Source: Utricularia gibba
Lineage: Eukaryota; Plantae; Magnoliophyta
DNA: 64,000 nt
Assembly: GCA_002189035.1 (NCBI GenBank)
Contig: NEEC01000014.1
Location: forward strand, 62,001-126,000
Reading direction: 5' to 3'
The notes under the pieces were generated by a model that searched no databases, had not been told where the DNA came from, and saw only the letters and a list, made by a program, of their open reading frames with translations. Below, in pieces: positions 1 to 64,000 of the stretch. The stretch's first letter is position 1; each line of letters begins with the position of its first letter. Position numbers and translations under genes: made by a program.

Positions 1-60
1 GAAATTGCAGTGACACAAGTTGTGGAGTTCATCAGTGGAAAGAGCTTAGCTGAACTTTGA
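1..60 (+). CDS. 3' end of a gene, probably 5'-methylthioadenosine/SAH nucleosidase (truncated by window edge)
   Basis: Frame 1 reads EIAVTQVVEFISGKSLAEL-stop, resembling the plant MTN C-terminus as I recall it (AVTQVxxFIxGKxLxEL). Only 19 codons are visible. Confidence 0.5.
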   Translation, partial: EIAVTQVVEFISGKSLAEL

Positions 61-264
61 TCCTTTTTAACTCACATACAGTCATGGTCTTTTAGGGTCT
101 CAAGAAATTGACTTGTACTTCGTGGCATTGCATGAGCTTGCATGGTCCATTTTATGTGTGGCTTGTTTGATGTTTGTGGGGCAGTTCTCTGTGCAAGATT
201 GCTCCTTGGTCCCCCCCTTCAATTTTGCGCAGTGCTCGATTTCCACCTAAAACGGACGGGTCTT

Positions 265-339
265 TTAGAAAAATGGCCACTGTCTTCTTTGTACATTAGA
301 AAAATGGCCACCGTGTGAATTTTGTTAGAAAAATGGCCA
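265..339 (+). repeat. Three exact copies of TTAGAAAAATGGCCA in the left TIR
   Basis: Copies at 265-279, 296-310 and 325-339; inverted degenerate copies in the right TIR at 4126-4140, 4155-4169 and 4204-4218. Confidence 0.9.
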
Positions 340-839
340 TCCTCTAATTTTTTTTTAAAAAAAAATTTTACACGATTTTGTTATTATTTATATATAGTAT
401 AAATCAATAAATTTTGTTAATAAATATCATTTAATATATAAACATAAATAAATACATCAAAATCATCATTTTCTATTTTGTCATTGTATTTTTTAAAAAC
501 ACAGAATATAGATTAACAATAGTTAATTAAATAATTTCATTTTAATTATTAGCTTTCTAAATTTGTTTAAAATTAGTTGATTTATAAAAAAAGCATTCTC
601 TTTTATTTTAATTTTTTTTCATTCTTTACCCTAAATCATTCTTTACTTAAATTTTACAACCTTTATCTTCAAGCATTCTTTTTTTTATATATTTATGTAT
701 TCTTTAGCTTCAAGCATAGTTTTCTTAATTTTTGTATTCTTCATCTTCAATCATTCTTTTTCTTCATCTATTTAAGGAGAACTTCCATTATCATTTTGAA
801 AATACAAATCATTTCACAAGACGTATTTTCTTGATTGAG

Positions 840-3800
840 ATGGCATTTCAATCTATTATGGCAAAGATATTCTTCGGTGGAAATATCCAAGAATATCACA
901 ACGGATATCGGGCATATGATCAACCTCCAATCGCTATTACGAGCTTCGAAAGTCATATATCATTGGATGAATTGAAGAGTCAATAATCATCATTTTGCGG
1001 TTTACAAGTTGATCGATATGAAATAATAGTTTATGCACAATATTATGATTCAACTTCAAATTCTACAAGATTCATGGGGCTTGGATCAGATGTTGATTTG
1101 CTATATGTTTTCAATCCATTATATGCCGCAATGGGTGTTGATCTATTTGTTGAGGCTACATTGATACCGGAAGAATAAAACAATCCTAATTTCAATATTA
1201 ACAATCCTTTACAAGATGTGGAGGAGGATCAGCAATACGGTATTTATTTTTTTAAAATTTTCTATTATGATTTACGTAATTTTTATTAGAATAATTCAAA
1301 GTTTCATAATTTATGAAATTATTGATGAAAATATTGGCCTAACTTTTATCTCAAGTAGGAAGTTACATTTTTTTAGTTATTTACACTTTTTCGAAATAAT
1401 TAATAAATTTATTTACATATCTCTTTATCAATATTATTTATAGAATATGATTTAGAAAGAAGAGAAAAAAATGATCCTTTGTTCGATAGTATGGCTCAAT
1501 ATGATACTGACTACCATGAACAAGGGCAAGAAACCAATGAAAATGAGGAGTTGATTGATGAATTCTCTGAAGGATGGGTTTCACGAGGATTTATTGCCAA
1601 TGAGGATCGATTAGATAATTGGTCAGAAGATATACCTGATCCCTTACATCTGATGCCTTCACCATTCACAAAAAACCAACAGTTTGGTTCTAAATTGGCA
1701 TTTCTCAATGCGGTCACTCAATATTCAGTAAAAGTTGGCCGTGAGTTCTCTGTGTACAAAACAAATGAAGAAAAACATCTTGAATTGAGATGTTATCAGA
1801 AGTCATCTCAAATGTGCAATTGGAGGATTCGATGTGCTTATCATAAACGCCTTGATTTATGGAAGATAACTGCATTGGAGGAGCCACATACATGCCGGTG
1901 TCTTGGACCAAACGCACTCTCACATAGGAATATTGGAAATAATTATATTGCTGAAATAGCTAGACCACTATTAGAAGAAAATGTCACAACTAATGTGAAG
2001 GTTATCCAGACATTGATTAAAAGGGATACATGATTTACAGTGCCATACCATCGAGCATGGTATGGTATGCGAAAAGCATTTGAACTTGTTTATGGCACAT
2101 GGGAGTCATCAGTACCTCTACTACCTGCATTTCTACAAGAAGTTCAGACACAAAATCCCGGAACCATTGTCGTCTACAGACACAAAGAAACCAATGCTTC
2201 CGACATTAAAACACTCAAGTACGTATTTTGGGCTTTTGGACCATGTATTCATGCTTATCGATGGACTCGGCCTGTTATCACAGGAGATGGAACACATCTC
2301 TACTCAAAGTTCAATCACAAGTTATTGATTATCGTAACTGTAGATGCTTGTGGCCTTCTTCTACCTCTTGCATTTGCAGTGGTTGATAGCGAAAATGATG
2401 AATCTTGGTTATGGTTTATTCGGCTGCTCGGTCACTATGTTGTTGCAGGACGAGGGACATGTATTATATCAGATCGATGTAGTTCAATTCAAGAAGCATC
2501 GTCTCAAGTGCTGCCTTTCAAACCAGAATATGGTGGATGTCATCGTCATTGTATACGACATCTAAGATCTAATTTTCTCACTCATTTTCGTACCGAGGGA
2601 CTTAGGGAGAAATTCAATCAAGCGGTATATGCTACATCCATCGAAAAATTTGAAAAATACTTGATTGGAATTCAAAAACTCAATTACGCAGCTTGGGAGT
2701 ATTTGAATAAATTACCTCGAGAAACATGGACACTTACTAATGATGGAGTTGCTAGATATTTATTTAATTTCTTTTAATATATACATTTTAATTAAATTCA
2801 CTTAATATATGAATATAATTTTTAAATTTAATTTCAGGTGTGGTACATTAACAACAAATCATGTTGAAGTATTAAATGGAATATTAAAAGGAGCAAGACA
2901 TCTTAATTTGACATCATTAGTACATGTATTATTATAAATTTTAAAGGATATATATATTGTCTATATCTAAAAAATATATTATTTAATATGTGCAGGCTAC
3001 TTATATTAGATGACAACATTATTTTTCTAAGAGACAAGAGAAAGCAATCAATTTACGACATAAACACATCGAATATGCGGATCAACCAGGGAAACTATAT
3101 GCACATTGGGATAAGCCCATCCCACATGCAAAGATCCAAGTTATCGTTGCTACACAATCAAAGGTTCGAGTTATAACCCGTAAAAAGAATGGGAAAAATA
3201 AAAGCTACATTGTTATGGTTCAAGATGGAATATGTGAGTGCAGAAAATGGCAAAATTTTGGCGTACCATGCTCTCATGTACAACAGGTATGTCTATTTTA
3301 TTTATTTTATTAATTTGTATATTATTAACCCTATCATAAATTTATATACAGGCATGCAAGCGACTCAATATTGATCCTCGTAGTATTATTAATCCAATGA
3401 TGCATCTCGATCGTCAAATAACATCATATGAAGTTCAAATTCAAGCATTACGGTCTGAAGAAAGATGGGCACCACCAGCATTTACCTTGATGCATGATCT
3501 AAATCGAAAAAAAGATGTTCGAGTAGGTCGTCCTGAATCTAGAAGACATCTAATGCCTATGGATTTCCAAGCAAGTGGATCATTACACAATAGACCACGT
3601 AGAGATTCTGCTTTACTTGAAAATAGAAGCTACGAATCACCTACATCGGTACATCGATCTTCTGTTGATCTTCCATCCCAACCTACATATGGAAATATTG
3701 AAGTACGTCCACGATCTTCAATGCACAATCCACCTACTGGATGGAACTATACAACGAGCGAAACTGGACAATCTTCAAGGAATTCTACACAACAAAGCAG

Positions 3801-3852
3801 TTCAATCATTCATAATTTTTTAGGTAGATTATATTGTATTTTATTATTTTAA
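840..3852 (+). pseudogene. MuDR/MULE DDE transposase with SWIM zinc finger, inactivated
   Basis: Motifs VITGDGTHL, IISDR, CHRHCIRHL (CxxH), LTTNHVE and SWIM CECRKWQNFGVPCSH (about 3206-3287). In-frame stops at 984-986 and 2031-2033 (RDT*FTVPYHRAW). The intron ending at about 2837 has AT rather than GT at its expected donor. Confidence 0.9.
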
Positions 3853-4466
3853 ACAATAAATTTGATAATTATTTATATATTTTGAAATAAATTTATTCAA
3901 ATTAATATTTTAAAAATAATTTATCAAATTTTATAAAAAAAATACGTATAGAAAAGATTAAAAAGCTTTTTAAATATTTAAATATTTAAATATTTTTTGA
4001 ATAACTTAAAATATTTCGAAAATATTGTAATTTATAAATTTTAGACATTATTTATATATCTTAACTATTATTATTTTATATTATTTTAATAAAGAATATA
4101 ATTTTTTTAAAAAAAATATAGACGATGGCCAGTTTTATAAAGAATTACACACAGTGGCCACTTTTTTAAATCACCCCACTTTTCTCACACACATGTGAGA
4201 GGGTGGCCACTTTTCTAATAAACTCTAAAACGGACAATGTTTCACCTGCCTCGGGTACTTGAAAAATGAGAGCTCTTCAAACAAGACTCATGGCAAAGGC
4301 ATGGGCCTATGTATGCTGGAAGCCCCTATTTCTGAACTCAGCGGAATTCAAGGCAGCCCACGCGTTCGCAACGTACATAGTTTGGTGGTAGGAATTAGGG
4401 AAGATCGAAACGAAGCAACTACTTGTTGATTGTTCGTTGATTTTTGGAATGGAAGTGATTTCAGCT

Positions 4467-5066
4467 ATGCCGTAGACCTTCAGGGACGATGAAACTGCTC
4501 CATTTTTTGTTTTCTGGGCGCCGCGGCTGCCTCCTCTAACTTCCTTCATCCTATTTCGTTTTCAGCAAGTAATAATACGATTCTGTGTCATGATTTCATT
4601 CACGTGTGCCGTTGGGTACGGGCGCGGTGTTATGGGACAGCGAAGAGTGGTGTGGGTGTAGCTTCAGTGGGAGTGATGAGGCCGGAGCTTGTGATGAAGT
4701 CAATTGTGCCGGTGGCCATGGCTGGTGTTCTTGGTATTTATGGTTTGACCATCGCTGTGATCATTAGCACTGGTATTAATCCTACAGCCAAATCTTACTA
4801 TCTAATCGATGGGTATGCCCATCTCGCTTCCGGCCTCGCTTGTGGACTTGCCGGACTCGCTGCTGGAAAGGCTATCAGCATTGTTGGGGATGCAGGCGTG
4901 AGCTGAGTCCTTCAGTCCTATTCTTCTTAATCTGTTTGCATACATTCATCATAGTTTGATTGTTGTTATGGTTCTCATTCTCATATTTGCTGAGGCCCTG
5001 GCTCTCTATGGTCTCATTATCGGAATCATCTTGTCTTCAGCTGCTGGCCGGCCCACGGCCGACTAA
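4467..5066 (+). pseudogene. VHA-c: V-type H+-ATPase proteolipid subunit c pseudogene
   Basis: Recognisable [39 protein letters not shown] and [22 protein letters not shown]. Codon 3 is TAG (4473-4475), frameshifts occur near 4510 and 4630, the RANAQQP segment is missing, and several conserved residues are replaced. Confidence 0.9.
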
Positions 5067-5384
5067 GCCAACGACGACAATACAACCAGCAGAATTCTTT
5101 CTGCAATTGTGCGGCGTTCTTTCGACTTCATCATCTGTGGTAAGTAGTTCTGCGCAAGGCACTTCGAGTTCATATGCAACATATGTTTTGCACACTGCTG
5201 CTGCTGCTGCTGCTGCTGTTGAATAAGAGTTTTTGAGCTTGTTTGATCAGATTTTGCATCGACTCTTGTTGAAAGATAGTAAATCGCTGTAATTTAGGCA
5301 TCTGCTTCTACGGAGCCAGAGAGGCCCTACGATTCTCTACCGCAAATTGTTTCAAGCATACCCAGGCAGGAGCCAACAGAAATC

Positions 5385-8300
5385 CTAATACCTTACAGAA
5401 GTCACACTGCTTTTCCAGCCAAATGATCTCCGACTGATCGGTGGCAGTGGAGCAAACTTGAGGCCCAGCATCTCCTCCAGGGTATGGCCATGCTCCAGGA
5501 AGCCTATGAGTTTCCCTACAATGCTGGCGCTCTTGGCGACGTCATTCAAGCTCCCATTGTTGTTCCATAATCGACGAGCTAGCTGCAGCCGCCGTCTCTT
5601 TGAGTTCATTGCAACCCCCCACTCTTCGTACAGCCGATTTCTTTCCTCTTCACAATATTTTTTAGAAATCATGCGGCTCAGCATTTCTCTTTCCCGGTTC
5701 AGCGCTTTCTTGCTGCTCAGTACAGAAATACTTACCTCAAAGCTTCAATTTTGTGCGATGTTACAATTGTGGAGAAGTGAGCAGAAACATACCTTGATGC
5801 AAGCGTTATGACTTTACCATCTTGTAGAATGGACTGGCCCCTTGAAAACCTTTCTCTGAGGAATGTAAGCCTTCGATGCTCAACCTCCATGTAAATGGAA
5901 TCTGTCAATTCTTGCTTAACGAGGAGGAAGAAGTATGTTCTGTGCACAAGAGAAACATGGCAAGCTTCCCAAAGCTCAATGATCTGGTTCCGTATCTTTT
6001 TGAACCTCGCAGGCCAATTCTTCAGATCAATATCCACGGAATTCTGTTCATCCGTAGCTCCCTTCAAAGCACAATGTAGGTAATCAGGGGATTTGGGTAT
6101 AGTGGGAATACATGAATGCGAAATGACTCTAACCTGTTGTTTGCTCTGATTTTCACAGTTGGTCTTGGCAAGATCTTTAAGCCCGGCTACGAATGAACCC
6201 AGGGTAGGAACGTCTTCATCTCGGTTTTCATCTTCGATTGTGGAATCTATGAAACTGCTGTAACCGGAGCACTGGGAATCATTCCTTGACAATGCTGATC
6301 CATGTGTGGCACCATATATAACAGGGGGGAGTTTCCAATGCTTTCTTGCGGCGGCAGTTATTCCTCCTGTGAAGTTCTGTTCCAAAACGGTTGTTGGGGT
6401 GGTCACATTTTGTTCAACTTCAACCATCTCCGAGTCACATGAGTTCAACATTATATTGGCTTTACAGCTATTGCTTCGTCGTAAAGTCAAGCTCCCTGTA
6501 TCAGTGGTTATACCGGAGTGAACACTTGGTGAACTTGGATCAGTGAACTGGTTAAGAGGCACGCCCGTCTTATGAACACATCGAGTTTTCTTTTCATCAT
6601 CATTTCTACTTGATGCAGTTGATGCCAGCAGACCGATGACATGGTTATTCCCAGATTGGGTTTCACTGGAGGTAGTTGATGGTGGAACTGAGTCATCTGG
6701 TTTTCCCCTTTTTAGCTCATCCAGGGAGATTTCCTCAAAGGAATAATTATCCTGACTGTTTTCTGATAAAAGTGGGCCTGAAGTTCCATTGCTCACCAAC
6801 CCTCCATTGGTTACCTGTGAGCCATTGTAGTCTTCAATGCCATGCAATAGATCTTCAATTCGAGAATGAGCAAGATCCAGCTGCTTCTTCAGTTCCTTGT
6901 TCTCTTTCTCTAACTGTAGATCAAACGTGAAGTTGATGCATTTAGTACACTATAAAAGTCCCAATACAAGGGGAAAGGATCACAACCTTCTCAATTTGCG
7001 CATCCTTCTTCTTGAGTAGTGTTGCATAATCACACGCGGTGGCGGATACTGGAGTTCTCAACTCACTTTCCAGCCGAGCAACCTCCTTCTGAAGATGTTT
7101 AACCAAAGCCTTGTCAGACATCACTATGTTGACCCGTGCATTTGTGGACACTTCCTTCGCACAACTAGCAAAGAGTATCGTATTCCTCGACTGCTCGACA
7201 TGACTTCTAGCAGGACTGAGAGTGCAAATTATAGCTGTTCTTGCATTGCCCCCAAGGCAGGCTGCAGTATTCTCGTAAGCTTCGAGTCTCTGTAATTGAC
7301 ATGCCCATGTCTCCCTTTGCTGCGTCAAGTTAAATTATCACAAAGTTCAGAATCCCAAGAACTGGCAAGGTGAACCAGATGAAAATGGACCTGAGTTTGC
7401 GGATTACAGTCCCTAGAGTTAATAAACTACGGTTTATGTGGCAGCCTTCTTTAAGTCGTTGGCCGACTGATAATGCTTGGGATGCACGCTCACTTCCCGC
7501 AAGATCAACAAAATTCTAGAGCCACACGTGTGTTTTATGCCAAGGAGAAACTCAAGGTTACTAGTAGGAAATAGTCAAGGAATGGAATTCTACCACAGCA
7601 GCAGCAAGGGTGGTTGAGCTGCTATTTCCCATAAACTCCTTGGCTGAACTTTCAATTGTCTGCATAAAATACGTCAAGAGCACCACTAAAAGAATGGAGG
7701 AAGGGATATAAAAATGCCACTAAAGTAAAGCAAGGGAGGGGACTGACCAATCTCAGAATCTGATGGGATCTAGAACTTGCTTCATTTAATAAGGTCTCGC
7801 CAATTTTCCGTTGCTCTACATTGTAAGAAAAATAGTTCAACTTGAAGCTTAGGAACAAAACAAAATAAATGAGAAATCTTGCTTGCCTCCTTACCTTCAC
7901 ATATCGCTAACAGTGCCTTAAGGTGATCCCAATCCCTCAAGGTTTCTTCTGTGAGTCCGTCTATGACAGTCCCTCTCTACACGTGAAACTTAGCAATTCA
8001 AGAAATGCTCAATATCAGTCCTACACAAGATAGTGAATCTCACTTCTGGATCATCAAGTAGCCGCAGTGCTGCGTTATTATCTGCATTGAGCAGATCTTT
8101 GACAACCTCATTATAAATTTCTATTGCAGAGAACTTCAATAGAAATGTTCTTTCCCCATGCTGTAACACAGAGAGGTGTTGAAGTCAGCAGCCGATTCAC
8201 TGTGAATATGCAAAAGATTCAGGCAGTTCGCTTGTGTACCTGTTTTGTATACTCAAGAATATCAGCCACCGCATATTCAGTGATACCATTCATTGTGTAC

Positions 8301-8827
8301 GTCTTTCCACTGCTCGTCTGACCGTATGCAAATATAGTTGCTGGCATTTAGAAGTTCACAAGATTGAGAAAGACGATCGACAGACCAACAGCAGGAGCAA
8401 GAGGACTGTTAGGACTCTACTTACAGTTGATGCCACCAACAACAGAAAGGGCTATATCCTTTATGCCCCCTTCATTATAAACTTCAAGAGTAGTGTTGTC
8501 CCCTCTAAACACTCTGTCTACGCTCATGAAAACACCGAAGATGCTGAACTGAATCGATGAACCATCGGCATTACAAGGATCAAATTGAGGAGGCAAAGAC
8601 TCACCGAATGAAGTGGCTGTAGGCAAGCCAGACCGCTCTTGTAGGCTATTCCGGTACAAAATGGTGGTGGAGTTGATACATTCCCAATCCGAAACTTCGT
8701 TATGCAGGATCTCAGTCTCACTTAAAGGCCTTAACCTCACCAACACCAAAATCTTTTCCTCACCACCATTCCCAACCGCTTGCAGCTTATCCCAATCCAC
8801 CATCTCTTCTGCGCCAATCTCCCCCAT
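5385..8827 (-). CDS. KIN7: Kinesin-7 (NACK/KIN7E-F type), multi-exon
   Basis: [13 protein letters not shown]-loop [60 protein letters not shown] and the C-terminal [19 protein letters not shown] domain. One apparent -1 indel at 7249-7253. Confidence 0.92.
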
Positions 8828-10397
8828 TCCAGCGCAAATGCAGATCTACTACTCCCTTTACACGCCTGATCTGCTCATGGAAACAAAGCCCCCCAGCAGC
8901 CTGAAAGGGGAGGAGGAACATCAAGAAGAAGTCTTTTACATTTGAAATTATATTGCAGATAATGACCAACAAAGGGAAAGAGATAGGAAGAGCTTTGCTT
9001 GACTGGGGAACCAAGCTATGCTTTAGAATCAAGGAATAATATTTGTTGATGGAGGTGCTTTCGATTCTTTTGAAAAGAACCCCTTCCCACATGGAAAGCG
9101 GACCCCATTCTCAAAAAAGAAACAAGAAACACTTACTTGTTCTTACGTCATACACACAAGAATCAAAAAAAGCAAAGCTTTCTACGAGGTTCTGGAGAAG
9201 CACAGCAACTAGGAGATGAAGACGACTGCACATTGCTCCTTCTAAAGAAGCGGCTGAGCTGATTTGAATTGAACGCCCCACCCCAACACACGAGTGAATG
9301 TAGGGGATGAAAACGGTAACTCCCTCCAGAGACGGAGTCAAACAGCAACACCACTAACAGTAACCTCCCCGTCCCCAGTCCCCACGCATCATTTCTCCGC
9401 CCAACGCGAGCAACGGAAGGGAAGGCCGTTGGGAATTTGTATTCGTAAATAAAGCAAAGCGATATAAACAATACCGCCCCCTTGCTGCTTTTGAGTTTTG
9501 ACGGGACTCCCCCTCCAAAAAGCCTGTGCTCTGGCACGTGCCTCCTTTCCCTCTTTCGGAAAACCACCACCATTTTCGTTTCGTTTCATTTCATTTCATT
9601 TCATTTTATTTGATTATTTGGTCTGGTCGCCTGTGCGCGAGGCCGAGCCCAAGCCCAAGACCAAGCCCAAGTTCGACGACGGACCTGACCAAAGGGTTTG
9701 TGAGCTATTCTCGGGCCTGGGCTGATGCAGCCCACTCCATGTTTGTCGGCAAATGCCAAGTACCCATTTATTGTATTTCTATTGATGGGCCCCTCTCACT
9801 CGCAATTAATAATCATAATTATTATTATATTTGTAACGTTCATCGCCCCCCATCCCTGACAACTGGATCTTCTAGTGACCCAGTTGCTCTCTCTGCGGAT
9901 CTCCCCTTCTGTGTGCTTCCCTGTGGTGAGGTCAGTCTAGATTCCGCTCTTTTGTAACTGTTGAATTTGATTGCGAGCCTTCTTTCAGTTTTATTGGTGC
10001 AGTCTTTCGCTTTTTTTTTTCTTTTTTCTTTTCTGTTGTATGGATGCCAAGTTCTTGTGCGCCGGAGCTACCTTGGAACTTTCATTCTGTTATTCTTGTG
10101 CTCTATAAATAAAAAGATCAAGGTTGCGGAAGGTAGAGGGGCTTTCGAGTTTTGGTGTGTGTAGTACGGGAATGCGTGCGCGCCAATTACCCTTTTCGAG
10201 CGATGCGGATAGTGGACCCTGAAAATGAGTTGTCGGAATGTTCTGTTTTTGTTTATGTTGATTTTCGTTGGCCCGCATTGTATTTCTAATTGCTGAAATT
10301 GCTTCTTCGTGTTCGTGTTTGGAGTGTGTGTAGGAAGGCATTGTTTAGCTTCCATTTCACTGCGCTTATATTTCATTTTTGTTACAGGAGTTTTAAA

Positions 10398-11858
10398 ATG
10401 CCAGAGATTCAACTGGGTGCTCACACTATCAGATCTCATGGGGTCAAAGTGGCTAGGTTTCACATGCACGATTGGCTTATTCTGTTGTTGCTTGTGGTGA
10501 TAGAGGTCATTTTGAATGTCATAGAACCGTTTCACCGTTTTGTTGGGGAGGATATGATGACAGATCTCAAGTACCCTTTGAAGGAAAATACAGTCCCATT
10601 CTGGGCTGTTCCGGTATGCTGTTGGTGGAATTTTGGATCTGACTGATAGCATTTGAGCCCCCAAGTGTTAATGATAATGGATGATGGAAATTCATGGCAG
10701 GTCATTGCAATAATATTGCCTCTCATTGTTATCCTGATCGTTTACTTTATCAGACGAGATGTCTATGATTTTCATCAAGCTTCACTGGGTATGATATCCT
10801 TATCTCATTGTTCGTTTGTCTCCATTCTTTCTTTTTGCATCTGCTGGCTTATTTTCCTGTATTTTCTTCTAGGGCTTCTCTTTTCAGTGCTTATAACTGG
10901 TGTGCTGACTGATGCCATCAAAGATGCTGTTGGGCGACCTCGGCCAGATTTTTTCTGGCGTTGTTTCCCTGATGGAAATCCTGTAAGCCCTGTTTGTATT
11001 TGTTTGCTAATGAATGTCTGAGTGCAGCATGGTGGCAACACTTCTGCATTGTGATGTGTAGGTGTTTGATAATGTCACCAGGGGTGTCCAGTGTAATGGA
11101 TTGAGCAGTGTCATAAAAGAGGGTCATAAAAGCTTTCCGAGTGGTCACACTTCATGTAAGTATTGAACCTCACTCGCTCTGAGATACTTAGTATGTGCGA
11201 AGGGGCGTATTTACCTTTCCCTTACCTTGATGGCAGGGTCCTTTGCCGGTCTTGCTTTCCTGGCATGGTACTTGTCGGGTAAAATTAGAGCTTTTGATCG
11301 TAAAGGCCATGTCGCAAAGCTCTGTATTCTCTTATTGCCCCTCTTGGTAGCCGCTCTAGTCGGAGTGTCAAGAGTTGATGACTATTGGCACCATTGGCAA
11401 GATGTTTTTGCTGGAGGTCTATTAGGTATCTGGACTAGTGTTAGTTCCCATTTTTTACAAGGTGTTAGTGCATTAATCTCCAATACCTGTTTCGAGTGCA
11501 GGAACTGTAGTTGCTTCTTTCTGCTACCTGCAGTTCTTTCCAGCTCCCTATGATGCCGATGGTATGAGCATTATTTTACTGTCTACAGTCTTGCGTCATA
11601 TCCACCATGCATACTTAGGAACCTATAGTGAATTTAAAGTCAGCATGTCGCTGCTGGCGGCATAGCAAATTATGCGGTATATATCTGTATTTGAAGAGAC
11701 CTAGTTCTTGGTTTTCCAATAGACTTGTAATTCTCGTTTGATCCGCAGGCTGGGCACCTCATGCATACTTCAACATGCTGGCCGAGACACAGAGTGGAAA
11801 CCATCTTGCAGTCCGCCAGTCGGATATCCAGACCATGAGCCTCGCATCTCAAGTATGA
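10398..11858 (+). CDS. LPP2: Lipid phosphate phosphatase (PAP2 family), multi-exon
   Basis: [49 protein letters not shown] and [17 protein letters not shown], with GT-AG introns. Confidence 0.92.
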
Positions 11859-13014
11859 CCTTTGACATGTTTGGAGGCTGGACATGATGGATCATGAGCT
11901 ATATATACCCAGATTCTCTGTTGGTGCAGGTACAGGTGTGATGATGTACAGAATATAATGTTGAAGCATTTGTTTCATTTTCAACACTCGCACCGTTTTC
12001 CACAGGCAGAAAGAAAATCCTGAACTTGTAATTGTAATGCAGAGGCTTTGAATTCTGGTTTTGTGTCTCTTCCTATTTGTGGCCCCATTCCTGGCCCTTG
12101 TGTTCTTCTGACCGCGATGAAAGGGAAGGGAGCTCATGATGTTGGTTTGCTTATTAGGGAGGGAATGTATCTATGCCCTCGGGTCCATCGATCCCTGCTG
12201 CCTGGGAGACGCATCCTCGGAGGCATGAGTGTGTATGTACGTTCATCGGACCCCTCTCCGTGCTGCGCTGAGTGGCCGGAATCCTCCACATTAGCTAAAG
12301 TGGTGCAATGGGCAAAGTTGATTGCAAATTAGTGAATGGGTTGCGACATCAAATCAAATGAAGACAAAAGGGGTTTGGGGCGCCGCAAGGGAAGCTGTGT
12401 CGCGCGCATAGCCGACACTGATTGGACACCAGTCTCCTCTTCCCGATGTAGATTGCAGCTTCCCCCCTGCCCTCTCCTCTGGATTCACACTGTAACATCA
12501 TATCACGCGCTTTCTCTTCTATTTAACACACCCCCACCACCACCGCTGGCTCTGGCTGGCTTACCGAGACAGACCTAAAAGCACCCCCATGGTGTTTCTT
12601 CCTCGTTCGCAAAGCACCTACACTCGTCTTCCTTGTTTGGAACAAGGAGAACAGTTAATGTGCTGAACAGTTATATTTATAAGAGAGAAAAAGGCCAGTG
12701 ATGACTGACTGAGCTTGTAAAAAAATATCATACCACTCACACTAACGAACTACCTCTTCTCTTAAACAACGGCATCACCATTGATATTGGCTTTTACCTT
12801 TTTTATTTATTGTGCGCATCTGACGCCAAACATCTTTTCCGCTGGTGCCCCCCTCTATTTATACATGAATTTCTCCTCAGAGCCCAACAGCCTCCCAGAG
12901 TGAGTGATGATGCCATGCGGTGGCGGACAAGGGCGGACGCTGTGCCGGAGGCGGCTGAGGGGCGGAAACCGGCCCCTCCGGAGGGCTGATGGGTAGATAT
13001 GGCCGCCATTTTGC

Positions 13015-13038
13015 GGGGAATCAAGGATCCTGGTCCGA
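13015..13038 (+). ncRNA. Candidate miR165/166 endogenous target-mimic site in a putative lncRNA (about 12890-13400)
   Basis: GGGGAATCAAG[GAT]CCTGGTCCGA pairs with miR166 UCGGACCAGGCUUCAUUCCCC: positions 1-10 perfect, 3-nt bulge between 10 and 11, one mismatch at 14. TATA-like TATTTATA at 12856-12863. Transcription is not demonstrated. Confidence 0.6.
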
Positions 13039-13407
13039 GTTTAGTTTTACTGTTACAATCGGAGTCTCACTGTCATAACCATGCATTTATCCCTCCTCTA
13101 GTTGATTTTCCGGTCGATCGATGTCTTGTGGAAGATTTCGGTGATTTTTCCGTGTCCCCGGTCACAGCTGCTGCTCAGCGCTGCGCTCACTCTTCTGGGC
13201 GTGTTGCATTGCAATCTGAAAATACATTTCGTGTGTTCAACACACAACATCATACAACATACGGCGGTTTCTCACTTGCGATCCAACAAGAAAATGGAGA
13301 GCCCGCGATATCTTCCCTCTGTAATCACACCTTTTCAGCACTACAAAAAAAAAACAAGAGAAAACAAAGAAAAGGCTTTGCTCCTGATGAAGTTTGCTAG
13401 TTCCTTC

Positions 13408-16137
13408 TCACGCTTTGTGCTCTGTGCGAATGTACGTACGAAAAGAATTCTGAGGTGACACAGTTTTTCCATTCACGAGCACTTGCTCCAAGAAATCCAC
13501 ACGCACGGACGTGAACTCGTACTTCTGATACACCAAAAGAAACATGGGCGACCAAGCAAGCATTCATGCCACCGCCGCATAGATAACGCTGGGAGAGAAA
13601 ACTGCATACCTTCCCCTTCCATGAAAAGTCCACGTGTTGGTAATAAGGGTCTAAGACAGTGACTTGATCCCCTTCTTTAATCTGAAACATGATCGTGATC
13701 GGCAAGCAATTTAAATCATGATTCACTAAACAGCATGCTTAAATTGTAGAACTGATAAGGGTCCCACCGCTTCCTTCTTTATTGCATACACGGAAAGGAC
13801 GTAACATGTCTCACTTGAATCACGCAGCAAATAGTAACTGTTACAGCAAAACAGTGCGATCTCAGAATGAAACATGGAAAATGTGTACAAACGACAAGCC
13901 CTCCGCACAACACACGTAGGATTAGCAGCAGTACACGGTGCAAAAAATGACAGATTTTGAGTAGGAAGAAATGACTCACAAGGGTGAGATATTGCTGTGC
14001 TTGAGACTAAGGGCAACATTTCCTACGATAGCAACTGCTTTGTTTAGACCTGTATGCAGATTCTCTATTTTCTCTCTTCGGTATGGAGGATTCACTAACA
14101 CGCAAAAAAAAAAAAGAAATCCATCACGAGTTCATCTTACAAAAATGAAAAAAAAAATACTTGTAGAATTTCAGTTTCCTTACAGTTGACACTCGCCAGC
14201 GACGAGACCAAGACAGCCAGCTGTTTAATCTTGGTCTGTGACTGGAAAGCAAAGAGACAGCTTTGATTAAATTGTGGGAGACCATATGATTCAGAACACG
14301 CACAAGGCTCGTTCATAACAATAAAAATTATACGCCCAAGAACGCTCAGTAGGCAACAACCGACAACAAACAATCATCTAAATGCAGACAACAAAGAACC
14401 ATCTAAAATGCCATCAACGCCAAGGCTGAGTAGGTTTACCAAGCTCGTTCAGCACACATTCATAGCCACGCGTGTAAGAATGTTTCAACATAGGACTACA
14501 TCATGTTCCACTAAATTAGCCATCAAATCAAGGTTTTCCATCACAGAATCATATATGCAAAATGTCGTCAAAGAAAATAGAAAACAGCAGTCAGAATGGA
14601 ATGTAAACCAGTATCTGCTACATAAGCATCTCACGCGAAGTGAACTATCAATTTTGTCAAGAAGTTCAACGATCTTAGCCACTTCCTGCATAGCATTGAG
14701 ACCAGGATCCCTCAGCGCAGCAGCTTCAAATCCACTCAGGGCTCTATCGTAGTTCTCCAGACGCTTATGTACCTGCGTTTAAATTAGTTTTTTTTTTAAA
14801 TAACAAGGAATCATACGGATAACTTTTCTTTTAGTAAGAAGCATACTAAAGAAGCTGATGAACCAAAAACATTAGCATCCCAGGAAAATGAATCAAATGA
14901 GAAATTGGGCTGAAGGGAAGCAGCATACGATTAAGGGATATCAAAAACAGGCGATTAAATAACCCCATACAGTAAACCAAACATTCTCTAAAATTTCATA
15001 ATGGCTGTTCAATCTAGGCAAAGGCATGGTCTTACTATAGCACAGTTGAAATAGAGGTCAGGATTTGAGGTCATTGTCACATCTTTTTCCTGAAAAATGG
15101 CATATTTATGTCCCAAAAATAAATAATGTGGACAGTAGGTCAAATGAAAACTGTTGAACTATGAACGTACAGCTTGCTGGTACGCTTTCAAAGATTGGGA
15201 AAGTTTCCTATGGTCCCATGATCCGGTGACAAAAAAGGATGTGAGGTAAGCATTTCCTAGGATATCTGCAATTACGAATAAGATGGATATTCAGAAATTT
15301 CAGTTATGCAGCATATTATCTTTTTCAATACTCACACCATGAGTTTCCATCCGCCACATCCAAACCAATAGCCTCCTTTGCATGCATTATGCTATCATCC
15401 ACAAGTTTGGCCTGGTCCTCTTCAGGTCCTGGAAGGCGGGAAACATTCAATCCTCTCTATATATGCTAGAAAGGAAATAGTAATCTTGCCTTGGGCCAGT
15501 TTCCGTTCAAGCATCGAAAGATGACAAAGAAGTCCCTTGTTTGGGCCCTAAAAGTAAGAATTAGAGTGAACATCTACAGTAAGAGAAAATCTTCCTCCAA
15601 ACTCATGGCATTAAAGACAATGACCTTGCTCAACCCAAGCATAAAACAATTCTTTGCGGAAGCTAAATCCGGTTTCTTCCAAAGGCAAGTACCTAAACTT
15701 AACCAAGCGCCTGCATTCGATGGGTTCAGCTTCACCTGAACATAAACTACAAATTCAGCTTCGATAATGATTCATTTAACTGAAGCCATTCTAACTCTGT
15801 CGGTATACGCTTCACTCACAGCCTTGGAAAGATGATCTTCTGCTTCTTTCTTGTACTCAGGTAATGCATCTAACACTTTTCCTCTTAGATACTCATAAGT
15901 TGCTCTTTCCACCGGCGTCCTCCTTTTCTCTGTAGTAATGGCAATTCAAAACAGATCACGCAAAAATGCTACACTCCGTGCAGAGACAAACTCTAAACCT
16001 GGTGGAATTTCGTCGAGCATCTGGAGGATGTGATTTGATTCATCGAGTAGCTTTGAGGTTTTTTCATTCGGATTTGCTGGAAAATGCGTGTCCCGAATCC
16101 GGTAGAGTTCCTCGACAGCCCTTGCCGCCGCTTCCAT
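13408..16137 (-). CDS. TTC5: Tetratricopeptide repeat protein 5-like (TPR plus C-terminal domain), multi-exon
   Basis: ELYRIRDTHFP, YEYLRGKVLDALPEYKKEAEDHLSKAVKLNPS, NYDRALSGFEAAALRDP and SVRVDFLEQVLVNGK; stop at 13408-13410. The start codon is uncertain. GC donor at 15489 and an apparent +1 indel at 15546-15549. Confidence 0.85.
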
Positions 16138-16400
16138 CGCATCCCCAGTGTTCTTCAGTGTAGTTCGATGTTCAGAATGAACTGCCGCGAATGTGAGCCA
16201 GGACGCCCAAATAATAATCTCTAAAATACACCAGACGGTGAGCCACCGCGCAACGCGCCAAAGCGTAACGTGCACCGAAAATGCGCCGCTAACGTGAGCA
16301 CTGGTGTTGCAGCTGTGTGATTCTTTTATTGGACGACTTGAGATCAGGGTTGGAGAAGGCGTAACAATGGCGGGACGGGAATGGAATGAGAGCAGTGCAG

Positions 16401-19400
16401 TCATGATGACCATTGATCCGGAACTGTTAGAAAATAGGAAGTCATGGCTTTTCTGAATCTTTTTTTGTATTGTTTTGGCGAAACGATGGTCGGAGACGCG
16501 TTCTTCGGCCCCCCTCCGCCGAGTATCCCCGACGCCTTCACCCATGTCTCCAGCTGCTTGTCCCAAGTGTACTGCCTCATGAAGTCTATTATCCCCATCA
16601 CCAGCTCCTTCCTCTCCTCATCAACTCCCACCAACAACGAGTAGTCCATCACGTCCACTGACTGCATTGCCATTTTACACCAACTCAAAAACACATGTTG
16701 CATATGTAACTGATTCACAGGCTGCAAAGTATCTGGCTTCTTACTGCGAGAAACGAAGTATCGTTCCAAACGGCTCTCTCGAGGCTCCGCTTTGCTTTGC
16801 TCCCCACGAAGATCGGATTCCTGCCTACTGTTTCCAGCAGATTCATGTCCAACAGCACCTTGCCCCTCCCCTGTGTGTCCGAAATGTAGCGAGACCGAAG
16901 AGACCCTTTTAGATCGTACACTTTGGATATGTTTCTCTTGTAGAAGAGATTCTCCATCACCATCAAGTCCATCTTCTTCATCTCCTTGCCTCCTTTCACT
17001 TGCCTCACTGTAACCTGCAGGAGTGAATGAAAACCGCTGCTCACCTTAGCTTGTAAAAGTCAGGTCAGGGATATGATGAGGTTCTGAACCTGATACATGC
17101 CGAGGACTTTTGCGAGGCAAGTTGGGCTCCCGGAGTTGAAGGTTTCACTCATGTACTTGAAGTAGTCAGGGCCAAATTCTTCAAAGCACTCCAGCTCTGT
17201 TTTAGTTACCTGCTTAATGACCAGACGCTCGTCCATTGACTTGGCGAAGTAGACATTGCTCTTTCCGCCTTGAGCTCCCCATTTCCTGCACCGGCTGAGT
17301 GACCGTATGAAATCCATTTCACTGGGGCAGCATTTCCTTCTAAGCTCATCGAACTCCCTGGCAAAATAACACGTCACAGAAAACTTGACCTTCCCAGTTG
17401 TTTTACAAGCTTCATCCTCAAAAGAAATCTGAAGATGAGGAGAACGGTTGTGGTCCTCAAAGCTAAAACTTCGATGTTTAACGAGATCTGGATCTATTGA
17501 ACCAGAGGAACGCCAGGAAGAAAGACCAGGAGCTAGTGTATTCGACTTCTTGTTGAGAACCCCACTCAAGGGCTTAAAGAGGATCCGGTTGTCATACTCT
17601 TTGGAACTAAGAGCATATGCTATTATGCTGGTTGGATCCTTGACAAGGTCCAGAGAAACAACATCCTCCAGGCCATTTTGCGGAGTCATCAAACTTGCTC
17701 TCCCTTCAGGAATAAATAGTGCAGAAGTAGATAGGCCCAGTTTCCCAGATGCGCATGGAGATAATTCAGGACTCCCAAGTGTTCCAACAGGATCCCTGAT
17801 CATTTTCCTGTATTCCCCAGAGGCATGGAAGGACCTTAGAGTATTCAAATACAGGGAAGAAGGGGGAAGTCCCTTCCTAATTCTTTCTTGGTTTCTCTGA
17901 GAAGAATCAAAGGAATAAACTCTTGTTGTTCCCTTCAGCCTTCTAATAGATGGACTTTCTCCTTGATTCGTTAGCCTTGAGGAGAACGTGCAAGGATCTT
18001 CCAGACAGTCATCATCTTTAGTCAGTGATGGATATACACCGGACCATGCAGAATCTATATGGTCAGAAAGAATGGATGCAGCAGATGGTCTTCGAACTAA
18101 TGATGTATTACTTTTAAAAGCATTTTCCACATCTTTACTGCAAATTTTCTCCCCTTCTTCCACATACTCAGATGGAAAACTTGACGCATTTGGCTTGTCC
18201 GCATCATTAATCTCAACCACATTACCTGGACAGCTAACACTGCATGCGTCTTGATATTCACTTGGAGATTCAGAGCTGATGGTTCTATTGATTATGTCCT
18301 CAAGAACATGTAAACGGCAATCCCATGATTGGGAGCACATTAGAAGAGAGTGTCTCAGATTACTTATCTCCTCGGAGGCTGACTGATCCAATCGTCCAAT
18401 ATCTTCATTAATTAGCTGTTGTAGATCCTGCAAGAGCAATTATAAGATCATAGAGTAAATAATTGTTATCCGTATTTACACAGAAAACAGGAACAAAGCA
18501 ATGTAGACAGTGCCATGTAACTTTTAACTATACTCAGAAACAATCTACTAGCCTCCGGCACAAAGTGTCACAGATGAAGTCAAATAGCTGAAGCTGAAAC
18601 ATGATGCTTACTTTGAAATAAATCTTGTCCTTGACAAGCATTTTGTTTAGCTCACTGAAACGGCCATGCAACTCATCGCTATCAGGGAATCCATCCAACC
18701 CAACCAAGCTTTTGATCTGAAATGCCTTAAGAATACTTGACACCTCCATAATCAATGCTTCAACTTTTCCAAAAAGCTGTAACATAAAAAAAAAAAAGCC
18801 ATCACAAATGTGTTTCTAACCACATGCATTACTACATTAAGCTGTTACGCTTCTCTCTTGATGACTAGGGAGTAGTTACAAACCTCATATGCTTCCTTCT
18901 TGATACATCTTTGTTCCTCGGGGTGGTTGAATTCAAGAATTGGAGGTGGCAAGTAAACGGAAAGGATATCAATGTGAGAGTATTGAAAGGAAGCGATCAT
19001 ACTACCAAACCTGCAAATGACCACAAAAGGGGAAAAGGTGAACCATGTACTACACAGCATTTACAATCATTGAAAACAATCTTATGAAGTATTAATGAAC
19101 TTCATACCATAAAACCTGAGACAGTCTCGTTGTAATGAATGGCCGCAAGTAGCAACACGATTTCCAGTTATATGGTTATAGAAACTAAGTTCAAGAAATT
19201 TGGCAAAAGAAAGTCCCCAAGCAGCATCAGACATTACAACTCTTCCTGTGGCTGGTGGAACTCCTTCCACAAGTTCACACTGTAGGCATCGATGCCACAT
19301 CCATATCTTTCCATCTTTTTCCCCAGGCAGCTTGAATGAGAGAAGGTGCCTCACTTTTATCGTAAGATTTGCATTCTGGTGAGTATAACATATGACATGG

Positions 19401-22372
19401 GATTCAGTTGGTTCATTGCAGGATTTACAAAGAAACGCCTGCTCAGAAAAATCAAATTAAACATTAAGATACTAGAAATGAATTGAGAAAACAGTAAAAA
19501 CCATACAACAAAAATTTCACCTGATTAAATAGATCATCCCTAAGATACCTCCCTAGTGGTTTGTCTGAAGGCCCATAAAATTTCACTCGAAGTAGCCGAG
19601 TCCGTTCACATGTAGTTCCATTGACCATGCAGTGGCTAGAGAATGAAACTAGTATGCTATGATGGTTATCATTTGGTAAACATTGTTCAGCATCGTCATC
19701 TTTTATGGAACTAGAGTCTTCGACTTCACTTATATGGTTCTCCCTGAGGTAAATTGATTCCTTGGTGGCCGGATTTGAATAACCGGGCTTACCTGCTCCC
19801 AAGCCAATAGCATGAGAATCTCCACATTCTTGGAATATTTCCCTTTTGTATCCAAGCTCATCAGGCACAGGAAAATAATCGTGGTTACTATTCCCAAGCT
19901 CAGACCAGGATTCTTCTAATCCAAGTTCCAATAAAAGATCCAGTGAACCAGGATCATTCCTAGAGATGCAAGCTTCTTCTTTATGACCAATACTTACCTC
20001 ACAGTCAGCAGACTTTATACAGCTGTCCATCTTGGGCAAAATAACACTTGGTGGATTCAAATCGATCTCAGGAAGACTGGCGCCTTCATCAGCAAGAAAA
20101 GATGTTTCTAATGATAAATGGTGCGCAGCAAATACAGCATATTGTACCACATGTTTCACTTTCTTCAATTCTTCATTGGTAGAGCCCCTAAGCACAATCT
20201 GAAAAATAAACACAGATTAAGCCTTTCGATTTATAGAAATAGAAGATGCAGAGATGGATGAAATGACCAACTGAAAATAATGTTCCTGAGGTAGTTCAAG
20301 CAAAATACCGTGCAACCTAAGCGCCTTGGGCAACCTTCGAAATACATAAGAGTTTTTGATGGCTTTCTGTTCAGTTGATTGGAAGACCCATGATCTTCAG
20401 AGACTCTCTCCAAATGGAATAATTCACAATGGCCCAATCTTGCCATGGAGATATGATCAGTCGATGGAGTTATACTGGCACCCGTGCATCGAGCAATCTT
20501 CTCCAATAAGGGCCTTTTAACATTAAGAACCAGAGATATCTCTTTTTTGAGCAAATGTTCCAAAGCGCAAGAAGATACAGTTTTCTCAACGACCAGAACG
20601 TTGGGATGATGTGCCTCAATCTTTGATACAACAGTCTTCAGATGATCATTTTCCTGATTCAAATGTCATATTCCCATTATACTCAAATTAATCGAGTAAA
20701 ATAAAATTTTCAATAAGATTACAACCTGTTGTAACAGTGTCTGGACAGAAGCCAGGAGATTAGGTACTCTTTGATACTCCAAAGCTCCTCCCAAGATCAA
20801 TAATCTAGCATTTTTGTACTCAGATATCATGCGCTTGTGTTTTATATTCTTCGTACAGACTATTCCCTTGACAAGTTTGCTACAGATACAGAAGACGAAA
20901 ATGCAACTAACTCAGGCAAAATAAGAAAATAGTTAGTTCAAAATTAGAAAAAGTGAACAATCCATTTCGGTCCGGAAGATTGCTTGAACTCATAACTAAA
21001 AATATGTCCAGTGGACCTCATTAGTGACAGGAATATCCAAAGATTACCTCTCACCAGGACTTCCTGATGCTACACATTTGACCTTGACATAGTCACAGGG
21101 ATCCATGCTGCCTCCGCTGCTAGTATCAGGCTTTATGTATTTTGCAGCTTTCCATGCTATTGTTGTGATCACATCAAGCCATTCCCCATCATTTGTTGAC
21201 CCTAGATGTTGTGCCTCCAAGAGCTGGGACACAAGAGCTCTAAAATGCTCCTGTATTAGAGGCTTTATTGGGTCCTTGTGATCAAGATCATTCATAGGAA
21301 CTAAGGCATCCACATCAGCAAGCGGAAGGCAAACCTGACCCGAACCCCCAACATCATCATCATCATCTGTACATAAGTGGCTTTCGAACTCACCATTGAT
21401 ACCCTCAGGAGGAGGAGGAAACCAAATAAGACTGTTGGTTTCAAAATTCAATGGCTTAAACCACTTTTTATTCTCCTGCCGAAATTGAGTCGGACAATTG
21501 GAATCCCAAATCCTTTCAGCAAGCTTATTCGGAAGAAAAAGTTCCTGATTATGTGAGCTATCATGTAGAGAACTAGAGTTTTTATCTTTCTGTAGGCCAT
21601 CTCCACCAGAATGAAGATGGGGTCCTGTTTTCAATGAATGTGCCGGTTCCACAGACACAAAACTGTAAAACACGTCTCTAGAACTTACAACACCTGAGTC
21701 AAGCTCAGAATTATCATTAAAGTATTCATTTAGCACACCGAAAAAACTACTGGATGAATCCTCCCCCTCATCATCATCATCACTCCTACACAATAAAGGG
21801 ACACTTTAGAGAAATCCATATGGTTTCAACTAAAATGGAAGATTCGGCTAATCTCTTTTGGGAGTATGCAATTTAAATAAATAAGAATATACTTTGATGC
21901 AACAAAGCTTGGAGCTCGAAAATACATGGATCAATGGCTCAAGATGGAATATGAAAAACAAATCGTTTCTTTACCTGCAGGGAGGGCACTCGACTAATAC
22001 TGGGGGTGGATGAATGGAGGATGGCACATCACTGCCTCTTGTCAGAGGACTTGGAGAATTAACACCAAATCCCTCACCACTAATACTTGGTGACGGTGGT
22101 TCAGGGTTTCCTCTTGGAGACTCAGATGGATAGATTTTATCACAGCAATTTCTGCTACTTTTGCGGAGTACAACACAAAGTTCGCACATCTTCATTCTCG
22201 ATCCAGCATTTGCTGTGTTTTGTGAATGCACAGGCAGTGCTTCGCTCAAGGAATCAAGTTCTTCGATATAATTCTCACAGAAGAAGCTTTTGCAGCTTTT
22301 GCAACAATACTTGGGACAAGACTCAATCATGTCCCCACAACAGCAACATGTGTCTCTATTTCTATCCATCAT
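16401..22372 (-). CDS. FAB1C: PtdIns3P 5-kinase FAB1C type (no FYVE domain), multi-exon
   Basis: [18 protein letters not shown]-like [50 protein letters not shown] and [10 protein letters not shown]; C-terminus [36 protein letters not shown]. Apparent -1 indel at the donor at 19107. Confidence 0.92.
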
Positions 22373-23674
22373 CTTCAGCCCAAAAAAAACCGGATGTTAA
22401 AAAGCTCCGTGTGAGGCTGGTATCAAACTGTTTCTACCTAGGCAAGCTGTATTAGACTCGTTAAAAGGCTCTAAAACCCACAATAAAAATAGTGGATTTT
22501 TCGTTTCCCAAAGGAGCAACCAGATGCCTTCTCTTTCTCTTTCCAAGCGAAAGATCTAACAGAACGATAACCAACCACAATATGGGTGACTTCCACAAGC
22601 AGGATCACAAAATACTGCCACGAGAAAACTAAAAGCCGCCACTCCAACTCAAAATTTTTATATTTGTAATTACAGGTATGAAGACAACCATATAACAAAA
22701 CACGCCAGAATTTTTGCTGACAAAAATTCAGTCCGTCCCAAAAACAAGAATGGAAATTTTCTAACTGAGTTCGATTCCAGTTGAAAATCCAGAGATCGGT
22801 TTGAGTGTCCCAGATCGGATCAAGACCCACCTATCAAACGAAAGCAAGCGAAAGTGAAAAATCGAGAAGAGGATAAACTTAGACCCAGAAGGCGAATGGA
22901 ATCAGCACATTGAATTTAGCACAGCCGGAGGAGGTTATCCGCCAAGACACTATGGCCCAGGTAAAAGAAAATCGTGGAAGAGGTAAACATGGATACAGGA
23001 CCGTGGACAGGCTACAAGAGAGGAGGGGGAAATAGAATGTTGTAAAGAAATGGGTAAGCGGATAGGAGAATCAAACAGGGTATGATTCCTAGATGACATA
23101 GAGGGTGCGGATAAAAAGCAAGAACAGAAAGAGCACTGAAAAGGCTCCTTTTCTGGCGGCAGCGCAGCAACCGGTAGCAGCTCGCATCTCCACGACCATT
23201 TGTTTCTCCCTCCCACTAAAGACGCATCAACCGTCGTTCAATCCCTCTCCCCAGGAAAAGCAAACGAAGCTTGTTAAAGAGGGTTGTGTAGAAAAGATGG
23301 CATCTGCATACAAACCCCAGGCAGGTTCCAACTCGTCGCTATCGATCAACAAGGAAGGGCGCAGGAGAGGAGAAGAAAAGGAAACACACTTGGCTTTATT
23401 GTATTTGCCGTCCCCAAATGGTTTTATTTTTTTATTTTTTTAATTGGCGGTGACTTGGCGTCTCATTGGTAGTGGGCCCACGGCCTACATAACATAACAA
23501 CATCCTTTGCGGTGGCGGTAATAATCTATGGGGCGTTTGGATTCTTCCCGGCGGTAAGAAAAAAAAAGAATCATGGATGGACAGGCAGAGGCTGCGCTGC
23601 TTGGCGAAAAAAGTAATGCCTGTTGGAGTTGGACATGCGTGTGCTGCAGTGCCAGTGATGGATAATCCCATCCC

Positions 23675-23692
23675 GGCGGCGGCGGCGGCGGC
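23675..23692. repeat. (GGC)6 microsatellite
   Basis: Directly visible in the FAB1C-PDIL divergent intergenic region. Confidence 0.85.
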
Positions 23693-24432
23693 GCTCCTGG
23701 TCCCCGTCCCCCAACCAATATTCATTCATTCGTTCTTTCCTCTTCCGGTTTTCCCAATATTGCGGCAGGGCACCCCGGTCCATTCCTCGCTCACTCAGTC
23801 ACAGCACATTGGCATGGACGGGATGGGGATGGGGATGGGGATGGTCAGACTCGGCGCGCTGCCACTACAAAAACGTGATCCAAAGAAAACCAGGGCAGTT
23901 ACTACCAAGTGCAATTATTTACTTACAGAGGGGGGCTGGGCAGGGCAGGCAATGAATTAGCTGATGATGTTAATGACAGCGCCTTCCAGCAGAAAAATAC
24001 GATTTGGAATTGGTTAAGTTCACCAGACAGAGGGTTTGGGAGTGGGGATCAGGGATGGAGCCAGGTGCTTGTTTCCTTTTGGTTCACCACACCACACCAC
24101 ACCACACCACAGCTCAGCTGGTTTAGTCGAATCGGACTTTGCCTCCTCCCCACCTTATCTAAATAAGACATTATTATTTTGGGAATTACCGAAATAGACA
24201 CTCGGGCTGAGTGCAGGCTTCGGCCCACTGGAACTCGAAGACAGGCCCAAACATCAGCCCATTTCCAACCTCCCCACAACGTGGCGCTCCCCAATAGGGC
24301 GCACCACGCAGGGTTGACTTGTTACGTGCGCTGCAGCCTACAGCAGTAGGATTGTGGAAGTCGCGCTGAATGCTTCCTGTTTCTTAATACCGACTGGTGG
24401 AATTGGAATTGTGACTGCAAGTGGAAGCGCCA

Positions 24433-26706
<2,274 letters not shown>

Positions 26707-28295
26707 TAACCTATCCGCAGCTGCTGATGCCCATGAGTGAGCGAGGTATCTTGTTGATTCTCTGGATCGCTGCGCAAATTGTACCAAAGAAAGGAGAGCA
26801 ATAATCCAGTGTTCGACATAGAGAGCAGGTTTCTTTTTCTATTTTTTTTCCCCTAAAGCTACAACCAAACCTTGGCATGTTGAGATCATTCACCCCCTTT
26901 ATGGCATGTGACATTTCCTCGTAGACGAAGATCTCTGCTTCTTCAACCATCTCCACATCTTCAATCCAATCAGAGTTTCCGCATCAGAAGCAATGCCGCT
27001 TCATTCCCACGTAAAAACTCATACCCAGAAACCATCTGCAATCCCATCATAATAAGTGATGTCACAGCTACTCATGAACTATTGGGTGACTACAAGAAGG
27101 CGCGTTAATCCTCAACGCAAAAAAAAAAAAAAAAAAAGCGAGTTTGTGAACACATACCGCTTTCTATCGAACTATTTCGACCCAGAATTAGAGCAGTCAA
27201 AAAAAAAAAAAAAATTGGCAAGGGGATCACCAGATGTAGAATGAAGAGCTAAGAAGAATCAGCATCCATGGCGCGAAACATTCAGGCTCCGGAATAAGGG
27301 TGGAGGTTGATCCTATCTCATACTTATCGTCGCTGGTGAAATCAGACAAACGAAAGGACGGGTGATCGACAAATCCACCTGAAGAAGGGGGGATCCTGTC
27401 TTCTTCCTACAGGAGGAAGACATCGTTCATTTATTGTCTAGATCTTCATTGCAATGCCAGATGTTCTCTTCTTACTTGCCTGTCCAAACTAGACTATCCC
27501 TGAAATTCGCTGATGTCCACAAACTCGGCGTCGAGTTTCCACTTCTGTCTTCACTCCTCCCAAATTCTCTAAGGATATGCGTATGGTAAACCTGCGGAAC
27601 ATCCATCCAGGTTAGGCTACCCCTCGGGAAATTCACATGAGATGCAATACGGCACCTTTTCCATTCATTGGAGTGTGCAACTGAAGCTATATGGATGAGG
27701 TGTCTCCGTGATCCTTCTTTCAATTCACGTTATAATTTTTCTAACGGTCACCTTTTTGAACGCCCTTTCTCTAACGGCAACTGCGTAACTCTCTGCAGCT
27801 TTCCTTTACTTCAGTTCAAGAGCCATCACGATCGTCACTTATGCGCTCCAACGGTCTCTTGCTGTCCGCGTCCCCTAAAACCTCGGGGGAAATAAATTAA
27901 AACTCTTTACTTCTATGTCTGCATTTTTATTTTTTGGGAGTCTCGAATTTTGGGAAACGATCACCACCAGAGCGGCGAGCCTTTCGGAGGTGTGGGATTC
28001 AATGAATAATTAGTAAACAAGGGTGGAAAAAGGAGAGGTAGTTGACAAAGCCATGCCTGGCCGCAGAAATCAAACCAAGTTCTCATTTTTTTTTTCCTCA
28101 AGTTTCTCCTGCATTTTTTTCTGTCTTCTTTCCAAGAAAGCAGAGAGTGTTGCGGATCTGGCCTGCTTCTTCACGTCGGGAGGAACTGTTCTGCACCTTA
28201 AAAGGCAAGTTCTACAGGTGCTAGAGCTTACATTCTCATTTCTTGCATTGTTTGATGTTGAAGGTTTGTGATTGGCAACCGTAGTGTTATTCTTC

Positions 28296-31200
28296 ATGGC
28301 TGAGCGGATGATGCATGCCAACGTTGAGTCAGTCCTGGAGAATTTGCTTGGAAGGAGACGTGGGAACGTTGATTTGGAATCTAGAAAAACGCAGGAAGCT
28401 GGTATTCGCTTATACATGAATTCTTAACATGTTTTCGCTTATGATCATGAATGATCATTGGAGGAAGGGAAGAATTGCAATATTCTTTTTCGTTTTCTTG
28501 TGTTTTTGCAGCATTAAGAAGATCTGAAGCAGCTGGGTGGTTAAGGAAGATGGTTGGAGTGGTGGCGGGAAAAGATTTTCCAGCTGAGCCTTCCGATGAA
28601 CACTTCAGAATAGGTCTGCGGAGTGGGATTATACTGTGCATTGCACTTAACAAGGTTCAGCCAGGCGCTGTTCAGAAGGCAAGCCTAGTTCAATTCTATA
28701 TTTGATAGACGATTTTACAGAGGGCTCTGTGCAGTGTATCTCCTAGCTTTGGTTTGCACGCAAAAGTGATGTTGGTTCTTGGTTGTCCTTTTTGCCTAAA
28801 GATAGTTGAAGGACCTACAGAGACCGTCTTCATCCCTGATGGAACTTCTCTCTCTGCATTCGAGTACTTTGAAAATGTCAAGAACTTCCTGCTAGCTATT
28901 GAAGAAATGGGAATCCCAAGTTTTGAGGCTTCTGATTTGGACAAGGTACGTGGGATGATTTTTTGCTTTGTAGTTCTAGATTCCCGTCTCTTGTGTGAAA
29001 AAATGTAGCAGGAAGATGATGAATCTGCTTTAAATCCGTGATGTAAGGGAGGGAAGACATCAAGAATTGTGAATTGTGTGCTCGCACTGAGATCCTACCA
29101 TGAATGGAAACAATGTGGTGGAAATGGGATTTGGAAGTACAGGAGGGTCTCAAGAACTTCTGAAGATTTAAAACTGTCGAGAGAGAATTCGATTACGGTA
29201 CCTAGTTTGATATCTAGGAGCTCAGCTGGTGATGGGATGAGTTTCAGTACGGCAGATTCGGAGAATTCACATGATGATGCTGCAGAGGATGGTGAAGAAG
29301 TGGTCTGTAGTTTCACATATTCCTCAGCTTTACCTCAAAAAACAGCTTCCCTGATTGTGTATTGCAAATTCAGGACACTTCTAGCTCCTTGCGGATACTC
29401 ATACGCGAGCTTATTTCTGATAAAAGTCGAGAAGATATCCCTGCGGTGAGTGATTTCGATGTTCTTCACCCTCCCCACAAGATGAGAAGCAGATGTAGAA
29501 CATCAGAGCTTCTTAAGTTTCACTGCTGATGCCTAGTTCTTCATTCGAGCAACCACTGTTTAGGGAATTGAACTGGTTCAGTGAACAGATTGTGGAACAC
29601 ATGTTGACCAGAGTGATGGAAGAAGTCGACAACGGACAGAGGCGCCAAAGTGAACCGGTAAACTTCTTTCTATCTTCAGTCCTCCGTCAGAGTCGAGCTT
29701 CCTTGGAATCAAATTTGTTTTGTTTCTCTACCTGACAGATTGGAATACCATCGCAACAGACAAGTTTTTGCATTGCAGAGAAAAATGAAGTCAAGGTACT
29801 CTTTTCCTTACATATCACCGTGTGCATTTCTTGGAATTTGGACACCCTTTTTTTAATGTTGATGCTTGTTGTTAAGAACCCTGGAGTTTCCCATCAAGAC
29901 GACAGTGAGAGTGAACCAACTCTCAGCTGCGACGCCAAACACGATGAAGAGCCTTACACGGATTTTTCCAAGACAGGAGGATTAGTTGGACTTCAGCAAA
30001 GAAGAATGCAGGTAATCTGCTGGATGGATCAATCTGGGAGACATTGGAGCGCTTCTCTTTATCCCCCAGTCTAGTATTTGCTCTAATTTGTCTTCCTGAG
30101 TTGCAGGATCTGAAAAAAATGCTTCATTCTGCAAGAGTAGACATGGAAATCCTACAGATGAAGCATCTAGAAGAAATTAGAAACCTTGGTATGCGTTTTA
30201 TTGTAAATCTTACGACAGACATGACTCAAGAATGCGATCATTGTGTCCTCCTCAGACAAACATTTGAAAGGTATGGCTCAAGCGGCTGCCAGATACGAAG
30301 GAGTGATTGAAGAGAACCGGAAATTGTACAACCAAGTGCAAGATCTCAAAGGTGAAACACTTTTGGTGGTTTATGTCAAGAAGCTGCGGCTTGGAATTGC
30401 CGTGATGATTCTGGTTAACTCGTATGATCGAAACAGGAAGTATCCGAGTGTACTGCCGTGTACGCCCTTTCTGACTGGGCATCAGAGTCAGTTCAGCACC
30501 GTCGAAGATACTGATGAATCTACCATTACAATACCGAATCAGACAAAATATGGAAAGGGGAAAAAGTCATTCACCTTTAACAAGGTTTTTGGTCCATCTT
30601 CAACCCAAGGTACCTCAAAACAAGACTGGCTGTTACCCTGATCATATTCTAAGAATTGTGTTCCTTCTTTTGCTTCTCTCCCTTTGGCAGAAGAGGTATT
30701 CAGAGACACGCGGCCATTGATTCGTTCAGTTCTTGATGGCTATAATGTTTGCATATTTGCATATGGCCAGACTGGGTCAGGAAAAACGCATACCATGGTA
30801 AGGGAGACCCTCTGGTTTTGTGCATATGACGGCTTGCTCTCCACACCTTGTCTGTTCATCTAACATTTTCTCTGTACAATAATTCTCAGTCCGGACCAGA
30901 TGAACTTACACCAGAGACCTTAGGTGTAAATTACAGGGCCTTGAATGATTTGTTTCTTATTTCGGAGCAGAGGAAGGATACCATCGCTTATGATATATCC
31001 GTCCAAATGATTGAAATCTACAATGAGCAAGTTAGGGACTTGCTTTCCAATGACTCGATGAACAAAAAATATCCTTCTATTGCCACCATGACTTCCATCT
31101 TCACTTTGTCATGTCTTTTGTTTATAACTTGAGTAGCTCTTGTTTCTTCCATTCATCCCTTAACTTGTAAAACATTGGAAATCCGCAACAACTCATCGAA

Positions 31201-32738
31201 TGGTATGAATGTACCAAATGCAAATCTTTCACCGGTGACTTCAACTGACGAAGTCATCAGCTTGATGAACCTGGGACAAAAAAACCGTGCCGTTGGTTCT
31301 ACCGCAATGAATGATCGAAGCAGCCGTTCTCATAGGTGGTGTACATTTGAAATGCTCTTTTTGCACAAATTCCTCCTTTTTTGTCACCTGTGCTTTCTCT
31401 TTCTCAACTGAAATGGAGCATGTTCACTTTTTTCAGTTGTCTCACAGTTCATGTCAGAGGAAAAGATTTGGCAACTGGTGCAGTTCTTCGTGGTTGCCTG
31501 CATCTGGTAGACCTTGCTGGAAGTGAAAGAGTGGACAAAACGGAGGCATCTGGTGGTAGGTTGAAAGAGGCTCAACATATCAACAGGTCGCTCTCCGCAT
31601 TAGGAGATGTGATATCTTCGCTTGCTCAAAAGAGTTCACACATTCCTTACAGAAACAGTAAACTTACTCAGTTGCTTCAAGATTCACTTGGTAAGATACC
31701 GAAGCTCTTAATTCATGTTCCATCCATGCCTGTTCAGACCTCATACCATGCAAGTGTGCTTGTTTAGGAGGGCAAGCAAAGACACTTATGTTTGTGCACA
31801 TCAGCCCAGAGCCTGATGCTCTTGGAGAAACTCTTAGTACTCTCAAGTTCGCTGAACGTGTCTCGTCCGTTGAGCTCGGCGCTGCGAAAGCAAACAAAGA
31901 TGGCGCTGATGTCAAGGAACTTAAGGAGCAGGTTTATAGCTTGTACCTCATTACTGACAGAAATGAAATGGGATCACATTGACACGCTTGAATTTTGGTT
32001 CATGTCTCAGATAGCTGCTCTTAAAGCAGCATTAGCTCGAAAAGACGAACCAGGGTGGTACCTTCAGCATCCTGGTTGTGGCAGCCCTGAATCTTGGAGT
32101 ACCATAACAGATACTTGCAAGATCGAGGTAGCGAACTGATATGTATATACTCAAGTCTTTTCAAACTCCTAAAGTTTGAGGACCTTTAGGTGCAAAGCAC
32201 GAGCTCATCAACTTCGAGACGACACAGTTTGGACTCTCAAGATCTATTTCTTCATTCAAGTCCGTGGACTGAAGAAGAGAAAGAAGAGTTCTTGATCCAT
32301 GATGCAACTTCCCAACTGCATCCTGCTTCGGCACCGAGAAGGCACAGCCTTGATAACGTGCAGGCTGCGAACAGATGTGAATCGGTAGTGACAGAGGATT
32401 CTGATGAAGGCGACTCATCTGAAATTGATTACGGGGATGGTTCGAGTCTCACCAAGTGTAACAGCATGCCGAATGTTATGGCATCTAAGAACAAAATGCC
32501 AAGTACAAAGATAACGAGGAGCAAAGAAACAAGGTACCTTGATCTCAAAGATTGTGCGTGTGAAGTGAACGAATTACATGCTTATCTTGACATTATGGTT
32601 TCCGGCAGCCGGAGCCTCATTCCTCAGCCCAGCCGGAGATCTTCGACGGGGATGCAGTCGGCCCAAAGCAGAATTCCCGCAAGGCAAACATCCTCTGTCG
32701 CGGGGAGACGAAAAACGGCTCGTGGGGACTCCAAGTGA
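28296..32738 (+). CDS. KIN14: Kinesin-14 with calponin-homology domain (KCH type), multi-exon
   Basis: CH domain [25 protein letters not shown], motor [44 protein letters not shown] and [20 protein letters not shown] donor at 28679, AT-AC intron at 31069-31173, apparent -1 indel at 30465. Confidence 0.92.
31069..31173 (+). other. U12-type (minor spliceosome) AT-AC intron, 105 nt
   Basis: Donor ATATCCTT (31069-31076), branch TCCCTTAAC (31156-31164), acceptor AC (31172-31173). Removal joins MNKK to LEIRN in frame. Confidence 0.93.
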
Positions 32739-33393
32739 ACAAGACAAGGGTGGATTTGAGCGTTGTTGGCAGGTGTAAACCCGATCAGCTATGGCGGTTA
32801 ATTGGTAGAATGACAACGGTGCCCTCTGTACCCGTACGGAGGAGACACTTGATTCTAATTTCTGGATGATATTAAAAACAAAATTATTTTTTTCTGAAAA
32901 AAAAAAGAAAAAGAAAACCAAATCCCGGCGGGGACCCTACCCCCAGCTTGCAGTGGGCCACTTCCTAGACAACAAGCCACGTGGCTACGTCAGCAAACCC
33001 GGTTATCCCCAATGGGCATGCTTGCCCTTGTCCAATTACAGTTATTATTGCCAAACAAATCACATAGTTCTTTTTCGAAAGTGAGGGGGTATTTAGTCAT
33101 TTCGTAGTTTCCTCAGGCTGCGAGTGCAACCCCGCAAAGCAACGCCATCTCTCTTTCTTTCTTTCATCCTCCGCGTTCCTTTTTCCTCTTCTTGATTTCC
33201 CACATCCGTCTCAAGTTTCGCATTCGTGAAAACAAGTTGTCTTTACTGCTCTCTGCACTGCCCAGTCAAAGAATGAATCTTTTATGTCAATGACGCCCGG
33301 TTGTCTGGTTGCGCGTCTGCCCGATTCTTTCATTGTGTGCGCGTCTTTTAGATACATTTTCTTATCTTTCGAGTGCGAAATGAGGGCGCTGCA

Positions 33394-35090
33394 ATGAGCC
33401 GGTCCGAAGTGAGGCAGAACCAACTTATCCCACTTGGGACTTTGATTGGTCGGGAATTGAGAAACGAGAAGTTGGAGAGGCCCGTGGTGAAATATGGGCA
33501 TGCGGCGTTGGCTAAGAAAGGGGAAGATTATTTCTTGATCAACACCGAGTGTCAAAGGATTCCTGGCAATCCGTTAACATGTTTCTCCGTTTTTGCTGTA
33601 TGTTGCCTGATCATCCTCGCTTTTTGTTGGGTATATGCCATCCGATTTTAATTGCTTTCCGGAATGTTCAATTTCAGATTTTTGATGGGCATAATGGAAT
33701 ATCAGCTGCTATATTTGCCAAAGAGCATTTGTTAGACAATGTTTTGAGTGCTATTCCTGAAGAGCTTAGTAGGGAAGACTGGCTTCAAGCTCTTCCAAGA
33801 GCCCTGGTAGCCGGTTTTGTTAAAACAGACATTGAGTTTCAGCAGCGTGGTGAGCTACACATATAAATAATCGTCCCCTTGCATCTTTGAGTAAATTTTA
33901 AATGGTATTTGTGTGTATTACAGGGGAGACTTCAGGAACAACCGTTACGTTTGTTTTGATAGATCATTGGACAGTAACTGTTGCATCAGTGGGAGATTCT
34001 CGTTGCATCCTCGACACGCAAGGCGGGGTTGTTTCCCTCTTGACAGTCGATCACCGGCTTGAGGAGAACCAACAGGAACGGGAGCGTGTCACTGCAAGTG
34101 GTGGCGAAGTAGGGAGGCTCAACATTTTTGGAGGCACTGAGGTTGCAGTCTTTTTGGTTCTGCGATCGCTAGTCTAATGTCTTGGTTACCTTTATCATTA
34201 TTGTTTTTTTCTTCATGGGGGGTTGAAGGTTGGTCCACTGCGCTGCTGGCCCGGTGGATTGTGTCTTTCAAGGTCGATTGGTGATCCAGATGTTGGGGAG
34301 TTTATCGTTCCCATTCCTCATGTCAAGCAAGTTAAGGTGGTGGCATTCACGGTCTCCTTTTATGTTAAGCTTTTGCTTTTCATTATTGATTTGATGATGC
34401 TGGTTTTAGCTTCCAAGTGCTGGGGGCAGACTCATAATTGCCTCCGATGGTATATGGGATGCGCTATCATCTGACGTTGCAGCTCGGTGTTGCCGAGGTT
34501 TACCTGCAGAGCTGGCTGCGAAGGTGGTTGTCAAGGTAAGAAAGAGAATCTTCTTCCTCGAGGCATAGGCTTGTTCCTGTGTAACATATTTGAATTGCAG
34601 GAGGTTCTCAGGTCGAGAGGTTTAAAGGATGATACCACCTGCCTGGTTGTTGACATCATTCCTTACGACCGGCCTCTTTTCCCAGCGGCACCTGAAAAGA
34701 AGAGATCCCTGAACTCGGTTCTTTTTGGGAAACATGCTGCTGCAAATGGAACCAAGAGGCTCTCCTCTGCAATCGGATTCGTAGAGGAGCTGTTCGAGGA
34801 GGGATCTGCAATGCTGGCGGACAGGTAACCCTTCCCTTCCTTCTTCCTCCGGTCCGGTTGCATGATTCCTATCTACTACCTGAAAATGTATGTCCAGGCT
34901 GGGTAAGGATTTCCCGGCAGACCCAAAGTCGGGGATCCTTAGGTGTGCGATTTGCCAAGCCGATGACCAACCCGGTGAGGGTTTATCATCTGTTTTCTCC
35001 CCTGCCCGAGGGCCTTTCCTATGCGCAAAATGCAGCAGGAAGAGAGATGCCATGGAGGGGAAAAAGCCAGTCACGCATAAATTCTGGTAA
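33394..35090 (+). CDS. Protein phosphatase 2C, multi-exon
   Basis: LAKKGEDYF, IFDGHNG, VASVGDSRC, GGLCLSRSIGD, IIASDGIWD, LKDDTT and a C-terminal CAIC..CAKC segment. Confidence 0.92.
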
Positions 35091-35402
35091 ATATATATAT
35101 ATGCGTTTTGTGGCCGCTGTGGTGTATGCAAACGGTGACAGAGAACCGGAGGTGTTTTTGTCTCTGGTTCCTTGCTGCCAAATGCCTTGTTATCATCTAG
35201 TGTTGTGTCCAGCAGAAAAATCTGAGGGAGGCTGCTCACAGCCACAAGCTAGCTAGCTATATAGAATAACAAAGGTGTAAAAGGGTTGAATGAAATAATA
35301 TACGAATGGCAGTAAGAAAAGAGAGACAGGCAACCTACGAGACCTCTGCACAGTTAAATTACACGTGGCATACCGATGTAGCCGTGGGAAGGGACTTCGT
35401 TT

Positions 35403-38400
35403 TCACCTTTGTACCTGGTCCGGGGCGTGGTTGCTGGCGGCGGAGGACGAACCCGGTCGGCCATTTGGTAGGCCATTATCGGCTGGGGGAGACGCTCCCC
35501 ACTTGCCATCGGACTCCGACGGTTCGATCACCTTCACGGATCCATCAGCCAACCCGACTGCGAACTGGTTTGGCTCCTGAGGGTGTACTGCTACCACCAA
35601 CGGGGATACCGCTTGCCCTCTGAAACCATCCCTCCAAGTTCAACATGTGACCAGAAGAGCCAAGTCATGAGACAAGAGACGAGAGTAATTCTCACCCATT
35701 CATCGCTGGCTGGGACAAGTACGCATGCGGGGCGACTCGGCATCTTAGACGGAGCGTATCCGCATCAAAAACGCCAATGTTCCCATCGCAAAAGGAAGCA
35801 AAAACGAGCTGGCTGTTACACGAGTAGGCTGCGCATGTGATGGGAGCGGAAAGGGGCTCTTGGGGCACCCACTGTTAACAGAAAGAAAGAATTCATCTTC
35901 ATCAGATAACTGTTGCCTCAAACAATAGAATCAAGCTCATAAGCTGATCCAGAACTCACCTGGCGAATGCGTTCCATTTTGGAGCCATCGTATATTGCCA
36001 ACTGAGTTTCATGCGCTACCAGCAAGCGAACATGATCGGAATGAAACTGCACACGCGTGTCACCACTAGGAGCTTTACCAGCCGGAAGTTGTATCGGAAC
36101 CGACCTTTTCTTCCCCCATGTATCGATGCTCCAGATAAATATCTACAAAGAAATTGCCAAAGTTGATTGTTTTCATTTTTCATCTCGAAGTCACTCTTTG
36201 ACGAGTGAAGTCTTACCTGAGCGTCAGCGCCAGATGACACCAATATATTGAGGCTGGTCGAAAAAGCCAATCCAGTGATGCGCTTCTGGTGACCTTTCAG
36301 TTTTGACTTCACCTGTTGAAGTCCAAATTTCACGAGTGCGGTATGATCCACCTTTTTCCAGTAGGCAAGGATGGGTTGTTATAATACCTCATCAACTCTA
36401 ACGTTGTAAATGTGAATAGTTGAATCCTCCATCCCAATTGCTATTATATTGTTGTCCTGAGGGTGGAATGCCAAGAAAGAGGAAGCTGGAGGAGGGGGCA
36501 TAAATGTAGTCATCACCTTCAAAGAGTACAACAAAAGGATCAAACCCCACATAGATCTAAGCCTCAGAAGAAAGCATGTCTACCTTAAAGGTCATCATAT
36601 TGAACAACGAAACCTTCCCACCGGCAGCTGACATAACGTAAGAATCGTTCTTCGATAGAGCGATGCATGGAAAAGCTTCTTCAAGGTTGACACCCGCGAT
36701 GTCATTGGTCATAAGAAGACCACTATTGGGTTGCCACTGTTGGGGAGCCACACTAGCAGTAGCCTAAGATAACAAAGCAGTTGAATTGATTTGCAGGATA
36801 ATTCAGAAATGAAGGAAACAGAATTAAAGGGACTACTCTGGGAGAACATGTTAGAGTCCATTTTCTCTACCTTCCCACTTGGATTTTGCTCATTGCGAAC
36901 CCATTTCCACAGCTTCTGTACACCATTTGATCCAAGGGCCAATATGCCAACTCCAGAGTTGGTATAAAGAAGGCGAGCAACCTTCAAAATTATCAGTTGC
37001 ACAATTATGAACCCAATTCAAAAACTTTGTGTTGTCATAATTTATACCGCATACCTTGTTGCTCGCATCAGTGCTGTCTGGCATGGTGACCGTACGGCAA
37101 TGAGTAGGTTCTACAATTTCAGTTAACTGCCAGGGCCTCAGTTTATCATTAGCATCCTCCGTTGCTCTGGGCTTTTCCATGCCTCTAGCAATGGATTCCA
37201 CACCATTCTGGCAATCCATTTGAGATTGGACCAACCATTATTTATCATAAATGTTATTTATTAACCCTAAACCATAACATGCAATGTAACTTACAATGGT
37301 AGGAGAAGGCCTTACAGGAGAGGCTCTTTCTACTTTACAACTCACAGGAGTAGCATTTCCAACATTGGAAGCAGAAACCTGCAAATATGCAAGAATGTTG
37401 TTTTCAATGTAATCCATTGTCAAAGGCTACACATTGTGGAGGAATAGATAGAGCAAAAAACCTTGATGGCTGCTGCTTCCAGTGGGGACTTTAATGCTTC
37501 AAAAGTTTGTGGTTCACCAGAGCGTAAAGATCTCATACCGCTAGCATTAGCTAGTATCTTGATTCCGTTGTCTGCCGTAGTGACTCCCAGTAAGTTACCT
37601 TCTCCATTAAATCTCAACCGTGGCGAATTCTGAGAGCAAAGCTTCTTTCAGTTCATCTTTTTTTAACGTAAACACAAAGGTTTCAGCTTTCTGACTTGCA
37701 GGGAAAACTCACCGGAAGACCACCATCTGCATCAGTAGTTGTCAGTACAGCGACAGTATCCATATCCCAAAATTTTATTTGGCTGTCTTCGCCCACCGCC
37801 AGAAAGTGATTTTGAGTTGTATCAAACTGAACTACACCAGCTGACTTCTTTCTGAACCCTGTATACGTTCTCTTTATTGCGCCTTCACTTTCATTCCATT
37901 CCACAAGAAAAGAGTCCCCATCTTTGCCAGTTCCACATGAAAACAGCCTGGGAAAAGTTGATGCCTCAGCACAAGCATTTTTAGAATGCAACCCATCGTA
38001 AGGCATAAACTCCATAACATAAGAGTAGCATCTTACCTGCTTCCATCAGCACTATACAGCATAGTGGTGCACCCATGCCCAGGCGCATCATAATCAACTC
38101 TCGATCCCACATTATCATAAAGCCAAGCTTTGATTTTCCCATCCACGGCAGTTGAGAATATAAACTGCAGGCGGAAATGCCAAAATAAAGAGCACGCTTA
38201 ATCAAATTTCTTTTAAAGACTCAACAAATATGCACTGATCACATCCACGCTCTCTATAGAAATACCTGAATATTCTCTTTCTGATGAGGGCATATTGAAT
38301 AAACGGGTGCTTCATGGCCTTCAAAGTTGAAAAGTTTTCTCCCATTCATATCCCAGACCTGTTTCAAATTCATGAGTTTACCCAGTAGCAGAACCAGAAT

Positions 38401-41400
38401 AATTCACAGTAAAGAACTTTCAAAATCGTCCACCCACTTTTATCAACTTGTCATCCCCACATGTGACAACACAAAGCTGCTTAGTAGGATGAGCAAATGC
38501 AATGTCATTCACTGCTCCCTCATGAGCCTCAATCTGCAAGGTGAGTTCCACTTCAGAAAATCCTTGTTGTAATTGGGAAAACATACTATTTCATACAAGT
38601 AAAATATACCTCTAACTGCTGCCGCAAGTCACTTGGTCCCACATATTGATACAAGTGGATTAAATGCTTGGAAAATGCAGCTCCTGTAACAGGATACATG
38701 TTTCATGAGACAACTCAAAGATCAGGCGTAGTAAATGGAACCAGAACAAGCTTACCACAAAATGCACCATCTGGACTCCAACTGACGCGGGTCGCAGAAA
38801 AAGGAGCATCCTTGGCAGCAGCAGCCTGCTTAAGAAATTGTTAAAGATAAATGGATGAAAAAATTTAGCGTAACTCACAGCAATATCAACACTAAAATGG
38901 AATGCAATAGAACCAAAGAATGCTGGTGTCTGGTAAGCAGTGGCAAATCTGTAAAAGCCTAGGTTAAGAAAGAAATCAAGAGGACGCAAGAACCTGCAAC
39001 GGCAAGGTACAAGCTTGCATTTCCCAAATCTTGAAGGGCTTTGAAACCAACTTCTCTCGCATTCCAACTTCCCATAATGTAATGTCACCATTGGTGCAGC
39101 CAACTGTTACAGAAAAATAAAAATCATCTTCATACCCATTAAAAACAAGAGTAAAGAAAAGCAATGAACTACCAAGAAGCAGGGTATGCAGCGATGGATG
39201 AAAATCAAGACTGGTTACAGAAGACCCCTGGTGCAATGTAAAAACCACAGTTCTAGGCAGGTTATCTATGGACCAGGATGGTTGATGTCGAATAGCCGGG
39301 TATGTGACCTGAGATTAAGAAAAAGATGATACATCTCCAAGTTTATAGCATATGAATCAACAACTTAATCTGGCATGATGACACTACCTCCTCTACAGGT
39401 GGGACTGGGCGTAAACGCTTCATTAACTGCTCATGATCTGCATTTTGATACTCAACCATACCCAGTGTCGCTGGAGGAGTGATTGGACGCTTCAAAATTG
39501 AAACTGTTCAGATAAACAGCATAGTGGTAAGTTCTAGGATAAAACATTTTCGCTTATAGATCATTCTGAGGGTGTACTATAAATAACAGAATTGGGTCGC
39601 ACCTTGATTAGGTGGCATGGGCAATGAAGTTGCATTGACAACAGCTGCTTGCACAGATGATGATCCTGCAGCAGCATTTGCCATCCACCCAGCCAAAGCA
39701 TTGGCATTTGCCACTGCAGCAGTAGGAGGGAATGGCTGCAGGCAACCAATGGATGTGCAAAGAATATTTACAATCATACATCAATCTTCACGCAAGAAAA
39801 AAAGTTGTCAACATATGAGACTTTTGGTTGATTATATTAATAGTATCATACCCCGTGAGCTCCAAGAGTTGTATATGTAGGAGGTTTTGCCACTGCAGTT
39901 GTAGGAAGGTTAATTGGCGTGGGTGCAAGTGCTCCATTTGGAGGAATGCACGTATGATCAGTAAATAATGTCTTAATGTCTGGATTTGACCTTGGATTCT
40001 TGCAGAGTTGGTGTTGCCAATTCAGACTGCGGTTCAGAAATAACTCACATTTACACGTGCCAATTGACATAACATGCAGGGAAAGTTCAGAAAAAAAAAA
40101 CAGGTAACAAAAAAAAAAAAAAAAGACGACCTGGCAAAGTTGAAGACAAGGATATTTAAAGCAGAGTAACGATAATATGGAGGTCTGAAGCTCCTTGAAT
40201 CACAAATTGGTGATACAGTACCTCTGATTAATGAGGGTTCTCAACCTAGATGACTTCAGTGTAGGGAAAACAAGCTTCTCCCGGAAAAGAGGATTTGCTT
40301 CAATCAACTTCTTGAGTTCTATCAACATAATGGTACGGGCTGTTTTGGTGTCACCATATTTGGAAAGCTGCTCATTTTCCCTGCCATTTAGAATGTTGAT
40401 AAGTTTCGATAAATACCAAGGCCTGCATCTGTAGGCACTGAAAAGCATCAATATTCCTGCATTGATTCTTTTTACCCAAGTGAAAGTGTCCAAACCACAC
40501 TCCTCAAGGGGTCCAAGTTAATTTTCTCATGACAGGGGAAATGACGTGTCCAAAGCATGACATAACATTAACCGGTGCTAGGAATGTGAAGAATCTCAAA
40601 CCTGAAGTTTCCAAGTGTTAAGAGCTGTGTGATTTCCTTGTATAGATCTTCATTGAACGTCGAAAAGACTTTTAAGTCATTAACCAGAATTTCAACTGCA
40701 TTAGCTTTGTCTTGCCTAGTGAATTGAGTTCATGTTAGCAACAAAACGACATGCAGTCATAGATGTAAACCAGAGTAAACTGACAAAACAGTTCATAAAA
40801 TAGAGAACAGGAGTTGCGACCAAACAAACCTATCAAGAGCTTCAAGGTACTTCTGCTTTCTTATTTCAAAAAATATCTTCATTGAGTATCGGTTGTCATC
40901 AACTTTAGTAAAACCAGATAAATACTTCTCAACTTCATCCCATTCACCAGCATGGACTTTTTCTTCGAAGTATTTCATATTAAAGAAAAAGCCTGATTCC
41001 TGCTCGAGCCTGGGCAAACGAGCATTCATCCAAACATCGTTAACTACAATTGCCTTGAAAGAATGCACCCTCCGCATTGAATCAAACATATATTACAGCA
41101 GCAACAATAGTTGGCATGATATTCAACTGCCTAAACAAACACCTAGTGCTTTAACTTGAATGAGAAGGGGAAAAAAAGACACCGCTTTGGCCTAAGTAGA
41201 ATTTCCAGCCCCCGAGCAGGGCCCAGCGGATGAAGACAAAATTTAAAGAAGGCTATCAGTAATGACAAGTCATTCGAGAAGGGGAGTTAACAGGCTCATT
41301 AAAGGGATGAATATGCAAAACTATTCACAATAGTTTCAACTGTCCAAAAGGTCAACACTTTCCCATCCTAATCCCCTTTCAATCATCTTGAACACCAAGA

Positions 41401-41592
41401 AACACATTTCAATGAAGAAACATAAAATGGGTAAGTTAAAACTTTACAAAAATAATAAAAAAACAAATTTACTGAGACAGAAAAAAGGGGGGGGCAGTAA
41501 ACATGCGCATACTTGTGAACGGACTCTTTGAATTTCTCCTCCTCCAAGAACTGAAGAATAAGAAAAACCAATTCCCTACACAAGGACGACAT
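35403..41592 (-). CDS. TPR3: TOPLESS-related corepressor, TPR3 type (LisH-CTLH-CRA plus WD40), many exons
   Basis: MSSLCRELVFLILQFLEEEKFKESVH, LEQESGFFFNMKYFEEK, RENEQLSKYGDTKTAR, RLRTLINQSLNWQHQLCKNP and WD40 exons, ending HAPDQVQR. Confidence 0.93.
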
Positions 41593-41874
41593 GTTTCCCA
41601 GTTCAGATTCAAGAGATCGAAGTCCGGCGGAGGAAGGAGACTCCCCTGTTCCTCCTGAAACTTGTCTTAATCCCTTCCTCTCCTCTAGGTTTTCTCTCCG
41701 AAACCAGGAAACCGGCTGCTCCGAAAGAAAAGTAGATGGAGGTAGAAGAGGGAGACCAGAAGAGAGAAGACAGAGAGCGTTTAATATTTATTGTTTCCCA
41801 TAATTTCGATAGCCCAGAAGGAACGCACTCTCGACCTCATCTCTCTCTATATATACTCTGCATACAACAAACAC

Positions 41875-41917
41875 TGTGTGTGTGTGTGTGTGTGTGTGTC
41901 TATATCTATATATATAT

Positions 41918-41949
<32 letters not shown>
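41875..41949. repeat. Compound microsatellite (TG)n-(TA)n-(GA)n upstream of TPR3
   Basis: Directly visible; the minus strand gives a CT-rich tract typical of plant 5' leaders and promoters. Confidence 0.9.
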
Positions 41950-41955
<6 letters not shown>

Positions 41956-42847
41956 GCAGTACTGGTGGTGGTGGTCTCGCTATCCTGGATGCGTCTGGCA
42001 GGAATCCCCTTCTTTCTTGATAAGCAGGAGCGCTTCTCATCCTATGGTGTATAAGTGGGATGGCTTATCTTCTGGCGGACTCCAAAATGGCGTGTTGATT
42101 GGAGTTAAATGGCGGGTTGGAGTTACATAGAGGCCTGGACCTCGCTCGTGTCACTGTCGTGTCCTCCCCTCACCCAGGCGCTGTTGGGAGTTGGCATGTG
42201 ATAGATATATATATATACTGCGACTCCAGAACCCAGGATGGTAACTATGCACCATCTCCCACTAAAGCAGCTAGTTAGTTTGTAGCCCCTGACACCAGCC
42301 GCGGGCGGGGCCCGCCACGGACGTCACGTGGCGAGTGGAAGAAGAGGGGAGAAGGACCCGGATCTTCAGACTGCATTACCACCTCTACCCCTGTACGGCC
42401 CAGCCTCCCCCGCAACTACTTGGATAGGGGCTACTCCTATCCTATCCTACCCTACCCTACTTCAACCATACAGTAATGCGGCAATTAAGTGCTATTTTGG
42501 CGCCATGGTGTACGTATGGTTAGCTGCCCCTGTCTTATACTACATGTTTGGATTCGCAGCGAAAACACCAAACAAGATTTAATGGGACCCGCGCCCGCTC
42601 TTCCATCTGCTTGGACAATGTGCACCTTCCCCGCCACATTAATAAAAACATTTACCCCATTTAAGTTTTTCTGTTGCCTTTGATTCCCTTTTTTTTTCGA
42701 AGGACAAGGCAAACAAGAAACGAAGTCCGGTTTCATAGCTTGGGTTAGGTGTCCCACACGCATGAATGATACGACGTAAACCAGCAGCAGTTTTTGTTTT
42801 GTTTTGACGTAATGAACCGATTACTCAGAAATTGACTTTTAAGCTTG

Positions 42848-43022
42848 ACGAGCCGAGGCCCAAAAAGGGCCAGGGCTTCCAAAAATTGACGGGCAAGCCC
42901 ACCAAAGTAGGGCGGGACTCACTCGCCTTTTGAAGGTGTGTTCGCACGTGGGCGTCGGCACGACTCGCCCTCTCTATACGATCATTAGCGAGTCGACACG
43001 TCACCCCCGACGGGACAGGGCT
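42848..43022 (-). ncRNA. U4atac: U4atac minor spliceosomal snRNA
   Basis: Minus strand carries GACUCGCU-AAUGAUCGUAUAGAGAG-GGCGAGUC (k-turn stem-loop), GUGCCGAC, AAGGCGAGUG..CUACUUUGGUGGGCUUGCCCGUC, Sm site AAUUUUUGG (42879-42887) and a terminal hairpin GGCCC-U5-GGGCC, followed by a near-consensus 3' box CA-N8-AGTCAA. Closely matches the Arabidopsis U4atac sequence as I recall it. Confidence 0.9.
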
Positions 43023-43047
43023 AAGATGCTGCTGGGGAATCCGCCAT

Positions 43048-43099
43048 TATTTATAATGGATAGACAAACGCCTCACGAGGTGCAATTCCGATGTGGGAC
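43048..43099 (-). promoter_or_regulatory. Plant snRNA Pol II promoter: USE plus TATA
   Basis: Exact USE GTCCCACATCG (43099-43089) and TTATAAATA (43056-43048). The spacing of about 33 nt is the Pol II type; Pol III genes are about 10 nt shorter. Confidence 0.9.
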
Positions 43100-44083
43100 G
43101 CAAGTGGGTGAAAGGTCCTCGAGAAAACCGAATAATTAATTAAATACTTTTTTTCGACGTATTCATATCATATTATTCTCTCTCTCTCGGTCGCTATGGG
43201 GAGGGGTGCCAGCCGTCCACTTGTGTGTCCTGGATAGGATAGGATAGGATGGCTTGGCACCAGAAGCATCCTGTTGTACGGGGGTGTGGATGTGGGACCA
43301 CCTTCGCACTGGGAGGAGGAGACGTGGCGTGGTTTCCAATTCCAAAATAATATTAACTGGGAACTGTTTGCTTTTTGAAATTTGAAATTTCATCAAGTTG
43401 TGCAACTGCAGACCCAACTCAAGGAACCGACTGAATCACCAGAGCATTTCCGTAGATGGATGGGTAGGTGTGGAACTTTTACTGAAACTTTGGTGCAACC
43501 GGACCCGACCGAGACCGTCCTTGGTTGGATCCGATTAGATTTTCAGAGGCTTTGGTTGTGACACACGAGTTAGGACGCCACGTGAGCCATAATGAGTGGT
43601 TTAGGGCTTCTCCATCGAGCCATCAATTTCTTGCCTCGTGTCGTGTCTCTCTGGTGACACATCATGGCATGGCATTGCCCGGGCTTCTTCAATTCCGAAC
43701 CGCGTCGGCGAATCGAAAGGGCACATACGTACTACTATTTGTTGCATGGACACCCAAAATGACGAGTGCGCTCTCCACTCTAGACTCTTCGCTTTACTTA
43801 TCATCATCACAAGTAAAACCAATTTCACTCCAACCCAACACAACACAGCATCCCTCCCCAATCCAATCCACCTCTGCAGTTTCATCTTCCTTTGGCTTAT
43901 GACTCTCCACGTCTCGGGATCCGGAACAGATTCGAGGTCTTTCCTTCCTGCTTCCCTCCTTTTTTATTATCATCATTATTCTTGTGGTTGATGAGCTTCT
44001 ATCAGGGTTGCAAGGTGCTCCCCCCTCTATTCTTCGAATCTGAAACTGCTGAAACTGCCCGGATTTGTGTGGTATGCAGGTTG

Positions 44084-45493
44084 ATGGATCGCATTTCATC
44101 CATGTTCGACGGAATAACGAGGTCATTTTCGATCAGGACACCAAAAAATACTCATAACAGTGATTGGAGAGAGGCAGTTGAATCGATGGCGAAAGACGCG
44201 AAGAAAAACCATGACCGGATATTGAAAAACTCGGGTTTCATTAACGGAGAAGGCTCCAGAACTCTGGTTTCTGTGTATTCAAAGCGAGGAGGCAAGGGCA
44301 CCAATCAGGATTGCTGTATTGTTTGGGAGGTACATATTTTGCGATGTCGGAGTCGGCAGCTTCCTTCGCTTTGTTTAGTTCCGGCTTCCGTATGTGAATG
44401 AAGCGGTATGCTGTTCTTTTTTTTTTTTTACTTGTTCAGGAATTTGGGTGTCAACGAGACATGGTATTTTGTGGGATATTTGATGGGCACGGTTCTTGGG
44501 GCATGTTGTGGCAAAATGTGTCAGAAGCTCATTGCCCAAGTCTCTCCTCTTCTACTGGAAAGAAGCTTCCATGAATCCGGAATTTAGCTTGAATCCAAAT
44601 GATAAGCTTCAACTTCTCAATTTATGGAAGCATTCTTTTACCAAGGCTTGTGCTGTAGTGGATCAGGAGCTTCAGCGCAATCGTAGAATCGACTCATTCT
44701 ACAGCGGATCAACTGCCTTGACTGCTATAAGACAGGTATCAATTGGAGGCTCTTGAAAATCTTTGAGTGTGGATGGATATGCCAACACCCATCAAACTGT
44801 GCTTTACTTTTTCAGGGTGATAACATTTTGTTGGCAAATGTGGGAGACTCACGAGCGGTTCTTGCTACAACCTCTGATGAAGGAAACTTAATGGCTGTGC
44901 AGCTCACTGTCGATTTCAAGCCCGATCTGCCTTGTTAGAACTTTAAAGTCTGCTCAATGCAAAATGCATTGTCCTAGAAACGAGGCTGATTAGATCATGA
45001 AAATGTTGTTTACAGATGAAGCTGAACGGATAGCTGAGTGCAGAGGTAGAATCTTTTGCCAAAGGGATGAGCCAGGGATCCACAGAGTGTGGAGGCCACA
45101 TGAAGAAATGCCTGGGCTTGCAATGTCTAGAGCATTTGGTGACTATTGTTTGAAGGATTTTGGGCTTATTTCAGTTCCTGAAGTGGTACATAGAACTGTA
45201 ACCTGTAAAGACCAGTTCATCATCCTCGCCACTGATGGGGTTCGTATGATCGTCCTGATTAATTGTATACATTTCAGTAGTTTCGAAACTGAGTGGTTTT
45301 TTTTTTCTTGTTCTATCGGTTGAAGGTATGGGATGTGATATCGAATCAAGAAGCTGTAATGATAGTATCCACGGTGACTGAACGCGAGAAGTCCGCCAAA
45401 AGACTGGTGGAGAGTGCTGCCAAGGCATGGAAGAGGAAGAGGAGAGGCATAGCAATGGATGATGTCTCTGCATCTGTATTATTTTTACAGTAA
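44084..45493 (+). CDS. Clade E PP2C (EGR-like), multi-exon
   Basis: MDRISSMFDGITRSFSIR, SKRGGKGTNQDC, GIFDGHG, ANVGDSRAV, GLAMSRAFGD, ILATDGVWD and AMDDVS. Apparent -1 indel at 44498-44501. Confidence 0.9.
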
Positions 45494-45935
45494 ACCATCT
45501 CCTTTGTGCAACCAAACTGTCTCCAGCTCGCTTCTGTAGTGAAGGGCAACCGCACAAGTTGTGGTTCAAATGTCGCTTGCCATTTACCTCTGTTAAAAGG
45601 TAAAAGATTTCATTTCACCCGACTTCAAAATTTTTCCTTTGTTTAGCACGAGTAACTTCAACTGAGAGTTGCCTGCCTAAGAATCATGGCTTGCTTCAGG
45701 ATTAAGCCAATTCTTGATCCATATGGAGCCTAACTGCGGAATAATTTTTGTACTCAGAATCAAGGTACTGAAAGAGATAAAGGGAGGGAGCATAACTTGA
45801 ACTTTCCCAAGAGGATAACTAAAGTATATTTTCTCTTCTCCTTTCTCTCAAGCAATCCCATCTTTCTTTAAATCATCATAACAGAAGCACGAACCACTTG
45901 TTTTGTTCCTCTCCAGGCTCATGCACTGAAACTTG

Positions 45936-47612
45936 ATGGCATTTGCGTATTTCCTTCTCTTCACCTTCGTTTCTTCCCTTAGTTTTACATCCCATGGCGT
46001 CTCAAATCAAAACCAAACTTTCGATCCCATGATCAGCAGTTTTTGCAGTGAAATTAACAGCCGAGATTCCTGCATTGCTTCTTTAAACTCCCATATCGAA
46101 GCAGGTGGCCATCGTAGCCCGGGCGCAATTCTCGGAGCGGCCCTCCGTCACACACTGAATCAAACACAATCTGCTATGGAAGCTCTAACAAAGTTCACCA
46201 CCCTGTCTGTAAGCCATCGTGAACAGATAGCTATAGAGGATTGCAAGGAACTTCTCGACTTCTCTGTCTCAGAGCTGGCATCATCCTTAGAGGAAATGAA
46301 CAAAATCAACTCCGGTATAGGGAACCAACACTCTGCCGGGAACCTGAAGGCCTGGCTCAGCGCAGCTCTGAGCAACCAAGATACTTGCCTTGAGGGCTTT
46401 TCAGGCACTAATCGCCTTCTGGAGAAATTCATTAGAGGAGATTTATTCCAAGTAAATCAACTGATTGCGAATGCGCTAAGTCTCTACACCAAAATGCAGA
46501 GGCCTCGTTTCAAGCCACAGAGCAACGACACCGATGGCGGTAGAAATTTTCCGGCATGGATAACCAGGGGTGATGAAGAGCTTCTTCTCTCGAATCCCCA
46601 CGGAATGCAAGTAGATGCTGTGGTGTCGACGGATGAAGAGGGGCATTACCGGTCGATCATGCAGGCAATACTTGAGGCTCCAAATCATAGTGCCAGGAGG
46701 TATGTGATATACGTGAAGAAGGGAATTTACAAAGAGAATGTAGATATCAAGAAGAGGAAGACTAACATCATGCTCATTGGAGACGGGGTGGGGAAAACGA
46801 TTATCACCGGAGATCGGAACTTCTTACAGGGATGGACCACTTTTCATACAGCAACCTTCGGTAAGTTAAAGGGAAAGCCTCTTCTTGAACTATCCTTGAA
46901 CTCATTGAAGGGAAAGGCTGACTTCTCGGTTCTTTATGCAGCTGTTTCCGGAAAGGGGTTCATAGCGAGGGACATTACATTTCGCAACACCGCCGGCCCG
47001 GGGAATCGACAAGCTGTAGCGTTACGAGTCGACTCCGATCATTCAGCGTTCTACAGGTGCAGCATGGAAGGATACCAAGACACTCTTTACGCTCACTCCC
47101 TCCGCCAATTCTACCGCGAATGCTCCATTTCCGGCACCATCGACTTTATCTTCGGCAATGGTGCTGCTGTCTTCCAAAACTGCAGGATCTATACAAGGAG
47201 GCCACTGCCGCAACAGAAGGTGACGATAACTGCCCAAGGGCGGAAGAATCCTCATCAGAGCACTGGATTCTCCTTCCAAAATAGCGTGATCTACGCGACA
47301 CGGCCCACGTATCTAGGCCGGCCATGGAAGCTGTATTCAAGGACGGTATTCATGAACACTTACATGAGCTCGATGGTGCAGCCTAGTGGATGGCTGGAGT
47401 GGATTGGGGATTTTGCGCTGGACACTTTGTACTACGGGGAGTATAGGAACTATGGCCCCGGAGCTGCTCTCGCCGGCAGGGTGAAGTGGCCGGGATATCA
47501 CATCATCAACGACGCCTCCACGGCGGAGTTGTTCACCGCCGGCAAATTCATCGACGGGACGGCCTGGCTGCCGGCCACCGGTATAAAGTTCAGCTTGGGA
47601 CTCAGTGACTAG
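45936..47612 (+). CDS. PME: Pectin methylesterase with PMEI pro-domain (PME22-like), one intron at 46861-46941
   Basis: Signal peptide, AIEDCKELL, WLSAALSNQDTC, QAVALRVDSD, YQDTLYAH, GTIDFIFG and YLGRPWKLYSRTV. Confidence 0.95.
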   Translation: MAFAYFLLFTFVSSLSFTSHGVSNQNQTFDPMISSFCSEINSRDSCIASLNSHIEAGGHRSPGAILGAALRHTLNQTQSAMEALTKFTTLSVSHREQIAIEDCKELLDFSVSELASSLEEMNKINSGIGNQHSAGNLKAWLSAALSNQDTCLEGFSGTNRLLEKFIRGDLFQVNQLIANALSLYTKMQRPRFKPQSNDTDGGRNFPAWITRGDEELLLSNPHGMQVDAVVSTDEEGHYRSIMQAILEAPNHSARRYVIYVKKGIYKENVDIKKRKTNIMLIGDGVGKTIITGDRNFLQGWTTFHTATFGKLKGKPLLELSLNSLKGKADFSVLYAAVSGKGFIARDITFRNTAGPGNRQAVALRVDSDHSAFYRCSMEGYQDTLYAHSLRQFYRECSISGTIDFIFGNGAAVFQNCRIYTRRPLPQQKVTITAQGRKNPHQSTGFSFQNSVIYATRPTYLGRPWKLYSRTVFMNTYMSSMVQPSGWLEWIGDFALDTLYYGEYRNYGPGAALAGRVKWPGYHIINDASTAELFTAGKFIDGTAWLPATGIKFSLGLSD

Positions 47613-47839
47613 TACCGTAAACAATGCATCCTTGTGTGTAGCACTGCAGTTTATTATTCAAAATGTGTGACTTCTAACGTAATACTTCAGCAAGAGCTGA
47701 TTAGAATTTACTGTACTTCGTACGACGTCGTATCGTCGTCGTGAATTCCTAAATCTTAGGTCTTTGGAATTCTGTGACAAATTTTCTCCGCCATTTCCAT
47801 ATTGAAATTTCTGCATTGTCTGCGGCCTGGGGGTTTTCC

Positions 47840-49053
47840 ATGGCGTCTTCCTCTACAACGTCGTCTTCTTCCTCCGATGGATCCCGCCACCGACGGCGGC
47901 GCCATAGATCGAGAAACGAGAAAGATTCTGTTAAAGTTAGCAAAAGAAGCCGCTGCGACAAGAAACGTCGACATAAGCGCCATTCATCGTCCTCATCCGA
48001 TGGTTCCTCCTTCGGAGGCCACAGGTCACTCATGCAAATGCTGTGAGGTTTAGAGTGCGCGAGTGCAAATTTTGATCTTTAATTTGCGCTGACGAGAAGT
48101 GATTTTCATGCACCCGTTTACCTTTCATCCCTGTGCGTTCTTCTAATGTTCTCTCTAATGGTATTTAACTCAGTTCTTCAGAAAGCGACCATCAAGTATC
48201 CCATCGTTCAAAGAAGCACAAACGTGGTGATGGATCGAAGAAGGTAACCTTATAAAGGATGTGTCTTGGTTGCTAGTTTTATGGTTCGTGCCTCGTGTGG
48301 TGTGATTTACTTGGTTCTCGCTTATCAGGACAAGGATAGATTAAAACGAAAAAGACATAGTGATCGACACCATAAACAAAAGTCTAAAGAGGTAATCATC
48401 GTGTTACCTCCCAAACTTGTATTCTTTTAACAGAAAATTGCTTGGCCGCTTCTAGTATACGTTGATCGTTTTGCTCTCACCACTCTTCACTATTCAATTC
48501 TTATCTTTCTTTCTGCCTTATTCATGTGGCTCTTCGAAATTGGAGCTGGTTTGTTGGCGGGAATACGGTGTGCTATTGATTGGCTTGTCCGGATGTTTGT
48601 GGCGTCTTTTGATTCCAATTTGAGGCATATATAGAAAATGCAGGAGGAAAATAGTGGCCCTGTGCAGCTCTCCAAGGTCTTCGACCCTCATTTAGATATG
48701 CAGTTAGCGTCATGATTCCACTTGTTTCAAGTTCCTATTGGTGATTTCTATTGCTAATATCATTTTACACACTGCCTTCAGTTCTTGGGAAAGGAGAAAG
48801 ATGACGCAGCCCCCCGTAGTGCTATTTCTGGGAAAAAGGTGCACCCTAATCCATTCTTGCACGTTGATGAATTTTCATATTAACAATTTTAGATATCCCT
48901 TCAACGGCTTTCGTTTTGCCCTGAAATCATAAAAATCATTCTCTTTTTTCTATTCGATAGATACTATTGAAGATGGAGAAAACAAAGGAGGACAAATTGG
49001 CTGAAAACAATCGAAATGAACTGTTGAAGTTCTTGAATGCCAGTTATGACTGA
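47840..49053 (+). CDS. Small Arg/Ser/Lys/His-rich protein of unknown function, multi-exon
   Basis: Exons splice to MASSSTTSSSSSDGSRHRRRRH...RSAISGKKILLKMEKTKEDKLAENNRNELLKFLNASYD-stop using GT-AG sites; the C-terminus looks conserved. Confidence 0.75.
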
Positions 49054-49540
49054 CTTCTAAAATCGGCTGTTTTCTTTAGGCTCCCAAATCTTGAGAAGTT
49101 TGTAGATACTTATGGACTTTGATCTCTAATTGCGTCGTGATATTCGATGTGTTCTGAACCCTGCAAAAAGATGCGTTCGGTGTGTGGTAATTTTAGTTTC
49201 TCTTTGAATGAAATATCAATTATGGTATTCAAATGAGAGCGCCAGGCAGGAGTTGTTCCTTTTGCTTTGACTCTGAATCGTGAGAATTGTTGGTTTCCTG
49301 GTGAATAAGGACAGCACAGCACGCATGTATGGTGATTGCGATTGATGAATCAGCTTCTGCGCAACGCTTGTGATGAATCCTGTGCATGTCACTGTGACGA
49401 CTGCACCTCTGTTCTGGTCTGGATTCGTAGTTGGGTCACAGGATTCGATTTGTTTCCTAATCTTTGCGTTGGGATTATTTGCAGGATTCTTACTTGCGGG
49501 AACATTTTCTTGTTGAGGGACTAACCGCGATGATTAAGCG

Positions 49541-50115
49541 CTAGTAAGCAGCAGGACCAGGGGTGTGCAGCCTGTGGTCCACTATTGGCGTAGCAACCGC
49601 TGAGCACTTGGCCACAGCTCTGACACTGTCTATTAGCGCCTGAGTTCGAGCGTCGTGGGCCAGTATCTCCGACAGCTCATCCGGGCTGATCACCAATCTC
49701 ACCTTCCACACTTCCCCGGCCGCCGAGCTGCATCGTGGGGGCGCCGCCGCCGCCGCCGCTGCTGCTTCGGAAGCTTTCCTCACCAGCGGCACTCGCATGG
49801 AGGATGAGGAGGAGCCGTTACAACTCTCCGCCGCGGACTTGCTGCTTTTAGTCCTGTGGTGGGGAGAGGGAGGAGGTAGTAGTGTTCGCCGGGACGGAGG
49901 CGGTGGTCGCCGGGGAGCGGCGGGGAGAGGGGGTGCGTAGTCCTGAAAAGTGCGTGGCCGGGGAATTCGTGGGTGACGCAAGCGGCGGTTATGGGGGCGT
50001 AAAGCTCCATGAGTCCTCCGGTGGAAGTGAGGATCTTGACCATGTCCTCCAGCACGCTGCCGCTGCCGCTTCTGGTGTGGCCGTGGGGTGGCTCTTTGCA
50101 CATGCAGCTCCCCAT
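49541..50115 (-). CDS. DUF4228 / PADRE-domain protein
   Basis: MGSCMC..VKILTSTGGLMELYAPITA..LRPGEHYYLLP then GEVWKVRLVISPDELSEIL, split across two frames at the G-run 49861-49864. Confidence 0.85.
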
Positions 50116-51605
50116 GGGGTGTGGGATCAGAAAAGGAGAGCGAATCGGAAGCTGCCTCAGCCTGCCTGCCTCTCTGTCTGTCTGTCTGTCAAGCGTGGAC
50201 CGGAAATATATACAATACATGCATGCATACACACACATAGTCGCTCCCTCTCTCTCTCTCTCTCTACACACAATGCCAGGTGTATTTGTGTGAGAGAGAG
50301 AGAGGGGGGGAGAGATGCAGGAGTGGCATGCCCATGCACACAGCAACTGCCAGCAAGTAAAAAGTAGCTACGGGAGGGAGGGAGGGGTTGAGTTGAGGTT
50401 TGGTGTGGGTGCAGCAGGCATCTTGGTAAGGGCCCCCGGCTTCGCCTTCTCCTTCCTTATGAGACCTAACTATGTCTAGGCATTTAAGCCACCACTGGTT
50501 GGTTCCCAAAGCCATGGATGGGCCCGGGTGCAGCGCAAGAGATTAACTTTGCATTCGCTGCTGGGCTGGGCTGGGCCGCCTGGGGTTTTGGGTCCTCCCT
50601 GTCGGGTCGGAGCTGTCTCCCCACTTCTCGAGCCCATACCACCTCTCCGGAATGCAGCAGCAGCCTGTTCCTCCTCTCTGCGTAAGCCTCCTCCGATCCG
50701 ATCTGCGGATTCGCGCTTCGGAGTTACTGGAAGACACTCCTCCGATCTTTTCCTTTTTTTTATTGTCCTACACAGACTGAATCAACCAATAAATTATTGG
50801 GAGTGGGAGGGAGGGGGAGGGCTCGGCTTCGTCATCGGCATTGAATTGTGTGTTCAGTTAGCGGTTGGCGGAAATGTAATTCAGCGGCATGGAGCTCCAC
50901 ACGGATCTTATCTCCTCCTCATTTACTCCATCTGCAGCTATGCTGTGCCCTCCATCAAGTAAGTTTCTTCTTTTTTTTTTTTTTTCCCTTTTTGAATTCC
51001 CGGCGACCGACTTTCCTTGGTCTTCAACAAAGAAGAAAGAAGAAAGAAGAAAGGATTTGGGCGGTGAGGTGCGGTGCCCCCATCCGTCGTCCAACGAGAA
51101 AACCTAACCTTCACTTCCGACTCCTCCCAACTTAATTCTGCCCTACCGGCTACTGTACTGTATCAGCCGAACGACCTACTTACTCTACGCTCTTTAAAAA
51201 AAAAGAAAAACGGTTGCTCAACCACCGTCGTGGAGGTTGACTTTCCAAGATACTATTAGTAAATACCACAACTGGCGCCTGTGAAATGCGACTAAAAAAC
51301 CCCTAATAATGATAATAAACAGGTTTTTTCTGCATTTGTATATGGATTCCAATGCCAAGTGTTTGTTTGTGGTTGAAGCCATGGTGGGAGGAGGAAGTGG
51401 GATCGGCGGGCGGATGCGGGGCGTGGGACAGAAGGGTTAATCGTTTCATAAATGCCACTTGTGAAGGACTGCCGGTGGCCTCTCCTCTCAATCTCAGCCC
51501 CTAACCAACATAATTTACGCGTGTAGGGTTGGTATGATCCGGTGTGTTCATATATGTACCAAGTACACCACCCCCCATCAGCTTCACTAAAGTCCGTCCT
51601 CCTCA

Positions 51606-51622
51606 CCCCCCCCCCCCCCCCC
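51606..51622. repeat. C17 homopolymer just upstream of the epoxide hydrolase ATG
   Basis: Directly visible; the exact length is unreliable in this assembly. Confidence 0.8.
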
Positions 51623-51636
51623 AGAAGACACACGAG

Positions 51637-53009
51637 ATGGACGGCGTCAGGCACACCACCGTCAGACTTAACGGCGGCCTCAACATGCGCGTCGCGGAGG
51701 CGGGTACGGGCCCAGTCGTCCTCCTCCTCCACGGCTTCCCGGAACTCTGGTACACCTGGCGCCACCAGATGCGTGCCCTGGCCGCACAGGGCTACCGCGC
51801 CGTCGCGCCGGACCTTCGTGGCTTCGCGGGCACGGACTCCCCGTCGGACGTGTCCGCGTACTCGTGTCTCCACGTCGTCGGCGACATCGTGGGGCTGATA
51901 CGGTCCCTGGGCGACGACGGAATATTCCTGGTGGCCCACGATTGGGGCGCCATGATCGGGTGGTACCTCTGCCTTTTCCGGCCGGACCTGGTCAAAGCGT
52001 ACGTCGCCCTGACGGTGCCGTTCCGGCCACGGCACCCGGAGGTGAAACCCGTGCAAGGCTTGAGAGCTGTGTTCGGCGAGGACTACTACATGTGCAGATT
52101 CCAGGTCGGTATCTATCTATCTATCATATCTCGAGCGGTGCCCCGTTGGTTCACTCATTACTCCATTCATGATCCCAATCCATCAACCACCCCCGTCCTA
52201 GTCCATGAATACCGCCCCGCCCCGTCTCCTACTCCTACTGGAATTCCTTCCTTCGGATTTACAAAATGCATGACATGAAATGAAGCCCCGTGAGGGCAGA
52301 GGAGGGCAGGGCAGTTTTACATTTAATGCCTTGCCGTCTTGATTTTGAAACACGCAAATATTTAATGCCCATCACTCAGATCTCTTCGTCTGTACGACTC
52401 ACCCGCCCGCCTTTTAATGATTTCACCAGGAGCCTGGGAAAATAGAACAAGAAATTGCCAAGGTAGGCTCCGAGCTGGTGATCAGGAAGGTCCTCGCCTC
52501 CCGGACACCCGCTCCCCCTCGTTTGAAGGCGGAGGACCCCTTTGGATCCGGATCCGAACCCGGAGAAATCGAGCTGCCGGCGTGGCTGACGGAGGAGGAC
52601 ATCAAATACTACGCCCGGAACTACGATGACAAGGGCTTTACCGGAGGACTGAACTACTACCGCGCCCTTGATTTGTACGCTGCTTTCCCCTTCCCTACTT
52701 GGTTTGGGCATTTGGGAGAAGTCCCGCGTGTTGATCACGATGCCCTTGTTGGATGGATGCAGGAACTGGGAGCTGACGGCAGCCTGGGACGGGGCGAAGG
52801 TGAGGGTGCCGGTGAAGTTCGTCGTTGGAGACCTGGATATGGTGTACAACACTCCCGGCGTCAAGGAGTACGTGCACGGCGGGGAGTTCAAGAACGACGT
52901 CCCCCTCCTGGAGGAATGCGTCGTGATCCACGATGCCGGACACTTCATCAATCAGGAGAGGCCTGAAGAGATCAATGCCCTCATCCTCGATTTCATAAAC
53001 AAGTTCTGA
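51637..53009 (+). CDS. Soluble epoxide hydrolase (alpha/beta hydrolase), 3 exons
   Basis: LLLHGFPELWYTWRHQ, AHDWGA nucleophile, YYMCRFQ, GGLNYYRA, VGDLD and GHFINQE. Confidence 0.95.
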
Positions 53010-53151
53010 CAACCCTGTCCCTTGGCTTTGCCATGTATTCATTGGATCTCACCTACTAGTAGTGTGTTCTCGTTTGGATGACCAACACACACGTTTGGTT
53101 TTTATTTTGTTGCTAGTGTTGGGTTAGTATTAGGCCTGGGGGGGTGGGGGC

Positions 53152-55449
53152 TTACAGTTTTAAAGCAGCGATGGCTTCGGGCTTGAACTCGATTCTGAGG
53201 GACAACACTCTCCGCACTTCCGCCGGAGTGAGTCTCCATGTCATGGGGCCTGCGTTTTCACCCCAGAAGTCCAAGATCTCGGTCACCTTTTCCAAGTTCA
53301 AGATGGTAGCCATCTGCGACAGGCGGGCGAATTTGTCTCTCACCGTCCGCTGCGTCATGCTCGAGAAATGGCTCACAAGTGCTCTTGTGTCACGGTCTAG
53401 CTGAAGCCCCCCAGCTGGCTGAACCGCTTCTGCATCATGATAACTTCCAGGCGTTTCACCGTGAAATCAACCACAAGATGTATCAAGGAGTCGTAGTTGT
53501 TGGATGTCATCAGAGACCGAAGCCATGCTACATTGGTTTCCACGGAATGGAGAAGCATTTGTACCCAGGGGTCATTTACTTCGTACTCTGCATATTCTGT
53601 TTCAGAGAGTTCGTAGCTGATGGTTGCAACCGTGTCCAGAACTGGTCTGATCCGGGGTGTTACGGCTGACGCCACTTGCTCTAACCCCACACTCACCATC
53701 TTCTTCAAACTGTTGCTTGCTTCCTTCAGCTCAGAAAGGCAGGACTTTATTCTTTCTCGATCCGCAGCTGCCGGGAAGGCCTGCACGTAAGAAAGTGATG
53801 CTATCTACGTCTAACAATTTTATTAGTGCTCTGAAAACATAAAGCCGAGTTTCTGCGTACCTGGGCACATTGATCTTCAATGGCTTGATGTAACTTCAAG
53901 GCATACTCACTGCTAACATCGATGTTATTCAACGCTGTTGCGATCTCAGTCCCAGTTTTCTGAACTCCGACACCACCCACAAACAGCTTTGCCCAAGATT
54001 ACTATCTCTTATCCTCTGCTGTAACGCCTCGCTGTATTCACCTGCTAACAGACTAAAGCCATTGCTGAGAACTGCAATCACAGAGTTGATATTCAAAGTA
54101 GAAATTGCCCTCCGGAAACAATTCTTCAGGACATAGAACACATCATCCACCATGGATGTGGTGAGATCATCCAGAATCTGCCCGTCAATCTGAATGGCCT
54201 TTCTCACATTCTCCACCATGAAAAAGCCCTCCAAAATGACATAATACCCAGTGATTTCCTGAGCAACCTTGCTAAAATTGCCACTCCTGAAAGCCTTAGT
54301 CGCCTTAGGTAGCAACTCAGGATCCACAGAAGTCAAATTCCTAATCTTGGACACCATATACGCTGTATAGTTCTCACCCAACTGCGTCAGTAACATGATT
54401 TCTTCTAAATAAACCTCAATCTCTTTGGGGTCTGGCCCCTCCACCCCGACTGATAACAAGTTGCTATTGTACGAGTTAATGTCATAAGTCAGTTTCACCA
54501 ATTTCCTGAACTCCGTGAACTTCTTCAAAATACTAGAGCCCCGAGAATCACAATCATCCTGAAGCTCACAAATCGCATAAACAATCCCATCTTCGCCACA
54601 TAAGTTGCTTAAAATCTCCGTATTGTTCTCTATAGCTAACACTATATCCTTAAATAAATTTGTCAAGCAAGCTACGAAATCCACCTGAGTTTCGCCGTTT
54701 GGTCGATCCATGATTTCGACCAATTGTTCGAACTCCATCTTTGACCTAGAGGAGATGACCTTTTTCAAGTAGCTCACATAAACTTGCAAGCCTTCATCTT
54801 CAATTCCCAACGGTGTATACAGTTTGATGAAGCGTAGAATAGTTGAATGATCCCGCTGATCCACAGCGGACAAGAGCTTCTTCTTCACGATACCCTCCAA
54901 TTGCTTTTTATACGATAGGAGTTGCTCACGCTGATCAGAAGCGGAAGAGTCCTTGAATTTGGAGTCAATCTGGAGAAAAGTTTGGATATAGGACGCGGCC
55001 GATTCGAAATCCTCAGAAATTAGAGACTTGTTAACCCCATCCAGACAATTCGAACGGTCCACAATAGCATCGATGCGTAGAAGCGTGTCCTGCACACGCG
55101 ACTGGGCGAGATCGAGGTGGCGCACCTTGGCGGAAACCTGATCCGCGAGTGCGGCGGTGGAAGCCACCTTGGAGAGCATGTCGGAGGAATCAAGCGTCAA
55201 AATCTCCAATACCTCTGCGGATTTTCTCAAAATGGAGACCTGGTCGTCCAGTTCATAGCGCTGGGAGAGCAAAGTCTCCAGTTCGAGGTCTACCCCACGC
55301 TGGTAGGCGATGCATTCGTGGAGAAGACGATTCATTGCACCGACGTCGGTTAGTCTCCGTACGTGTTCGAGCGCCTTGTCCGTTCCGAACTCAATAGACG
55401 TGAATCCAACCTCTGATTCAACTGACGCCGGCGGCGGGGCGGAAGCCAT
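53152..55449 (-). CDS. COG4: Conserved oligomeric Golgi complex subunit 4, 2 exons
   Basis: [52 protein letters not shown] and [19 protein letters not shown]. Two apparent -1 indels at 53992-53994 and 53407-53412. Confidence 0.92.
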
Positions 55450-55519
55450 AGCCCGGCGTAGCTAAAGCCGAATCACCAATGTGTATCTCTGTCAACGCGG
55501 AACCGAAGCCGGGTTCGTG

Positions 55520-55526
55520 ATTTATA
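55520..55526 (-). promoter_or_regulatory. TATA box of COG4
   Basis: Minus strand CCCCTATAAAT lies about 70 nt upstream of the COG4 ATG. Confidence 0.55.
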
Positions 55527-56000
55527 GGGGAAAACGACGCCGTTGTGACGTGTCATTAGGCCATATTTCGCCGTACAGCCCACAAGCGTGATATTTATCG
55601 AATTCTTCGAGGCCCATCGGCCCATTCATCTGACAACGGACTTACCACGTGGGACCCGCTTCATTGCGGCCGGTCCCCCCCCCGCAATCCACGCGAGTCC
55701 TCTGCAAGTCTACTGTGCTAGATCTGGGTCCCACCACCTCCTCCTCCTCCTCCTCAGGATCCGAAAGGTTAGCAGATAACTCGCCGTGTTTGACCGCCAA
55801 TGGCGCAAAAGGCCCCGTTTTTATTTTCTCTTTTGCTAATGAAATTGTGAAATGTAGAGAAAAAGGAAAATACAACCGATATGGTTCGTGGTGAGAAACA
55901 AAAAATGGGGCGAAGAACTCACTCACGGAGAGGACGCCAGAACGGAAGTTCCCTCATTTGTAGTGGGAGAAGAAGAATGCGTGTGGTGGATGGAGGGTTA

Positions 56001-56097
56001 AGAAGCCATGTCGGAGAAGTGAAGCACGTGCAAACCGCTAGCCGGAGGCCGATGAGGAGGAGAAGTTGCACGTGCCCTGCTTCTCCAACGAGGCTTA
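56001..56097 (-). ncRNA. MIR164: MIR164 precursor hairpin
   Basis: Exact mature UGGAGAAGCAGGGCACGUGCA at 56087-56067, star arm CACGUGCUUCACUUCUCCGAC at 56030-56010, and lower stem AAGCC/GGCUU. Confidence 0.95.
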
Positions 56098-56866
56098 TTC
56101 CCTGGCTCGCCCCAGCAGACGAAGGTGAAGAAGAGAAGAGAGAAACGCGTAGAGGAAGGCGGGCCGGGCGTGCATTTATGGACAGACGATGGTGCGTGCA
56201 ACCGCAATATAATAATACTCACCCGGCCAGGCCAGGCTAGGCCAAGCAATAAAAACAATCGCGGGCTCCTCCTCCTTTATTTCAAGCTTGCTTGCTCTTA
56301 CAGTTACATGAGTGGCTGATAAGACACTCTCGCATCGCAGCAGCAGACGAATCTTTTACTTACATCACCCGCCTTCCTACCCACGCTCACGCCTCTCTTC
56401 TCTAATCTTGTAGGTTACCCAGCCAGAAACCCCAAACACAATCATCACAGACAGGATATTATCGGGCGCATGTAAAGCTGTAGTTGGTTCACATGGAAAC
56501 CGGCGTGTCGTGTGTGCCGGAAGTAAGAAGGTAACCCAGCAGCCTGCCTGCACTGGAATTGCTTGCGGAGGTGGTGACATGACGGGGCCTGACGTCATTC
56601 ATTGCCAAGGACCCCCCGCGTGGGTATCCTGTTGATCATTCAACTAGTCCAACACGTTATCCGCTTACTTGTGATCAGGTTTTACACCCGCCATGACGCG
56701 TGGTGGTAATTAGTTGCCTCACATTTACCTGCTGACCACGCAGTTAGGAGTACTTGTTTGCAACTCTTGTACTTGTCTAAGTGAACAACAAGACACCACA
56801 AAATGGAAAACACACAGAAGATGTTACTGTAACAAAGGGACGGACACACATGATGCTTCTTGGCCT

Positions 56867-57912
56867 TCACGACCTAAGCAGCACCTCAGCGATCTTCTCA
56901 GTTGGCATCAACGGTAGATGTGAAGCCAGGCTGGATCCTCTCTCAGTGGCATGCTGCACGGTCTGGTTGTATTTCTCTGAGCAATATCGAGCTGCTGGAG
57001 CAACAGCATGCGCCACTTTAGGGAACACTGGGAGCTGGCTCAGTGACTGCCACGCGGATGCTGCGTACTGCTCTGCCACTGGTTCATACTTGTTGCGCAG
57101 ATCCTTTGCAGCCGGCTCATATTTCGTGTACATGGTCTTTGCGAAGCCGGAGGCTTTTTCGACGACACCAGAGTCCTTGACCTCGGTGATTACAGCGCGT
57201 GCAGCAGCAGGAGCCCCTCGAGCGGTGTCGATGGCTTGGGCGGATACCTGCTTCAGTGCTGGGGGCACACGGCTCTGGACCTTGTTCACGGACTCGTCAA
57301 CCTGTGACATTTCAGAATAAGAGCCAATTCTCTCGTAGCAGGTGCATCCAGTGAGTATAACATAATCCAAATCCCCATCCAAAAGCTCAGGCATGTAGGC
57401 AGTGCTAAAGATCAATAAAGAGAATCTAAACAGGACGCAACAAGCCAGAACAATGGTCTAAGCATGACACAGTACGATCATATGAAAAAAGGGGGGCAAT
57501 TCGGTTTTGGGTAACAATTTGCGGAATCAATCAAATAGATATTTACCTTTCGATCAACGAACTTGAGAACTTCCACGGGGACGCCTCGATATTTGTCGAG
57601 AACGGGACCGACGACGTTCTTCACGGTGCCTTCCACGGTAACAACACTAGGCTTCAGGGGACCCGAATTCTCCTTAGCGTAACTATAGACTCTCGCAGCG
57701 AACACCAGCGCGTGAAAAGCAGCCACCTGCACGAATTCCAAATACTTGAGCCCATCCTCCTCCTCCCCCTTCTCCGTCCTCGCCTGAAACAAGATCACCA
57801 AAAACCGATCAAAAATGGAAATCGACAAAAATAAACAAAAAAAAAAAAAACTAAATCAAAAGCGTTTTATTACAAGAAGTGGCTCATGGAGAATGGAGTC
57901 TTCTTTCGCCAT
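56867..57912 (-). CDS. LDAP: REF/SRPP-family lipid droplet-associated protein (LDAP3 type), 3 exons
   Basis: LKYLEFVQVAA, YAKENSGPLKPSVVTVEGTVK, KFVDRKVD, AEQYAASAW, YCSEKYN and LPLMPTEKI. Confidence 0.92.
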
Positions 57913-59114
57913 AATGAAACAAGGAATGAAAATATGAGAAGCAAAATGATATCTGTGAAGTCGGGCGGCGCATCCCCGTGCCTTTATAGGGGAGAATGGT
58001 TGACTCCATCACGCTAAGGAACCGCGGAGGCGGTAGGGGAAGGGTTCATTGAGGGGCTTTCTAGAAGGAATCAGACTAAAAAGATGTCCACATTTATATA
58101 ATTAATTCCGGTTGCTTCTCTCTCATGCCAATTGCCGACCCACGGAATTAAAATTCTCAAAAATATATACAAAACACGTACGGAGGCTGGAGCGAAGGAA
58201 GACCTGTGAAGAACGCGCTGCTTCCAAGTTCCAAGTTGCCTCGCTACTTCTTGGAACAAAACCTTAACACATTAGTTTATTAATATTTGATTTACTTGAA
58301 ATTAATATTTACTATTTATAAATTATCTAATTTTCTTACTTGGTTCTTAATTCATGATGAAATACAAACCCATCTATTATTCAACTAATTCAATAATACA
58401 AAAAGATAAGGCCACCTTTTTATTGTATTTCATAACCTTTTCACTTATATTCCTTTTGCTAATTACATATTTTCAATACTTCATTTTTAATTCTTTATAT
58501 TTCAGAATTATCTCATCAGAAACAAACATTTTGATAAAATTTTGGTGTTTGATTATTACTCTCTCTTATTAAAGCATATTGTCAAACGAGTTTACCAAAG
58601 GATGATATTTATGAGTATGCTAAAAGTCACATTCGTTTTTTCTTGTTTTCACTCCTTGGTAGCATTTTTTTCTACAGCGAAATAAAAGGATCTTATAGCT
58701 TCGGATACCAATTTGTACAGCAAACAACAATTTGGATATTGCCAGCTCAAGCTATTCATCTATATGATATGAGGGTTTAGGCCAGCACCGAGACATGCAA
58801 AGTCTAATGAAGATTAAATGGTCACCTCGCAAGTCCAGCTGGCGCACATGGCTCTCCCTCCCCCCTCCCTCTTTCCCAATCCAACCGCGCTTCGCCTCCA
58901 GGAAAAACGAAATGCACAACTACGCGTCTCCATACTGTCAATCAATGGCGGGATTTCACAATTCGTAGCAATCACAAGGGAATATTGGAAGGGGTACAAC
59001 TACAAGCATGCTTATGATTTATCGGGAGAGAATTGAGATGAATTCCATGTATGTTCAGACGCAGGCAAGAGCAACAACTGAATCGACGCGCAGGACACGC
59101 ATTATCAACCCCAA

Positions 59115-59483
59115 TCAGCTCCGACAAAGCGTGATGCGGCTGCATCCGCGGCGGTAGGGATTGGCCTCTGCGCCGACGCGACAATTGTAGTACGACGCTC
59201 CGCGCCGCGAGCAAGGAACATTGTTCCTCGCTAGCGCCGCGTAGCTGATGTATCGCCGCGTCGCCTGCAAGATTCTCCGATTAGACTCTGAATCCAGCCC
59301 GAAATCAAAGTTATCCTCCAGCAGGCACTCGCCGACAGTCCCTTCGCACAGGGAAGAGACCGCCGGCATCATCCACATCGTCGCCGCCGGGTCCTGGCCA
59401 ACATGCGCCATCACCGCTAACGATGCGATTAACAGGAGCGCCGGCAGAAACTTGCAGAGGACGGTCATTCGACCTCGCTTCAT
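59115..59483 (-). CDS. RALF: Rapid alkalinization factor precursor
   Basis: Signal peptide, RRIL cleavage site, YISY, VPCSRRGASYYNC and NPYRRGCSRITLC. Confidence 0.96.
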   Translation of the reverse strand: MKRGRMTVLCKFLPALLLIASLAVMAHVGQDPAATMWMMPAVSSLCEGTVGECLLEDNFDFGLDSESNRRILQATRRYISYAALARNNVPCSRRGASYYNCRVGAEANPYRRGCSRITLCRS

Positions 59484-59708
59484 TTCGACCGCTCGGTTTC
59501 TCCTCTCTCTATCTCTCCGAAAACAGAAGCCAACTGCCTAAAAGCTATCGGCAAAGAGGCACTATACTGACGTACATAATAACAAATTTGTTTAATAAAA
59601 TAACGATGATAGTGTAGTGCCTTGGGAGCAAAATTTGGCTAATTCGGGTTTAATTATTTCGATCCACAACGGTTAAATATACTTAAATTAATCGTTTTCT
59701 ATATTGAT

Positions 59709-62234
59709 TTAATTGCTTGAATTCAACAGGCTGCTGGCGGAAGCCGAGCTGCCTTGGCTCGGCCACGAATCCTGCATAGAAACAGGGGAACATGCCCTGT
59801 TCTCCTCCGTGAGCACAGCCGGCACCTCCAACCTCCGGCTACCGTACACCCCAGCTTTCCTACTTGACGATTCATCGCTCCCGTGGAGAAGGGAAGAGCA
59901 AGAAGAAAATCTTGACGATGCCATCCGCACACTATCTTCCAACGGTACCCAACTGCTGAGCTTGATCTGCTCCAGCTCCTCAGCCACTTCCATCATCGAC
60001 GGCCGCATGTCCCGGTGAAAAGAGAGGCACCGGAAAGCCAGCTCCGCGAATCTGTGCACCGATGACAGCGTCCAGGCATCCCTGTGTGGCTCAATGAAGG
60101 GATCGATGATCTCATCAATACACCCTTTTCCAATCCTTTCCACTGCCAAGGCAGCCAAGTTTACGTCTCCATGAGGCCTGCTGAAATCAACAGCCTTCAT
60201 CGCTGTTAGGATCTCCGCGAGCACAACCCCGAAGCTGTAAACATCACTTTTATCAGAAAGGTGGTAGTTCTGGTGGTACTGAGGATCGACATATCCTGGT
60301 GTTCCCTGAGGAGCTGTGGAAATGTGAGAATCCTCAGTCATGACGGATCTAGAAAGCCCGAAATCGGCTAGCTTCGAGTTGAAGTTGTTGTCCAGCAGAA
60401 TGTTGCTGGACTTGATATCTCTGTGGTATATAGGAGGGTTCACTGAAGAGTGAAGGTAGGCTATGGCATTTGCCGTTTCCGCAGCAATCGCCAGGCGGGT
60501 TGTCCATGGAAGAACATACCCCTTCTCTCTCTGTAAATGCTGAGCCAGAGTTCCATTCGACATATACTCGTACACGAGAATATGCTCCTCGTTCTCGATG
60601 CAACACCCCAGGAGACGAACCAGATTCGGATGGCCAACAGATGACAGAAGCTTGATCTCATTCTTGACTTGCTCGGAGCAGTCGTTGTCCCGATGCTTCA
60701 ACCTCTTGAATGCCAACCACTCACCATTGTGCAGTTTCCCCACGTAAACCGTTCCGTAGGCACCAGTTCCTATTCGACGTCTCTCAGAAAAGCCATTTGT
60801 GGCTCTCTCGATATCTTTGTACAGATACAAGGGGACAGAAGATTCCCCTGCAACTTCATTGATCATACGCCTTGCGCTCAATCTGCTCTTGAGAGTTGCA
60901 GACCGTTTCTTCATACAGTACACGATGGTTGTTGTTGCTGCCATCAATAAAGCTCCCATAACAATGCCTGCAAGCAAGAACACAACCATCGAGTTTACTC
61001 CTGCCTAACAGATATCTGCTGCATCAGAATGTGTGCTTGGACCAGAGAAGGAAGCAGTCACCAGCAACAAGAGGGTCGAGTCTACTCCGCAGATGTCGGC
61101 CAGAGAGGCGCTGGTGCCTTTGATCTCGAGCGCCAGGATCAGGTACTGATGATGCAAGTACGCCACCAAAAGAAAAAGAAAACCAAATTTTTAGTTCCCA
61201 GAAAAGTGAAGTTTCTGTCACTGGAAACTTCAGTTAAAAAGCAATCAAACAAAAGATTATTGCTAGAGTCTGCATAAAAGATCCTACGCAATCGTAAAAG
61301 CATATCTACAGCTCATTATGAACGTATTTTTGAGAAAGTTCAGAAAAAAGGATGGTGTAACGAAAACCCATGTTGAAGATTCGACCTTTCTCCGGTCGAG
61401 TTCAATTCCTAGAGTCAAGAACTTGGAGCAAACCCCAATCCACAAACAAATTACTGTGCAATCTGGAACAATTCAATCAACAATGGCTAAAATGTGGGTG
61501 ATCAAACCTCTCCGACAGCCTTGTCCCTTGGAGAAACCATCTCCGGCGAATCCATCGTTGCAATTGCATCGAAATCCTGGTGGAGAATTGTGGGCCAGAG
61601 TACAGCGAGCATTGGGATCGCAATCACAGGGGCCGCGAAGCCACCACCCAAGATCCAAAAATTGAAAATCCAAACTAATGGATGATCTGCTTCCGGAAGT
61701 TCCGTTTTGTATCAAATCCGCATCCACCGTAACGGCCGATACGAGAATACTGCAGTTCGCTTTTCTTCTCACTCTTTCGAAGTTCATGAACGGAGTGAAC
61801 TCATCCGCAGTCCCAACGGAATAGCAACTCACGTTGTGCACACAGTCACTACTCCCGATTTTGGACATGAGCAATAATGTGGGAATCGAGCAGTCGTGCA
61901 AGGGCTGGATACAGTTCTCAAAAAGCAAGGCGTTTCTCCATGTAGGCGCGAAGTTTTCCCCAAAGAGAGACGCCAAATCCATTATCGGGCGGTTGCATTT
62001 GGCAGGCAAAGCGACTAACATCTGTTCGCCAGTCACATTCTGAACCGAGAATTCCCCGATTCGAATCCTACCATCAGCGCTACAGTTCAACCTAATCTCG
62101 CACCCATGGGAGAAGCCAAAAGGGTAGGAAACCCGATTTTCCCCACAGACCCGCAGACACTCGGGGGTGGATGTAAAGTTGGCGGCCGCCGGAGAGAAAC
62201 AAAAAAAGAATACAAGGAATATGAATAGAGGCAT
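59709..62234 (-). CDS. WAKL14: Wall-associated receptor kinase-like 14 type, 3 exons
   Basis: GUB_WAK-like CGENRVSYPFGFSHGC, EGF-like CNCNDGFAGDG, a TM segment, and kinase IGTGAYGTVY, HRDIKSSNILL, DFGLSR and GTPGYVDPQYHQ. Confidence 0.92.
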
Positions 62235-63292
62235 GATTGAACATGGAAATGGGGTACGAAGATGAGAGTAGAGCAGACGATAGGCGTTCAAGGAAGCCAA
62301 GAGAGAGAGAGAGAGAGAGCGAAGAAAACACGGGAGACAAGTTGACCGAGCAAGGGAGCATTAAATCGGGAAATTAAGATGTACAGGTGATGTTGGTGGG
62401 AAGCCATGAATGCTTGGTTGGAGTTGGGTCCGGTCCAAGGATGATGATGATGTGTGTTAAAATGGGTGTGGAATGACAGTTCCGTCCAGCCGCTTTTTCT
62501 TACTGATACTGCACCCAGGCCAGGCCTGAGGGCACCACGACGACTCCCCCACCCCTGAAGCGGGGAAACGCGTCAACAATTGACCCCTGAATAGATAGAT
62601 ATCCTCTCCTTTGGACAGGCCCAAACATATCTAGATTGCATCGGCAGACCAGCCCGGTGTCCGAGCACTGGACCGCCCTCTTCTCCTACTACCCAAACTC
62701 AAGAATTGGGTTTGCGGGCTGATTGGTACCCTTTGCGACAGCCGAGAACGAGATTATTACAGCGGGCGACAGGCGGAATGATGATTAGGTGCTCGGTAGG
62801 AGGAGGAGACAAAGGGTACAAGACGACGTCGCAGCGACCCAGCCTGCTGCATGCCGGCCCTACCCTGCAACCAGGGCTGCCCCTGCTCAGGGAATCCGCC
62901 AACTGATTCCTTCGAGCCGCTCCCCTGCGTGTCGCAGTCTCCCAATTATTTTATTGTTACAAGAAGAGCCAAAAAGAAAAAAATCCGAATCCACACACAG
63001 AAGACAAACTCGGGTTCTCGAGGAGGGCCGCGTGCTTGCGATTGCTATGCCATCGGCAGAGGCGACCGCGACAGGCAGGCGGTGTACCGTGGAATGCGCC
63101 TTCCACGGCACCCAGTCCTCCTCCTAAAGCTGCTCTGGATTCCCCTCCAGTACATTACAAAATATTACCATGCACCACCATGGATTTGCCTCCCCATTAG
63201 TACACGTGCCTTCCCACTATAAAACCCTGTGAGCAGACTTCAAACCCCCACCACCAATCCATATCGGAAGTTGTTTTTGGTTGATCGGGAAT

Positions 63293-63811
63293 ATGGGAGG
63301 TGTGGGTGCGATAACCACCATCGAGAGGAAGCCGGCTCCCGAGCATCTTCCCTGTCCGCGCTGCAGCTCCATCAACACCAAATTCTGCTACTACAACAAC
63401 TACAACTTCTCTCAGCCACGCCACTTCTGCAAGTCCTGCCGCCGCTACTGGACCCACGGAGGCACTCTCCGCGACATCCCCGTCGGTGGCGGCACTCGTA
63501 AGAGCGCCAAACGCTCCCGCGCCGTCCCGTCCTCCGAGGAGCTCCGCCGCGCGCCGCCTGGAGGGAGCTTCACCTCGTTGCTGAATAGCAACAATAGTAA
63601 CACTCATGGAGCCGGAGTCCTAGGGCTGGGGTTCTCCCTGGACGACGTCGGTTTCGGCCTCGGAAGGCCACTATGGCCCTTGTACGGTATCGCGGAAGGT
63701 GGCGTGTCTGCTGTGGCGGCGCATGGCGATGGCGGAAACTTTGCTGGCGGAGAGTGCTTCCCTTTTGCAGATATAGCTGCTATTCCCGCCCCAGGATCGT
63801 TTTTCAAATGA
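63293..63811 (+). CDS. Dof zinc-finger transcription factor, intronless
   Basis: [47 protein letters not shown]. Confidence 0.96.
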
Positions 63812-64000
63812 AGGATGTGTGTGATTGTGTGTCTCTCCGAGTGCATTAGGAGTAGGGGTGAATATGGGTGGACAAACTTGTGTTTGGAATGTTTTTGAGC
63901 CAACTCTTCTTGCCTGCACCAACCACACAAAGCGCTGCTGACATCGACAAGAGCGCAGCGCGTTGTCACCGCCGGCGCTTCGGGCGGCTCCCCTCTGGAA

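Follow-up and report, generated by a model that had tools for sequence, protein, structure and literature searches.

A candidate natural miR166 target mimic in a transcribed non-coding unit between LPP and TTC5 of Utricularia gibba

A single site complementary to miR166, interrupted at its centre by a bulge of three nucleotides, lies within a transcribed non-coding unit between the genes LPP and TTC5 of Utricularia gibba. The match is far better than chance would be expected to provide in the 64-kb window (the whole stretch of DNA that was analysed, 64,000 nucleotides), and we regard it as a plausible natural miR166 mimic, of a kind already known from Arabidopsis and tomato (eTM166). The site, the unit that holds it and the neighbouring features are the following.

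13015–13038, + strand: site complementary to miR166, with GAT as a bulge of 3 nt at its centre and a single mismatch, at miRNA position 14 (exact match, pairing)
12889–13368, probably + strand: transcribed non-coding unit holding the 24-mer (contigs of RNA runs; ORF broken in other accessions)
12856–12863, + strand: TATA-like box TATTTATA (sequence; the contig start that recurs, 12889, follows 26–33 nt downstream)
13345–13354, + strand: run of ten A in the A-rich stretch 13341–13373 (sequence; contigs of runs X5, X6 and X7 end here; eight more A in X16)
11748–12175, + strand: last exon of the neighbour LPP (PAP2) (GT..AG junctions, contig ends, translation; PAP2 match on the upstream exons)
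13408–13524, − strand: last coding exon and stop codon of the neighbour TTC5 (TTC5_OB match, translation, CT..AC junctions)

Results

The miR166-complementary site

The 24-mer GGGGAATCAAGGATCCTGGTCCGA was found by exact search of the 64-kb window at a single place, 13015–13038 of the + strand, which is where the first-pass annotation had located it. It was compared with the reverse complement of canonical miR166, UCGGACCAGGCUUCAUUCCCC. All of the ten 3′ bases pair with miRNA positions 1–10, and of the eleven 5′ bases all but one find their partner in positions 11–21, the exception being a C:C mismatch at position 14. GAT is inserted exactly where the pairing passes from position 11 to position 10, so that both the three-nucleotide insertion and the mismatch described in the first-pass annotation were recovered in the pairing comparison. 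When both strands were scanned with bulges of 0–5 nt, splits at positions 9–12 and up to three mismatches, no second bulged miR166 site was detected in the 64 kb. The energy of the duplex formed by the 24-mer with miR166 was −31.1 kcal/mol, against −44.1 kcal/mol for a perfect site (RNAduplex). Since miRNA position 11 is left unpaired in the optimal duplex obtained with the same program, the geometry needed for slicing is disrupted whichever way the pairing is drawn.

Rules for the prediction of endogenous target mimics (eTMs) ask for a bulge at positions 9–12, perfect pairing at positions 2–8 and few mismatches elsewhere (PMC6355781). In the 24-mer, the central bulge of 3 nt (2–4 nt being accepted) stands opposite positions 9–12, pairing is perfect over positions 1–10, which include 2–8, and the mismatch at position 14 is the only one outside the bulge.

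Chance expectation and possible relics

From the base composition of the 64-kb window, the expected number of sites as good as this one was 1.0 × 10⁻⁶ per window and 1.6 × 10⁻³ per 100 Mb. On these figures the match of the 24-mer is not a product of chance, which bears out the earlier statement that it was unlikely by chance in 64 kb. The relaxed form of the published eTM rules allows about 0.84 chance sites per 100 Mb per miRNA, and hence it is the quality of the match, rather than the bare rule, that is improbable.

A 24-mer of this kind could also be devoid of any role of its own, either as a decayed MIR166 arm on the − strand, as a copied fragment of an HD-ZIP III target on the + strand, or by pure chance; we consider this reading decidedly improbable. 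The minus strand does read as miR166 plus three nucleotides, as a decayed arm would. However, no further miR166-like 21-mer with three or fewer mismatches was present in the 64-kb window, and no hairpin was found around the site, the fold z-scores of a 301-nt segment against shuffled sequences being −0.5 and +0.2 on the two strands. Rfam gave no mir-166 match over the window at the gathering score, nor over 12600–13500 at E values up to 10. Lacking a second (star) arm, a hairpin and an Rfam signal, the locus was rejected both as a MIR166 gene and as a decayed MIR166 arm. The absence of MIR166 hairpin arms on either strand, which the first-pass annotation had claimed, was thus upheld by the 21-mer search, by folding and by Rfam.

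HD-ZIP III sites for miR166 code for the motif G-M-K-P-G-P-D. When read in the frame of the ORF at 12999–13400, the 24-mer gives G-I-K-D-P-G-P, with the bulge as one extra codon, and a copied target fragment would account for this likeness. The agreement in codon frame (window 12999–13040, + strand) may be either a coincidence, for which the chance is one in three, or a trace of origin. Target sites of HD-ZIP III genes are contiguous over 21 nt and lie in a coding exon of the START domain. As an HD-ZIP III target site the 24-mer was nevertheless rejected, because of its 3-nt interruption and because the ORF is disrupted in other accessions and codes for no domain, START included. GGGGAAT, with which the 24-mer begins, presumably agrees with the miRNA and not with HD-ZIP III sites, although the 64-kb window has no HD-ZIP III gene for comparison; this also argues against a copied fragment, and pure chance is opposed by the expectation of about 10⁻⁶ such sites per window.

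Neighbouring genes

The flanks named in the first-pass annotation, LPP on one side and the 3′ end of TTC5 on the other, proved to be correct, with PAP2/LPP on the + strand and TTC5 on the − strand. The stop codon of LPP is at about 11856–11858, and its introns, of the GT..AG type, were confirmed by RNA contigs. TTC5, whose stop codon occupies 13408–13410 (− strand) and whose CT..AC junctions are likewise supported by RNA contigs, converges on the non-coding unit. Beyond TTC5 lies FAB1C, whose best named relatives are from the Lamiales (Sesamum, with 57% identity, and Erythranthe).

Some other observations were made on these genes and on the window. An extra C after 11907, in the 3′ UTR of LPP, was present in all four RNA runs with contigs there (X1, X2, X5 and X6), and it is probably due to the assembly, which would have either an error of one base or a private variant here. 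One TTC5 intron, at 15428–15489 (− strand), was reported with CC..TG ends; a shift by one base, which the alignment allows, turns it into a GC-AG intron (AAG|GCAAGA … TTCCAG|GAC), a minor U2-type class. Contigs of low depth running through the TTC5 introns at 14212–14664 and 13497–13639 were seen in X1, X2 and X5 and represent either retained introns or unspliced RNA. At the other end, window positions 1–4000 are AT-rich (31–33% GC), and an ORF at 2040–2777 (+ strand) resembles a fragment of a MULE/MuDR-type transposase.

The transcribed non-coding unit

RNA runs of the same organism were used as Logan contigs, which carry no direction. The 24-mer lies inside such contigs in five runs (X1, X2, X5, X6 and X7). 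Contigs over the unit extend over 12878–13526 in X2, 12901–13337 in X5, 12889–13368 in X6 and 12889–13336 in X7, and by them the unit measures roughly 450–480 nt, from 12889 to about 13336–13368. Contig depth over the unit was 7–26, which is modest for a decoy of a very abundant plant miRNA.

Transcript contigs of LPP stop at 12054–12175, with faint coverage up to 12464, and coverage is zero between 12464 and 12878–12901 in X2, X5 and X6. Because of this gap towards LPP, the transcribed unit is not the 3′ UTR of LPP, and a location of the 24-mer within that UTR was rejected on the same grounds. The only long ORF of the unit, at 12999–13400 (133 aa), opens at the fifth of the ATG codons and matched no Pfam family. 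In other accessions three indels each shift its frame: 2 nt are lost at 13048 and 5 nt at 13178, and eight A are gained at 13344. We therefore take the unit to be non-coding, and a coding gene at 12999–13400, which has no record as a called gene either, was ruled out. The host transcript of the 24-mer is thus non-coding, as the eTM rules expect.

Both TATA-like motifs that the first-pass annotation had listed, at 12856 and 12674, were present, since TATTTATA occurs at 12856–12863 and for a second time at 12674–12681. At the opposite end of the unit, the A10 run at 13345–13354 is a candidate for a + strand poly(A)-signal region or an internal-priming region.

Orientation of the transcript

We hold it rather likely that the unit is a separate RNA of the + strand and not a 3′ UTR of TTC5 transcribed from the − strand. 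The contigs start at 12878, at 12889 (twice) and at 12901, that is, 15–38 nt past the TATA-like box at 12856–12863, and the dinucleotide at 12888/12889 is C/A, with C at −1 and A at +1. In addition, the contigs of X6 and X7 share, directly before 12889 (window 12865–12889), 23–24 non-genomic letters (…GTGCAGTGCTCCGATATACGGGG) that end in GGGG. Template switching adds a non-genomic tag ending in GGG(G) at capped 5′ ends, and we infer that the letters found here are such a tag. To our knowledge they match no known adaptor or oligonucleotide; still, an adaptor, or a rearrangement or structural variant of particular accessions, could be the source of these letters. The tag is absent from the 64-kb window even when five errors are allowed, which rules out an upstream or downstream exon within the window, and it is absent as well from the collinear DNA contig of X16, another accession.

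GC makes up 67% of the first 110 nt of the unit and 40% of its A-rich final 200 nt. This composition suits the leader and the 3′ end of a + strand RNA, unlike a − strand poly(A) site at 12889.

The competing reading is that the stretch is a 3′ UTR of TTC5 of about 520 nt on the − strand, in which the miR166 look-alike would be in sense, a relic or an oddity and no decoy, given that a minus-strand RNA would carry a miR166-like sense sequence and would not pair with miR166. Some 3′ UTR of TTC5 must exist below 13408, and in X1 and X2 one contig leads from the unit into the last exon of TTC5 and across minus-strand introns, joining 12798/12878–13526 to spliced TTC5 exons with CT..AC junctions. 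Since the contigs of all runs are direction-less and those of X1 and X2 are contiguous with TTC5, a long minus-strand 3′ UTR keeps some probability, but we judge it unlikely. In X6 and X7, both from one 2024 study, the unit was covered at depths of 7.5 and 12.6 with zero coverage of TTC5 exons, although X6 covers LPP along its whole 1.2 kb. In X5, depth jumps about three-fold at the A-run, from 25 in the unit to 71–93 in the TTC5 exons. On the minus strand, moreover, a poly(A) site at 12889 would be preceded by the 110-nt segment with 67% GC, which has no A-rich element, and the loose end at 12889 shows the GGGG-ended tag instead of poly(T). In a relative (organism B), the TTC5 transcript contig continues for only 139 nt past the stop region. 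A 3′ UTR would also leave unexplained why the 3-nt insertion falls exactly at miRNA position 10/11.

Variation among accessions and comparison with relatives

The 24-mer was identical in the RNA runs X5, X6 and X7 and in the DNA run X16. Around it, positions 12846, 12875, 13048, 13053, 13060, 13178, 13214, 13301 and 13344 were variable. With about nine variants in 520 nt, a 24-mer would be expected to stay unchanged about 65% of the time, so that its invariance says little about constraint.

Simple repeats of variable length were also observed among accessions (X16 and X5) in windows 12429–12464 and 13345–13354, with an additional CA at 12429 and a 22-nt expansion of the CCCTG type after 12462. 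The A-run at 13345 has ten A in the assembly analysed here and 18 in X16.

In Abeliophyllum, another member of the Lamiales, LPP is not a neighbour of TTC5 and no such site was found within 10 kb of the TTC5 locus, and in Sesamum a comparison anchored on FAB1C revealed no synteny with this locus. The nearest FAB1C-anchored contigs end just after FAB1, before TTC5, and the TTC5 homologues reached via the Vitis representative all belong to distant species. Of the transcriptome of organism B, mapped with a likeness threshold of 80%, the coding exons of TTC5 alone aligned, with about 88% identity, and the 3′ UTR was unalignable; the transcriptome of organism C, mapped at the same likeness, gave no alignment. 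The 24-mer did not occur in the available part of the supplement text of a paper on lncRNAs of U. gibba.

Discussion

A TATA-driven, unspliced non-coding RNA of about 450–500 nt may be transcribed from the + strand, with its start near 12889 and its end in the A-rich stretch around 13340–13400, converging on the 3′ end of TTC5. It would carry one miR166 site about 126 nt from its 5′ end, with the 3-nt bulge opposite the slicing position (10/11). miR166 loaded on AGO1 or AGO10 would bind this site without cutting, the RNA would then titrate or destabilise miR166, and the levels of HD-ZIP III transcripts would be predicted to rise in the cells that express it. We consider the chances evenly balanced that the unit acts in this way as an endogenous target mimic of miR166. 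The first-pass annotation had proposed a lncRNA decoy that de-represses HD-ZIP III. This proposal stood in part, namely for the mimic geometry, the separation of the unit from LPP, its non-coding nature and the TATA-like box 26–33 nt upstream of the recurrent contig start; the strand is a probable one, and pairing with miR166 in vivo and the effect on HD-ZIP III are what the geometry would predict.

A real + strand RNA might still be young or neutral, being too scarce or expressed in the wrong cell type, and thus a mimic in form and not in function. The contig depth of the unit is modest relative to its neighbours, the TTC5 locus of Abeliophyllum gave no site, and about one chance site per 100 Mb per miRNA is expected under relaxed mimic rules. 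In addition, miR166 is usually one of the most abundant miRNAs, and in U. gibba the canonical form belongs to the most abundant families, with 96,986 reads from one locus (PMC8333044). Against a neutral transcript, the expectation of only 0.0016 sites of this quality per 100 Mb speaks for selection on pairing, and the 24-mer is unchanged in four other data sets, though this is weak evidence given that the same outcome would be expected in about two thirds of cases. Mimics can also trigger the decay of miRNAs and need not, therefore, be stoichiometric. On balance, a neutral transcript has in our view a minor probability, and a working miR166 mimic is the reading followed below.

Leaf polarity, the size of the meristem and the identity of xylem are determined by miR165/166 together with HD-ZIP III. 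Few natural decoys of miR165/166 have been described, and only a handful of these have been put to the test. With its one clean site, the present candidate would be easy to edit, and it belongs to a very compact genome that has little intergenic DNA without function. If it is a true decoy, HD-ZIP III dosage could be manipulated through it in a plant in which the form of the trap depends on adaxial–abaxial domains. Shifts of adaxial and abaxial gene domains are reported to control the peltate trap leaves of carnivorous plants (PMC10121167). That the unit is a lineage-specific miR166 decoy of U. gibba, which tunes the adaxial HD-ZIP III domain and has contributed to the evolution of the carnivorous organ, is a speculation that we consider very improbable. 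The comparison with known systems concerns the more limited reading of the unit as a mimic.

Target mimicry of miR399 by IPS1/At4 is reportedly the work of Franco-Zorrilla et al. in 2007. In IPS1, three bulged nucleotides face the cleavage site, so that slicing is prevented and miR399 is sequestered (summarised in PMC6162444). The 24-mer of U. gibba has the same 3-nt bulge geometry as IPS1/At4, whereas the miRNA and the pathway (phosphate homeostasis) are different and the IPS1 site is conserved across angiosperms.

For miR165/166 itself, the artificial mimics MIM165/166 and STTM165/166 and the protein decoy AGO10 demonstrate that sequestration de-represses HD-ZIP III, and such sequestration alters polarity, meristem and vascular patterning. 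MIM165/166 and STTM165/166 are engineered constructs and AGO10 is a protein, whereas the unit described here is a natural RNA locus.

The natural mimic At-eTM166-1 (ath-eTM166) is said to have been described by Wu et al. in 2013. Its over-expression changes leaf form (PMC8989527; PMC6162444), and editing of its site lowers the transcripts of PHV, CNA and PHB (PMC8989527). Like the unit of U. gibba, At-eTM166-1 is a non-coding transcript with one miR166-complementary site and a central bulge. The two differ, as far as is known, in the host locus, the unit here sitting between LPP and TTC5, and also in the evidence, At-eTM166-1 having been tested by editing and the U. gibba unit being known from its sequence and from contigs.

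The tomato miR166 mimic slylnc0195 raises the transcripts of class III HD-ZIP genes (PMC4683531). It resembles the U. gibba candidate as a lncRNA of an asterid that was predicted, and in its case tested, as a miR166 decoy, and it has features of its own in that it was discovered by strand-specific RNA-seq, was tested by VIGS and agroinfiltration and is virus-induced (PMC4683531). As endogenous miR166 mimics have been validated in Arabidopsis and in tomato, the U. gibba candidate would add a further example of this form of regulation and not a new mechanism.
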